From positions 327,902-391,901 of the forward strand of contig CAYZMM010000001.1 of the NCBI GenBank assembly GCA_964479535.1: DNA of 64,000 bases, in the 5' to 3' direction. Made by a program: the position numbers and the translations under genes. A model generated the notes under the pieces. It was given only the letters and a program-made list of their open reading frames with translations, searched no databases and was not told where the DNA came from. Below, one piece after another: positions 1-64,000 of the stretch (positions are counted from its first letter, which is position 1; each line of letters opens with the position of its first letter). This DNA comes from an uncultured Thermodesulfobacteriota bacterium (GTDB lineage Bacteria > Desulfobacterota > DSWW01).

Positions 1-1106
1 TGTGCCGACTGGGGCAGAAAGTACACCGCGTTCCCGTGCGGAAGGGCGAGGACGGGCACCGGATTACATCGAGGATGATCGAAGAGATCGTCTCCTTTCG
101 ACCCGACTTCTTTCTCACCATCAATCATCTCGGCTTCGACGAGGAGGGAATCCTCGCCTCCTTCTTCCAGTCCATCGAAATGCCGGTGGGCTCCTGGTTC
201 GTGGACAGTCCGAACCTGATCGTGAAGGCCTTCCGCGAAAACGTATCGCCTTACGTCACGCTCTTCCTCTGGGACAAGGGATACGTATCCGACATGGAGG
301 CCCTCGGGTTCGAATCGGTCTGCTACCTTCCGCTGGCCACGGACGAGACCCTGTTCAAGCCTTTGGGTCGAAACGGGAAGAAGGGGCGGGTCCGTCCCTG
401 CGAGGTGGGCTTCGTGGGAAACTCCATGGTGGAGCCGACAGCGAAGTGGATGGCCCGGTTGCCTCTCTCCCTGCACCCTCTGGTGGAGGCTCTTGCGGAG
501 GAATGCCTCCGGCGCCGGACCTCTTTCGACGATCTCGTAAAGACCCGGAGGGAAGAGGACCGGCTTCGCATCGATGCTCTCGAGCCCGCCGGCAGGGCGG
601 ACCTCGAGGCGGCGGTACTCTGGAAGACCACGCAGCGCTATCGACTGCAGTGCGTCAGGACGCTCACACCCTTCGACCTGAAGGTCCACGGGGACAAGGG
701 ATGGAAAACCCTGTTGGATCGGCCCGCCGCGCTGTCTCCACCGATCGACTACTACAGGGAACTTCCCGGGTTCTACAATCAGTGCGCGATCAGCTTCAAC
801 GCAACGAATCTTCAGATGGGTGCGGCCGTCAATCAGCGGGTCTTCGACGTGCCCGCTTGCGGGGCCTTCCTCCTGACCGACCATCAGGAGGCGTTGTGTG
901 AGGCCTTCGAACCGGGGCGAGAAGTGGTGGTCTTCCAGGACGTGTCCGAGATACCGGACCTCATCCGACACTATCTGAAGCATCCGGCGGAGCGAAAGGC
1001 GATCGGTGAGAGAGGGAGGCAGCGGGTGCTGCAGGAGCACACCTACAGACACCGGTTGGAACAGATCATCGCACGAATGCGTTCCCGCTATCGTTCCGGC
1101 CCTTGA
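1..1106 (+). CDS. CgeB-like glycosyltransferase (DUF3880/Glyco_trans_1_2-like C-terminal domain), 5' truncated by window edge
   Basis: ORF 36..1106 is open upstream to the window start. C-terminal motifs FNATNLQMG...VFDVPACGAFLLTDHQE...GREVVVFQDVSEIPDLIRHYLKHPAERKAIGERGRQRVLQEHTYRHRLEQII, paralogous to the C-terminus of the 4858..6624 protein. Confidence 0.65.
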   Translation, partial: CRLGQKVHRVPVRKGEDGHRITSRMIEEIVSFRPDFFLTINHLGFDEEGILASFFQSIEMPVGSWFVDSPNLIVKAFRENVSPYVTLFLWDKGYVSDMEALGFESVCYLPLATDETLFKPLGRNGKKGRVRPCEVGFVGNSMVEPTAKWMARLPLSLHPLVEALAEECLRRRTSFDDLVKTRREEDRLRIDALEPAGRADLEAAVLWKTTQRYRLQCVRTLTPFDLKVHGDKGWKTLLDRPAALSPPIDYYRELPGFYNQCAISFNATNLQMGAAVNQRVFDVPACGAFLLTDHQEALCEAFEPGREVVVFQDVSEIPDLIRHYLKHPAERKAIGERGRQRVLQEHTYRHRLEQIIARMRSRYRSGP

Positions 1107-1566
1107 AGGGCCCGTCCGATGCCGGCGTATCCAGACTTTCCGGCTCCTCTTCCGCCATGGGGGGAGCGTGGTCTCGCCGGGGCGTCCGGATCCTTCTCCA
1201 GGCTGCATCCAGCTGCCGGATGTGGTGTTCCTGCTTCAGGTAGTCGAGGTAGCGGTCGAGCGCCTCCTGGCTTTCCTTGTCCATGTCCCGGAAGGACAGA
1301 CCGTAGCGGACAGGACCCTGCCCCGGCCGATCCGGTCCGACCCGCTCCCAGACGATCGTGGCCCTTGCGACGGAGGCGTCCTGTCTCGCGGGCACAGGCA
1401 ATTCGAGGGACAGGATCGATCCGACGCGGCCCAGCGGTCGGGTGCTCTCCACAAGGCAGCCGGAATGCGAGATGTCCAGAATGCGGTAGGGAGACGCCCC
1501 CGGAGGACCGGAAGGCGCCAGGGGGCACGCGGGCAGCCGTTCTTGTTGTCGCTTGTCGGTGTTCAC
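1066..1566 (-). CDS. PilZ-domain protein (c-di-GMP receptor-like), single domain
   Basis: RQQER (RxxxR) followed by DISHSGCLVE (DxSxxG) motif, ~166 aa. Overlaps 3' end of the upstream plus-strand gene by ~40 nt; start uncertain. Confidence 0.55.
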   Translation of the reverse strand: MNTDKRQQERLPACPLAPSGPPGASPYRILDISHSGCLVESTRPLGRVGSILSLELPVPARQDASVARATIVWERVGPDRPGQGPVRYGLSFRDMDKESQEALDRYLDYLKQEHHIRQLDAAWRRIRTPRRDHAPPMAEEEPESLDTPASDGPFKGRNDSGNAFVR

Positions 1567-1632
1567 GTATAGCCTTTCAGGATCTCGTCGGCCCAGGCCT
1601 TCCTAATGGTTCTCTTCGTCCCCCCGAGGGGT

Positions 1633-1647
1633 TCAAATCCTGTGCCA
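1633..1647 (-). promoter_or_regulatory. sigma-54-like promoter (TGGCAC-AGGAT-TTGA on minus strand; -12 GC replaced by GA) upstream of PilZ gene
   Basis: Revcomp reads TGGCACAGGATTTGA. Shares the AGGATTTG core with the 10579..10593 promoter. -12 element imperfect. Confidence 0.3.
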
Positions 1648-1704
1648 ATGAAAAGATTTCCACCGGCTCAAGAAAACTCGAATATATTTCTATTTGTATT
1701 TTAT

Positions 1705-1721
1705 ATGCTTATGTTAAGCAT
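1705..1721. promoter_or_regulatory. perfect 7-3-7 palindrome ATGCTTA-TGT-TAAGCAT in AT-rich intergenic region, putative operator
   Basis: Read directly. Lies in the unusually AT-rich 1567..1791 spacer between two minus-strand genes. Confidence 0.3.
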
Positions 1722-1791
1722 TTAAAGTACTGCTTGACCATGAAACCGGGCTCCGGAACCCCGAGGGGAGGACCGAAATGAAGGCACTTTC

Positions 1792-2853
1792 TTATCTTGG
1801 GGACTTTTTTTCCTCTGCGAGGGCCTCCCTGGCACGGGACCGCCATTCCTCGTACACGGCCGACCGAAGCGGGCGGCTCTCCAGACCGAGCCGCGCCGTG
1901 GTCTCCACGCCCGCCCAGTCCCCTTCCTTCGCTTGTTCCCGGCACAAGACCAGGAAGGGATCCACCCCGAGCCTCTCGGCCGCCCTTCGAGCGTCCTCTT
2001 CCCGCCCGCCCCACAGCCGGACGATCTCCTCGGCCGTCTCTTTCGCAGGGGTCTCGTACGTCTCCGAGTCCTCTTCGTAGAGGCTCAGCAGATACAAGCG
2101 AAGAACCGGGCTTTCCGGATAGGCTTCCACTTGTGCTTCACATTCCCGAACGGAACGCGCCAGAGACCGAACCCGCCCCAGGTATTCCCTTCTCACCTCC
2201 TCGACCGTTCCTTCGGCCCAGCGGGGCTTCAGAAAACGGACGATCTCCGCCGCCGCCCGGTTCACGGCCTCCGGGACTTCCTCGATCGTCTCCGCCGACT
2301 GGCTGGAGGTGAAGACGGCCCCCTGTCCAGGCCCCGGTTCCGTGATCTCGATCACCAGGCTCTTCCTCCTCCCGGTCGAGACCACCCTCCCGATCGCGTG
2401 GTAGTCTGCGGGAAAGCGTGCCCGTGCCTTCTGCAGCAAGCGCTTGCGCAGCCAGAAGAAGACCTCCGCATCCCGGGTCTCCCCTCCCTCTTCCCAGAGG
2501 CCCTTCACCAGCCATGGCCGGGGCTCCAGGGAATGGGTCCACTCGTACACGGTCTTCGCAGGGATCAACTCCAGCCATCTGTACCGGGAGAGTCCCGCCT
2601 CGAGAAGAGGAGCCAGGTCCCCGTCCAGGCTCGCCCTGGAGGTGGAGGTGTAGAAGGGCAGGATGCACATCCGGATCACATGGGGAGGACGCGGATGCAC
2701 CTCCGCAGGAGCGGCCTGGCCGCGAAGAGCAGGAACGATCACGCCCAGCGTCACCAGAAAGGCCCCAAGCTTCGCGTGCCGACTGCACATGCGCTTTCTC
2801 CTGCAGGCCATGGGATTTCCTCCATCGAAAACCCCTCCGCTGTTCGAAGACAC
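1792..2853 (-). CDS. hypothetical secreted protein (N-terminal signal peptide)
   Basis: 353-aa ORF. Hydrophobic N-terminus LGAFLVTLGVIVPALRGQAAPAE. No recognisable catalytic motifs. Confidence 0.45.
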   Translation of the reverse strand: MSSNSGGVFDGGNPMACRRKRMCSRHAKLGAFLVTLGVIVPALRGQAAPAEVHPRPPHVIRMCILPFYTSTSRASLDGDLAPLLEAGLSRYRWLELIPAKTVYEWTHSLEPRPWLVKGLWEEGGETRDAEVFFWLRKRLLQKARARFPADYHAIGRVVSTGRRKSLVIEITEPGPGQGAVFTSSQSAETIEEVPEAVNRAAAEIVRFLKPRWAEGTVEEVRREYLGRVRSLARSVRECEAQVEAYPESPVLRLYLLSLYEEDSETYETPAKETAEEIVRLWGGREEDARRAAERLGVDPFLVLCREQAKEGDWAGVETTARLGLESRPLRSAVYEEWRSRAREALAEEKKSPR

Positions 2854-2880
2854 CGAAGAGGACCTGCCGCCGACGGGCCG

Positions 2881-3285
2881 TCAGGCGGCCTGCGACATGC
2901 CTTTGAGCAACCCGTCCCAGCCGCCCAGCTTCTCGGAAAACTCGTACTCCAGGATGTCGGCCAGGTGCACCCAGTCCTCGCTTTCCTGGGCACCTACGGC
3001 CATCTTCAACAGGTCGGCCATCTCCCGGGACTCCTGGTCGAGGGCCTCGATGGAGCCCTGTTGTCCCTCCTCGGTGAAGGGCCTGCATCTGCGCACGTCC
3101 TCGAGGAAGGAGACGAGTATGGCGAAGTCGTCCAGCACCTTGGAGAGCAGTTCGTTCCCTTCCTGGATCTCTCCGGACCGCAGGTGATGGGCCGACTCCA
3201 GAAGGAAGCCGGACAGGGTCGTACAGGCCTCGGCCGCCTCCTGCAAGGTCTTCAGAATGGTGTCCCGCAGTTTCACGTCATCCAT
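2881..3285 (-). CDS. hypothetical small acidic helical protein (ORF 2881..3354; likely start at internal Met MDDVKL)
   Basis: ORF in the operon between the secreted protein and the GT9 gene. The longer start would overlap the GT9 stop by 77 nt. Confidence 0.4.
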   Translation of the reverse strand: MDDVKLRDTILKTLQEAAEACTTLSGFLLESAHHLRSGEIQEGNELLSKVLDDFAILVSFLEDVRRCRPFTEEGQQGSIEALDQESREMADLLKMAVGAQESEDWVHLADILEYEFSEKLGGWDGLLKGMSQAA

Positions 3286-4879
3286 GAGATGTACCCTCCT
3301 TTCGGTTCGGACCGAATCCGAAACGGTGATGGATTTGCTCTGCAACGCCGCCATAGAGAGAGGAAGACTCCCGGAGGAAGACGAAGGGGTCGCGTACCGG
3401 CAATGCCTCTCTCCGCAGCAGGAGATAGTGTATGACGGGCGAGAGGTCTTCCGCTTCCAATGCCAGCCGCTTCATCTCCTGTTCCGTAGTCCCCAGGTTG
3501 CTGCGCAGCACCTCCACCTGGTCGGTTGCGGAGCCCTTGCCGTTCCCGGCGGCTCCGAGCCGGCGCATCAGCCCCGACGACCTTCGCAAGAGGGCTTCGA
3601 GGCGTTTCCAGCCAGGATCGTCGTTCAGCGGCGACGCCTCCGGCAACTCCTCGGGCCGGGAACGGGTTTCGAGGAGGGCGTGCCAGAACCCCTTGTACAC
3701 CGCCAGTCGTCGGTCTTCGAGGGTCGGGCTCTCCGTCGCAAAGGAGAGGCAGCCCTCCTCGTCGAAGCAGGCCCGGTAGCAGGCGACATCCGCCGGAAGG
3801 CCCGCCGGCACACCCGTCTCGCCGTTCATGAGCCCCAGGATCGCCCTGTATACGAATTCCGCACGCACCCGCTCTTTGCAGACCGGCTTCATGCAGGAGA
3901 CGTGAAAGGAGCAGGGCGCACAGGCCGTTCGGGCCTGAAACACGAGATGGCCTCTGCCGTAAGGCCCGGTCTCGCGGAAGAAGACCGGCCCGACGGAGAC
4001 CACGATAACGGGCGTCCCCACGGCAGCCGCCACGTGCTGCGTACCGGTATCGTTCGTCACCAGGACCCTGCAGTGCTCGAGGACGCCGCCGAGTTCTCCC
4101 ACGCCCGTTCTTCCGGCGAGGCTGATGGAACCCGGGATCCGGCCGCCGATCCGCTCGCAAAGGGCCGCCTCTGCCGCAACCCCGAACAACAGAACCCGCG
4201 CGTTCAGGCCGTGTTGGAGCGCCTGCCCCAGCCGCACGAACTCCCTTTCGCTCCAGCACTTCTCCTTCTGGCTCGCAGACACCTGGAACCCGACCAGGAG
4301 ATCCCGCTGCGGGTTCACGCCGGAACCCGCCAACAGGGCCTGTGCGTTTTCACGATCCTCTGAAGACAGGGACATGCGAAGCCGGCGGGGCCCACGTACG
4401 TCCATGGCGCGCAGCCATATGTCGACCAGATGGAACGGGTTCGCTCTGCGGTTGGACATCATGGCCACGAGATAGGCGGACCAAGGATCCACGGCCTGAA
4501 AGGACCCGTCGTCACCCAGCCACATCCCACGGCAGGCCTTGTGCGCGATCAGCGAGCAGAAGGAAGCGGCGGATCGGGAAGGGGTCAGGTTGAAGACGAG
4601 GTCGTACGGATCCTCCCCGTTGACGGACCGGACGAGCTCGGCAAGGCGACGATGGCCCTGGATGAGACCCTCTTTTCCCGAAAGGGTCTGAAGAAGGGAG
4701 TGGACCGGAAAGGGCACGACCGCGTCCACGTCGATCCTTTTCGCCACATTCAGGAAGGATTCGTTCAGAAGCAGGGAGATCCTGGCCTCGGGACGCGCCT
4801 CCCGCAGGGCCTGAATCAGCGGCGTCATCTGAAGGATGTCCCCCATGCGCATGAGGTTCACCAGGAGGAGATTCGGCAC
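3278..4879 (-). CDS. glycosyltransferase family 9 (ADP-heptose:LPS heptosyltransferase-like) with ~180-aa C-terminal extension
   Basis: N-terminal LLLVNLMRMGDILQMTPLIQALRE and TNDTGTQHVAAAVGTPVIVVSVGP, the GT9 signature. Confidence 0.75.
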   Translation of the reverse strand: MPNLLLVNLMRMGDILQMTPLIQALREARPEARISLLLNESFLNVAKRIDVDAVVPFPVHSLLQTLSGKEGLIQGHRRLAELVRSVNGEDPYDLVFNLTPSRSAASFCSLIAHKACRGMWLGDDGSFQAVDPWSAYLVAMMSNRRANPFHLVDIWLRAMDVRGPRRLRMSLSSEDRENAQALLAGSGVNPQRDLLVGFQVSASQKEKCWSEREFVRLGQALQHGLNARVLLFGVAAEAALCERIGGRIPGSISLAGRTGVGELGGVLEHCRVLVTNDTGTQHVAAAVGTPVIVVSVGPVFFRETGPYGRGHLVFQARTACAPCSFHVSCMKPVCKERVRAEFVYRAILGLMNGETGVPAGLPADVACYRACFDEEGCLSFATESPTLEDRRLAVYKGFWHALLETRSRPEELPEASPLNDDPGWKRLEALLRRSSGLMRRLGAAGNGKGSATDQVEVLRSNLGTTEQEMKRLALEAEDLSPVIHYLLLRREALPVRDPFVFLRESSSLYGGVAEQIHHRFGFGPNRKEGTSHG

Positions 4880-6624
4880 CCTGCTTCCTCCTTGAAGGCC
4901 ATCAGCGTGAGGAACACTCGATCCTCCCAGCAGAGCTGTTTCTTTTCACCGATCAACCGGACCACCTCCTCCAGCTCCGGAAAGGGGCCTGCGGCGAAAG
5001 GCGCAAGATACTCCCGAAGCTCAGGGGGACACGATGCAGCCTCCCCTCGGCCCCGCCCCTTCTCGCGGCTCCTCCCCTGGAACCCGTGTTCGAACAGCGT
5101 GCCGAGCAGCTCCTTCATGCGGAGCAGGTAGGTGTGCTCCGCCAGGACGCGCCTTCGCCCCCTTTCTGCAAAGGCGAGCCGCTCCTCCTCGCGGTCGAGG
5201 AAATGGTCGATCTTCTCCCTTGCGTCCTTCAGCCCCTCGAAGACCACGACCTCCCGGTCGTCGAAGACCTCCGGAAGCATGCTTCTCTTGTCCACCAGCT
5301 GAAAGGCCCCGCAGGCGGCGATTTCGAAGGCTCTGGGATTCACGAAATCGCCGTGCGGATCGATCGCCTCGTGGTGCGAGGAGGAGTGGACGTTCAGGTT
5401 GATGCGCGAGGCGTTGAAGATCTTCACGGTCTCCTCGGTGCTCACTCTTCTGCCGCCCTCCTGCACCACCTCCGCCAGGACCGCCGGCGATCCCCCCCAC
5501 TCGTTCCCCCAGACCTTCATGCGGGGCGAGGCGAGCCGCGCCAGGACGTTCCGGCGGTTCCGGTAGCCGGCGCCCACGAAGGAGACAGCGCTTCCGTACC
5601 GCTCCCTCTCCTCCTGCGACAGGAAGCAGGGCCTGTGGACCCGCGGCTGCGCCGCCAGCGGCAGGCACCTCACCAGCGGTGCGCCTGCGGCCTGAACAGC
5701 GTCCTGTGCCTCCCGTTGAATCACGAAGAAGGCGTCCGTTCTTGATGCGATTCGCTTCCAGTAGGGCATCCGCAGGAAATCCTCGACGAACCAGTAGGCC
5801 ACGGTCGTGCCGCGGTCCCGCATCCTGCTGAGGCTCTCTTCACCCACCGGGGCCTGGGCAAGTATGAGTGCCACGTCCGGAGAGAAGACCTCGGCCCGTC
5901 GCTCGACGAGCCGGGAGAGGAGCGTCTCCATGGGCCGAAGGAGGTCGTTCCCCTGATCCCAGTCCTGCAGCTCGTTGTACCCGGGGTGGAAGGCGGCCAG
6001 GTCCACGAAGGAAACGGTGTGACCCAGTTCTTCGAGGCCGTCCCGGACGAAGCAGGCGATCGGGTAGGACCCTCCGTACACCGGACCGACCACCAGCACG
6101 CGCAGGGACTCGGTCCCGTGGGCACGGTAGGAAGAAAGGGCCTCGAGGGTCTCCAGAAACCTGCCGTGGATCTGTCTCGACGGGGGATGGACGTACCAGT
6201 CTTCCCGGTCCAGCGGGATCTGCTCCGCCACCTCCGCCGGGGCGGCCTGCACGAGCAGGCGGGTCCTGTCCAGCACGTGGCCGAGGTCCCGGTCCTCCAG
6301 TACGGCCCGAAGCAACGCCGCGTCCGGCTCCACGACGACCAGGTCCTCTGCCCGCCCGACGTCGAGAAGCGACTCGAGGTGGTAGCCGTCGCCGAAGCCG
6401 ATGACCCACGGATGGAGGGACGGGTGTCCTGCGGTACACCGGGCCGCCTCCCTGCACGGGTCGAACTCCGAGTGGAGCAGCCTGCCCCGGTAACGGTGCA
6501 CAGGCAATCCCGTCCGGCCCATCCGGAGTTCCACTTCGGTGGGGCGATCGAGGCTCTCGATCAGGCGGGCCGCCTCAGGCTGCCGCCGCCTCAACACGGA
6601 AAGGTTCTTTTCCAGTAAGCGCAT
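4858..6624 (-). CDS. two-domain protein: N-terminal region of unknown function (possibly Maf/DUF115-like) fused to CgeB-like glycosyltransferase C-terminal domain
   Basis: C-terminus FNASRINLNVHSS...VNPRAFEIAACGAFQLVDKRSMLPEVFDDREVVVFEGLKDAREKIDHFLDREEERLAFAERGRRRVLAEHTYLLRMKELL, homologous to the 1..1106 C-terminus. 588 aa. Confidence 0.7.
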   Translation of the reverse strand: MRLLEKNLSVLRRRQPEAARLIESLDRPTEVELRMGRTGLPVHRYRGRLLHSEFDPCREAARCTAGHPSLHPWVIGFGDGYHLESLLDVGRAEDLVVVEPDAALLRAVLEDRDLGHVLDRTRLLVQAAPAEVAEQIPLDREDWYVHPPSRQIHGRFLETLEALSSYRAHGTESLRVLVVGPVYGGSYPIACFVRDGLEELGHTVSFVDLAAFHPGYNELQDWDQGNDLLRPMETLLSRLVERRAEVFSPDVALILAQAPVGEESLSRMRDRGTTVAYWFVEDFLRMPYWKRIASRTDAFFVIQREAQDAVQAAGAPLVRCLPLAAQPRVHRPCFLSQEERERYGSAVSFVGAGYRNRRNVLARLASPRMKVWGNEWGGSPAVLAEVVQEGGRRVSTEETVKIFNASRINLNVHSSSHHEAIDPHGDFVNPRAFEIAACGAFQLVDKRSMLPEVFDDREVVVFEGLKDAREKIDHFLDREEERLAFAERGRRRVLAEHTYLLRMKELLGTLFEHGFQGRSREKGRGRGEAASCPPELREYLAPFAAGPFPELEEVVRLIGEKKQLCWEDRVFLTLMAFKEEAGCRISSW

Positions 6625-7980
6625 CCCTCATCTCTCTCAGCTCTGCCCAGCCTCTCTGAAGTACGTCCTGAAGACGAAGCCGGTCCGGAACGGGCAGGGT
6701 ATCCGGAACAGCGGACCCGAGGTTCTCGCCGACCTCCATGAGCAGGGACCGGTCCACCCGGTAGTGATCCAGGAAGAGGCGCAGGGTCCCGGCAGGGGAC
6801 GGCATGCTTCCGTCGGCCTTCCCAAGGTATTCGCCGGCGCATGCCCGATAGAGAAAGCCGATGATGTCCTCCCGGCCGGCCTCCTTTCTCGTCAGGGGCC
6901 GATACCAGAGCCACTCCTCGGAGAAATCGGAAGCGAAGAGCCGGATCCCGGAACAGGGTTCCACCGGCTCGTCCTTTAAAAGACGCACAACCGTATCCGG
7001 ACGGACCGCCCTACGGCAGTCCTGCCCGTCACAGGAGTCGTCCTCCCTGCAGGGACCGCAGGAAGGCGTCGCCTGCAGCACGACGTGACCGTGGCCGTAG
7101 GGGCCCGTCTCGAACAGGTAGGCAGGGCCGAAAAAGAGGGCCAGACAGGGAACCCCCCGTCGAGCGGCCAGGTGCAGGGTGCCCGTGTCGGCGGAAAGCA
7201 GCCGGTCGCAGGCACCCAGCATCTCCAGGAGATCCTCCAGGGACGTCTTGCCCACCAGGTCGTGCAGCCGGGGCGACCCGGTCAGACGTACGATCCGTTC
7301 GGCCAGGGGCCTCTCCCGTTCCTCGCCGAACAGGATCACCTCGCAACCGACCTCATCCCGGAGTCGGCGGATCACCTCGATGAAGCTCTCCACTCCCCAT
7401 GTCCGTTTTTCACATCGGGTCGCGACCTGGATACCGAGGACGCTCCTTTCGGAAAGAGGGGCTCGCTCCTTCGCGCCGAGAAGCGCTGAAGGGATCCTGC
7501 GACGCGAGTGAAGCCGAAAGAAGTCGACCAGATGAATACGGTTCCAGCGCCTGTCCGATTGGAGCAGCCGGGAGACCAGATCCACCCAGGGGTCGCCGAA
7601 GGAGCCGTCCAGACCGTCCCGGAATCCCTGCACATGCGCCTTTCCACGAATCGTTTCCGTCACGGTGACAGGCAGCCTACCAAAGTTGAGGTTGATGATC
7701 CGCTCGAATCCCCGGGTGGAAAGAGGCCGCAGTTCCTCGGCCAAGTCCGTCCACAGGCCCGTCCAGGGTCTGCCTTCCCGGAACCCCCGCAGTGTTCTTT
7801 CCAGGTCCAGGGTATAGACCGCCTCGAGGGACGGGACACGGGCCCGGAGGAACGTCTCGAGCCTCTTGTCGACGAGGACCGAGACCCGCTGCCTCTCCGC
7901 CTCCACGAGGTCGTCGAGCAGATACAGGCTCTGGGTGAGATCACCCATCCGTGCGAGCTGGGAAACGAGTACACCGGACA
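6575..7980 (-). CDS. glycosyltransferase family 9 (heptosyltransferase-like), second paralog
   Basis: ARLSGVLVSQLARMGDLTQSLYLL and SADTGTLHLAARRGVPCLALFFGPAYLFETGPYGHGHV. ORF track extends to 8476 but the first ~165 aa are low-complexity. Likely TTG start at 7980 preceded by GGGGGAGG. Confidence 0.65.
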
Positions 7981-8079
7981 ACCTTGCACCTCCCCCTGCT
8001 CCGCGCGTTCGGAGCGGGGATCCGCCTCGAGGATTTCGGCCCGGGGCCGCGCTCTTGTCTTCACCTGGGAAGGGGAACA

Positions 8080-8094
8080 GCAAGTTCTGTACCA
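8080..8094 (-). promoter_or_regulatory. sigma-54 promoter (revcomp TGGTACAGAACTTGC) upstream of GT9 paralog 2
   Basis: GG-N10-GC spacing matches the TGGCAC-N5-TTGC consensus. Extended motif GAACAGCAA-N3-CTGTACCA shared with 10571..10593. Confidence 0.5.
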
Positions 8095-8345
8095 CCCCCT
8101 TGCGCGGCTCGATCGCGGTGGGAGGCGGGAGGTGCGACGCGCTCCGCCGCGTCCGACTGCAGGCGTACGGAAGTCGGTCCACATAAAAACTATAGAATGG
8201 TTTCAAATGCTTAGAACGAGAGGCGGTGCCTGTGGACGGTCTGGGCGCGGCGCGGTCTGCAAGGAGGCGGATGGGCAGAGGCGCGGGGAAAACCGTCAAG
8301 GAATTGGGGGCGCACGCCAAGGAACGTGTGGAACCGGACAGACCG

Positions 8346-10532
8346 TCAACGGCAGGAAAGCCTGTGGAGTCCCGCCTTCGCTTCTTCGTGCTCGGGCAGG
8401 AAGAGCAGCACCCGCTCGAGCCTCTGCTTCGCCTCGTCGAACCGTTCCCGTTCCGCGAGAAGCCGGGACGAAGCAAGGAGCAGGTCCACGTTCGCAGGGT
8501 GTGTGGACAGGCACCGGTCGATGACCGCGGACGCCCTCTCCTTCTGCTCCGCCGTAGCGGCGAGTTCGACGAGTTTTCCGGTCACGCTCGGGTCCGCACC
8601 GTTTCGAAGGAGGAGGGCTTCGCATAGCCGGAAGGCCTCGGAACGATTTCCTCCGGCTTCCAGACGGTCCGCCTCGGCGTACAGGAGGTCCCGCCTCCTT
8701 ACTCCCCGCACCAGATATTGAAAGACGAAGAACTCTCTGAGATCCTCCGGGCCGAGATCGTGAACCGTGATGCGCCCCAGCCGCAGGTCGGTGGTCCCTT
8801 CTTCCGGGAGTTCGGGGCATCTCCGGTCCACGTTCGCGCGAAACTCTGCGACCTCGAGACCACAGGATGCGAGGAGCCGCTCGATCTCCGACCATGTGAA
8901 GAACCTCACGTGATCGCGGTCCAGGAGCCCCTCGTCCTGGTAGGTCCAGTGTCCCTCGGCCAGGTGCTGCACGACCCCCCAGAACCGGACGTTCGGAATG
9001 CTCATGACCACGGAGCCGCACGGCTTCAGCCAGTTCAGGTACCGCTCCAGGACGGCCTTCGGGTCGCGAAGGTGCTCCAGCACGTCCGCGAATACGAGTA
9101 CGTCGAAGGTTCCCCTGTCCACAGGGGGCACCCACTCCCGGGCGTCCGCCTGGAAGACGCGATCCAGCCACCGTTTCGCTTCCTCACAGGCGTCGGGCTG
9201 GATCTCGACGCCCCAGATTTCCCCTGCCCGGAGATCCGCCCGGCCCTTCAGAAGGCGACCCAAGTGTCCCCCGCCGCACCCGATGTCCAGGATCCGCTTC
9301 GACCCCTCCGGGATCAGCGCCTCCAGTTCGGCCCGCTCTTGCTTGTAGTAGTCGGGAAGCCGCACCTGCGTCGTGTCACGGCCTGCGTCCTCCGGACCCG
9401 TCGCAACCAAGTCCCGCGAAGCCGTCCTCTGAACGCCTCCTCTCCGACGGCCCCCCTTCGCCTCGAGGCCCTGGATCGCGTCCAGGATCTTCTCTGCCCG
9501 GTGCCGGTAGGTGTGCCCCGCCAGCACTTCCCGCCGGCCCGCCGCTGCGATGGCCTCCCTCTCCTCCGGGTGCGTTGCCGCTTCGAGCACGGCGTTCCAA
9601 CGCTCGATGAACCTCCCCATGGGGAAGCGGTCGAGCGCGCATTCCCTCGATCTTCGGCCGATCCGGGTTGCCAGGGGCCGATCCTGCAGGAGCGTCTCCA
9701 GCCTGGCACGGAGCTCTGTTTCGTCTTGGCCCAGGTAACCGTTCCCCCCGTCCTCGATGGGGGAGGTTCGGTTGGCGATGGATACGACGGGCATCCCCGT
9801 TGCCATCGCCTCGAGCATGGCCAGGTTGTACCCGTCTTCGTAGGGCTCGAGGGTGGTGTTCAGATACGTTCGGTGACGCCGAAGGAATCCTCGGTACGCA
9901 TCCCAGTCGCCGGGTATCGTTGCCTGGGGAAGAGCCGCATTCAGACCGAGGATCGTAGACGGAAGCCCCCTGGTCACCCTCTCCTGTACCGAATGTCCGA
10001 GCATGATGTCCCGCTCTTTCAGCCCGTTTCCGACCCGCAGGATGGAAGCCTCTTCGCCGGAATACCCGTGGTAATCTTCCGGATCGATGCCGGGGAGGAT
10101 GACCTCACCGTGAAAGCCCCAGTCCCGCATCTTCCCCGGTGAAATGAAGACAAGGGTCAGGTTTCTCATCTTCTCGAACAGCACGGCCACCTGCCCGAGG
10201 TACTCGTTTCTGTCCACCGGTGCCGTGTTGAGCGCGATTTCCGTGGACAGCTTGTTGTGGAAAACCAGAATCTTGGGCGTCTCCGCATCCCGGACGGACA
10301 ACAGGTCTTGCAGGTTGTGGGCGACAATCCGGTCGTACTTTCCGGCGCCGAGCCCTTCCCTTCCCTCCTCCTCGCTGATGAGCCGGCAGTTGGTGGGAAC
10401 GGGCCGGATGGCACGAATCCAGCCCCGGATGCCCGCCTTCTCTCTCTCCACCACTTCAAAGTGATGGCCGGTCTTGGCCATCATGTGGATATAGGACTCG
10501 TGCCAGTTGAATGTAAGAACCCTCAGCGGCAT
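8346..10532 (-). CDS. tri-domain protein: GT4/GT1-type glycosyltransferase + class I SAM-dependent methyltransferase + C-terminal TPR repeats
   Basis: TLEPYEDGYNLAMLEAMATGMPVVS (GT4 E-x7-E region); ILDIGCGGGHLG (MTase motif I); C-terminal TPR-like helical repeats. 728 aa. Confidence 0.75.
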   Translation of the reverse strand: MPLRVLTFNWHESYIHMMAKTGHHFEVVEREKAGIRGWIRAIRPVPTNCRLISEEEGREGLGAGKYDRIVAHNLQDLLSVRDAETPKILVFHNKLSTEIALNTAPVDRNEYLGQVAVLFEKMRNLTLVFISPGKMRDWGFHGEVILPGIDPEDYHGYSGEEASILRVGNGLKERDIMLGHSVQERVTRGLPSTILGLNAALPQATIPGDWDAYRGFLRRHRTYLNTTLEPYEDGYNLAMLEAMATGMPVVSIANRTSPIEDGGNGYLGQDETELRARLETLLQDRPLATRIGRRSRECALDRFPMGRFIERWNAVLEAATHPEEREAIAAAGRREVLAGHTYRHRAEKILDAIQGLEAKGGRRRGGVQRTASRDLVATGPEDAGRDTTQVRLPDYYKQERAELEALIPEGSKRILDIGCGGGHLGRLLKGRADLRAGEIWGVEIQPDACEEAKRWLDRVFQADAREWVPPVDRGTFDVLVFADVLEHLRDPKAVLERYLNWLKPCGSVVMSIPNVRFWGVVQHLAEGHWTYQDEGLLDRDHVRFFTWSEIERLLASCGLEVAEFRANVDRRCPELPEEGTTDLRLGRITVHDLGPEDLREFFVFQYLVRGVRRRDLLYAEADRLEAGGNRSEAFRLCEALLLRNGADPSVTGKLVELAATAEQKERASAVIDRCLSTHPANVDLLLASSRLLAERERFDEAKQRLERVLLFLPEHEEAKAGLHRLSCR

Positions 10533-10578
10533 CCGCCGGTCCTCCTCGAGGGGAGTACGAATGTTCCCGTGATGAACA

Positions 10579-10593
10579 GCAAATCCTGTACCA
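10579..10593 (-). promoter_or_regulatory. sigma-54 promoter (revcomp TGGTACAGGATTTGC) upstream of the GT-MTase-TPR gene
   Basis: In the 64-bp gap after the fliT-like gene. Same extended motif as 8072..8094. Confidence 0.5.
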
Positions 10594-10596
10594 GGA

Positions 10597-10983
10597 TCAG
10601 ACGTGCCTCGAAACGCGTCCGGGCGGGGGTGTACGGTCGGACAGGCGGCTGCGCAGGAGTTTCTTCAGGGAGCGGACGGTCTTCAATTTGTCATTCGCTT
10701 CAGCCAGTTCCACCAAGAGAAGACATCCCAGTTCCCTGTCGAGTCGGTTGATCTTCGCGAGGATGGCCCGGGTGGGCCTGTGCCCCTTGTCAAGGGATTG
10801 AATGCCCTCCAGCAGTTCTTGACGCTTCTGCTGCAACGCCTGCACCGCTTCCAGGTCGCCCCGGGCCAGGCATGCGCGTTGCTCTTCCGCGATCTCCAGG
10901 ACTCCGGTGAGTGTTTCGCCGGCCTCGTCGAACCCGGTGGGACGCTTCACGGCGAGACCCCGTTCTCCACAAGGCTGTCCCAA
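10597..10983 (-). CDS. flagellar export chaperone-like protein (FliT/FlgN-like coiled-coil)
   Basis: Position downstream of fliS as in B. subtilis fliD-fliS-fliT. LEIAEEQRACLARGDLEAVQALQQKRQELLEGIQSL heptad pattern. Confidence 0.4.
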   Translation of the reverse strand: MGQPCGERGLAVKRPTGFDEAGETLTGVLEIAEEQRACLARGDLEAVQALQQKRQELLEGIQSLDKGHRPTRAILAKINRLDRELGCLLLVELAEANDKLKTVRSLKKLLRSRLSDRTPPPGRVSRHV

Positions 10984-11327
10984 CCCTCTTTCAATTCGCG
11001 CAGGACCCGCAAGGCCCCGTCCATCATGTCCGGATCCCGCCGAAGGTTCGCCTGGGTGAACGTGTGGATCACGTATCGATACAGGATCTCCAAACGTTCG
11101 GCGATTTCTCCGCCCCGCTCCGTGTCAAGGGAGTCCAGAAGCTCGGTAACGATGGCGGTCGCCTTGCTCAGGTAGATCCCTTTCTCGGCGAAGTTGCCCT
11201 TCCTCATTTCCTCCTGCGCACGTGAAGCGTTCGCAATGCAACCCTCGTAGCACATCACCACGATGCGAACCCGGTCCGCCGTGGTCACGTTCGTCTTCTG
11301 ATACCCCCTTGCCACGTTCAACTGCAT
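10947..11327 (-). CDS. fliS: flagellar export chaperone FliS
   Basis: IVVMCYEGCIANASRA...KATAIVTELLDSLDTERGGEIAERLEILYRYV typical FliS. Confidence 0.85.
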   Translation of the reverse strand: MQLNVARGYQKTNVTTADRVRIVVMCYEGCIANASRAQEEMRKGNFAEKGIYLSKATAIVTELLDSLDTERGGEIAERLEILYRYVIHTFTQANLRRDPDMMDGALRVLRELKEGWDSLVENGVSP

Positions 11328-11354
11328 GGGTTCTCCTCCCTATCGATAATCCCA

Positions 11355-12719
11355 TCAGGAATACAAAGCAGACAGGTTGGTGGACTGAACGGAAGCAATC
11401 AGATTCTCCAGGGCCGCAAAACGAGCCCTCAGTCGTTCCTCCATGCGTTCCAGAGCCGCCTCCTCCGCTTCGATCTTCGCGTTCAGCACCCGGACCCGGT
11501 CCTGCAGCCCGTCCATCCGTATAGCGAGATCTCCGTCGCCGGATCGGGTGGCGACACTGGCGAGCTGATAGAACTGTTCGGCAACCCCTTCGGTCGCGTC
11601 GCCCTTCACGAACAGGTTCGTCACGCCTTCCAGGTCCGCGTCGAGGGCGTCCTGAAGCCCGGCCACATCCAGCGACAGCGTCCCGTCACGATTCGTCGAA
11701 ATTCCGATCTGAGAAAGTGCCCGCATATCCGACGGGAGCCCGTCCACGCTCGTGGAGACGATCCCGCTCATGCGGCGCTCGATCGATCGAACCGTGCCTT
11801 CCGCAAAGAGCGGGTCTGCCTCGTTCTCTTCCGTGTCGTAGTTGCTCCGGTCGGATATGAAGTTGATCACGTCGTTGTAGCTGTCCACCAGTGCCTGGAT
11901 GTCCTCCTGGATCGCGTCCCGGTCCTCGCTTACCTGGAGCGTCACGGTTGTTGCAGGATCCGCCTTGTGAAGCGAAACGCTGACACCGGGGATCAGGTCC
12001 GATACGGTGTTGCTCGACCGGGAAACGGTGAGACCGTCCAGGACGATTTCCGCATCCTGGGGGGTCTGGAGGTGCAGTTCCGAGGAAAAAGTGCTGTCGT
12101 TCACCGGAAAGCCCAGGTCTGTGCCGTCCTGGGTGACGATGATCTTGTTGTCTGCGCCGGTCTCGTCACTCGAGAGAACGAGCTGATAAGGGTCCGTGTC
12201 GGATCCGTCGTTGACGATCACGGCGTGAATCCCGGCATCCAAGTCGTTGATGGCATTCTTGAATTCCGTCAGCGTCGTCGTGGCGTCCACGGCAACCGTG
12301 TACTCCGTTCCGGTGTCACCCACCTTGAAGGTGAAGGAACCATTGCCCGAAGCGACCGTGGCATCCGCTGCTGAGAGCCCCACCCCCGCTTTGAGCTTGT
12401 GTGCCAGGGCAAGCTGGTTGACCGTCATGCTGTAATTGCCGGTGGTGGCCGAAGAGGAAACGTTTGTAGTGACGATCGTCTCGTCGCTCACGGTCGTTTC
12501 CTTGCCGCCGAAGCTTGTGGACAGGCGCAGCGCATCCGCGGCCGACTCGAGTCCTTCCAGCTTGCTCGAGAGATCGCTGAAGGCGGCGTTCTTCGCTTCG
12601 TAGGTGCTCTTCTGCCTTTCCAGACGATTGACGGAGATTCGCTCCACCTGGAGCAGTTGCTGGATCAGGTTCTCGTAGTCGATGCCCGACGATACCCCGG
12701 AAACGGTCAGGGTTGCCAT
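11355..12719 (-). CDS. fliD: flagellar filament cap protein FliD (HAP2)
   Basis: N-terminal GVSSGIDYENLIQQLLQVERISVNRLERQKSTYEAKNAAFSDLSSKL and C-terminal coiled-coil. 454 aa. Confidence 0.9.
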   Translation of the reverse strand: MATLTVSGVSSGIDYENLIQQLLQVERISVNRLERQKSTYEAKNAAFSDLSSKLEGLESAADALRLSTSFGGKETTVSDETIVTTNVSSSATTGNYSMTVNQLALAHKLKAGVGLSAADATVASGNGSFTFKVGDTGTEYTVAVDATTTLTEFKNAINDLDAGIHAVIVNDGSDTDPYQLVLSSDETGADNKIIVTQDGTDLGFPVNDSTFSSELHLQTPQDAEIVLDGLTVSRSSNTVSDLIPGVSVSLHKADPATTVTLQVSEDRDAIQEDIQALVDSYNDVINFISDRSNYDTEENEADPLFAEGTVRSIERRMSGIVSTSVDGLPSDMRALSQIGISTNRDGTLSLDVAGLQDALDADLEGVTNLFVKGDATEGVAEQFYQLASVATRSGDGDLAIRMDGLQDRVRVLNAKIEAEEAALERMEERLRARFAALENLIASVQSTNLSALYS

Positions 12720-12958
12720 GAACAGCTCCTCCTTTCCGCAGGATCAGGGGACCCGGTGATGCGCTGGCAAGAGAAGACCGATCCGGATGAGGATGGGCGT
12801 GAGCCCCTTCCCCACCGGATCGGCCGGTCATGCGAACGACTCGGAGAGCCGTCATGGAGTTCCCTATGGCTGATTCGCTGTCGCATCCGCATTCTGTATC
12901 CGCACCTTCGTTCGACCTTCACGCCTCAGGGAACACGAATGAGTGGTTGCGTTCTCCC

Positions 12959-13801
12959 CTAGGACAACAGGGTCAAGGCCGACTGAGGCAGAATGTTCGC
13001 CTGGGCCAGCACCGCCGTACCCGCCTGCACGAGGATCTGGTTCTTCACGTAGATGGCGGTCTCCGCGGCGAAATCTGCATCCTCGATCCGCGAATTTGCG
13101 GCAGAGAAGTTCTCTGAAGCGGCGGCGAGGTTGGAAATCGTGTACTCCAGCCGGTTCTGAACCGCACCGATGTCGCCCCGTCGATCGGAGAGCACCGCGA
13201 TGGCGCTCGCGTCGATCACCGAAAGGGCCGACTGGGCAAGGGCCGCCGTGCTGATGCTGTCCGCACCGGTCGTGTTGAGACCCAGAGCAGCCGCGTCCGT
13301 GTCTTGTATGGAAACACTCAAACGGTCGTTGGCGGTGTTCTGGAATCCGACCTGGAAATTGACACCCGAACCGGAGATCGTCCCGTCCAGGAGTTTCTTG
13401 CCCGCAAACTCGGTCACGTCCGAGATCCGGTTGATCTCGCTCTTGAGGGCCAGATACTCGTCGTTCAGGTATCCGCGTTCGGTATCTCCGAGCACTTCGT
13501 TGGCGGCCTGTTCGGCCAGTTCCCGCATCCTCACGGTGATGTTGCTCATCTCGCCCAGCCCGCTTTCAGCGGTCTGCAGCAAGCTGACAGCATCGTTCGC
13601 GTTCCGCGATGCCTGGTTGATACTGCGAATCTGGGCCTTCAGGGTCGTCGAGAGGGCCAGGCCCGCAGCGTCATCCGCAGCACGGTTGATCCGCAGACCG
13701 GTCGAGAGCCGCTCGATCGATTTGGTCAGGGTGTTGTTCGTGTTGTTCAGGTTCTTCTGTGCAATCAATGATGCGATGTTCGTGTTGACGGTCAATGCCA
13801 T
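12959..13801 (-). CDS. fliC: flagellin (short, 280 aa, no hypervariable central domain)
   Basis: MALTVNTNIASLIAQKNLN...LSTGLRINRAADDAAGLA N-terminus and ...LAQANILPQSALTLLS C-terminus. Confidence 0.95.
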   Translation of the reverse strand: MALTVNTNIASLIAQKNLNNTNNTLTKSIERLSTGLRINRAADDAAGLALSTTLKAQIRSINQASRNANDAVSLLQTAESGLGEMSNITVRMRELAEQAANEVLGDTERGYLNDEYLALKSEINRISDVTEFAGKKLLDGTISGSGVNFQVGFQNTANDRLSVSIQDTDAAALGLNTTGADSISTAALAQSALSVIDASAIAVLSDRRGDIGAVQNRLEYTISNLAAASENFSAANSRIEDADFAAETAIYVKNQILVQAGTAVLAQANILPQSALTLLS

Positions 13802-13960
13802 GGTTCCATCCTCCTTGATGGTGTGTTGAGTTGCTTCCTTGCCTTGCTGCGTGGCGATCCGGCATCGGGCTCATAAACGGTCACGTACGATCCTCCTTTC
13901 CTGCCCAGGCTTTTGCCGGCATCACCCGGTCCGAACGAATACAAAGATCGTCATTCCTAT
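13802..13960 (-). promoter_or_regulatory. fliC 5' leader with multiple GGA motifs (putative CsrA binding sites, one overlapping the SD)
   Basis: Leader (minus strand) contains CAGGAAAGGAGGA, GCAAGGCAAGGAAGCA and CAAGGAGGATGG immediately 5' of ATG. csrA and fliW lie directly upstream. Confidence 0.5.
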
Positions 13961-13987
13961 CTATCGGTTCGTGACGGGAAAACTTTA
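13961..13987 (-). promoter_or_regulatory. sigma-28 (FliA) promoter of flagellin: TAAAGTTT-N11-ACCGATAG
   Basis: Revcomp of 13961..13987 = TAAAGTTTTCCCGTCACGAACCGATAG; matches TAAAGTTT-N11-GCCGATAA. Confidence 0.7.
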
Positions 13988-14016
13988 GGGGGAAAGCATT
14001 GAGAGCAAGAGGCTTT

Positions 14017-14454
14017 TCAGGGGGCCTTCAGAGGAATCTGCACGGTAGGGTGCTCCGAGTCCGTGATCACCTGGACGCCCTTTCGGGTCACCGGATCGAG
14101 CAGCAGCGGCGCCTGAACGTGTACGTGGAGGCTCCGGGTCGAACGATCTACTTGCAGAATCGTCAGGATCTCGAGCTCGCTCAGGTCCGGGCCGCTGGAG
14201 GAGGCACCGGTCGGGTGTGATTCCCACAACTTCAGTTCGAAAGAGGGGAGATAGGTCTTCGGCTCGGACACGAGGAAGGCCGTTTCCGGGTCATCCACGG
14301 CCTGGAGCCACTGGACGGTGTCCCCTTTTACGCTGTCCAGACGGGCGTATCGCTTCAGGTGTTCGAGACCGATCAACCCCCTTGGAAAGGAGAAGATCCT
14401 TTCCTCGGGAACATCGATCTTGCCGAACCGGGATGTTTCGATTTCAACGCTCAT
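14017..14454 (-). CDS. fliW: flagellar assembly factor FliW
   Basis: SRFGKIDVPEERIFSFPRGLIGLE...AFLVSEP typical FliW; adjacent to csrA. Confidence 0.85.
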   Translation of the reverse strand: MSVEIETSRFGKIDVPEERIFSFPRGLIGLEHLKRYARLDSVKGDTVQWLQAVDDPETAFLVSEPKTYLPSFELKLWESHPTGASSSGPDLSELEILTILQVDRSTRSLHVHVQAPLLLDPVTRKGVQVITDSEHPTVQIPLKAP

Positions 14455-14660
14455 AGGGACTCGACATCTTCGCTCTTGGACCGGGATGCCTGCAGGTTGA
14501 GCTTTCGGATCCGGTCGTAAAGCTCGTCTCGGTAGATTCCCTTTTCCTCCGGGGCCTTGACCCCGATCCGCACCTGCCCGTCTCGAACCTCCAGGACCTG
14601 AATCCGGATGTCATCCCCGATCCAGAGCCCCTCTCCCGACTTCCTTGTCAGAACGAGCAT
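14451..14660 (-). CDS. csrA: carbon storage regulator CsrA
   Basis: MLVLTRKSGEGLWIGDDIRIQVLEVRDGQVRIGVKAPEEKGIYRDELY. Confidence 0.9.
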   Translation of the reverse strand: MLVLTRKSGEGLWIGDDIRIQVLEVRDGQVRIGVKAPEEKGIYRDELYDRIRKLNLQASRSKSEDVESL

Positions 14661-14692
14661 CGCCTTCCCTGGCCGACAGACGGTTTCTCTAC

Positions 14693-15583
14693 TTACAGGA
14701 TCCCGATGGTCTGGAAGATCCTCTGGGTGGAAAGCACAGAGGCCTCGAGCACGGTCTGGTAATAGGTCAACGCGGAGGCCGCCTGGATCAGGTCGAGGTC
14801 TTCTTCATCGGAAACCAGCGTCTCCAGGGTGACCCAGGTCTCCTCCATACGCGCCTGGGTCTGGTCGAGCCGGTTGACACGGCCCCCGATTTCCGCTCTG
14901 TGTTTTCCGATCTGGACGATCGATCGGTCCAGATCGTCGAGCGTGGCCTGCACCCCGTCCGTGTCCCCTGCCGCCAGGGCGGTCTCCAGGTCCCGGAGCA
15001 CCGAAAAGGTGTCCACGTCTCCCTGGAAGACCCTTGCTCCGGACAGACCGACCGTGACCGACTCTCCTGCGGCGATCTCGACCTTGTACTCGCCGTCATC
15101 GCCCTGGTAAAGGCCTTCCTCGGTGAATGCGGCTGTATCGCTCTTGTAGCCCGAGAAGAGGTATCGGGCTCCCTCGATTCCTCCCCCCGAATACCGGGCA
15201 TTCGACAGGGAGACGAGCTGGTCATAGAGTCCGCCCGCCTCTTCGGTCAGGCCTGCAAGGGTGTCCGCGTCCAGGCCTCCCGACGCGCCTTGCATGGCGA
15301 GTTCCTTCGCCCGTGTAAGGATGTTCGCCGCCGTGTCCAGCGTGGATTCCGCCTCGGCCAGATAGCCGCGGCTCGAGGATATGTTCCGCTCGTATTGCAG
15401 CATCTCACTCTGCACGCTCTTGTAGCCCATCACCCTGCTGAAGGCGGCCGGGTCGTCTCCGGGCCTCTCGAGTTTCTTGCCCGACGCGACCCCCTGCTGC
15501 GCATCATACACCTCCTTCAGGTTCTCCATCAAACGGCGGTTCGCCGAGTGGTAGAGCCCTGTGGTGGAAACCCGCATTCCCAT
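14693..15583 (-). CDS. flgL: flagellar hook-associated protein FlgL (HAP3)
   Basis: MGMRVSTTGLYHSANRRLMEN...QGVASGKKLERPGDDPAAF flagellin-like N-terminus; position after flgK. Confidence 0.85.
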   Translation of the reverse strand: MGMRVSTTGLYHSANRRLMENLKEVYDAQQGVASGKKLERPGDDPAAFSRVMGYKSVQSEMLQYERNISSSRGYLAEAESTLDTAANILTRAKELAMQGASGGLDADTLAGLTEEAGGLYDQLVSLSNARYSGGGIEGARYLFSGYKSDTAAFTEEGLYQGDDGEYKVEIAAGESVTVGLSGARVFQGDVDTFSVLRDLETALAAGDTDGVQATLDDLDRSIVQIGKHRAEIGGRVNRLDQTQARMEETWVTLETLVSDEEDLDLIQAASALTYYQTVLEASVLSTQRIFQTIGIL

Positions 15584-15596
15584 CGGAACCTCCCGG

Positions 15597-17237
15597 CTAC
15601 AGCTGAATCAAGGTGTCCATCAGGTCTTCTACGACGGTCATGAACTTCGCGGCCGCCTGATACGCGTGCTGGTACGCGAGGAGTCGGAGTTCTTCCTCCT
15701 CCAGGGAAACACCCGATACGCTGTTTCGATAGTCCACGGCCGATTCATAGACCGCTTCCCCGGCCTCCGCCTTGCGGGTCGCGGTCTGAAGGTCGGTCCC
15801 GACTCGTCCCACGAGGGACTGATAGAAACCCCCGAAGGTCGTCGCGCCGCCGTCCACGACCGTCTCGCTCCTCAGGCTCGCCAGGGCCAGAGCATTCCGG
15901 TTGTCCCCGGGCAGAGCGTCCGGATCCTGTGCAGCCGCGATCCGGTTCGTGTCCTGGATGTTCACCCTCATGTCGCGAGCCGCGTCCTCGGTCACGCTCA
16001 CGCGGAAGGTATCGCCCGCCACCGGCGGGCCCGTCAGATTCGAAAGGGCGACCCGGATCCCCTCGAACGCGATGTCCGCCCCCGACGCGTAGGCGCCGCC
16101 ACCTGAGACCGAACCCCGGGTCGTGTTGATGATTTCGTAGTTGCTTCCATCGGTGAAACGGATTTCGTACTCGTCGAGGGTCAGCAGGGAGGGGTCGATG
16201 ATCTGCTGGAGGGTGACCTCCGCGCCTCCCTGGTTCGTCGAGAGAGAGACCACCTTCGCTTCCAGGGGGGCGAAGAATTCAAGGCCGGCATTCCCGTCCA
16301 GGTCGTATCCCCCGGCGTGGACTCCATTGAACTCCCGGACCAGCTCCGCTGCGAGCCGATCGAGATCCGCCTGATACGCCACCATGTCCGCACGACTCTC
16401 CACCACACCCTTCATCCTGCCTCCCCGCAGCGAATCGGTGATGTCCGTGCCCCGGAGGGACAGACGGTAGAATCCGTGGTCGTCCGGATCCTCGATCAGC
16501 TCCAGGGGAAAGCTGGATGTGCCGTCCACGAGAGGCTGGCCGCCCGAGACGAGGACCGTCGTCATCCCCCCCGGATTCTCGATGGCCGTCACATCCAGGT
16601 AGCCCGACAGCTCTTCGATCAGGGCGTCCCGCTCGTCGAGCAGCGTGTTCGGGGAGGCCCCCTGGTTCTCCACGCGCCCGATTTCCTTGTTCAGCAGGGC
16701 GATTTCCGAGGCGAGTCGGTTCACTTCGTCTCGGTGTTCCTCGAGCAGGTTGTTCGTCTGCCGGATCTCCTCTTCCAGGGAACCGTGCAGGTGATTCAGA
16801 TTCGAGGCGAGTTCCTCGGCCCGGGTCAGAACGACCTGACGCTCGACCGCACCGTCCGGGTTGTTGGCGAGGTCCTGCAATGCATTGAAGAATTCGTCCA
16901 TCAGGGTGCCGAGGTTGCTTTCCTCCGAGGGGTACAGGATCGACTCGAGGCGCGTGTAGGTCTTCTCGCGCAGCTGGTAGTCGCTCATTTCCGACTTTGC
17001 GCTGATGACCTGGCGTCCCAGAAAGGCGTCGTAGACCCGTTCGGCCCCCTCGATGGCTACACCCGATCCGCGTATGTACGCCCCGATGGAAATCGGTTCC
17101 TGAGCGGTCTGCACCGCACGCTGACGCGTATAGCCGGGCGTGTTCACGTTTGCGATATTGTTCGCCGTGACGTCCAGCCCGTACTGGGCGGTCATTAGGG
17201 CGGAACGGCCGATATCGAGGAGGTGGCTGATCGTCAT
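15597..17237 (-). CDS. flgK: flagellar hook-associated protein FlgK (HAP1)
   Basis: MTISHLLDIGRSALMTAQYGLDVTANNIANVNTPGYTRQ; 546 aa. Confidence 0.9.
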   Translation of the reverse strand: MTISHLLDIGRSALMTAQYGLDVTANNIANVNTPGYTRQRAVQTAQEPISIGAYIRGSGVAIEGAERVYDAFLGRQVISAKSEMSDYQLREKTYTRLESILYPSEESNLGTLMDEFFNALQDLANNPDGAVERQVVLTRAEELASNLNHLHGSLEEEIRQTNNLLEEHRDEVNRLASEIALLNKEIGRVENQGASPNTLLDERDALIEELSGYLDVTAIENPGGMTTVLVSGGQPLVDGTSSFPLELIEDPDDHGFYRLSLRGTDITDSLRGGRMKGVVESRADMVAYQADLDRLAAELVREFNGVHAGGYDLDGNAGLEFFAPLEAKVVSLSTNQGGAEVTLQQIIDPSLLTLDEYEIRFTDGSNYEIINTTRGSVSGGGAYASGADIAFEGIRVALSNLTGPPVAGDTFRVSVTEDAARDMRVNIQDTNRIAAAQDPDALPGDNRNALALASLRSETVVDGGATTFGGFYQSLVGRVGTDLQTATRKAEAGEAVYESAVDYRNSVSGVSLEEEELRLLAYQHAYQAAAKFMTVVEDLMDTLIQL

Positions 17238-17638
17238 CTTCGGTTGAGGTTCCCTTTGCTGTCATAGGTGGACGGCCGGCAGCGAAGACGCTGCACAAGA
17301 CCGAGGGCCTGACGCACGCGGTTTCTCTGGGACTCGATGATCTCCTTGTGGGTGCCGCTGAGATGCCGTATTTCGTGGAGCAGGGTGTCGCGGGCGCGAA
17401 AGAGGCCGGGAATCCCCGGCGTATTCGAAAGGGAGCTCCTGTCCTGATCGGTCAGGCCTTCTCGCCTGGCGTTCAGCTTTCTCATGCGCGACGCCAGGGC
17501 CTCCTTCTCGCGGGTCAGCCGGATCAGGGCCTCCCGGTCCATCCGCGCCAGACAGTCCCTCTCCTCGTGCAGCAGGCTGTGGAGCTGCCCGAGCTGCTCC
17601 ACCTCCTCTTCCAGGATCCGTTTCCAGACACTCGCCAT
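17234..17638 (-). CDS. flgN: flagellar export chaperone FlgN-like
   Basis: Between flgM and flgK. EEEVEQLGQLHSLLHEERDCLARMDREALIRLTREKEAL heptad pattern. Confidence 0.55.
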   Translation of the reverse strand: MASVWKRILEEEVEQLGQLHSLLHEERDCLARMDREALIRLTREKEALASRMRKLNARREGLTDQDRSSLSNTPGIPGLFRARDTLLHEIRHLSGTHKEIIESQRNRVRQALGLVQRLRCRPSTYDSKGNLNRR

Positions 17639-17641
17639 GAA

Positions 17642-17950
17642 TCAGTCCTCTCCCCGGCTCTTGGACGCCTCCGCGATCATGCTCTCCGCGACCTTTCGGC
17701 TGTCCGGCCGGTAGACGCCCGCATCGATCTCCCGCCTGAGCCGGTCCACGAGCTCGGCCCTCGCCTCGGGACCTTCCGAGGCTCGGAACCGCTTCTCCAT
17801 CTCGAGCAGCTTCTGAACGTCCTTGGAGAGCTGGATCCGGTCCGCGCGGGCTTCGCCCCCCTTCAGAGGCTCACGGCCCTCCTTGCGCGAAGGCTTCTCC
17901 AGGTTCTCGGGGAGCTTCACGTCGCTCTTGCCGATGTAGGGTATCTTCAT
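17642..17950 (-). CDS. flgM: anti-sigma-28 factor FlgM
   Basis: 102 aa. C-terminal LVDRLRREIDAGVYRPDSRKVAESMI matches the FlgM C-terminal region. Confidence 0.7.
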   Translation of the reverse strand: MKIPYIGKSDVKLPENLEKPSRKEGREPLKGGEARADRIQLSKDVQKLLEMEKRFRASEGPEARAELVDRLRREIDAGVYRPDSRKVAESMIAEASKSRGED

Positions 17951-18049
17951 CTCTCTTCCTCCTCGCCTTGGCCGGCGCGACGGCTTTGGCCCTCTCGGTG
18001 GACAGGCGATGCAACGTCCCCCGAGAGGGACGAAGGAACCTCGTTATTT

Positions 18050-18077
18050 CTATCGGTTCCCGCCCTCGTAAACTTTA
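18050..18077 (-). promoter_or_regulatory. sigma-28 promoter for flgM-flgN-flgK-flgL-csrA-fliW: TAAAGTTT-N12-ACCGATAG
   Basis: Revcomp = TAAAGTTTACGAGGGCGGGAACCGATAG. Near-identical -35/-10 to the fliC promoter. Overlaps the last codons of the upstream gene. Confidence 0.6.
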
Positions 18078-18430
18078 AGGGCGCACCGTAGGCCGAAGGG
18101 CGAATCCCCCCTGTCCGCCGGCCCTGCCGAAGACACCTTTTCTGCTGGAAAAACCCAACCTTGCAGCTGTTCCTTCAAGCCGATTCCACCGGCCTGGACG
18201 ACCGCTTCGGACAGGGCCTGATCGAACCATCCGGCGTAGATGTTCTTGCCGAAACCGGCGCCGGACCAGAAGTCTTTGCAGAAGCTCTCGCGCATGCCCC
18301 GAATGAGCTGCGCCACGAAGACCGACTCGAAGGATTCCGCCGCCTTGTGAAAAGCCGCCTTTCTCACCTCCGGCGCTGCATCCGGCCCGACGGCATGAAC
18401 CCATGAAAGAGAATCCCCCATCTCCCTCAT
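18050..18430 (-). CDS. flgJ: flagellar rod-binding protein (FlgJ N-terminal Rod_binding domain only; no muramidase domain)
   Basis: ESFESVFVAQLIRGMRES...FDQALSEAVVQAGGIGL pattern. 126 aa, downstream of flgI. Confidence 0.65.
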   Translation of the reverse strand: MREMGDSLSWVHAVGPDAAPEVRKAAFHKAAESFESVFVAQLIRGMRESFCKDFWSGAGFGKNIYAGWFDQALSEAVVQAGGIGLKEQLQGWVFPAEKVSSAGPADRGDSPFGLRCALKVYEGGNR

Positions 18431-18445
18431 CCCCTTTCCGGACAG

Positions 18446-19591
18446 CTACATGATGACCAGTTCGGCGCTCAGTGCGCCCGCCCCTTTCATGGCCTGCAGG
18501 ATGGCGATCAGGTCCCTCGGGGTCACGCCGACCGCGTTCAGCGCCTGGACCACGTCTCCCAGCGAAACGCCTGCAGGAAGCACCATGAGATGGGAAGGCT
18601 CCTCCTCCACCGACACCTCCGTGTCCGACGTCACAACGGTCCTGCCCTCTCCGAAGGGCGCAGGCTGGGAGATCACGGGCTCCTCCTGGATGACCACGCT
18701 CAAACCGCCGTGAGAGACGGCGACCGTGGAGATCCGGACGTTCTCTCCCATGACCACCGTGCCGGTCCTCTCGTTGACCACCACCCGGGCCGGCGTATCC
18801 ACGGAAACCTCCACCCTTTCCAGCCGGGCGATGAAGTCCACCACGTGCTCCTGAAAATCGGCGGGCACGTCCACGAAGACGGTCCGGGAGTCCTGTGAAA
18901 AGGCGACCGTCTCCCCGATTTGACGGTTCATCGCCCTGGAGACCTCTTCGGCGGTGGTGAAATCGGGCTGGTTCAGTACGAAGTGAATCCGTTCGCGAAG
19001 CTGGATCGGCACCACCACGGATCGCTCGACCACAGCGCCGCTCGGGATCATGCCCACGGTGGGGTGGTTCTTCCCGGCCGAGTCCCCGCCCTGGCCCGCG
19101 GAAAAGCCGCCAAGGGAAAGGGCTCCCTGGGCGAGGGCGTACGTCTCCCCGTCGATTCCCTGCAGGGGCGTCATCAACAGGGTGCCCCCCTGAAGGCTCT
19201 TCGCATCCCCGATGGAGGAGACCGTCACATCCAGCCGCATGCCGGGCCTGGCAAAGGCGGGCAGCTCGGCGGTGACCATGACCGCCGCGACATTCTTCAC
19301 CTTCACCGCCATCGGATCCACGTTGAGCCCCATCTTGGTGAGCATGTTCGTCAGGGACTGGATCGTGAACTCGGTGCCCTGCTTGTCTCCGGTTCCGTTC
19401 AGCCCGCCCACGAGACCGTATCCCACCAGCTGGTTGTTCCGCACGCCGACGATCTTGGCGATGTCCTTGATGCGCGCCCCGTAACCGGGTTCCGGGACAC
19501 ACAGCAGGGCGCCCACGAGCGCCAGCACGAGTACGATCCATCTCGGTCGTGTCAGGAGGTTTCCCGCGATTCCCATGTCGTTTCCCGTCAT
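18446..19591 (-). CDS. flgI: flagellar P-ring protein FlgI
   Basis: ARIKDIAKIVGVRNNQLVGYGLVGGLNGTGD after signal peptide. Confidence 0.9.
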   Translation of the reverse strand: MTGNDMGIAGNLLTRPRWIVLVLALVGALLCVPEPGYGARIKDIAKIVGVRNNQLVGYGLVGGLNGTGDKQGTEFTIQSLTNMLTKMGLNVDPMAVKVKNVAAVMVTAELPAFARPGMRLDVTVSSIGDAKSLQGGTLLMTPLQGIDGETYALAQGALSLGGFSAGQGGDSAGKNHPTVGMIPSGAVVERSVVVPIQLRERIHFVLNQPDFTTAEEVSRAMNRQIGETVAFSQDSRTVFVDVPADFQEHVVDFIARLERVEVSVDTPARVVVNERTGTVVMGENVRISTVAVSHGGLSVVIQEEPVISQPAPFGEGRTVVTSDTEVSVEEEPSHLMVLPAGVSLGDVVQALNAVGVTPRDLIAILQAMKGAGALSAELVIM

Positions 19592-19646
19592 CCTTTCTCA
19601 TTCGCGTCGCGCGCGCTTCCCGGAGGCCCGACAGCCTCGTGCACCC

Positions 19647-20327
19647 TCAGAGGGGCCAGATCCAGTCCATGATGCGCGCAAACCAGCCCGGGCCCTGCGT
19701 GTCTCCCAGAACGCCCTTGCCCGTGTAACGGATCCGTGCATCCGCGATCTGGGTGGAAAGAACGGTGTTGAATGCCGTGATGTCCACCGGCCGGATGATG
19801 CCGGTCATCGTGACTTGCTGTTTCTCCCGATTCACCTTGATTTCCCGGTTCGCCTCGATCCGCAGATTGCCCCCGGGAAGCTTTTCCACGATGGTCGCTG
19901 TGACCGTCAAGGCGAGCTTGTCCTTCCGAACCGTGGTTCCACCCCCTTCGAAGTCTCTCTTGTAGTTCCCCTTGAAGGTCGGAGAGAAGGACTGGCCCGA
20001 GGCGAGGAAGTTCGTCATGCCGTAATCGTCCGGAAGTCCGAAGGTGTCCTCCAGGGCTGCGTCGAGGTCGGAGGTTCTGCCGGTCTCCGTGCTTGCCTCC
20101 TGGCTCGCCGACGACTCCTCGATGATCCTCACCGTAACGATGTCGCCCACGTTCCTGGCCCGGCGGTCCAGGTAGTGGTCCGCCATTCCCTGCTGCCAGA
20201 TCGAACCGTTGAACCCGTCCCTTTCTCCTTCGCCCGGGCCCGCAACCTCGGACACGGTCTGGGTCGTGTGGGCGCACCCGACCAGCGAAAGGACCAGACA
20301 AAAAACGGTGCAGGTCATCCGTTTCAC
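19647..20327 (-). CDS. flgH: flagellar L-ring lipoprotein FlgH
   Basis: Lipoprotein signal LSLVGC; GSIWQQ...DIVTVRIIE...ITAFNTVLSTQIADARIRYTGKG. Confidence 0.9.
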   Translation of the reverse strand: MKRMTCTVFCLVLSLVGCAHTTQTVSEVAGPGEGERDGFNGSIWQQGMADHYLDRRARNVGDIVTVRIIEESSASQEASTETGRTSDLDAALEDTFGLPDDYGMTNFLASGQSFSPTFKGNYKRDFEGGGTTVRKDKLALTVTATIVEKLPGGNLRIEANREIKVNREKQQVTMTGIIRPVDITAFNTVLSTQIADARIRYTGKGVLGDTQGPGWFARIMDWIWPL

Positions 20328-20337
20328 GGCACACCTC

Positions 20338-21036
20338 CTAGAAACTGACGAGCACGGTGTGGGCGTCCACCACCGTGGCGTAGAGTTCTTTTCCCGACGC
20401 GCGGTTCAACACCCGGACCCTTTCGCCCGGATTCCCCGATTCGAGGAGCCGGCCCGGAGCCTCCACCCGAACGGCACCGCTCTCGGCCACGATGACCACC
20501 GACTGCCCTTTCTGCATGTCCCGTCGGTCACGGACGTGCCAGCGTTTCACGCACGCTCCCTTGGAAACGGGCCGCCAGACCTTCTTCCCGACGATCTCGC
20601 CGGTGCTCACGTAAAGATCTTCGTGATTCCTCCATCCCTCGCGGACCTCGGTCGAGACATCCTCCGGTCCGATACGGTGCCCCATGGGCAGGGTCCGCCG
20701 CGCCACCACGACCGGCCTCGCCCGTCGAAGCTCCGCGGCGATCCAGAGGGTCCTCTGCCGTCCGGATGCGGTGTTCACCTCCACCTGAATCGGCGTCCTG
20801 GCCCGCCAGCCCGCACCGCGGGCGAGCCGCACATCCACGATCTCCCCCTGAAGGGGCAGCACGTCCCCCCGGCGAAGGTCCCACTGCTCCATTTCGACCC
20901 CTGCCGGTGCACGGTCTTCGATGTACGCCTCCAGGGCCGCTCGCAGGCGGCCTTCATCCACCTCCCCCGCCAGACAAACACCGGCCGATGGCCCGCCCAC
21001 CGCAAACAGGAGGAAGAGAAGAAGATCCACCAGCAC
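20338..21036 (-). CDS. flgA: flagellar P-ring assembly chaperone FlgA
   Basis: Signal peptide VLVDLLLFLLFAVGGPSAG then the FlgA/SAF domain. ORF track start at 21180 is upstream junk encoded by a repeat; probable GTG start ~21036. Confidence 0.7.
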   Translation of the reverse strand: MLVDLLLFLLFAVGGPSAGVCLAGEVDEGRLRAALEAYIEDRAPAGVEMEQWDLRRGDVLPLQGEIVDVRLARGAGWRARTPIQVEVNTASGRQRTLWIAAELRRARPVVVARRTLPMGHRIGPEDVSTEVREGWRNHEDLYVSTGEIVGKKVWRPVSKGACVKRWHVRDRRDMQKGQSVVIVAESGAVRVEAPGRLLESGNPGERVRVLNRASGKELYATVVDAHTVLVSF

Positions 21037-21084
21037 TCGGCCCCACTGTGGACGGATCGCAGCCCCCCAGGGGGAATGCGAGGA

Positions 21085-21122
21085 GGGGCCTTTGCCCTTT
21101 GCCCTTTGCCCTTTGCCCTCAC
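21085..21122. repeat. heptad tandem repeat (CCCTTTG)x4 on plus; minus-strand (mRNA-sense) GGGCAAAGGGCAAAGGGCAAAGGG G-quadruplex-type motif in flgG-flgA spacer
   Basis: Direct reading; four G3 tracts with 4-nt loops. Confidence 0.6.
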
Positions 21123-21179
21123 GGCGCTCCTGACGATCAACCTGCCTCACCTGCACCATCCGATTGCACGTACGCATCA

Positions 21180-21968
21180 TTACCTTCTCAGCTGGTTCGC
21201 GGTCTGGATCATCTCGTCCGCTGTCTGAATCGCCTTCGAGTTCATCTCATAGGCCCGCTGACTGATGATCATGTTCACCATCTCTTCCACCACGTTCACG
21301 TTCGACATCTCGAGAAAGCCCTGCGACAGCATCCCGAGTCCCTCCTCGCCCGGGACACCGGCGATTTCATCCCCCGAGGCCTCGGTGGCCACGTAGAGGT
21401 TCCGGCCTACCGGACGCAAGCCGCCGGGGTTGATGAACTTGGCCAGCTCGATGTTTCCCACCTCGGTGGGGATGTCCGAATCGCCCTGTGTGACCGAGAC
21501 GATCCCGTCGGAGCTGATCGTGATGTTCCGGGTGTCCTCCGGAATCGTGATCTCCGGGTCCATCGGGTGCCCGGTAGGGGTCACCATCCTGCCGTCTCGA
21601 TCCAGTTTGAAGGAGCCGTTCCGTGTGTAGGCGAACTCTCCGTTCGGCATCAGGATCTTGAAGAACCCGTCCCCCTCGATCGCGAGGTCGAGGGCGTTGG
21701 CGGTCTGCTCCATGTTGCCTTCGGTGAAGATCTTCTGCGTGGCAATCGGGCGCACGCCCAGCCCGACGTGGAGTCCCGTCGGGATCTGGGTCTCCGGAGA
21801 GGAAGCGGCGCCGGGCAACCGTTCTTCCTGATAGAGCAGCTCCTCGAAGTCGGCCCGGCTCTTCTTGAACCCCACCGTGTTCACGTTCGCCAGGTTGTTG
21901 GCGATCACGTCGAGGTTGAGCTGCTGACTGCTCATCCCTGTGGCTGCCACCCAAAACGTTCGAATCAT
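21180..21968 (-). CDS. flgG: flagellar basal-body rod protein FlgG
   Basis: [47 protein letters not shown]. Confidence 0.95.
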
Positions 21969-21999
21969 TCCGGTATGCCTCCCTTCTTGCCTCTCTTTT

Positions 22000-22680
22000 T
22001 TAGATTCTGCCCAGGTCCTGGATGGTCTTCCCCTCCAGGTCGTCGAAGCTCTTCATGACCTTCATGTAGGACCCGTGGTCGCGCACGAGTTCCATCATCT
22101 TGACCATCTCTTCGATGGCGTTCACATTGGACCGTTCGAGATGGCCCTGTACGATCCGATAGTCGGCCGGATCCACCGGGCGGCCCGCCTCGTCCGCGAT
22201 GAGAAGCCGGCCGATCCTCCTCTCACCGGACCGCACCTCTCCGTCTTCCGATATCTCGACCCCCTTCTTCGGGTCGACCCGGATTTCGAGCCCCTTGTCG
22301 CTCTGGACAGGATAGCCCTCCGGGGTGACGAGCCTGCCCTGTCGGTCCAAGGCGAGCCTTCCGTCGCGAACCCCCTGAAGGCCATGGGGCGTCCGGGTCT
22401 GGAGGGTGCCCCTCCCCACAATGGCCATGTCGAGCGGTCGGCCTGTCGGCTCGACGACGCCCTGGGCATGGTCCACCACGGGCGGTCTCACCTGAACGAA
22501 GGCGATGGGATCCGCACCGTTCCCGTCGTTGGCGGGCACGGAAAAGGGAAAGGCTTCCCTGGCAACGAGTCTCTCCTTGAATCCGGGCGTGGAGGCGTTC
22601 GCCAGATTGTGGGTCACCTCCTCGAGAACCCTCTGGTTCGCAATCGCTCCGGATGCAGCGATGAAAGCGCCGATGTCCAT
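22000..22680 (-). CDS. flgF: flagellar basal-body rod protein FlgF
   Basis: [38 protein letters not shown] at 22680 preceded by GGAAGGAGAAAG. Confidence 0.85.
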
Positions 22681-22728
22681 TCCTGCTTTCTCCTTCCTTT
22701 CACGAGATAGGCTCATCCTGTTGCGTTA

Positions 22729-22743
22729 GCAAGACCCGTACCA
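22729..22743 (-). promoter_or_regulatory. sigma-54 promoter (revcomp TGGTACGGGTCTTGC) for the flgF-flgG-flgA-flgH-flgI-flgJ operon
   Basis: GG/GC spacing matches consensus; ~37 nt upstream of flgF start. Confidence 0.5.
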
Positions 22744-22822
22744 TCCCACCATATGAGAAATACACAACGTGGACAGCCAATTCTACCTCCGGCCGGGGTT
22801 CCGTACCCCCGGCAATTCCTGC

Positions 22823-23164
22823 CTACCCGGAAGTGCTTTCCCCGTGTTCCGGGTTGGTCTCCCCTACCGCAGGGGCCTGACCATCCGGGAATGCCTCGCT
22901 CTTCAACTCGTAGAGAAAGGCGTAGATCTCGGCGATGACGCGGTAGAGTTCCTCCGGGACCTCCTGATACAGGTCCAGGCCCATGAGGGCTTCCACGAGC
23001 AAGGGATCCTCTCGAAAGGGAAGGCCCTTGCCCCTTGCCTCCTCGATGATCCTTTCGGCGAGCCACCCCTTCCCTTTCGCCACGACCCGCGGAGCATCGT
23101 CCCGGTCCCCGTCGTATCGCAGGGCGACGGCCCTTTCACTCTTCTTACCCGTACGACTCGACAA
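22823..23164 (-). CDS. FlhB C-terminal domain homolog (YlqH-like small flagellar biosynthesis protein)
   Basis: AVALRYDGDRDDAPRVVAKGKGWLAERIIEEARGKGLPFREDPLLVEALM...IPEELYRVIAEIYAFLYEL. ORF track N-terminus is junk; probable TTG start at 23164 after GGAAGGGG. Confidence 0.7.
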   Translation of the reverse strand: MSSRTGKKSERAVALRYDGDRDDAPRVVAKGKGWLAERIIEEARGKGLPFREDPLLVEALMGLDLYQEVPEELYRVIAEIYAFLYELKSEAFPDGQAPAVGETNPEHGESTSG

Positions 23165-24113
23165 ACCGGACCCCTTCCAACTCGGCTCGCAGACCCTCGG
23201 GCACGCCTCGCGAAACACGCACCTTCGACCCGGCAACGCCACCCTCGGCGAGCCGTTCCTCCAGTTTATGGGCCCCCTTCCGCAGGACGGAAAAGGCAAC
23301 GGGACCTGCACAGAAGTGTACGTCCACCCTCCTCGGGCTCCAGGTCACGGTTACGAGCAGTTCTTCGACCTCGAGGAAGGGGACTCGAAACACCACCATG
23401 ACTTCACCGTGCCGGGCGCCCCGGAATCTCTTGAGGGCCCCTTCGACGACCGTGTCCTCCCCGAAGGGAAGCCAGAAGGGGATCGGCCCCTCGGGGCCCC
23501 CCTGGAGAGAGAGGAGCTGCTTCACCTCCACCTGCTTCAGGGCGGCACGAATCGTCTCCCGAATGGACGGGACGGGATGATTCTCGGACTCCCGCAGCAG
23601 GAAGCCCTTCAGGTCCTCCGACACCGAAAGGGGGGCTCTCTTTCCCAATACCTCCCGTACCCTCGCCTCGTAAAAAAGGCCGCAGTTCAACAGGGCCCCG
23701 CGCACCGCTTCTGCGGTGCGGCAGTCCGTCACGAACCCGGGAGGCAGGGAGCCGGTCGACAAGAGCGTTCTCAGCAGGGAGAACAGGGGGGTCTTCAGGG
23801 TTTGCCTCTGCGCAAGCAGCGATTCGACCGCATTGGCCGGTATCGGCCTGGACAGGAACTGAATGAGACCCCTTTGGATTCTCACCTCCGCGAGATACCG
23901 TCCTCCCTCCTCCAGGGGAAATCGGCTTTCCACCGAAAAGGACTCCTGCCGGACCTGGATCAGGTACCGATTACCGGGCAGGCTCTCCAGGACCCGGAAG
24001 GCGACCCTGTCTCCGTGCCTGAAGAGACCGCCCCCGGAAAGACCCGTCTTCCGGACGGACGGCACCTGGAGTTCACCGACTGCCGCTGCGCTCTTCTCCC
24101 CTGTGGACATCAT
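23145..24113 (-). CDS. FliK-like protein (putative Flg_hook C-terminal domain)
   Basis: C-terminus GEVMVVFRVPFLEVEELLVTVTWSPRRVDVHFCAGPVAFSVLRKGAHKLEERLAEGG resembles the hook-length control domain. Position upstream of YlqH-like as in Firmicutes. Confidence 0.4.
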   Translation of the reverse strand: MMSTGEKSAAAVGELQVPSVRKTGLSGGGLFRHGDRVAFRVLESLPGNRYLIQVRQESFSVESRFPLEEGGRYLAEVRIQRGLIQFLSRPIPANAVESLLAQRQTLKTPLFSLLRTLLSTGSLPPGFVTDCRTAEAVRGALLNCGLFYEARVREVLGKRAPLSVSEDLKGFLLRESENHPVPSIRETIRAALKQVEVKQLLSLQGGPEGPIPFWLPFGEDTVVEGALKRFRGARHGEVMVVFRVPFLEVEELLVTVTWSPRRVDVHFCAGPVAFSVLRKGAHKLEERLAEGGVAGSKVRVSRGVPEGLRAELEGVRFVESYG

Positions 24114-24186
24114 CTCCCTACCACGGCTCTATGGATCTTGGTCCCCAGCCGGTTTTCTTCGAATCGATCTTTGCACCCGGAACCCC

Positions 24187-24588
24187 TCAATGGGTATGCG
24201 CCATCTCCGGCTCGAGAGAAAAGGAGGCGACCGGCCCACAGGCCGGCCCCTTCCCCCTGGCCATCTCGGAGATGGCCAGCATCGTCTCCACTTCCCGTGT
24301 GGGCAGCTGAAGACGCTGGGCGATTTGCTCCAGGGAGCAGCCTTTCCGCTTGAGCGACACCGCCTGTTCCGTGACGCCACCGAAGGCCCACTCATGGCGC
24401 TCCTCCTCTCCGGGAGAGCGCCCCTTCTCCGCGCTCTCGCGCGGCGGGGATGTCACCGTCGGCTCGGTCTTCCTGTGGGCAAAGGAGTTCAGACGGGTCT
24501 GGACGCGGGTCCAGACCACGTACATGGCCAGCAGGATCAACAGGGCCGACACGACGAGGTCGAATCCGACCAGGATCAGAGGATTCAT
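24187..24588 (-). CDS. DUF2802-like flagellar-associated membrane protein (N-terminal TM helix + C-terminal HTH-like segment)
   Basis: ILVGFDLVVSALLILLAMYVVW TM; AVSLKRKGCSLEQIAQRLQLPTREVETMLAIS HTH-like. Confidence 0.4.
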   Translation of the reverse strand: MNPLILVGFDLVVSALLILLAMYVVWTRVQTRLNSFAHRKTEPTVTSPPRESAEKGRSPGEEERHEWAFGGVTEQAVSLKRKGCSLEQIAQRLQLPTREVETMLAISEMARGKGPACGPVASFSLEPEMAHTH

Positions 24589-24740
24589 GGGAAACTCCCT
24601 TCGAGAGGATCAAACGCGCCTGTCCAGACGATGGTCCTCGGTTGATTTCTTCTTCTTGTTCTTCCCTTTCTTTCCATTGGATCGATCGCGCTGAAGGGTC
24701 TCTCTTCGCTGCCGGGTCTTCTGGATTCGATCCGGGTTCG

Positions 24741-24771
24741 CTATCGGATACGTCACGTTTCCGACTTTCTC
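24741..24771 (-). promoter_or_regulatory. sigma-28-like promoter (revcomp GAAAGTCGG-N11/12-ATCCGATAG) downstream of fliA, upstream of DUF2802-like gene
   Basis: CCGATAG -10 element as in the fliC/flgM promoters; -35 is degenerate. Confidence 0.35.
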
Positions 24772-24864
24772 CGAACCTTCGATCATCTGGCTCACCTCCC
24801 TTCTGCTTTCGGGTCGAGGGGCGTTGTTCACCGATGACCGGCCTGTCCGTCGGGTGCGCGGTCT

Positions 24865-25617
24865 TCATTCCGGCCGCGTCATCTCCTCCCTGCAGACCTT
24901 GCCCTTGAGTCGCATGAGCGCCTGTGCCTGAAGCTGGCAGACGCGGGATTCCCCGATACCCAGAACCTTCCCGATCTCCTTCAGGTTCAGCTCTTCGAAG
25001 TAATAGAGCTGGATGATTCTCGCCTCCCTTTCCGGAAGCGAATCGATGGCTTCTGCGAGCATGTCCCTTACTTCGTTGAATTCCGCAGCCAGGCCGGGGT
25101 CGGTTGACTTGCTGCGGGAGGACTTTCCCGCCATTTCCTCCACGGCCTTCGGCGAAAGGTGCAGGTCTTCCAGACTCAGAAAGGAAAGAGGCCGGGCCCG
25201 TGCGAGGAAGGCTTGGTACTCTTCTTCCGAGAGCCCGAGCTCGCTCCGTATTTCATCGTCATCAGGAGGCCTCCCGAGGCGCCTGCTCAATTGCTGTACG
25301 CTGTGGACGTACTTCTTGTAGCGATCCCGAAAGGAGCGCGGGGTCCAGTCCTGTTCCCGAATCGCATCCAGCATGGCGCCCCGGACCCGGATGGACGCGT
25401 AGGTTTGAAAGCGGTTCTTCCGGGAGGGGTCGAAGTCCCTCATCGCCTGCAGGAGACCGAGCGAACCGGCGCTGATGAGATCCTGAACCTCGAGATTGTA
25501 GGGCAAACGGACCGCGAGCCGGTAGGCGATCCATTTCACGAGGGGAAGGTGCTCCAGGATGGTCTCTTCCTCTTCCCTTTGGAGGTCCCGGAGAGGCTGC
25601 GCCGATGCTTTGCTCAT
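24865..25617 (-). CDS. fliA: RNA polymerase sigma-28 factor FliA
   Basis: LVKWIAYRLAVRLPYNLEVQDLISAGSLGLLQAMRDFDPSRKNRFQTYASIRVRGAML; C-terminal region 4 HTH. Confidence 0.9.
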   Translation of the reverse strand: MSKASAQPLRDLQREEEETILEHLPLVKWIAYRLAVRLPYNLEVQDLISAGSLGLLQAMRDFDPSRKNRFQTYASIRVRGAMLDAIREQDWTPRSFRDRYKKYVHSVQQLSRRLGRPPDDDEIRSELGLSEEEYQAFLARARPLSFLSLEDLHLSPKAVEEMAGKSSRSKSTDPGLAAEFNEVRDMLAEAIDSLPEREARIIQLYYFEELNLKEIGKVLGIGESRVCQLQAQALMRLKGKVCREEMTRPE

Positions 25618-25639
25618 CTGCTCTTCTCCTCCATGATGC

Positions 25640-26476
25640 CTACCCGATTCCGTGCATGTACGGCCCGGGTTCCAGACGCAAAGGCCCGTCCCCCGTCGTC
25701 TCCGCTGGCCGTGCCCGGGCGGCCAGTTTCGACGCCAGCGAGCGGATATCGCGGGATGCCCGGCTGCACGGCTCGAACTCGAGGAGGGGCCTCTGAGCGG
25801 ATACGGCTCTCGGCAGGTTACGGTCCTGTGATATGAACCCCAGCCAGCCGGGACGAATCGCGAGAAAATGCTCCGCCGCCCTGCTCAGTGTCTCATATAC
25901 CTCTTTCCCCTGTTGTTCCGACTTCACCCGGTTGACGAGGATCTGGAAGTCGTGATCACCCGGCACTCTCGAAAGCACCTTCATGGTGGCATAGGCGTCC
26001 GTGATGGATGTGGGCTCCGGCGTGGCAATCAAGAGGACCTGGTCCGCGAAACTGCTGAAGAAGAGCACATTCGAAGAAATGCCGGACGCCGTGTCGATCA
26101 GGATCGTGTCCGCCTCCTCGAGAAGGCTGTGAAAGAGGGAAAACACCTGGATTTTCTCGCCGGTCGTGAGCCGGGTGAGTTCTTCCACCCCCGACTCGGC
26201 GGGCAGGATCTTCACCCCCATCGGCCCTTCGAGGAGGGCCTCCTCGAGCGAGCACCTTCGGCCCAGGATGTCGCCCAGGGTGTAGTCGTGCTGGATGCCG
26301 AGAAGCACGTCCAAATTGCCGAGGCCGAGGTCCGCGTCCAGGATCAGAACCCTCCTGCCGGCCTCGGTCAGTGCCATGGCAAGGTTCAGCACGACGTTCG
26401 TCTTGCCCACACCTCCCTTTCCGCTCGTGACCGTGTAAACACGCACAGACTTCTTTCCGTGTCCTTCCCGAACCAT
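25640..26476 (-). CDS. flhG: flagellar number regulator FlhG/FleN (MinD-like ATPase)
   Basis: VTSGKGGVGKTNVVLNLAMALTEAGRRVLILDADLGLGN deviant Walker A. Confidence 0.9.
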   Translation of the reverse strand: MVREGHGKKSVRVYTVTSGKGGVGKTNVVLNLAMALTEAGRRVLILDADLGLGNLDVLLGIQHDYTLGDILGRRCSLEEALLEGPMGVKILPAESGVEELTRLTTGEKIQVFSLFHSLLEEADTILIDTASGISSNVLFFSSFADQVLLIATPEPTSITDAYATMKVLSRVPGDHDFQILVNRVKSEQQGKEVYETLSRAAEHFLAIRPGWLGFISQDRNLPRAVSAQRPLLEFEPCSRASRDIRSLASKLAARARPAETTGDGPLRLEPGPYMHGIG

Positions 26477-26479
26477 CGA

Positions 26480-27499
26480 TTACGCCTCCATCATCATGTC
26501 CAGCAGCATTCCCTTGTTCACGGGAAGGATGTCGTGAAGGATGTCCTGCCCCGTGGTCATCCAGGACAACGGAATCGCGTGCGACAGGACCGCGTCCATC
26601 AGGCCCCCCACGCGGCGGCTCTCGTCGACCTTCGCCAGAATCAGGCTCTTCAGGGAAAGCCGGCTGTACTCCTCGAGGTCCTGGAGCAGCACGTCTCTCC
26701 GGTAGTGAGGGTTGAGCAGCAGATGAAACTGGGCGTGGGGACAGAGGGTCATCACATCGAAGAGCTTCTCCCTCAGGCCTTTCTCACGAAGCCCCTTGCC
26801 CGGCGTATCGACGAGCAGGGTGTCGACCCGCGAGCCGAGTTCGAAGACCTTCGGAACCTCGCTTCGCTCATAGGCGATAGACACGGGGATGTCCAGGATC
26901 CTGCCGATTCTCTGCAGCTCCTCGCTCGATCCAACCTTCTCGCCATCGAGACTCACCAACCCGACCCGTCTCTTCCTCTGGAAACGTTCCATGGAGGCAA
27001 GCTTCGCGAGCGTCGTTGTCTTTCCCACCCCGGTGCGGCCGAGCAGCCCGATACACATCTTCTCGTCCTGCAGGGGCTGGGTCGTCTCGATACGGGAGAA
27101 GAAGAACCTCCTCAGCTCCTTCTCCAGGGCCTCCCGTTTCATGAGGTCTTCGGGTGTCATCCCCTTGGCGAGGTCGTGGACGATCTGATAGGCCACCTTC
27201 TCGCTCAAGCCCTTCTCCTTGAGCTCCTCATACAGAAACAGGGCCGCTTTGCCGAGGCCCATGACCTCCCGTTCCTCGACGAGGGAGAGCAGCATCTTCT
27301 TGATTTCACAGAGCTCGTTTTCAAGCCCGTTCGCATCGTACTCCCGGGCCGCCAGAGGAGCATCGACGGCGACGGTGAGCTCGATCTCCCCCCCGGTGCG
27401 TCGCTTCTGTGAAAGGATGACCACGTCCTCACCCAGTTCCGCCTTCGCCTGCTTGAGGACCTCTTTCATCGTGTTTCCGTACAGTTTCTTGACCACCAT
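26480..27499 (-). CDS. flhF: flagellar biosynthesis GTPase FlhF
   Basis: SRP-type GTPase motifs GLLGRTGVGKTTTLAKLA...DTPG. Confidence 0.9.
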   Translation of the reverse strand: MVVKKLYGNTMKEVLKQAKAELGEDVVILSQKRRTGGEIELTVAVDAPLAAREYDANGLENELCEIKKMLLSLVEEREVMGLGKAALFLYEELKEKGLSEKVAYQIVHDLAKGMTPEDLMKREALEKELRRFFFSRIETTQPLQDEKMCIGLLGRTGVGKTTTLAKLASMERFQRKRRVGLVSLDGEKVGSSEELQRIGRILDIPVSIAYERSEVPKVFELGSRVDTLLVDTPGKGLREKGLREKLFDVMTLCPHAQFHLLLNPHYRRDVLLQDLEEYSRLSLKSLILAKVDESRRVGGLMDAVLSHAIPLSWMTTGQDILHDILPVNKGMLLDMMMEA

Positions 27500-27509
27500 C
27501 GCCCACCCT

Positions 27510-29573
27510 CTAACGGTTAACGGCTAAGATGCGCGTATCCGGCGAGATCTCGTTGTACGAGAGAATCGAAAGTCCCGGCAGAAAACGGCTCAGCAATCTC
27601 CTGACGTGCCTGCGGAGTTCCGGCGTGGTCAGAAGAACGGGCACCTGCCCTTTCTGGCTGACCTCCTCCATCGATTTGCTCACGTCGCGAACGAGACGCT
27701 GCACCTCGTTCGGGTCCAGGGCGGCGAAACTGCCCTGATCGGTCGATACGAGGGTCTTGGAGATCTTCTCCTCCCAATGGGGCGCCATGACGATGGCGGG
27801 AAGGGTTCCGTCCTCGTTCTTGTGCTCCCTGCTGATCTGTCTCGCCAGGGCCTGACGGACGTACTCTCCGAGCAGGTCGGGGTCCCGTGTCGCAGCTGCG
27901 TGATCCCCCAGGGTCTCGAGAATGGTCAGCAGGTCCCGTATGGAGACCTTCTCCTCCAGCAGGTTCTGCAGTACACGGTGGACCACACCCAGAGGCAGGG
28001 GATTCGGAACGAGCTCCTCCACGACCTTCGGATGCTCTTTCGCAACCTCCTGGAGAAGGCCGTGTACGTCCTGCCGGGTCAGCAGATCCTTCGAATGGCG
28101 CTGGAGAACCTCGGAGAGATGGGTCACCAGCACGGTGACCGCGTCCACAACCGTGTACCCCATCATCTGCGCCTTTTCCCTCTCCTCCTCCGGAATGCAG
28201 GTGGCGGCCAGGCCGAAGACCGGTTCCTGGGCCGGAAAGCCGTCCAGCCCGGGCTGTGCGTTACCCGGGTTGATCGCCATGCAGGTCCCCGGCTGGACCT
28301 CCCCTTTCGCGACCTCGGTCTCCTTCACGTAGATCCGATATTCGGAGGGCCCGATCTGCAGGTTGTCCTTGATGTGAATCGGAGGAACCACCACCCCGAG
28401 GTCCCGCGCCAGCTGTCTGCGCAGGGTCTGGATCCGCTCCAGCAGGGACCCTCCCTGGGATCGATCCACCAGGGAGACGAGCTGATAGCCCAGATCCAGA
28501 GCGACCAGGTCGATGGGCTCGACCTGCACCGTGGGCTCCGGTTCCGCTTCCTCCTCCGCCGCCTCCTGGACCTTTTCCGCTTCCGAACGGGACGCACGGT
28601 AGCCGAGAAGTCCGGCCATGCCTCCCAGAAGCAGGAAGGAGAAGTGGGGCAGACCGGGAATCGCGGCAAAGACGATGAGGATGAAGCTGGCAAGGTAAAG
28701 GACCTTCGGGTTTCCGAAGAGCTGCTTCTGGACCGTGACCGAGAAGTCCCCCTCGGTGGCGGTCCGACTGACCACGATGCCCGCTGCGGTGGAGACGAAG
28801 AGGGCCGGAATCTGTGAGACGAGGCCGTCGCCCACGGTCAGGAGGGTGTACGTCTGGGCTGCGTCCCCGACGGCCATCCCCTTCTTGAGCACGCCCACGG
28901 CGAGTCCTCCCAGGATGTTCACCGCGGTGATGATGATTCCGGCGATGGCGTCCCCCCGGACGAACTTGCTCGCACCGTCCATGGCCCCGTAGAAATCCGC
29001 CTCCCTGGAGACCCTTTCCCGCCTCTCCCTTGCTTCCGCCTCGCCGATGAGGCCGGCGTTCAGGTCTGCGTCGATGCTCATCTGCTTGCCGGGCATGGCG
29101 TCCAGGGTGAACCGTGCCGCCACCTCCGCGATCCGGCCGGCGCCCTTGGTAATGACCACGAAGTTGATCACCACCAGGATCACGAACACGACGAGACCGA
29201 CCACATACTCGCCGCCGATCACGAACTGGCCGAAGGAGGCGATCACCTTTCCGGCCGCTTCCGGACCCTGTTCGCCCCGCAACAGAATGAGCCGGGTGGA
29301 CGCGATGTTCAGGGACAGCCGGTAAAGGGTGCACACCAGCAAGACCGCGGGAAAGACCGAGAACTCCAGCGGCTTGTCCACAAAGAACCCGATCAGAAGG
29401 ATCGTAATCGCCAGGGTGATGCTGAGGCTCAGAAAGAAATCCATGAGGAAGGGCGGCACGGGAAGAATCATGATGCCCAGGACGACGATGACGCCCAACG
29501 GCAGGGCGAGCTGTGCGCTCTTCTGCCAGTCGTCCAGTGCGGGAAGGAGGGTCTTAGCCGTGTTCTGTGCCAT
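27510..29573 (-). CDS. flhA: flagellar export apparatus protein FlhA
   Basis: 687 aa; FHIPxxxR-region, 8 TM N-terminus, conserved cytoplasmic domain. Confidence 0.95.
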   Translation of the reverse strand: MAQNTAKTLLPALDDWQKSAQLALPLGVIVVLGIMILPVPPFLMDFFLSLSITLAITILLIGFFVDKPLEFSVFPAVLLVCTLYRLSLNIASTRLILLRGEQGPEAAGKVIASFGQFVIGGEYVVGLVVFVILVVINFVVITKGAGRIAEVAARFTLDAMPGKQMSIDADLNAGLIGEAEARERRERVSREADFYGAMDGASKFVRGDAIAGIIITAVNILGGLAVGVLKKGMAVGDAAQTYTLLTVGDGLVSQIPALFVSTAAGIVVSRTATEGDFSVTVQKQLFGNPKVLYLASFILIVFAAIPGLPHFSFLLLGGMAGLLGYRASRSEAEKVQEAAEEEAEPEPTVQVEPIDLVALDLGYQLVSLVDRSQGGSLLERIQTLRRQLARDLGVVVPPIHIKDNLQIGPSEYRIYVKETEVAKGEVQPGTCMAINPGNAQPGLDGFPAQEPVFGLAATCIPEEEREKAQMMGYTVVDAVTVLVTHLSEVLQRHSKDLLTRQDVHGLLQEVAKEHPKVVEELVPNPLPLGVVHRVLQNLLEEKVSIRDLLTILETLGDHAAATRDPDLLGEYVRQALARQISREHKNEDGTLPAIVMAPHWEEKISKTLVSTDQGSFAALDPNEVQRLVRDVSKSMEEVSQKGQVPVLLTTPELRRHVRRLLSRFLPGLSILSYNEISPDTRILAVNR

Positions 29574-30636
29574 CTTTCACCTTTCCCCTGAGCCGGTACA
29601 CATAGGAGAGAATCTCTGCAACGACCCGGTAGACCTCGATCGGGATCTCCCGACCGATGTCCACCTGCTTGTACAGGAGTCTTGCCAGAGGAGGCCTCTC
29701 CATGACCGGTACACTGTGTTCACGGGCGACCTGCTTGATTCGCTCGCACAGCCAACCGGCGCCCTTCGCGACCACCACCGGCGCCATCTCCTTGTCCCGG
29801 TCGTACTTGAGGGCGACGGCCACGTGATCCGGGTTGGTGATGACCACGTCCGCGTTCGGGACCTCCTGCATCATCCTGCGCCTGGCCAGATTCATCTGGA
29901 CGCTCCTCACCCTCGCCTTCACCTGCGGGTCCCCTTCCGTTTCCTTCGTTTCCTCCTTCACCTCCTGTTTGGTCATCTTGAGTTCCCGTTCGTAGTTCCA
30001 GCGCTGAAACGCATAGTCCAGGACCGCAAGAAGGACCAGTGCGATCCAGACCTTGGCGGCCAGCTTGAAGGCGATGACAGCGGCATGGGAAAGGGCCCCG
30101 CCGAGCGGGAGGTTACAGAGATGGGCAAGCAGAGGGACTTCGGGTCGAAGGGTCGTATAGGCGAGCCATCCGATCAACAGGACCTTGCCGCAACTCTTGA
30201 CCGCCTCCACCAGGCCGCTCGCGGAGAAGAGACGCTTCAAGCCGGACAGCGGACTGAGTCGGTTCGGTTTCGGTATGAGCACCTTCGGCGTGATCTCGAA
30301 CCCGACCTGCGGTACATTCGCCGCGAGGGCGAGTATGGGAAAGAGAATCAGGAAGGGAGTGAGCAGAACCAGAATGCTCCGCATCCAGTGCCGCCCCAGT
30401 TCACGCCACCCCATGTCCATCTCGAAGAACGCGAAGGGGTCCAGGCCGGTGTGTACCGTCTCCGTCCAGAGCCGCATCCAGGAGCCGCCGAAGAGGGCGA
30501 AGAAACCGATCGCCCCGCCGAGGAGCAGGACCGAGTTGATCTCGCGGCTCTTTGCAACCTGCCCGTCTTCACGGGCCTTCTTCCGCTTGCGCGGGGTTGC
30601 TGGATGCGTTCTTTCCTGACCCGTCTGCTCTGCCAT
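29554..30636 (-). CDS. flhB: flagellar export apparatus protein FlhB
   Basis: 360 aa; NPDHVAVAL (NPxH autocleavage motif); PVVVAKGAGWLCERIKQVAREHSVPVMERPPLARLLY. Confidence 0.95.
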   Translation of the reverse strand: MAEQTGQERTHPATPRKRKKAREDGQVAKSREINSVLLLGGAIGFFALFGGSWMRLWTETVHTGLDPFAFFEMDMGWRELGRHWMRSILVLLTPFLILFPILALAANVPQVGFEITPKVLIPKPNRLSPLSGLKRLFSASGLVEAVKSCGKVLLIGWLAYTTLRPEVPLLAHLCNLPLGGALSHAAVIAFKLAAKVWIALVLLAVLDYAFQRWNYERELKMTKQEVKEETKETEGDPQVKARVRSVQMNLARRRMMQEVPNADVVITNPDHVAVALKYDRDKEMAPVVVAKGAGWLCERIKQVAREHSVPVMERPPLARLLYKQVDIGREIPIEVYRVVAEILSYVYRLRGKVKDGTEHG

Positions 30637-30637
30637 A

Positions 30638-31414
30638 TCAAGGCCTCAGGGCTGCCAGGATTCCCTCCACGGTAAGGAAGGCATCCTGGAACATCCGTTC
30701 CATGGTCACGGTAAAGGTCGGCACACCGAACATGATCACGATCAGGCCCATGGAGATCGTGATCGGGAATCCGACCATCAGCATGTTGATCTGTGGAGCC
30801 ACCCGGACCAGCAGTGCCATCGAAAGATAGACCAGCAGAAGGGCGAGGCTGATGGGCCAGCCGATTCTCATAGCGAGCCGGAACATTTCCCCCCCTCCCG
30901 AGAGCACCACATCGTGGAAGACCCCTCCGCCAAGGGCCGCCGAGAACGGCGGCAGCCATTCAAAGCTCTTCGCCACGGCCTGAACCGCCATCAGGTGTCC
31001 GTCCATCTCAATGAAGACGAACATGGCGATCAGATTCAGGAGTTGTGCGATGATCGAGTACCGGTCGCTCGTCGCAGGATCGATCACGTTCGCAATGGCC
31101 AGACCCATCTGAAAACCGGCCAACTGTCCCGCAAGTGTGACCGCCGCCAGGAAGAGGCGCGCAATGAATCCGATGAGGGCCCCCGTGAGAACCTCCTGGA
31201 TCCCTCCGATGACGAGCACCTTCATGGTGGCCGTCCTCGGCAGCACCTCGGGCGGGACCACGTGGCTGAAGAGCACGCTCAGCCACAATGCCGTCAGAAC
31301 CTTCCAGACCACCGGGACGCGTCCGCTCCAGAGGGGCAGCACGAACAGGATCGACATGATCCGTATCAGGACGAATCCGTAAGCGAGGGCAAGGCCCGTG
31401 AGCTGTTCCACCAT
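30638..31414 (-). CDS. fliR: flagellar export apparatus protein FliR
   Basis: 258-aa polytopic membrane protein between flhB and fliQ. Confidence 0.9.
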   Translation of the reverse strand: MVEQLTGLALAYGFVLIRIMSILFVLPLWSGRVPVVWKVLTALWLSVLFSHVVPPEVLPRTATMKVLVIGGIQEVLTGALIGFIARLFLAAVTLAGQLAGFQMGLAIANVIDPATSDRYSIIAQLLNLIAMFVFIEMDGHLMAVQAVAKSFEWLPPFSAALGGGVFHDVVLSGGGEMFRLAMRIGWPISLALLLVYLSMALLVRVAPQINMLMVGFPITISMGLIVIMFGVPTFTVTMERMFQDAFLTVEGILAALRP

Positions 31415-31420
31415 CGTACG

Positions 31421-31690
31421 TCACCGAATCATCACCGGAATCATCTGAATCAGGCCCTGTGTGAACCCGAGCAGGCGATCGATCATGTAGTTCGAGAAGA
31501 AGAAGAGCCCCGCCATGAGGGCGAGGATCTTCGGGACGAAGGTCAGGGTCATTTCCTGAATCTGCGTAATCGCCTGCGCGATGCTCACCAGGAGCCCCAC
31601 TGCGATTGCGATGCAGAGCAGAGGTGCGGAGACGAAAAGAACCGTCTTCAGCGCCTCGGTCCCCACATGAGCCACAACTTCGATACCCAT
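31421..31690 (-). CDS. fliQ: flagellar export apparatus protein FliQ
   Basis: 89 aa, TVLFVSAPLLCIAIAVGLLVSIAQAITQIQEMTLTFVPKI. Confidence 0.9.
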   Translation of the reverse strand: MGIEVVAHVGTEALKTVLFVSAPLLCIAIAVGLLVSIAQAITQIQEMTLTFVPKILALMAGLFFFSNYMIDRLLGFTQGLIQMIPVMIR

Positions 31691-31692
31691 TA

Positions 31693-32424
31693 TCAGAAGC
31701 TTTCAACCAGTGATTTGACGACCATGTTCCATCCGTCGGCGAGCACGAAGAGCATCAGCTTGAAGGGCAGAGAAATCATGATCGGGGGAAGAAGCATCAT
31801 GCCCATGGACATCAGGACGCTCGCAACGACCATGTCGATGACGAGGAACGGAATGTAGAGCAGGAAGGCGATCTCGAAGGCGGTCTTCAATTCACTCGTG
31901 ATGAAAGCCGGGACCAGCACCGAGGTGGGAACGTCGGCGGGCTCTTTCGGAGCCGCCGTGTTCGAAAGCTGGACGAAGAGGCCCAGATCCTTCTTCCTTG
32001 TTTCCTGGAACATGAACGACCGGAACGGAACGAGCGCCTTTTCCAGGGCTTCCCCTTCCCGGATCTGCCCGTCCAGGTAAGGGGCCAGGGACTGGTCGTG
32101 CACCTCCGTCCAGACGGGGCGCATGACGAAAAAGGTCAGAAAGAGAGCGAGTCCGACCATGACCTGGTTGGGCGGCGCCTGCTGCGTTCCCATGGCGTGG
32201 CGCAGCAGGGAGAAGACGATCACGAGACGGGTAAAGGAGGTCATGGTCAGCACGAGGGAAGGCAGAAAGCCGACCAGGGTGAGGACCAGGAGCACCTTTA
32301 CGGCGGTCGAATAGCCGGAAGACTCGATCTGCTCGAGCACGGAGGGGTCCTGCGCCCAGGCGTTCCCGGGACACACGAGAGAGAACAGGCAGAGGCAGAG
32401 GAGGACAAGACCGAACCGTTTCAT
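31693..32424 (-). CDS. fliP: flagellar export apparatus protein FliP
   Basis: MKRFGLVLLCLC signal then ...FTRLVIVFSLLRHAMGTQQAPPNQVMVGLALFLTFFVM. ATG at 32424 overlaps the fliO stop; ORF-track N-terminal 113 aa is junk. Confidence 0.9.
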   Translation of the reverse strand: MKRFGLVLLCLCLFSLVCPGNAWAQDPSVLEQIESSGYSTAVKVLLVLTLVGFLPSLVLTMTSFTRLVIVFSLLRHAMGTQQAPPNQVMVGLALFLTFFVMRPVWTEVHDQSLAPYLDGQIREGEALEKALVPFRSFMFQETRKKDLGLFVQLSNTAAPKEPADVPTSVLVPAFITSELKTAFEIAFLLYIPFLVIDMVVASVLMSMGMMLLPPIMISLPFKLMLFVLADGWNMVVKSLVESF

Positions 32425-32825
32425 GCCGTCTCTTCCTCCTCCATGAGTTCCGAGAACCGGGAGGGTCCCTGGGAAAGCAGGGAAATACGGTGCGCCGTAA
32501 CGCCGAGCACCATCCTCTCTCCGAGGACCTCGAGAATCGCCACTTTCTCTTTCTGCCCGAGAGGCTTCACCGCGACCACCCGTATCGTCGATCCGCGGGG
32601 CCCGCTTCGCTTCTTCTGCAGATACACGGCACCGTAGGCGAACCCCCCGAGGAGAAGGAAGAACCCCAGGATCTGTGCGCCTTTCCGGTGGAAGCCGTCC
32701 TGCCCGGTTTCGGATGGTGCGGTCAGGAACCCTGCGGACCCATCCTCCCCTCCCGCCTCGCACGCAGCCGGCAGGGAGAAAGCGAACAGCAGGATGAGCA
32801 GACCAAGTCTCTTCAACGCCTTCAT
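32421..32825 (-). CDS. fliO: flagellar protein FliO/FliZ
   Basis: Single TM LGFFLLLGGFAYGAVYL then IRVVAVKPLGQKEKVAILEVLGERMVLGVTAHRISLL. Confidence 0.7.
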   Translation of the reverse strand: MKALKRLGLLILLFAFSLPAACEAGGEDGSAGFLTAPSETGQDGFHRKGAQILGFFLLLGGFAYGAVYLQKKRSGPRGSTIRVVAVKPLGQKEKVAILEVLGERMVLGVTAHRISLLSQGPSRFSELMEEEETA

Positions 32826-33178
32826 CCGAGCCTCTGAATTCTTTCCACCGGACTGATGATGTCCGTGAGACGGATCCCGTACTTCTCGTTCACCACCACG
32901 ACCTCCCCCTTGCCGATGGGCCGTCCCTGCACCAGGATCTCCAGGGGCTCCCCCGCCAGCTTCTTCAGCTCCACCACCGAGCCCTGGCCCAGCCGGAGGA
33001 TCTCATCCACCTGCATGCGGGTCCTGCCCAGCTCGATCGAAACATTCACCGGAAGGTCCAGGATCAGGTCGAGGTTCACGGAATTGCCCTCCCGGCCAGG
33101 CTCCTGGAGGCCCTCAGGCTGCGTCGGCGGTGCGGTCTGTGAAGATGCTTCGGTCGAGGGGGTCTCCTCCCCGGTCAT
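32822..33178 (-). CDS. fliN: flagellar motor switch protein FliN (start uncertain)
   Basis: SpoA domain VSIELGRTRMQVDEILRLGQGSVVELKKLAGEPLEILVQGRPIGKGEVVVV. Candidate starts overlap the fliM 3' end by ~64-145 nt. Confidence 0.75.
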   Translation of the reverse strand: MTGEETPSTEASSQTAPPTQPEGLQEPGREGNSVNLDLILDLPVNVSIELGRTRMQVDEILRLGQGSVVELKKLAGEPLEILVQGRPIGKGEVVVVNEKYGIRLTDIISPVERIQRLG

Positions 33179-34199
33179 GGACTTTCTCGGCTCCTCTTGC
33201 GGCTCCACTTCTCTTCTCCTTGCTCGGGTTTTGTTCCACGGAAAGGACCTCGATGGCATAGTTGCCGTTCCTCTGCCCGGCTACACACGTGCCTTTCGGC
33301 ACCTCCTGCACCTTCAGGACCATCGGGTCCTTCGGGCCGACGGTGAGGGGCAGGATGTCGTCCTCCTTCAGGTTCAACAGTTCCCGGAAGGTGATCTCCG
33401 AATTGCCCAGCTCCGCACTCATTTCCATCGCTATCTCGCGGAGGTGAGCGGACAGGCTCTGTTTCCAGGCCTCGTCCGTATCCGTGTCCTCGGAGGGGAG
33501 GCGTCCGTACAGGATGTCCTTGACCGGATCGATCGAAAGGTATGGGATACAGTAACCCATCACGGCCTGATCCAGCTCCATGTCCACCTTGAAGGTGCTC
33601 GCCATGACCAGGTCCGGTGGCTGCACGAGATTGACGAATTGGGGGTTCGACTCGGACCGGATCTGTTGAAGGGACACCTCCCCCACAACCGACCACGCCC
33701 TTTCGAGGGCCCGGAAACAGACCTGGAGAAGCCGCCGGATGAGGCGGCATTCCATGGTGGTGAAGTCCCTCCCCTTGATCTCCGCGACGAGCCTTCCGGA
33801 CCCTCCGAAGAGGATGTCCACCATGAGCGAGATCATCTTCGCCTCGAAGAAATAGAGACAGGATCCACGAAGCGGGTCTGCCCTGTACACATCCAAGGAG
33901 GCCCTCTCCGGCATCTTTCTGAGGAACTCCTCGTACTTGAGCAGCTCGAAGCTCTCCACCGAGACATCCACGATTCTGCCCATGAACTCGAACAGGGCGT
34001 CGGTCGCCTCGCGGGCGAACTTCTCGTTCACGACTTCCATGGTGGGCATGCGGGCGTGGACCGCCCGGTCCTGACTGAAGAAGTCGAACGAGGTCGCTTC
34101 CGGCGTCTCCGGCTCCACGGGGGCTTCCGTTTCGATGTCGCCGTCCGACAGCCCTTTCAGAAGGGCATCCACTTCTTCCTGTGAAAGCAGCTTTCCCAT
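33114..34199 (-). CDS. fliM: flagellar motor switch protein FliM
   Basis: MGKLLSQEEVDALL N-terminus (CheY-P binding LSQEEVDALL motif), 361 aa. Confidence 0.9.
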   Translation of the reverse strand: MGKLLSQEEVDALLKGLSDGDIETEAPVEPETPEATSFDFFSQDRAVHARMPTMEVVNEKFAREATDALFEFMGRIVDVSVESFELLKYEEFLRKMPERASLDVYRADPLRGSCLYFFEAKMISLMVDILFGGSGRLVAEIKGRDFTTMECRLIRRLLQVCFRALERAWSVVGEVSLQQIRSESNPQFVNLVQPPDLVMASTFKVDMELDQAVMGYCIPYLSIDPVKDILYGRLPSEDTDTDEAWKQSLSAHLREIAMEMSAELGNSEITFRELLNLKEDDILPLTVGPKDPMVLKVQEVPKGTCVAGQRNGNYAIEVLSVEQNPSKEKRSGAARGAEKVHDRGGDPLDRSIFTDRTADAA

Positions 34200-34202
34200 T
34201 TT

Positions 34203-34697
34203 CTACTGCACCACGAAATCGGTGAAATAGACTTCCTTCGCCTTCCCTTCCCCCAGAATCCGATTCAGACGGAAGAGGATCTCTTCGCGAAGCCTGGCCT
34301 TCCCCTCGAGGGTACCGATCTCATCGTACTTCTTGCTCGAAAGGAGCACGATGAGGCTGTCACGGATCTTCGGCGTCTTCTTCATGATCTGATCTTCCGT
34401 GAGGTCCCACACCTCTACGTCGAGCCGCACCTTCAGGTACCGGACCCCTTTCTCATCGAAGAGATTGACGATGAAGGGGTCGAGCTGGAAGATGAATCCC
34501 TCTTCTTCCTGCACGACCGTCTGTTCCGGCACGGTCGTCTTCGCGTCCGCCGGATCGGTGGAAAGCACCTTCCAAACCAGTACGCCGTTGATGCCGGCCA
34601 GGATCAGAAATCCGACGGCCAGTCCGATGAAGAGCATCTTCCTGCTCTTGGGCGGCGGCGTATCCTGGGTCGCCGCTGCAGTCTCCTCCGGTGCCAT
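34203..34697 (-). CDS. fliL: flagellar basal body-associated protein FliL
   Basis: ATG at 34697 preceded by AAGGAGG. TM IGLAVGFLILAGINGVLVW and conserved C-terminal region. Confidence 0.8.
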   Translation of the reverse strand: MAPEETAAATQDTPPPKSRKMLFIGLAVGFLILAGINGVLVWKVLSTDPADAKTTVPEQTVVQEEEGFIFQLDPFIVNLFDEKGVRYLKVRLDVEVWDLTEDQIMKKTPKIRDSLIVLLSSKKYDEIGTLEGKARLREEILFRLNRILGEGKAKEVYFTDFVVQ

Positions 34698-34754
34698 GAC
34701 AGCCTCCTTACGCCGTATGGAATTTCGTACCTCTCGAGCGCACCTCAGGAGAAA

Positions 34755-34769
34755 GCAACCCCTATGCCA
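34755..34769 (-). promoter_or_regulatory. sigma-54 promoter (revcomp TGGCATAGGGGTTGC) for the fliL...fliA operon
   Basis: Consensus spacing; ~45 nt upstream of fliL ATG. Confidence 0.55.
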
Positions 34770-34885
34770 ATTCCGGCGCAGAGGTATCTGTTTGATACTG
34801 TTGAGCAATTTGTGCAGAGGCGACCACGGGGGAGTCAAGGTTGTTCGGGTGGGCAGTCAGAATAATGACGGGGCGAACGGAGTAG

Positions 34886-34996
34886 GACAAAGAGGAAAGG
34901 TCAAAGGGGAAAGGGCGAAGGACAAAGGACAAAGGGGAAAGGGCGAAGGGGAAAGGGCGAAGGACAAAGGACAAAGGGGAAAGGGCGAAGGGCGAG
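34886..34996. repeat. purine-rich heptad tandem array (units GGGAAAG / GGCGAAG / GACAAAG; 14-bp GGGAAAGGGCGAAG x4 interleaved with GACAAAGGACAAAG x2) upstream of the fliL sigma-54 promoter
   Basis: Direct reading of 34886..34996; multiple G3-G4 tracts on plus strand. Confidence 0.6.
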
Positions 34997-35060
34997 GTGC
35001 CGGGGTGCGCGCCGGTACTCGAGAGCTTTGACAGGTAGACGCGGAGACGCCCCTGGGGAA

Positions 35061-35088
35061 CGGCGGGGCGCATTTCAGCGCCCCGCCG
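35061..35088 (-). terminator. GC-rich stem-loop (CGGCGGGGCGC-ATTTCA-GCGCCCCGCCG) 12 nt after flgE stop; putative terminator/attenuator or mRNA 3' stabiliser (no U-tract)
   Basis: Perfect 11-bp inverted repeat with 6-nt loop. Confidence 0.4.
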
Positions 35089-35100
35089 AAGGAGCGAGGA

Positions 35101-44963: not shown

Positions 44964-45257
44964 TTACGCCTGCATCTTCATGATTTCTTCGTAGGCCCGC
45001 ACGATCCGGTTCCGCGCCTCCACCATCAATCGAAACGACGTGTCCGCCTTTTCCATGGCGATCATCGCCTGGTGGACATTCTCGACCTTGCCCGTGGCGA
45101 GTTCGTGGGCCGCCCGGTCCGCCTCCTTCTGCAGGTTGTCCACGCCCTCGATGCAGGACTTGAGGTACTCTTTGAAGCCGGACCCCCGGCTCGCCTGCTT
45201 CGACTCGGGCAGTTCGAGCATCTGCTTTGCCTGGCCGATGTCTTTGATTTGAGGCAT
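44964..45257 (-). CDS. fliE: flagellar hook-basal body protein FliE
   Basis: 97 aa, ...VHQAMIAMEKADTSFRLMVEARNRIVRAYEEIMKMQ. Confidence 0.85.
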   Translation of the reverse strand: MPQIKDIGQAKQMLELPESKQASRGSGFKEYLKSCIEGVDNLQKEADRAAHELATGKVENVHQAMIAMEKADTSFRLMVEARNRIVRAYEEIMKMQA

Positions 45258-45262
45258 CGTTT

Positions 45263-45694
45263 CTACCTCCAGATCTCCAAGGCCTTCTTCATCATTTCCT
45301 TCGAGGCGTTGAAGGTCGTCAGGTTCGCCTCATAGGACCGGAAGGCCTCCATCATGTTGACCATCTCCTCGAATCGCTCCACGTTGGGGAATTCCACGAA
45401 GCCCTGTTCATCCGCATCCGGATGTCCCGGCATGTGCAGACGCCGGAAGGGGCTCGGATCTTCGACCACCCCCACGGTGGCAACCTTGCGCAGCGCCTCC
45501 GTCCCGTCGAAGTCACGGCCGCCCGCCTCCTTCAGCGGCACCGCGGAGAAAAGGATGTCCTTCCTCCGGTAGGTCCGGCCGTTGACCGATCGTGTCGAAC
45601 CCGCATTCGCCAGGTTCGACGCGATCAGTCGCATCCGCCTCATCTGCGCGTCCATCCCGGAAACACTGATTTCGAATCCATCGAATACGCCCAC
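45263..45694 (-). CDS. flgC: flagellar basal-body rod protein FlgC
   Basis: ISVSGMDAQMRRMRLIASNLANAGSTRS...FRSYEANLTTFNASKEMMKKALEI. Confidence 0.9.
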   Translation of the reverse strand: MGVFDGFEISVSGMDAQMRRMRLIASNLANAGSTRSVNGRTYRRKDILFSAVPLKEAGGRDFDGTEALRKVATVGVVEDPSPFRRLHMPGHPDADEQGFVEFPNVERFEEMVNMMEAFRSYEANLTTFNASKEMMKKALEIWR

Positions 45695-45695
45695 A

Positions 45696-46091
45696 TCAGC
45701 CTCCCTGTACCGCGAGTTTGATGGTCTGGAACTTTCGGTGCACGTGTTTCAACAAGGCCTGATAGGTGTAGTTGTTCTCCACCAGACGGGCCATCTCTTC
45801 GGACAGGTTGACCGAGTTTCCGTCCAGGCCCTCGGCCGACGCCTTGACCACCACCGCGTTCGGTGCCCCCCCCGGAAGTCCCGGCAGGTGAACGGAATCG
45901 GTTCTCCGGAGCACCTCTTCGCTCCGGGTGCCGATCTGCTCCATGACCTTCCTGAAGTCCAGATCCCGGGCCAGGTACCCCGGCGTGTCCCGGTTGACGA
46001 CGTTCGAAGAGATCAGACGGTGTCGCCTGACACACCAGTCCAGGGCCGTCGAGGCCCATTTCAGAGACGGGTCGTCCGGAATTCCGCTCAT
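45696..46091 (-). CDS. flgB: flagellar basal-body rod protein FlgB
   Basis: ...RHRLISSNVVNRDTPGY... 131 aa, first gene of operon. Confidence 0.85.
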   Translation of the reverse strand: MSGIPDDPSLKWASTALDWCVRRHRLISSNVVNRDTPGYLARDLDFRKVMEQIGTRSEEVLRRTDSVHLPGLPGGAPNAVVVKASAEGLDGNSVNLSEEMARLVENNYTYQALLKHVHRKFQTIKLAVQGG

Positions 46092-46164
46092 GGGTCTTCA
46101 TCCTTTCCCGGGTCGGCCGACACAACGGTTCGCGCCGGCTCCACTCCGCCGAGGTGTGCAATCA

Positions 46165-46179
46165 GCAATCTCCGTGCCA
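46165..46179 (-). promoter_or_regulatory. sigma-54 promoter (revcomp TGGCACGGAGATTGC) for the flgB-flgC-fliE-fliF-fliG-fliH-fliI-fliJ-ylxF operon
   Basis: Perfect TGGCACG-N4-TTGC; located between the activator gene and flgB. Confidence 0.65.
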
Positions 46180-46227
46180 TGCTTCTGCCCGTGGATCGAG
46201 GCAAATGAGCCCCTGATCGAGCCGAAC

Positions 46228-47580
<1,353 letters not shown>

Positions 47581-48782
47581 CGTACGCTTCCTCCTGTTGA
47601 CAAGGCAGGGACATCACGAAACAGGACCCGGTCCCCACCCGGCTCTCGACTTCCACGATCCCCCCGTGACTCTCCACGATGTTGTTCACGATGGCGAGGC
47701 CGAGACCCGTCCCCTGGGACTTGGTCGTGAAAAAGGGATCGAAGATCCGGTCCAGTTTCTCCTCCGGAATGCCCTTCCCGTCGTCCTGAACGAACACCTT
47801 CATCACCGCAGAGCCGCGCCACACCCCGGCGGACTCCTCCTGCTTCACCGTCCCGATCCGGAGGCATCCTCCGGCGTCCATCCCCTCCACGGCATTCACG
47901 ATCAGATTCAGCAGGGCCTGCCGCAAAAGGATGCGGTCCCCCATGACGCTGCACCCCTGTTCGGCATAGTCCTGCTGTACGCGAACCCGGTGCTCCCGAA
48001 GCAACGGTCCCGTGAAGTCGAGGGCTTCCCCGACCAGCACCGGAATCTCCAGTGGTTCCCACCTCGGATCGATCCCCTTGGCGAAGTTGAGGAGGTTGGA
48101 AAGGGTCTGGGTAACCGTGCGGACCCCGGAAGCGAGCCTGCCTGCCAGGGCATACAGGGAAGGGTTTCCCTCCAGCTCCTCCAGGAGCATCGCTGCATTC
48201 AGTTCCATGCTTCCCAGGGGGTTCCGGATCTCGTGGGCGATCCTTGCACCCATCTCGCCCATGGAGCTGAGTCGTTTCTGTCTGTCGGCCAGGGCCTTCC
48301 ACCTTCCGATCTCGGTGATGTCCTCGATCAGGATCACCCATCCGCAGCCGCCTGTGCCGCATCCGTTCAAGGAAGAAACGGAGCAGCTGTAGAGTTTGCG
48401 CCCTTTTCGCCGTTCCAGGGACGCGCCCGACCGGAGGGGGATCTCCTGCAGGATCTCGAAGGCGCCGTGCCTTGCACCGAGGAGTTCCGTCTCCTTCTTC
48501 TCGAGGAACCCGCTCGCCTTCTGATTGGCAAGGCGAATCCGGCCCGCCTCGTCCGTGACCAGGATACCTACCGGCAGGTTCTGCAGAATCCCTTCCAGAA
48601 AGCCTTCCAGCCGTTCCTGCTCCTGCAGAGACACGACGAGCTTTGCATTCTTCTCGACCAGTTCCTGTTTCAGTGCTTCCGCCTGGTCCCTGAGCCTCTC
48701 GTAGGAACGCTCCATCTTCTTCGAAACGGACGTCAACATGTGAAAGGCCTGCTTGAGTTCCGCAAGCTCGAAGGACTGGGAA

Positions 48783-50642
48783 CTAGTAACCATACCCCTT
48801 CCCTCTGAGGCGCCCGATGAGATGGTCTGCATCGAGGATTTCTCCCACTACGTTCGATTCTTCATCCTTCGGCATTCTGCCCAGCAGGGTGCGGGCTTCG
48901 CCAGGGCTGCCGGTTCTTGCAAGGCAAAGGGCCTCCATCGGTTCGGCCGAGGGGTCCGGTTCGCCTCCGTCTCCGACTCTCGCCTGACGAAAGCACTGCA
49001 GGGCCTCCTGAAACCTTCCCTGCCGGTAGTTCAACTGCGCAAGCAGATGGAGCAGATGCCGCCTCTTCTCCTCGGAGAAGACCGCCTTCTCCATGGCGGT
49101 CTCGAGATGTTCGATCGCCAGGGCCTCCATTCCCATGGAGGCCTCGACCTTGGCCAGTGTGATCAGCATGGACGGGTCGTCGATCCGTCCTATCCCCCGC
49201 AGGCACCGCTTCGCCTCCGCCAGTCGGTTCTGTCGGGCATGTACGCACGCCAGCAGGAGCCTTGCGTCGTTTCTGCGCTCCTCTGTCTTGGTGCCCAAGA
49301 AGCGCTCCAAAAGGGTCCGGGCCACCGGGTATTCCCCGCATCTCCAGGCGAGCCGGGCCCCATGGAACAGGGCTTCCGGGTCTTCGGAAAGGCGGCTGTA
49401 GACAGCGAGAGCCGCACCCTTCAGCCCCGCCTCTTCGTAGGCCTGGCCGATGAGGAGTTGAACCTCCTGTCGCAGGCTCCCCTGGTGATCCCTCCATTTT
49501 TCCGCGAGCATCAACAGCTCTTCGTGGGCGTCCTCCTGCCACAGGCGCTGGATCCCCTCTTCCATGGCCTTCGCCGTCCTCCTGTCCAGCCCTTCCCGCC
49601 AGTAAACCGGAAGAACCAGGCCCTTGCCTTCTTCCGCCAGGCGGAGGGACTCGGCCCATTGCTTCAGCTGGGTATTGAGCGCCATCAGGTAATTCAGGGC
49701 GATCCCCTTCCAGGTGTCCCGGCGGGTGGTCCGAAGCAGGTGCTCGAGGCTCTCCCGCGCCTCTTTCACTTCCCCCCGCCGCGCCCTGTATTCTGCCATT
49801 CCGAGCAGGCCGAGAGGGGACGCTTCCTTGGCCAGCGATTCGTACAGGGGTTCCGCTTCCGCCCACTTCTCCAGGGCGACGGTGCAGTCCGCCAGACCCA
49901 GGACCCCGAAATCGCGAAGGGCGGACCATGGGGAATGCATGACCACACGAAAGACGTTTCGTGCATCCTCGTAGCGGCCGGTCCGGAGCAGAACGTGCCC
50001 GGCAATGCCTTCGATGTTCGCCACCAGGTGCCAGTGGGTGCCCCCTTCCCTTAACCTCTCCAGGGCCTCGTCAACCTCCTGATCGATTGCGGCCAGGATG
50101 CCGTCGACCAGCGTGAGCAGGTGGTCGTCCGCCGCGTCGTGCTTGCTCGAAAGACGAAGAAGAAGGCTCTTCGCCTCTGCAAACCTTCCCATCGCCACGT
50201 CCGCTTTCATCATTCCGACCCTTGGGCGGCAACCCTGCACCGAGTCCGGGCAACCCTTTTCCGCCGCCGTCATGTATTCCGCCAGGGCTTCGGGAAGAAA
50301 GCCCGCGGCGAGGTTCTTCTCTCCCCTGCGGCAGCGTCCCGCACAGTCGATCGCTCCCTCCTCGGCGCCGCCGTCCCTTTCTTGCTCCGTCTCGTCGTAG
50401 GGAGAGAAGGAGGTGTCCGCCCGGAAGAGGTAACCCGGGAGAAAGGTTTTCAGGTATTCATGCCTCCAGACCTGCGACATGGCCTCGAGGGAACGGAAGG
50501 ATGGGGCGCCGGCCCCCTTTGAGGGCATCTCCCCGTCGACACGGTCAGGATCTCCGCCCGTCTTCGCCGTGACGCTCGTAGCGAAGAGGAGACCGCACAT
50601 TGCGATCCAAACAAGGCCGCCCGATCCAGGCTTATGCTTCAT
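48783..50642 (-). CDS. secreted TPR-repeat protein (first gene of TPR-HK-RR operon)
   Basis: Signal peptide MKHKPGSGGLVWIAMCGLLFATSVTA from ATG 50642; multiple TPR-like helical repeats. ORF-track N-terminal 43 aa unlikely. Confidence 0.7.
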   Translation of the reverse strand: MKHKPGSGGLVWIAMCGLLFATSVTAKTGGDPDRVDGEMPSKGAGAPSFRSLEAMSQVWRHEYLKTFLPGYLFRADTSFSPYDETEQERDGGAEEGAIDCAGRCRRGEKNLAAGFLPEALAEYMTAAEKGCPDSVQGCRPRVGMMKADVAMGRFAEAKSLLLRLSSKHDAADDHLLTLVDGILAAIDQEVDEALERLREGGTHWHLVANIEGIAGHVLLRTGRYEDARNVFRVVMHSPWSALRDFGVLGLADCTVALEKWAEAEPLYESLAKEASPLGLLGMAEYRARRGEVKEARESLEHLLRTTRRDTWKGIALNYLMALNTQLKQWAESLRLAEEGKGLVLPVYWREGLDRRTAKAMEEGIQRLWQEDAHEELLMLAEKWRDHQGSLRQEVQLLIGQAYEEAGLKGAALAVYSRLSEDPEALFHGARLAWRCGEYPVARTLLERFLGTKTEERRNDARLLLACVHARQNRLAEAKRCLRGIGRIDDPSMLITLAKVEASMGMEALAIEHLETAMEKAVFSEEKRRHLLHLLAQLNYRQGRFQEALQCFRQARVGDGGEPDPSAEPMEALCLARTGSPGEARTLLGRMPKDEESNVVGEILDADHLIGRLRGKGYGY

Positions 50643-50767
50643 GGGCTCGGTTCCGCTCGCAGGGACCCTCCTGCGGCTCGAAAAGGGCTCTCTGGTTTTC
50701 ACGCCCCGCAGCAAACGGCCCGCTCCGGGACCGCGGCGCGACGCACTCTCGCCGACTCCAGGGTTTA

Positions 50768-50782
50768 GCAACTTCTGTGCCC
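50768..50782 (-). promoter_or_regulatory. sigma-54 promoter (revcomp GGGCACAGAAGTTGC) upstream of TPR-HK-RR operon
   Basis: GGCAC-N6-TTGC with consensus spacing, ~125 nt upstream of the TPR gene start. Confidence 0.5.
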
Positions 50783-50864
50783 GTAGGGTGCTTGAGTGAA
50801 AAGTTTTTCTAGAATAGAGGGTTGTGACGGTCCGGGATTCGGGGGAGAGTCAATAGAATGACGA

Positions 50865-50893
50865 GAAGAAACAAAAAACCGTCCCTTGCGGTT
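50865..50893 (-). terminator. putative intrinsic terminator after GGDEF gene (stem AACCG/CGGTT, loop CAAGGGA, then TTTTTTGTTTCTTC on transcript)
   Basis: Short stem overlapping the stop codon followed by T-rich tract. Confidence 0.35.
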
Positions 50894-51978
50894 CAAGTGC
50901 CGGAGGCGGCGGCCGGAGCCTCGAGGAGATCCCTCTCGGACACGACCCTGTTGCGTCCGCTTCGCTTTGCGTGATACAGGGCCTGGTCCGCCCGTTCCAC
51001 CACGGAGTCGATCGTGTCGTCCTCGCGGACTTCCGCGACGCCGCTGCTGACGGTGATCGCGCCGATGGTGGTCTGGGTCCTCGCAACCTTCAGGGTCTTG
51101 CTGGAGACCTGCCTGCGAAGGCTCTCGGCCAGCTGGCATGCGCCCTCGCACGAAGTGGCGGGCAGCAGGATGATGAACTCCTCTCCACCGTATCGCGCCG
51201 GTACGTCTCTTCCCTTCACCGAGGCGCTGATCGTCTGGCCGAGGAACTCCAGCACGGAATCCCCCACCTTGTGCCCGTAGGTGTCGTTCACCCTCTTGAA
51301 GAAGTCGATGTCCATCATGATGACGCTGAAAGGGACGCCCTCGGCTTTGTAATGCTCATAGAAGGCCCGGAGCGCTCTGTCCAGGTATTTTCGGTTGTAC
51401 AGCCGGGTCAGCACATCCCGGATGGCCTCCCGCTCCGCCTGCTCCAGCTTCAGACGAAGCTCGTTTCCCTCCTGCTTCGCCTTCTCCAGCTGCTGCATCA
51501 GCTCCGAGTTGGAGCGCTCGACTTTTCGGGTGTCCAGAATCACCTCTTCGATCAAGGACTTGAGGGTGTCCTGGTCCATGTCGCCCCGTTCCAGACGGGC
51601 TGCGAACACGCTCAGCCGCTGGGAGTAGTCCTGGGTGACCGTCCCGGTGGCGATCAGGCCCTCCAGCGCCTCCTTGAGCATCCTGAAGGTGGCCTGGGAA
51701 ACCTCTTCGAGCAATTTCCGCTGGTTGTCTGCACCGAAGTACTTCTCATAAAGCGAACGGCTCTTCTCTTCGTCGAAGGTGCCTCCTTCGGACAGAATGC
51801 CGTCCATCTCCTCGCTCAGTTCCGGCATGCTTCCGGTTGTGTACTCGTACCAGACCTGATAATTCTCCGGCGACATGGGGATCCCTTGCCGGCTCATGGT
51901 CAGTAGGACCTTTCGAGCCACTTCCATGACGTACTCGGAACACCCTGCCCCGGTTTCACTGCCAGTAGAAGCACTCAC
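50893..51978 (-). CDS. diguanylate cyclase (GGDEF domain) with N-terminal coiled-coil region
   Basis: RYGGEEFIILLP active-site motif, FSVIMMDIDFFKRVNDTYGH, C-terminal ...ALYHAKRSGRNRVV. Confidence 0.85.
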   Translation of the reverse strand: MSASTGSETGAGCSEYVMEVARKVLLTMSRQGIPMSPENYQVWYEYTTGSMPELSEEMDGILSEGGTFDEEKSRSLYEKYFGADNQRKLLEEVSQATFRMLKEALEGLIATGTVTQDYSQRLSVFAARLERGDMDQDTLKSLIEEVILDTRKVERSNSELMQQLEKAKQEGNELRLKLEQAEREAIRDVLTRLYNRKYLDRALRAFYEHYKAEGVPFSVIMMDIDFFKRVNDTYGHKVGDSVLEFLGQTISASVKGRDVPARYGGEEFIILLPATSCEGACQLAESLRRQVSSKTLKVARTQTTIGAITVSSGVAEVREDDTIDSVVERADQALYHAKRSGRNRVVSERDLLEAPAAASGT

Positions 51979-52257
51979 TTCGTCTTCACTCCTCGAAACG
52001 GTTTTCTTCCTCCGCCTTCGGCCGGATTCATCTACTTACTCATTTCGATCGGTTCGTGAAAGTACTTTAGCCCCGGGCGCACATTTTTCCGGAAGCAAGC
52101 GCGCCGAAGACTGCGAGCGTGGGGGAGCAAGCGTCGGCCGGGCACGGGCCTCCTCGCCTTTGACAGGGTTTTTTCCTCTTCGTTAGACTCTTCCGGATGG
52201 ATCCCTGGAAGGCCTCATGCAGGTCGGGTGCTGATCCGGGGTCGGAGGGAACGGGCA

Positions 52258-53844
52258 ATGAGCCTCCTGGACGGGTCGGTCGTCGTCGCATACCTGTCCG
52301 CCATGATCGGGCTGAGCGTCTACCTGGGCAGGTCCCAGTCCAGCGAAGTGGATTACTTCGTGGGGGGGCGCAGACTGCCGTGGTGGGCCATCGGCCTGTC
52401 GACCATGGCGACCCAGACGTCCGCCATCAGCTTCATCTCCATCCCCGCCTTTGTGGCGTTGCGACCCGGCGGAGGTCTGACCTGGCTCCAGTACGAACTC
52501 GCCGTTCCGCTCTCGGTGGCCCTGGTCATGGGCTTGTTCCTTCCCTTCTTCCGGAGGCTTCAGCTGGTGAGCGTGTACGAATACCTCGAATACCGCTTCA
52601 GCCCTTCCGTGCGAACCCTGGTCAGCCTGATCTTCCTGGTGAGCCGGGGCCTCGGCACGGGCGTCGCCGTCTATGCGAGCGCCATCGTTCTGTCCGTCTG
52701 TCTCGGCCTTCCCCTCTGGACGACCATTCTGATCATCGGCATCGTTACCCTCGTCTATGACACACTCGGCGGGATCTCGGCCGTGGTCTACTCGGACGTC
52801 ATTCAGATGGTCATCCTGGTCGCCGGCATCCTGCTCTGCCTGGTCTACGCGGTGGGCGATCTCGGGGGCATCGAGGCCGCACTGCACTCCTTGCCGAAAG
52901 AACGACTTCGCGCCATCGATGTGAGCACCGGATTGGGCGACGGTGGAGCCGTACCGCTCTGGGCCTTCCTGGTCGGCGGGTTCTTTCTCTACGCCTCCTA
53001 TTACGGCACCGACCAGAGTCAGGTCCAGCGTGAATTGTCCGCCGCTACAGCGGATGAAACGAGGCTTTCCCTGATGTTCAACGGGTTTGCCCGTTTTCCC
53101 CTCACCGTCCTTTACGCGGCCCTGGGCCTCGTCGTCGGCGCCGTCTACGGCCTCTCGCCCGAGTTGCGCGCAAACATTCCCGGGGACAGACCGGACTATT
53201 TGATTCCCCAGTTCATTCTCCTTCATCTTCCCCCGGGGATACGGGCCATTCTCTTTTCGGCCATCCTCGCCTCCGCCATGTCGAGTCTGGACTCGGCCCT
53301 GAACTCCCTCTCCGCCTCCACCCTTCGAGACTTCATCAAGCCCCGTGGGAAGGACGCCCGATCGGTCCTGATCCTCAGCAAGCTCACGACGGTCGCCTGG
53401 GGAACTGTGGTCACCGCCTTCGCCTTCCTGGTCGGCCGGATATCGCCGACCGTCATCGAATCCATCAACAAGATCGGATCCGCCTTCTTCGGGCCCATCC
53501 TCGGCGCCTTTCTGGTTGGGGTGCTGTCCGTGAAGGGCACCTCGGCCGGGGTCCTCGCCGGCATCCTTGCGGGCGTGATCCTGAACCTCGCTCTCTGGTT
53601 CCTCGTCCCGGTCGTTCACTGGATGTGGTGGAACTGTTTCGGATGCCTGACGACCGTCGGCGTGGCTCTCCTGGTCAGCACCATACACCCCTCCGCCCCA
53701 GCGAAGAGGGCGCGGCATTACGTGCTCCGCGGCACGGGTCTGCTGCGGGCAGAGCGCCGCCGGCTTCCAGCCTATCTGTCGCTGGCCGTCTACTTCCTCC
53801 TGATACTCGCCTTGCTCTCCTTCTCGGGAACCTTCAACCACTGA
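52258..53844 (+). CDS. sodium:solute symporter family (SSF) transporter
   Basis: ~13 TM segments. ATG at 52258 with GGAGGG SD (ORF track starts 52228). Confidence 0.85.
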   Translation: MSLLDGSVVVAYLSAMIGLSVYLGRSQSSEVDYFVGGRRLPWWAIGLSTMATQTSAISFISIPAFVALRPGGGLTWLQYELAVPLSVALVMGLFLPFFRRLQLVSVYEYLEYRFSPSVRTLVSLIFLVSRGLGTGVAVYASAIVLSVCLGLPLWTTILIIGIVTLVYDTLGGISAVVYSDVIQMVILVAGILLCLVYAVGDLGGIEAALHSLPKERLRAIDVSTGLGDGGAVPLWAFLVGGFFLYASYYGTDQSQVQRELSAATADETRLSLMFNGFARFPLTVLYAALGLVVGAVYGLSPELRANIPGDRPDYLIPQFILLHLPPGIRAILFSAILASAMSSLDSALNSLSASTLRDFIKPRGKDARSVLILSKLTTVAWGTVVTAFAFLVGRISPTVIESINKIGSAFFGPILGAFLVGVLSVKGTSAGVLAGILAGVILNLALWFLVPVVHWMWWNCFGCLTTVGVALLVSTIHPSAPAKRARHYVLRGTGLLRAERRRLPAYLSLAVYFLLILALLSFSGTFNH

Positions 53845-53879
53845 CGCCGGCATCAAAACCGCAAGGAAAGGAGTGTCCA

Positions 53880-56800
53880 TTGTACACGGAACAGGCCGGA
53901 GACCACGAGGGCGGTGCCCTCCGCTTCGAGGGCTTGGAAATCGGGGCCGTCTCGGTCAAGTGGGTGGGCCGGGCTTCTTCGGGAACCTCCAGCATCGAAG
54001 TGGAGCGCCATGAAGGCAACCCGCGAGAGACGACGAGGAGGATCCTCGCCCGGCAGGAGGCAGGACCGTCGTCTCGCATGGTGGTCACCGGTCAGCCCGC
54101 CAGGCTCCTCATGGACCTGCCCTACCGCCCGGAAACGGAGTGCATCGAACGGGCCCTCTCCCATCACGGCCTGAAACCGGACATGCTTCTCTCCCTCGGC
54201 GGAGAGACCTTCAGCGTCTACCCGCTGAAGGAGGGAGCCGTGAGGAACGTGATCTCCACCTCCAAGTGTGCCGCCGGTACGGGGGAGTTCATCGTCCAGC
54301 AGTTTCAACGAATGGGCATGACCCTGGAGAGAGGCCTGGCAGAGGCCCGCTCCGGAAGCCTCGTACAGATGGCGACCCGATGCTCGGTCCACTGCAAGTC
54401 GGACGCCACCCATAAGCTGAACAAGGGCGAGTGCGGTCCCGGTGATATTGCTCGATCCCTGGTGAACGATCTTGCGAAGAAGGTGAGCGAACTCGTTGAA
54501 CGGACTCAGTGGCCGGTCGGTTCGATCGTGCTCTGCGGGGGGGTCTGCAGGAACGGCCTCTTCGTGGAGCGTCTGCGAGGATTCCTGCACCGGTCGGAAG
54601 TGATCATCCTCGAGGAAAGCCCCTATCTGGAGGCCTTCGGGGCCAGCCTTTTCGCCTCCGACCCCCCCCACGACCCCTCCCCGTCCTCGCCTGCCGGACG
54701 GTTCCGAACCGCCAGGCCCACCTTCTCCAGGTTGAAACCCCTGGCCGAGGCGGAACCCCTGCTCGACTTCAGGGTGGGTTCGGGGCAACGAGACGCTGTT
54801 CAAGAAGGAGGAACGTACGTCCTCGGCATCGATGCGGGGTCGACCACCACCAAGGCCGTGCTCTTCAACCGCGACGACGGCTCCATCGGTGCGAGCGCCT
54901 ATCTTCGTACCCTCGGAAACCCGGTTCGGGCAACACGGGCGTGCCTGGAGCAGCTGATCGAAGAGGTGGGCGAGGCCTCCATCGCCATGGTTCAGGCCGG
55001 CGTGACCGGTTCGGGCAGGGAACTGGTCTCTGTCTATCTCGACAACTGTCCCAGCTTCAATGAGATCCTGGCCCACGCCCGTGCCGCTGCGGAGGAGGTC
55101 GCGGATGTGGACACCGTCTTCGAGATCGGCGGCCAGGACTCCAAGTATATTTCCTTTCTCGACGGAGTCCCGGTGGACTACGCCATGAACGAAGGGTGCT
55201 CGGCCGGCACGGGGAGCTTCGTCGAGGAGTCCGCCTCTGTGGACATGGGTGTGCCCATGGAGCAGATCAGCGACATGGCCGCGGCAAGCCTGCAACCCAT
55301 CGCCTTCGGCGAGCGATGTGCCGCCTTCATCAACACCGACTTGAGGAACGCCCTGCAACAGGGGGTGCCCCGCGAGGATGTGATCGGCGGATTGGTCTAC
55401 TCGGTTGCGGACAACTACCTCTCCCGAATCGTCGGCGGGCGCCACGTAGGCGGGAACCTCCTCTTCCTCGGTGGTGTCGCCCTGAATCGTTCCGTCGCCC
55501 TCGCCATGGCGGCCCGCACCCGGAGGAGGTTGGTCGTGCCCCCTCGCCCCGAGCTCATGGGCTGTGTCGGCGTGGCTCACATGCTCCTCGACAGGCTTCG
55601 GGAACAGGAACTGCCAGAGCGACCCATGGCGCTGGCGTCCCTCCTGCAAAGCGGGATGGAGGCGAAAGAACCGTTCCGGTGCTCATCGTGCGAGAACAGC
55701 TGTGAGATCCGGCGGATCCATGTCCGTGGCAGGACGTATCCCTTCGGAGGGCTCTGCTCCAAGTATGAAATCCTGCGACATCGGGGGACCTCCGGGGAGG
55801 ACGGCAGAGACCTGGTAGCCCTCCGCAACCGCCTGATGTTCGAGGAGTACGGACCCGATGCCGCGCATACGGGTCGAGGCACCATCGGCATCCCCATGGC
55901 CCTGACCACCTACTCTCTCTTCCCCTTCTACGTGAAGCTCATCCAGGAGCTGGGCTATGAAGCGGTTCTGTCCAGGCCGTCGAAGTCGGGCGAGACGAAG
56001 CGGACCGCCTCGATCTGCTATCCCTGCGAGATCATGCACGGCGCGGTGCATGATCTGTTCGAACGCAAAGTCGGCTACGTACTGCTTCCCCATGTGATCG
56101 AGATGGACGGACCGGAGCGATCCCTTCACGACTACACGTGCCCATCCACTACCCAGATTCCGGACATCATAAGAGCCGCTTTCGACTCGACGACGGAACG
56201 TTTGCTCGCTCCCCACATGGGCCTTTCGGAGCCCCTCAGGAACACCACGGTGAAGGAGGTCGGCAGGCTTGGCCCGAGACTCGGACTGCACGAAGCGCAG
56301 GCGCGCGAAGCGGCCGAAGTGGCGCTGGCCCATTACGACCGGTTCCGGCAGGCATGCCTCGAAGAGACGCAAGAGGCCTTGAGAGGCCTCGGAGAGGAAC
56401 CGACCGTCATCCTCGCGGGCCGGCCCTATACGATCTGTTCCTCGGAGGTGAATCTCTCCCTGCCGAGGAAGATCGCCAGCAGGGGGTACCACGTCGTCTC
56501 CGCCGACATGCTGCCCCGGCTGGACGATGCATCCCCTCCGAGAGACGTCTGGCACTTCACGCAGCAGATCAGCAACGCAGTCGCCCACGTTCGGCAGAAC
56601 CGCCATCTGTATCTTTGCCTGGTCTCATGCTTCTCCTGCGGCCCGGACAGCAGCATGTACCATTTCTTTCGCCACCGGCTTGCAGGGCGAACCTTCTGCT
56701 ATCTCGAGATCGACTCCCACACCGCTCACGCCGGCTTCGAGACACGCCTCGGGGCCTTCCTGGACCTCATCGAAGAGCAGCACCGCAGGAGTGAGCGGCC

Positions 56801-58202
56801 CTCACGAACGAAGACCTCGTCGCCCCGGGCCACGGCCCCCCCTTCTCCTCCACAGGGGAGACAGGCCCGCCTTTCGGACACCCTGGATTTCATCGTGGAC
56901 GAGCGAGGCAGCCGGGTTGAGTACGATGACCCGCGCATCGTACACGTATGGACGACCCCTCACAGCCCGTACGCGCTGCGTATGATCGAAAAGGTGTACG
57001 AGACCCGCACACCCGGCTTCCGGGGTGCGGGCAGGACGCGTCCGGAAACCATGCAATATGCGAGAAGACTCTGCTCCGGCAGGGAGTGCGTGCCCATGAC
57101 GGCCACCGCAGGGGCTGCGCTGGAAGACATGGAAACCCGTCGCGGGGAGGACGAGATCACGATCTACTTCGCCCTGGATCAGGAAGGGCCCTGTCAGAAC
57201 GGGGCCTGGCCGCTCGTGTGGGAAACCATCGGAAAGAGACTCGGCCTGGGAAACGTGATCTGCGGCGTGTGGCCTTCCGCCCGGAACAACTACCTGGGGC
57301 TCGGCAACGACTACAACCTTCTCACAAACGCATGTCTGTTCCTCGGCGACATGTTCGATGAAGCGAGGAACGCACTGGCCTGCCTCGCCCCGGACAGGGC
57401 GTCTGCCCTGCAGGTCTTCGAGGAGGCCTTCGTCACCTTCCTGAAACGCTTCGGAGAGAACGGCGACAAGGCCCTCGACCCCGCCCTGGCGGAGTGGGCC
57501 GATAGGGTGTCCCGAGTTCCCCTCAAGGCAACGCCGCAACGGACCCCGAAGGTGCTCATCCTGGGCGGGTTGAACCTGCTCTTCGTTCACGACCCGGTCA
57601 CCGACTACCTCCTGGAGCAGGGCATCCTGCCGAAACTCGTCCCCTACTCGGAAAGCCTCTGCTGGCTCGCCGCGGAAACCGTCGTGCGGCACGGCTTTCG
57701 TCACGGCCTGATCACGCCCCGGGAGCAATATTCCCACAAGCCGCCCAGGGCGAGCCGGGAAGAGGCGCTCGCCTTCCGGCAGTCGCGATTCAACGTAACC
57801 CTGGTCACTTCCGTGGAAAGGCGGTTTCGAAACGTCATGGATGCGTCCGGCCTGATGTTCGACGAGCCTGTTCCCTTTCTGGAGATCGCCGAAGGGGGGC
57901 ACCCGTACGCCTCTCACATCGGGTTTACCGAAACGACGGTCACCACCGGCCGGTTCGTCTGCTCCGTCGACAGGGGCCTCTATGACGGCCTCGTGAACCT
58001 CGGATCCTTCAACTGTCAGCCTGCCATGAACGCCCAGGCCATCATCCGTCCTCTTGCAAACAGGGCGGACATGCCCTATGTGGCCCTCGACTGTGAAGGG
58101 CCCTGGCTGTCCACCAGCCAGATCAAGCTCCTCGAGGCCCTGGTCGTCCAGGCGAGAAGGAACCACAGGAGGAAGAGCCGGCCGGCACCATCGCCCGGGT
58201 AG
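53880..58202 (+). CDS. giant fusion protein: two tandem BadF/BadG/BcrA/BcrD (HgdC-type, ASKHA) activase ATPase domains + ~800-aa C-terminal DUF2229-like region with CxxCxxxC motif
   Basis: Two copies of the motifs LGIDAGSTTTK / CAAGTGEF(SF)VE / GGQD / LGG...NR. C-terminal FRCSSCENSCEI. Likely TTG start 53880 after AAAGGAG (ORF track 53625 overlaps the symporter). Confidence 0.8.
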   Translation: MYTEQAGDHEGGALRFEGLEIGAVSVKWVGRASSGTSSIEVERHEGNPRETTRRILARQEAGPSSRMVVTGQPARLLMDLPYRPETECIERALSHHGLKPDMLLSLGGETFSVYPLKEGAVRNVISTSKCAAGTGEFIVQQFQRMGMTLERGLAEARSGSLVQMATRCSVHCKSDATHKLNKGECGPGDIARSLVNDLAKKVSELVERTQWPVGSIVLCGGVCRNGLFVERLRGFLHRSEVIILEESPYLEAFGASLFASDPPHDPSPSSPAGRFRTARPTFSRLKPLAEAEPLLDFRVGSGQRDAVQEGGTYVLGIDAGSTTTKAVLFNRDDGSIGASAYLRTLGNPVRATRACLEQLIEEVGEASIAMVQAGVTGSGRELVSVYLDNCPSFNEILAHARAAAEEVADVDTVFEIGGQDSKYISFLDGVPVDYAMNEGCSAGTGSFVEESASVDMGVPMEQISDMAAASLQPIAFGERCAAFINTDLRNALQQGVPREDVIGGLVYSVADNYLSRIVGGRHVGGNLLFLGGVALNRSVALAMAARTRRRLVVPPRPELMGCVGVAHMLLDRLREQELPERPMALASLLQSGMEAKEPFRCSSCENSCEIRRIHVRGRTYPFGGLCSKYEILRHRGTSGEDGRDLVALRNRLMFEEYGPDAAHTGRGTIGIPMALTTYSLFPFYVKLIQELGYEAVLSRPSKSGETKRTASICYPCEIMHGAVHDLFERKVGYVLLPHVIEMDGPERSLHDYTCPSTTQIPDIIRAAFDSTTERLLAPHMGLSEPLRNTTVKEVGRLGPRLGLHEAQAREAAEVALAHYDRFRQACLEETQEALRGLGEEPTVILAGRPYTICSSEVNLSLPRKIASRGYHVVSADMLPRLDDASPPRDVWHFTQQISNAVAHVRQNRHLYLCLVSCFSCGPDSSMYHFFRHRLAGRTFCYLEIDSHTAHAGFETRLGAFLDLIEEQHRRSERPSRTKTSSPRATAPPSPPQGRQARLSDTLDFIVDERGSRVEYDDPRIVHVWTTPHSPYALRMIEKVYETRTPGFRGAGRTRPETMQYARRLCSGRECVPMTATAGAALEDMETRRGEDEITIYFALDQEGPCQNGAWPLVWETIGKRLGLGNVICGVWPSARNNYLGLGNDYNLLTNACLFLGDMFDEARNALACLAPDRASALQVFEEAFVTFLKRFGENGDKALDPALAEWADRVSRVPLKATPQRTPKVLILGGLNLLFVHDPVTDYLLEQGILPKLVPYSESLCWLAAETVVRHGFRHGLITPREQYSHKPPRASREEALAFRQSRFNVTLVTSVERRFRNVMDASGLMFDEPVPFLEIAEGGHPYASHIGFTETTVTTGRFVCSVDRGLYDGLVNLGSFNCQPAMNAQAIIRPLANRADMPYVALDCEGPWLSTSQIKLLEALVVQARRNHRRKSRPAPSPG

Positions 58203-58244
58203 TGCCCTGTCCCGGGACACGAAGCCGGACCCCGCATACGGATC

Positions 58245-59369
58245 TCAGCCGGCGAGCATTTCGAGGAAGGCCTGTACCCGGGTCCCGATCTGCCCCGAGC
58301 CGGCCGTACTGTATTCACGCTCCAGATCCAGCAGGGGAATCCCCTCCTCCTGCAGTCTTCCGGTGAGCATCTGGCGCCTCCCGGCCCAGTGGTCGCAGAA
58401 CTTCAAACGGGCGCATACGACACCGTCGACCTTCCAGTCCCGAATCGTTTCCCTCATGATGTCGAAGCTCATATCGAAGCTGTTGATCACAGCCGGGCAG
58501 GGTTCCCGACTCGTGTATCGCTCGGCGATCGCTCCGAAGGGGTCCTCGCAGTCCTCCTCGATCATCCCCCTGTAGTGGCGCATTCCGAAACAGAGTCCAT
58601 CGGCCACCACGCATGCGCCCCTCTCTTCGATGAAGCGGATGAATTCCGGGACATCACAGGCACCCCCCACCACCATCAGCCTCGGCCTTCCCGCGTCAAC
58701 AGGGCGACGATTTTCCAGTTCCGGGAGAATCGCCTCGAGTCGCTCGTTGAACCGTTCCCTCGGCATGGACAACCCCGCCAGCACCATTCTCATGTGCTCC
58801 GCTCCGGTCAATGCGGGCGGATCCGACCTTCGGCTTTCGTCCAGCCGGCCGAGCAGTGCGCGCGTCCCGTTGTAGACGCGAACCGAACGTTCCAGGTCCT
58901 CCTTCCGTATTCGCACCCCCATGGAACGCTCGATCGCCTCGACGAGGCCCTTTACCTCGGAGGCGAACCACTCCTTCGCAGCGTCGCTGATGGTATGATA
59001 CATGGAGAAGTAGTGAACCAGAGGGACCTTCGCCTTGTCTTTCAACTCCCCGGCGAGCCGGAGCATGTGATCGCAGGTGTTGGTCGTCACGAACCCGTCG
59101 AGGAAATCGAGATCGCCCCGCAGGACGGCCTCCAGGACGGATCGGCTGTAAGAGCAATTGAACAGGTGCAGATGGGCATCTCCCCTGGAGGTGTCCTCGA
59201 GCCTCGGGGCCCGCACCCGCAACGGAAGCAGTCCGGCCGCATGGATGATCTCTTCGGGTATGTCCGAACAGACGGTGCCGACCACACGCCCCCCACCGCT
59301 TCTCCATGTTTCGATCTCGGCGTTGGGCAGGGTCGAGGCGATCTCCTCGAAGTATTCCAGTCCCTCCAT
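58245..59369 (-). CDS. 2-hydroxyacyl-CoA dehydratase / benzoyl-CoA reductase BcrB-BadE family subunit (HgdB-like)
   Basis: Family-typical Cys-containing regions NCSYSRS..., TNTCDHM..., ARLKFCDHWAGR. ATG 59369 (ORF-track N-terminus Ser-rich junk). Confidence 0.7.
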   Translation of the reverse strand: MEGLEYFEEIASTLPNAEIETWRSGGGRVVGTVCSDIPEEIIHAAGLLPLRVRAPRLEDTSRGDAHLHLFNCSYSRSVLEAVLRGDLDFLDGFVTTNTCDHMLRLAGELKDKAKVPLVHYFSMYHTISDAAKEWFASEVKGLVEAIERSMGVRIRKEDLERSVRVYNGTRALLGRLDESRRSDPPALTGAEHMRMVLAGLSMPRERFNERLEAILPELENRRPVDAGRPRLMVVGGACDVPEFIRFIEERGACVVADGLCFGMRHYRGMIEEDCEDPFGAIAERYTSREPCPAVINSFDMSFDIMRETIRDWKVDGVVCARLKFCDHWAGRRQMLTGRLQEEGIPLLDLEREYSTAGSGQIGTRVQAFLEMLAG

Positions 59370-59379
59370 CTTCGTCTCC

Positions 59380-60684
59380 CTATGCCATAATCGTTTCAAA
59401 GAACTCTTCGATCTGGACCCGTGCCTGCTCCGGGGAGAGCACACGGCTGTCGTTGTAATCGAACTCCAGGAAGAGGACCGGCACATCCCGCTCCCGGCAA
59501 ACTTTTTCGATCATTCCCCGTGCCCCGCAGATGCTCTGGCAGCCCACGTGCTGCGTGACGAAGAGACAATCGGCTGCATAATGGTCGTAAGCCCAGAAGA
59601 ACCACTCTATGAACGTGTCCGTTTCGATCCTTTGCAGGGACATGGTCATATCGAGACCCTGCCATGCAATCCCCTCGAGCATGCCGTCCAGGCTGGATGT
59701 GTCGATGGGCTCCAGAACGGGCGGAACGGAGAGATGGGCCACCACCATGGCACCCAGATCCTGTTCCATCCACTCGAAGATCGAGGGGTCGTAGATGGTC
59801 GGGACGTGGACCCAGAGCACCCGATGTTTCTCTTCGAAGGGCCCGCCTGTGCGGCCGTCCCTGGCCCGGGAAAGGGCATCCTCACGGAAGGTGGTGAGCA
59901 CCTCGGTGACCCGTGGGCTCCCAGCCGCCTGAATGTATCGCATGAACGGCATCATTCTCAGATAGGCGGAATAGGGCATCGGCCGGAGTCGATACGTCTC
60001 ATTGATATCCAGCATGCACTCGAAGGCCCTGTTCGACTCTTCGACCGTCTCTCTCAAACGGTCGATGTCGAACCTCCTTCCCGTCGCCTCCTCCAGAAAG
60101 GGAATGAGCTGGTCTCTGAGTTGCCCGGCGTAGTACCGGACCGCATCCCTGCCGTGCCGGAAGGGGGCGTCGAGAAAGATCGCGGGGCACTCGAGAATCT
60201 CCTTCATGATCGGGTAGGCGATGCGGGTCCCGTCACAGGGGCAGGAGGATGTGGCGAAGAGTGAGTTGTTCGGAAGCTCATCGCTCAGCGCCGCCCCGAC
60301 CAGGAAGCGATCCGTGGAACAGACTTCCGGCGGAAGGCCCGCCTCTTCCGCGCTCTCCAGGAAGGCGTGCACAACGCTCTGGTCGAGGCCGGAAAAGAAG
60401 GTGGGGTAGAACTCGAGCGACAGGGGCTTGCAGCCGAAGGCGTAGAAGATCTGGGGCATCAGGCCGAACTGGATCATCGCGACCTTTCCGCTCTCATCCA
60501 CCATGGCCGCGGCCACCTCTTCGTAGTGGACCACCATGTCGTTCAGCATCAACCAGACGAGATCGCCGTAGGGCGCGAGCGCCGGGGGGGGATTCCTCTT
60601 CATTTCCTCGGCCAGCAGGGACAGGCCGTTCGTTACGTTCATGGTTCGTTCAAAGGGTGTTCCCATTTCGACATGCTCCCTCAT
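59380..60684 (-). CDS. 2-hydroxyacyl-CoA dehydratase family subunit (HgdA/BcrC-like)
   Basis: 434 aa; conserved Cys in ...TSSCPCDG..., ...HVGCQSICG...; adjacent to HgdB-like gene. Confidence 0.7.
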   Translation of the reverse strand: MREHVEMGTPFERTMNVTNGLSLLAEEMKRNPPPALAPYGDLVWLMLNDMVVHYEEVAAAMVDESGKVAMIQFGLMPQIFYAFGCKPLSLEFYPTFFSGLDQSVVHAFLESAEEAGLPPEVCSTDRFLVGAALSDELPNNSLFATSSCPCDGTRIAYPIMKEILECPAIFLDAPFRHGRDAVRYYAGQLRDQLIPFLEEATGRRFDIDRLRETVEESNRAFECMLDINETYRLRPMPYSAYLRMMPFMRYIQAAGSPRVTEVLTTFREDALSRARDGRTGGPFEEKHRVLWVHVPTIYDPSIFEWMEQDLGAMVVAHLSVPPVLEPIDTSSLDGMLEGIAWQGLDMTMSLQRIETDTFIEWFFWAYDHYAADCLFVTQHVGCQSICGARGMIEKVCRERDVPVLFLEFDYNDSRVLSPEQARVQIEEFFETIMA

Positions 60685-60780
60685 ATCATCCGTTCATTCT
60701 CCTCTTTCCGACCGCCTGTGTGCATCTCCTTCAGGGCCACGATTTCGGCAGCCCCTGAAACTGCATGAGCATGTTGCGGC

Positions 60781-62160
60781 TCATCTCGTTCGAGATGGGC
60801 GAGAACTGGATCTGCATGGCATCGCGGAGGCACCTCTGCATGGCGTACTCGTTGCAGATGCCGTATCCGCCCGGAATCTCGTCCCCGTGTGTGGTGGCGT
60901 GCAAGCGTCGAAACGGATGTGAGCGATGCCCTTCAGGGGAATGCGGAAGGAACCGAAAGGTGCCTGACCCGACAGGGTCGTCTCTCCGTCCACAAGAACA
61001 TCCACCGCCCCGCCGCCCGACAGCCTGGCGGTGGCCACGAACCGGCCGTCCTTCTGCGAAACCTCCATCCCGCTCACGCAGGCGAGTTCCACCTCCGCCC
61101 ACCCCTCTCCGACCCTGCCTGTCAGATGCGGAAGGCCCTCGATCCGGATATGCTTGATTCGAACCGTTACGCCCCGGTTGTCCCGGAGGAATCCGGAAGG
61201 GCCCTCCACCTCCCCCGATCCCGTGGCACACGGTTCGGCCCGCCTGAGCCCGGAACCGAACATCTCGGTCAGTGTCTTCATCCCCTCGTCGACCGAGCAT
61301 GACGGGTCCATCAACCGCCAGTAACCGATCCCCTCGGCCATGACCAGCTCGAGGTAGGCGAGAAGGTCGACATTCACGTCCGGCTTGACCACCCCCTCCG
61401 CGATGGCCCGTCTCAGGTCTCTCGCCATGGGGGCGGCCAGCGTTCGGAAGGCCTCCCCCCCCTTCTGCGCCATCGCGGGGTCGCGCCCCCCCAGGGCGGC
61501 ACGGAGCAGGTTCAGAATCCCGCGGAAGCCCGGAAAGGCGTTCAAGAAGGCGATGCCCCGTTTCCGAGTCCTTTCGTCGAAGTCCTTTTCGCTTCGTATC
61601 TCCGCCCAGGCCTCCTTCGGCACCATCGTGACCGTGAGCCGATCGATGCACTCCATGAACAGTTCCTTCTTGTTCTTGAAGTAGACGTAGAAGGTGCCCT
61701 TCCCCATGTGGAGGGCCTCCGTGATGTCGCTGATCTTCGTTCTCTCGTACCCCCTTTCGGAGAAGAGCTCGATTGCGGCATCCAGGATCGTCTCCCGGTT
61801 CCTGTGCCCTTGAGGGCTCGTACCGCTCCGCTCCCCCCGATGGGCGGACGACCCCGGGCCCGGAGAGACGGCACGGCCGTCCACACTGCGCTCGCAGGCT
61901 TCCTTTGGTTCAACACGATCCAGGAGTTCCCTGATGCGCGCCAGGGGAAACCCTTCTTTTTCGCGCAGCCGGCGGATCTTTCGGAGCCGGTTCAAGTGGC
62001 TCTCGTCAAACAGGTGGACGTTCAACCCCACCTGTCGGGGGCGGTGAAGCAACCCTATGTTCACGTAATGGTGAATGGTCGAGCGGGTGAGCCCCGACGC
62101 CTTCGAGAGCTGCGCGATCTTCATCCCCGGTGGAACAGGCAGCTGCTCGGCAGGTGTCAT
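60781..62160 (-). CDS. fusion transcriptional regulator: MerR-type HTH + TetR-family domain + ~110-aa C-terminal domain of unknown function
   Basis: MKIAQLSKASGLTRSTIHHYVNIGLL (MerR HTH); RETILDAAIELFSERGYERTKISDITEALHMGKGTFYVYFKNKKELF (TetR HTH) + TetR ligand domain. Start 62160 or 62124. Confidence 0.7.
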   Translation of the reverse strand: MTPAEQLPVPPGMKIAQLSKASGLTRSTIHHYVNIGLLHRPRQVGLNVHLFDESHLNRLRKIRRLREKEGFPLARIRELLDRVEPKEACERSVDGRAVSPGPGSSAHRGERSGTSPQGHRNRETILDAAIELFSERGYERTKISDITEALHMGKGTFYVYFKNKKELFMECIDRLTVTMVPKEAWAEIRSEKDFDERTRKRGIAFLNAFPGFRGILNLLRAALGGRDPAMAQKGGEAFRTLAAPMARDLRRAIAEGVVKPDVNVDLLAYLELVMAEGIGYWRLMDPSCSVDEGMKTLTEMFGSGLRRAEPCATGSGEVEGPSGFLRDNRGVTVRIKHIRIEGLPHLTGRVGEGWAEVELACVSGMEVSQKDGRFVATARLSGGGAVDVLVDGETTLSGQAPFGSFRIPLKGIAHIRFDACTPPHTGTRFRADTASATSTPCRGASAMPCRSSSRPSRTR

Positions 62161-62220
62161 CCCGGATCCCTTCCCCGCATTATATGTTGCATGATAATAC
62201 TGACGAGTCGGCACCTGAAA

Positions 62221-62250
62221 AGCATAGATTGCCCAGCCCGGCATGTCAAG
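62221..62250 (-). promoter_or_regulatory. sigma-70-type promoter TTGACA-N18-TATGCT for the MerR-TetR gene
   Basis: Revcomp of 62221..62250; 18-nt spacer; in AT-rich 62160-62330 region. Confidence 0.4.
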
Positions 62251-62448
62251 AAAAAAGCCAAGAAGCCTGAAGATGCGACAATATTCTTCCAATAGTATGT
62301 TTTTAAACGTTTTTTACGGCATGGTCGTTGCGAGGCGACTTCCCGGGTTATGGCAATTTGTTAGACGATAATACCCATTGGTCGGTTATTGCCGAGGAGA
62401 ACAGACGAGACGCTTATCCATTCGACGTCGAGTTGCAGCGACGCTGGG

Positions 62449-64000
62449 TCACGCAAGCTCCCGTTTCAGCAGGCCCAGGGCCACGAGGAAGAACACCCAG
62501 GGCGCAAGGAATGCGAAGAGGCCTCGAACGGGCCCCTGTACGGGGATCGTGCCGCAATTGTCCTGGCCGTTCCCATTGCTGTCGATGTCATCATCGTCCC
62601 ATTCCGCGGAACCGCCGTCGAAACCGTCACAGTCCCAGTCCGTTTCGTCGTCAAAGGGGTCGCCCGCGCCCGGATGAACGAGGGGGTCCTGGTCATCACA
62701 GTCGTGTGTGCGCATCACGCCGTCCCCGTCCTCGTCCTGGCAATCGTCCCCCACGCCGTCCAGATCTTCATCGACCTGTGCGGTGTTCGCGTGCCGGGGA
62801 CAGTTGTCGGATTCGTCCGCCACCCCGTCCCCGTCCGTGTCGCCCTCTGCGGGCGGTCCCATGGAATAGAGTCTTCCGCCCAGGGGGCCCAGATCTCCGA
62901 CAGCCACGAAACGATCGCGGTAGACGATCGGGGCGGCGACGGCACGGTGCCGCTCGCCGAAGCCGGCCTCGTTCACGCGGCTCCACCGGTCCTCGTGGAG
63001 TCTCCAGACCTCGCCTCCCGTGAAGGGGTTGGTCGTACAGATGTACAGGTCTTCCTCGTAGACGACCCCGGAATGATACGTAACCGCCTGTGTGTTGCGC
63101 ATCGGAATGCCTGCGAAAAGGACCGGTCCCCAGACCGCTCCGTCGTAACGCCACAACTCCGCGCCCGTGTACACGTTCTCTGTGCCCACATAGAGAAAGC
63201 CGCCGTGGGAGATCATCATCAGGGCGTTTCGATTGAAGACGTTCGACGCCCCCAGCCCGAAGCCGTCCGCGTTGACCTGTCTCCACGAGGATTTCATGCG
63301 GGAGAGAGGGGCCCCCTCCGAGCGCCAGATCTCGGTCCCGGTTCCTACCCGCAGGGTATCGTAGAAGTAACCGTTTTCGGTGCCCACGTAGAGGGCTCCC
63401 TCGTGGACGGCCATGGTCGTCGCGTCGGAATTGAACAGATCCAGGAACCCGACCGGGCTGACCCTGGACCAGGTGTATCCGTCGGCGCTTCTCCAGACCC
63501 CGCAGGGCGGATTGAGGATCGGAACGCCCTGTGTGAAGACGCCCGCGTACAGCTCATCCTCGAAGGTCGTCATCGATGTAACGGCAAACCCGTGAAAGGA
63601 GTTCTCGTCCACCCTTTCCCAGTCCTCGAGGACCAGCGGGTGCTCTGCCTCCCGGCGTGTCCTCCAGAGTTGCGCCCCTGTGTGGCGGTTCCAGGTGCCC
63701 ACGTAGAGCCGATCCTGAAACACATGCATGCCTGCAACGCTGAAATTCTGCCACCCGAGACCGTCACCGGTCTCGTATCCCGTGGGGCACGCCTCGTGCC
63801 ACTTCCAAACCCCGTCCTCCTCCTGGATGCACAGCACCTGAAGCCCGCCCGGCACCGGTGGCTCCGCCTCCAGGTTGCGCACCCGCTGGGTCCCCGCATA
63901 CAGGCGCCCGTGATACTCGACCATGGAGACGACGAGGAACTTCTCCTTTTCCCACGCTTCTCCCATGTGGATCGGATCGAATCCCGCATTCGCCTGGTCG
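62449..64000 (-). CDS. beta-propeller repeat protein with thrombospondin type 3 (Ca-binding) repeats and C-terminal hydrophobic anchor/sorting signal; N-terminus beyond window
   Basis: Six repeats with (R/E)LY(V/A)GT...W..(D/E)G..W core; DTDGDGVADESDNCPRHANTAQVDEDLDGVGDDCQDEDGDGV TSP3 repeats; C-terminus NCGTIPVQGPVRGLFAFLAPWVFFLVALGLLKRELA. Frame open to 64000. Confidence 0.7.
   Translation of the reverse strand, partial: DQANAGFDPIHMGEAWEKEKFLVVSMVEYHGRLYAGTQRVRNLEAEPPVPGGLQVLCIQEEDGVWKWHEACPTGYETGDGLGWQNFSVAGMHVFQDRLYVGTWNRHTGAQLWRTRREAEHPLVLEDWERVDENSFHGFAVTSMTTFEDELYAGVFTQGVPILNPPCGVWRSADGYTWSRVSPVGFLDLFNSDATTMAVHEGALYVGTENGYFYDTLRVGTGTEIWRSEGAPLSRMKSSWRQVNADGFGLGASNVFNRNALMMISHGGFLYVGTENVYTGAELWRYDGAVWGPVLFAGIPMRNTQAVTYHSGVVYEEDLYICTTNPFTGGEVWRLHEDRWSRVNEAGFGERHRAVAAPIVYRDRFVAVGDLGPLGGRLYSMGPPAEGDTDGDGVADESDNCPRHANTAQVDEDLDGVGDDCQDEDGDGVMRTHDCDDQDPLVHPGAGDPFDDETDWDCDGFDGGSAEWDDDDIDSNGNGQDNCGTIPVQGPVRGLFAFLAPWVFFLVALGLLKRELA

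Follow-up and report, generated by a model that had tools for sequence, protein, structure and literature searches.

The regulator described here belongs to a conserved, unstudied bacterial family in which two different DNA-binding domains, one MerR-type and one TetR-type, are joined in a single chain to a new beta-domain. It is an uncharacterised TetR subfamily with two accessory modules, and its core logic is probably that of ordinary repression. Our preferred reading, which we draw from sequence comparison and to which we give a probability of about 0.6, is that the protein would act as an autoregulated, ligand-released TetR-type repressor of its own acyl-CoA-metabolism operon, having gained two extra modules. 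Few regulators combine two different DNA-binding folds in a single polypeptide, and a literature search found no experimental study of a MerR-TetR fusion or hybrid. The features on which the argument rests are listed in table 1 with their positions in the window, i.e. the whole 64-kb stretch of DNA that was analysed.

Table 1. Features of the regulator gene and of the adjoining genes, in the direction of transcription. Positions are those of the window.
Feature	Position	Strand	Evidence and remarks
Distal operator-like site CCGACCAATGGGTATTATCGTCTAA	62361..62385	-	174 bp upstream of the proximal site, same orientation
Sigma-70-type promoter TTGACA-N17-TATGCT	62221..62249	-	10/12 matches
Proximal operator-like site CCGACTCGTCAGTATTATCATGCAA	62187..62211	-	Starts 9 nt past the -10 hexamer; spans about +1 to +30
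Shine-Dalgarno sequence GGAAGGG	62168..62174	-	Read from the sequence; GAAGG at the same position in orthologues
MerR-type winged helix-turn-helix, residues 13-82 (helices 1-4 and wing)	61915..62124	-	PF13411, 1.2e-17
Disordered linker 1, residues 83-115	61816..61914	-	pLDDT 31-43; 14% family identity, 8-33 aa
Complete TetR-family module, residues 116-308	61237..61815	-	HTH 125-170 and helical ligand/dimerisation domain; PF00440, 2.9e-19
All-beta domain, residues 323-419, two homologous five-strand halves	60904..61194	-	Without Pfam or NCBIfam family
Non-conserved 40-aa tail (residues 420-459) and stop	60781..60903	-	No homologue aligns; pLDDT <50; out-of-frame ACAD read-through
Acyl-CoA dehydrogenase (ACAD) gene remnant, last 57 codons and stop	60731..60904	-	Different frame from the regulator
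Amidohydro_2 3' end remnant, about the last 24 nt including stop	60686..60709	-	Local alignment to the L002 amidohydrolase end and the intergenic region before HGD-D
First HGD-D (2-hydroxyacyl-CoA dehydratase/benzoyl-CoA reductase-like)	59380..60666	-	PF06050, 1.3e-55; start ATG 60666 by homology
Second HGD-D	58245..59369	-	PF06050, 4.2e-88; full-length match to L002 and L004, 76-77% identity

A conserved family of three-module regulators

The gene is one uninterrupted open reading frame on the minus strand (62160..60781), which codes for 459 aa from the ATG at 62160. This start agrees with the N-termini of the homologues and is preceded by a conserved GGAAGG Shine-Dalgarno sequence. We rejected the TTG at 62292 as a start: the conserved promoter lies between it and the ATG, and the 44 additional N-terminal residues that it would add show no conservation.

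We searched 5.8 billion proteins and retrieved 87 clusters of homologues. MerR_1 and TetR_N occur in one chain in 85 of them, in proteins of 380-435 aa and with a query coverage of 88-93%. The family thus comprises at least 85 clusters, mostly from Desulfobacterota-like anaerobes. Because 85 of the 87 clusters carry the same architecture, the fusion defines a conserved family and is neither a frameshift nor an assembly accident. Furthermore, contig L001, which was assembled separately (SRA run SRR7048227), matches the window with 100% identity at positions 59902-62693, a stretch of 2792 bp that covers the whole regulator gene and the junctions of both deletions described below. An artefact of assembly or of a frameshift, joining two or three separate genes, would have only the general caution in its favour that the sequence is probably metagenome-assembled, and its probability is negligible given the single open reading frame shared by homologues from many samples and the identity of L001.

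A sequence-only reading of this DNA had described the gene as a triple fusion of a MerR-type helix-turn-helix (HTH), a TetR repressor and an extra C-terminal domain, and had named a frameshift or two separate genes as the risk. Pfam, the AlphaFold2 (AF2) model and the homologue clusters all agree with the description. The two Pfam models that it proposed to scan for are present above their cut-offs: PF13411 (MerR_1) at residues 13-81 with 64 bits (cut-off 21.6) and PF00440 (TetR_N) at residues 125-170 with 69 bits (cut-off 24).

Conservation is unevenly spread along the protein. The mean pairwise identity within the family is 57% in the MerR head, 66% in the TetR HTH, 52% in the TetR C-terminal domain and 37% in the beta-domain, i.e. 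the two HTH modules are the best-conserved parts. The linkers reach only 13-14%, and their lengths range from 8 to 33 aa (linker 1) and from 6 to 14 aa (linker 2). This difference between modules and linkers shows that all three folded modules are under selection. When contigs were searched with a profile of the full-length alignment, the matches were mostly generic TetR proteins and the relevant ones were only L010-L016. Proteins with MerR and TetR parts and without the beta-domain are found in Desulfobacterales, Desulfatitalea and Smithella MAGs (loci L011-L016; P0086, P0087).

The TetR core resembles acyl-CoA-binding repressors

The middle of the protein shows the sequence and fold features of the TetR family: a three-helix HTH and an all-helical C-terminal domain that completes a fold of ~190 aa. 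From a 25-sequence alignment, AF2 built a complete 9-10-helix TetR fold at residues 116-305. NCBIfam TetR-type models match from residue ~115 on, and the TetR_C matches in Pfam are weak (residues 222-277). Foldseek searches with the whole model retrieved only TetR structures (TMt 0.69-0.77 over 185-200 columns), the best matches including Bacillus FadR, Thermus PfmR and a Clostridium fatty-acid regulator. Against PDB sequences, residues 113-309 of the family profile align end to end with 1vi0/3whb, which are B. subtilis FadR/YsiA, and with 3vpr, which is PfmR (E 7e-17 to 1e-15).

FadR/YsiA (1vi0, 3whb, 3whc) and PfmR (3vpr) are thus the best profile and fold matches in the PDB, and the TetR module aligns to them whole. 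The likeness extends to genomic context, the gene being first in, or beside, acyl-CoA dehydrogenase, thiolase and hydratase genes, and to the expected logic, which would be that of a repressor released by a CoA thioester. FadR and PfmR are proteins of ~190 aa with a single domain type, whereas the regulator adds a MerR head and a beta-domain. They also bind a short palindrome, whereas the operator-like site described below is ~30 bp long and asymmetric. The FadR equivalog of NCBIfam (NF053878) gave 41.4 bits for a cut-off of 200. The regulator is a relative of the Bacillus-type FadR equivalog and not a member of it, and since this score is far below the cut-off, an acyl-CoA ligand is proposed by analogy.

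Long operators contacted by four heads are known from other TetR-type regulators. In QacR, two dimers bind a 28-bp operator. Mce3R (PDB 9b7y), which is among the PDB profile matches, has two TetR modules in one chain. The extra heads of both are TetR-type, whereas that of the regulator comes from a different superfamily.

The MerR head lacks the coiled-coil helix

Canonical MerR proteins all dimerise through a long coiled-coil helix 5, which fixes the geometry of the two heads. MerR promoters have a spacer of 19-20 bp, and the operator lies inside it, between the -35 and -10 boxes. We tested three features that define the family, and the regulator has one of them, the winged HTH (PF00376, 29.4 bits for a cut-off of 28.2). 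The second, helix 5 with a contiguous effector region, was found neither by Pfam nor by NCBIfam nor in the AF2 model. The third, an over-long spacer with the operator between -35 and -10, is absent from the regulator's own promoter, both in the window and in the orthologues.

The MerR module ends after helix 4. Helices are modelled at residues 15-22, 26-34, 53-67 and 73-82, and are followed by disorder at 84-114. The profile matches stop at the same point: NCBIfam metal-sensing MerR models match only residues 13-90, those of CueR, MerR and CadR are matched only over the first ~75 of their ~125 positions, and PF09278 is matched only at profile positions 1-32 of 65. The best PDB match of the head is 2dg6. 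The regulator therefore shares with the canonical family (MerR, CueR, CadR, BmrR, TipAL) a homologous N-terminal winged helix of ~70 aa; unlike them, it has no helix 5 coiled coil and no contiguous effector domain, its promoter spacer is 17 bp long and the -10 box precedes the conserved site.

Winged helices of MerR type that lack the MerR coiled coil are known from CarH/LitR and BldC, where the head simply serves to bind DNA, for repression or cooperatively, while oligomerisation comes from another domain or from DNA-templated contacts. The regulator differs from both, since CarH pairs its head with a B12-binding light sensor, BldC is a MerR-type head alone, and both lack a further HTH of unrelated type.

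The C-terminal beta-domain is widespread and unnamed

Pfam assigns nothing in the regulator after residue ~300. The sequence-only reading had noted that the last ~110 aa match no family, and for the absence of a Pfam or NCBIfam model this holds. The segment is nevertheless made of two different things, a conserved domain of ~100 aa (residues 323-419) and a final tail of 40 aa that is unique to this protein. In the AF2 model of the whole protein the domain follows a short linker and consists of ten strands (~321-418) with pLDDT >90; modelled alone from 46 sequences, it reached a pLDDT of 96.9. Its two halves are similar to one another (hhalign Prob 92.6%, E 4.5e-7), which reveals an internal duplication. 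The family pattern over ~100 aa, D-x2-G...L-x-G-x2-G...(I/V)-P-(L/F)-x2-(I/V), is present in the regulator.

An exhaustive HMM search with the beta-domain gave 492 representatives at E<=1e-3, of which 223 had E<=1e-10. The domain is also found in many proteins of ~140 aa with an N-terminal helix that resembles a signal peptide, and in large proteins that repeat the unit as many as 14 times. Outside the regulators, all the proteins that carry it are annotated as hypothetical. It is, in short, a widespread unnamed domain. Genuine stand-alone homologues were recovered by the exhaustive search alone: two candidates from a word-indexed search (P0088, P0089) turned out to be truncated fragments of the regulator family. 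The neighbourhoods of the stand-alone proteins were short contigs or had no recurring neighbours.

Matches to PDB sequence profiles were also lacking for this domain. The best fold match was TagJ/HsiE1 (4uqy_A; TMq 0.72), with a borderline E of 4.6e-3. This component of type VI secretion (ImpE) works as an adaptor between proteins (PMC13584744). No other solved structure resembles the beta-domain in fold, and TagJ differs from it in having no detectable sequence similarity (13% identity), other parts and a role in an unrelated process. Readings of the beta-domain as LytTR or Tudor were discarded (TM only 0.26-0.31), as was PilZ, which is absent among the matches listed.

A strong promoter with paired operator-like sites

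The sequence-only reading had placed a TTGACA-N18-TATGCT promoter in an AT-rich region upstream of the gene. Both hexamers and the strong sigma-70 type stand, as does the base composition (GC 0.42 in the promoter gap for ~0.63 in the flanks); the spacer measures 17 bp, not 18. The -35 sequence CTTGACA, the TA...T of the -10 box and the GAAGG of the Shine-Dalgarno sequence are invariant in six orthologues whose surrounding intergenic DNA has diverged. More distant loci also show TTGACA-N17-TAnnnT.

Across the orthologues a conserved element, aACCGACy-N5-GTAy-N5-T-N-CAA, starts 6-9 nt after the -10 box. Its CCGAC, GTA and T.CAA parts are invariant in 10 sites from six loci. A pattern search of the window found two matches, the proximal and distal sites of table 1, for 0.02 expected. 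In the 110 loci that we fetched the motif occurs 12 times, always (12/12) upstream of genes of this regulator family. Each of the six distinct loci of close orthologues has the distal copy 174-179 bp upstream of the proximal one and in the same orientation. In an unbiased self-match scan, the sequence most similar to the proximal site of a locus lay 167-179 bp upstream in 14 of 20 loci, distant clades included. In some clades the sequence of the site has changed, to a core like (G/A)TAC-N6-GT(A/T/C)C, and the spacing has been kept.

A strong consensus promoter whose +1 to +30 region holds a conserved site is a layout typical of repression. A site after the -10 box is compatible, as far as the alignments go, with TetR-style operator binding and release by a ligand. 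One property counts against the repressor reading: the palindromic symmetry of the site is weak (core AC-N6-GT), which would be uncommon for the operator of a TetR dimer. The conserved element lies in the transcribed region, and we also considered an RNA element in the leader. This is improbable: Rfam gave no match of any weight, and so short a dyad would not form a stable hairpin.

The operon downstream has decayed

In the closest relatives (L002 and L004) the genes are arranged in the order TSP_3 protein, regulator, 454-aa Oxidored_FMN protein, Thiolase_C_1, ChsH2-like OB protein, ACAD, Amidohydro_2 and two HGD-D genes, followed on the opposite strand by a BcrAD_BadFG/DUF2229 activator gene. 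We used the proteins of these loci in tblastn searches of the window. The first HGD-D is present over its full length with 83-85% aa identity to both. Of the ACAD, only residues 333-389 remain, at 60904..60734 (91% and 89% identity to the proteins of L002 and L004). The searches found no flavin reductase, thiolase, ChsH2-like protein, amidohydrolase or residues 1-332 of the ACAD. Comparison with these loci indicates that the flavin reductase, thiolase, ChsH2-like, ACAD and amidohydrolase genes were lost through two deletions, together of ~5 kb. The first extends from the natural 3' end of the regulator to codon 332 of the ACAD and took the stop codon with it; therefore, the open reading frame continues for 40 codons, out of frame, through the ACAD remnant. 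The second took out the amidohydrolase gene. The resulting tail could impair the protein in this genome.

The loss of ~5 kb of operon is the reason why the regulator adjoins the HGD-D pair here. The sequence-only reading had called the gene divergent from, or adjacent to, an HgdA-like gene: it is adjacent, on the upstream side, and not divergent, since both genes are on the same strand. We predicted no promoter or terminator on the minus strand between the regulator and the first HGD-D, which is probably co-transcribed with it. That reading had also assigned to the protein the control of a dehydratase locus. A ligand-responsive regulator of the neighbouring catabolic genes is plausible, but HGD-D genes are found downstream in only some relatives. 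Distant members keep the flavin reductase, amidohydrolase, thiolase, ChsH2-ECH and ACAD genes in an operon that ends in a CoA ligase, not HGD-D, and other members adjoin ACAD, enoate-reductase and thiolase genes. Among relatives the regulator is first in a co-directional operon, with the next gene starting after 67-136 nt or with a short overlap. From this gene content, the common theme of the neighbourhoods is acyl-CoA metabolism, not the dehydratase.

How the regulator may work

Under the repressor reading, the protein would dimerise through its TetR core, as expected from what is known of the TetR family, and its binding at the predicted sites would block transcription of its own gene and of the operon that follows. 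A CoA thioester from the pathway of the operon would then enter the TetR pocket and free the DNA, by analogy with FadR and PfmR and in line with the gene content. The ligand is probably of this class because the TetR part is closest to these acyl-CoA-binding proteins and because the neighbours encode acyl-CoA enzymes. The coil-less MerR head, on its flexible linker, would most likely be a second DNA-reading head that extends or strengthens the recognition of an operator that is unusually long and asymmetric. Such a use is comparable to that in CarH and BldC. Activation by promoter twisting is unlikely. For the beta-domain our favoured guess is that it may mediate protein-protein contacts between dimers at the two sites, or bind a second ligand. 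The two sites could, speculatively, be bridged: their spacing is fixed at ~175 bp, and the sole structural relative of the extra domain is an adaptor protein.

The two heads might instead divide the labour. The TetR heads would occupy one operator while the tethered MerR heads bind another sequence (the distal site or the flanking blocks), and a dimer or tetramer would bridge the ~175 bp and loop the promoter, with the beta-domain aiding oligomerisation. We regard this as rather unlikely. The spacing of 167-179 bp in 14 of the 20 loci, kept even in clades where the site sequence has diverged, speaks for it, and so do the flexible linkers (8-33 aa) and the resemblance of the beta-domain to the interaction adaptor TagJ, its only fold match (PMC13584744). 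However, the distal and proximal sites share pattern and orientation, which fits two identical complexes better, and the match to TagJ is borderline (E 4.6e-3). A composite reading, which we hold equally tentatively, would have the TetR HTH and the coil-less MerR winged helix of one dimer jointly read an asymmetric operator of ~30 bp, while the beta-domain links two such operators ~175 bp apart and loops the strong promoter. Control would then depend on both a CoA thioester and DNA geometry, and the proteins would form a distinct class of one-component regulators.

Still less probable is that the protein is a relic, i.e. that the regulator of a gutted operon is decaying and non-functional here, the tail marking an incipient pseudogene. 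The two deletions did take five downstream genes and the natural stop, and added 40 unrelated residues. Yet the three domains, the promoter, both operator-like sites and the Shine-Dalgarno sequence are all intact, the downstream HGD-D genes are full length, and the family as a whole is clearly functional, with 85 of 87 clusters keeping the architecture. The homologue alignment showed no excess of non-synonymous changes at invariant family positions.

Finally, the mechanism implied by the sequence-only reading was that of a MerR-style activator: the MerR head would sit between the -35 and -10 boxes of a sub-optimal promoter and untwist it when a ligand is bound, the TetR part being the sensor. 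The MerR_1 domain is genuine and well conserved, but the rest of the evidence makes this very improbable. The coiled-coil helix 5 is missing, the regulator's own promoter has a consensus -35 and the optimal 17-bp spacer, the conserved site follows the -10 box and is not in the spacer, and the 64-kb window holds no copy of the motif beyond the proximal and distal ones.

Implications

In this window, the position of the regulator beside dehydratase-like genes is a by-product of operon decay, and the operon that it would control is largely gone. The interest lies in the family. It combines a sharply defined predicted promoter, a paired predicted operator at fixed spacing and a probable ligand class, and could reveal how a TetR head works together with a MerR head that lacks the coiled coil. 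The family would also give a starting point for assigning a function to the beta-domain, which is widespread and has no Pfam model. It is, moreover, a marker of an anaerobic acyl-CoA pathway, so far uncharacterised, that involves a flavin reductase, an amidohydrolase, a BbsAB-like thiolase, an ACAD and HGD-D enzymes.

Deletions and gene starts around the HGD-D pair

Between the three-domain regulator (MerR head, TetR and C-terminal beta-domain) and the two 2-hydroxyacyl-CoA dehydratase/benzoyl-CoA reductase-like genes downstream (the HGD-D pair) lie the remnants of two other genes. With the relatives as reference, the locus has lost about 5 kb, corresponding to five genes, in two deletions. 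The junction of the first, seen against the closely related locus L002, carries a CG(C/T)TT microhomology. The first HGD-D gene (minus strand) most likely starts at the ATG at 60666 (MGTPFE...) rather than at the 60684 of the ORF list, because the same MGTPFE... start is found in L002 and in the other closest locus, L004. The HGD-D pair converges with a putative activase gene, as it does in L002 (activase of 1441 aa), and the equivalent in L004 consists of two genes, encoding 1031 and 410 aa. The GTG at 53625 is probably too far upstream to be the activase start.

Features of the regulator locus
Feature	Positions	Strand	Remarks
Putative activase gene, BcrAD_BadFG/DUF2229-type	53625-58202	+	very large (up to 1525 aa)
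Amidohydrolase 3'-end remnant	60686-60709	-	~24 nt; between regulator and first HGD-D gene
Acyl-CoA dehydrogenase (ACAD) remnant	60731-60904	-	last 57 codons; between regulator and first HGD-D gene
Regulator beta-domain	60904-61194	-	
505-aa protein, thrombospondin type-3 repeat and MopE-like metal-binding motif	62449-63966	-	upstream of regulator

Upstream neighbours of the regulator

In L002, L003 and L004 the gene of the 505-aa protein is likewise syntenic with that of the regulator, and it shares about 80% nucleotide identity with its L002 counterpart. In one clade (L005, L006 and L007) the genes upstream of the regulator are divergent from it and encode DUF1329, DUF1302 and FAD_binding_3 proteins, and L005 and L006 have in addition a divergent molybdopterin oxidoreductase gene with an AhtL-like domain. 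This set of genes hints at a hydrophobic pathway substrate. In L091 and L092 the upstream neighbour is a divergent ORF of 634 aa, whose likely start follows about 75 nt after the distal operator-like site, the second copy of the predicted motif. Hence, this site could also control a divergent promoter in some genomes.

The beta-domain and the diversification of the regulators

The beta-domain is one member of a large family that has no name, with 492 representatives at 50% identity, and for none of these members is there a Pfam or NCBIfam model. The family (e.g. P0160, P0167, P0180, P0225, P0091, P0096 and P0201) includes proteins of about 140 aa, with a signal-peptide-like N-terminus that ends in a GMG motif, as well as giant proteins in which the repeat occurs up to 14 times. 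The MerR-TetR fusion also occurs without this third module, since two-head proteins of about 320-330 aa lacking the beta-domain were found in Desulfobacterales, Desulfatitalea and Smithella MAGs (L011-L016), and the proteins P0086 and P0087 are also of this kind. The MAG PL23a_bin.76 encodes two three-domain paralogues, in L010 and L002 (JANQFG010000055 and JANQFG010000109), one of them 65% and the other 48% identical to the regulator of the window. Diversification of the family has therefore also taken place inside single genomes, where the paralogues presumably control different operons.
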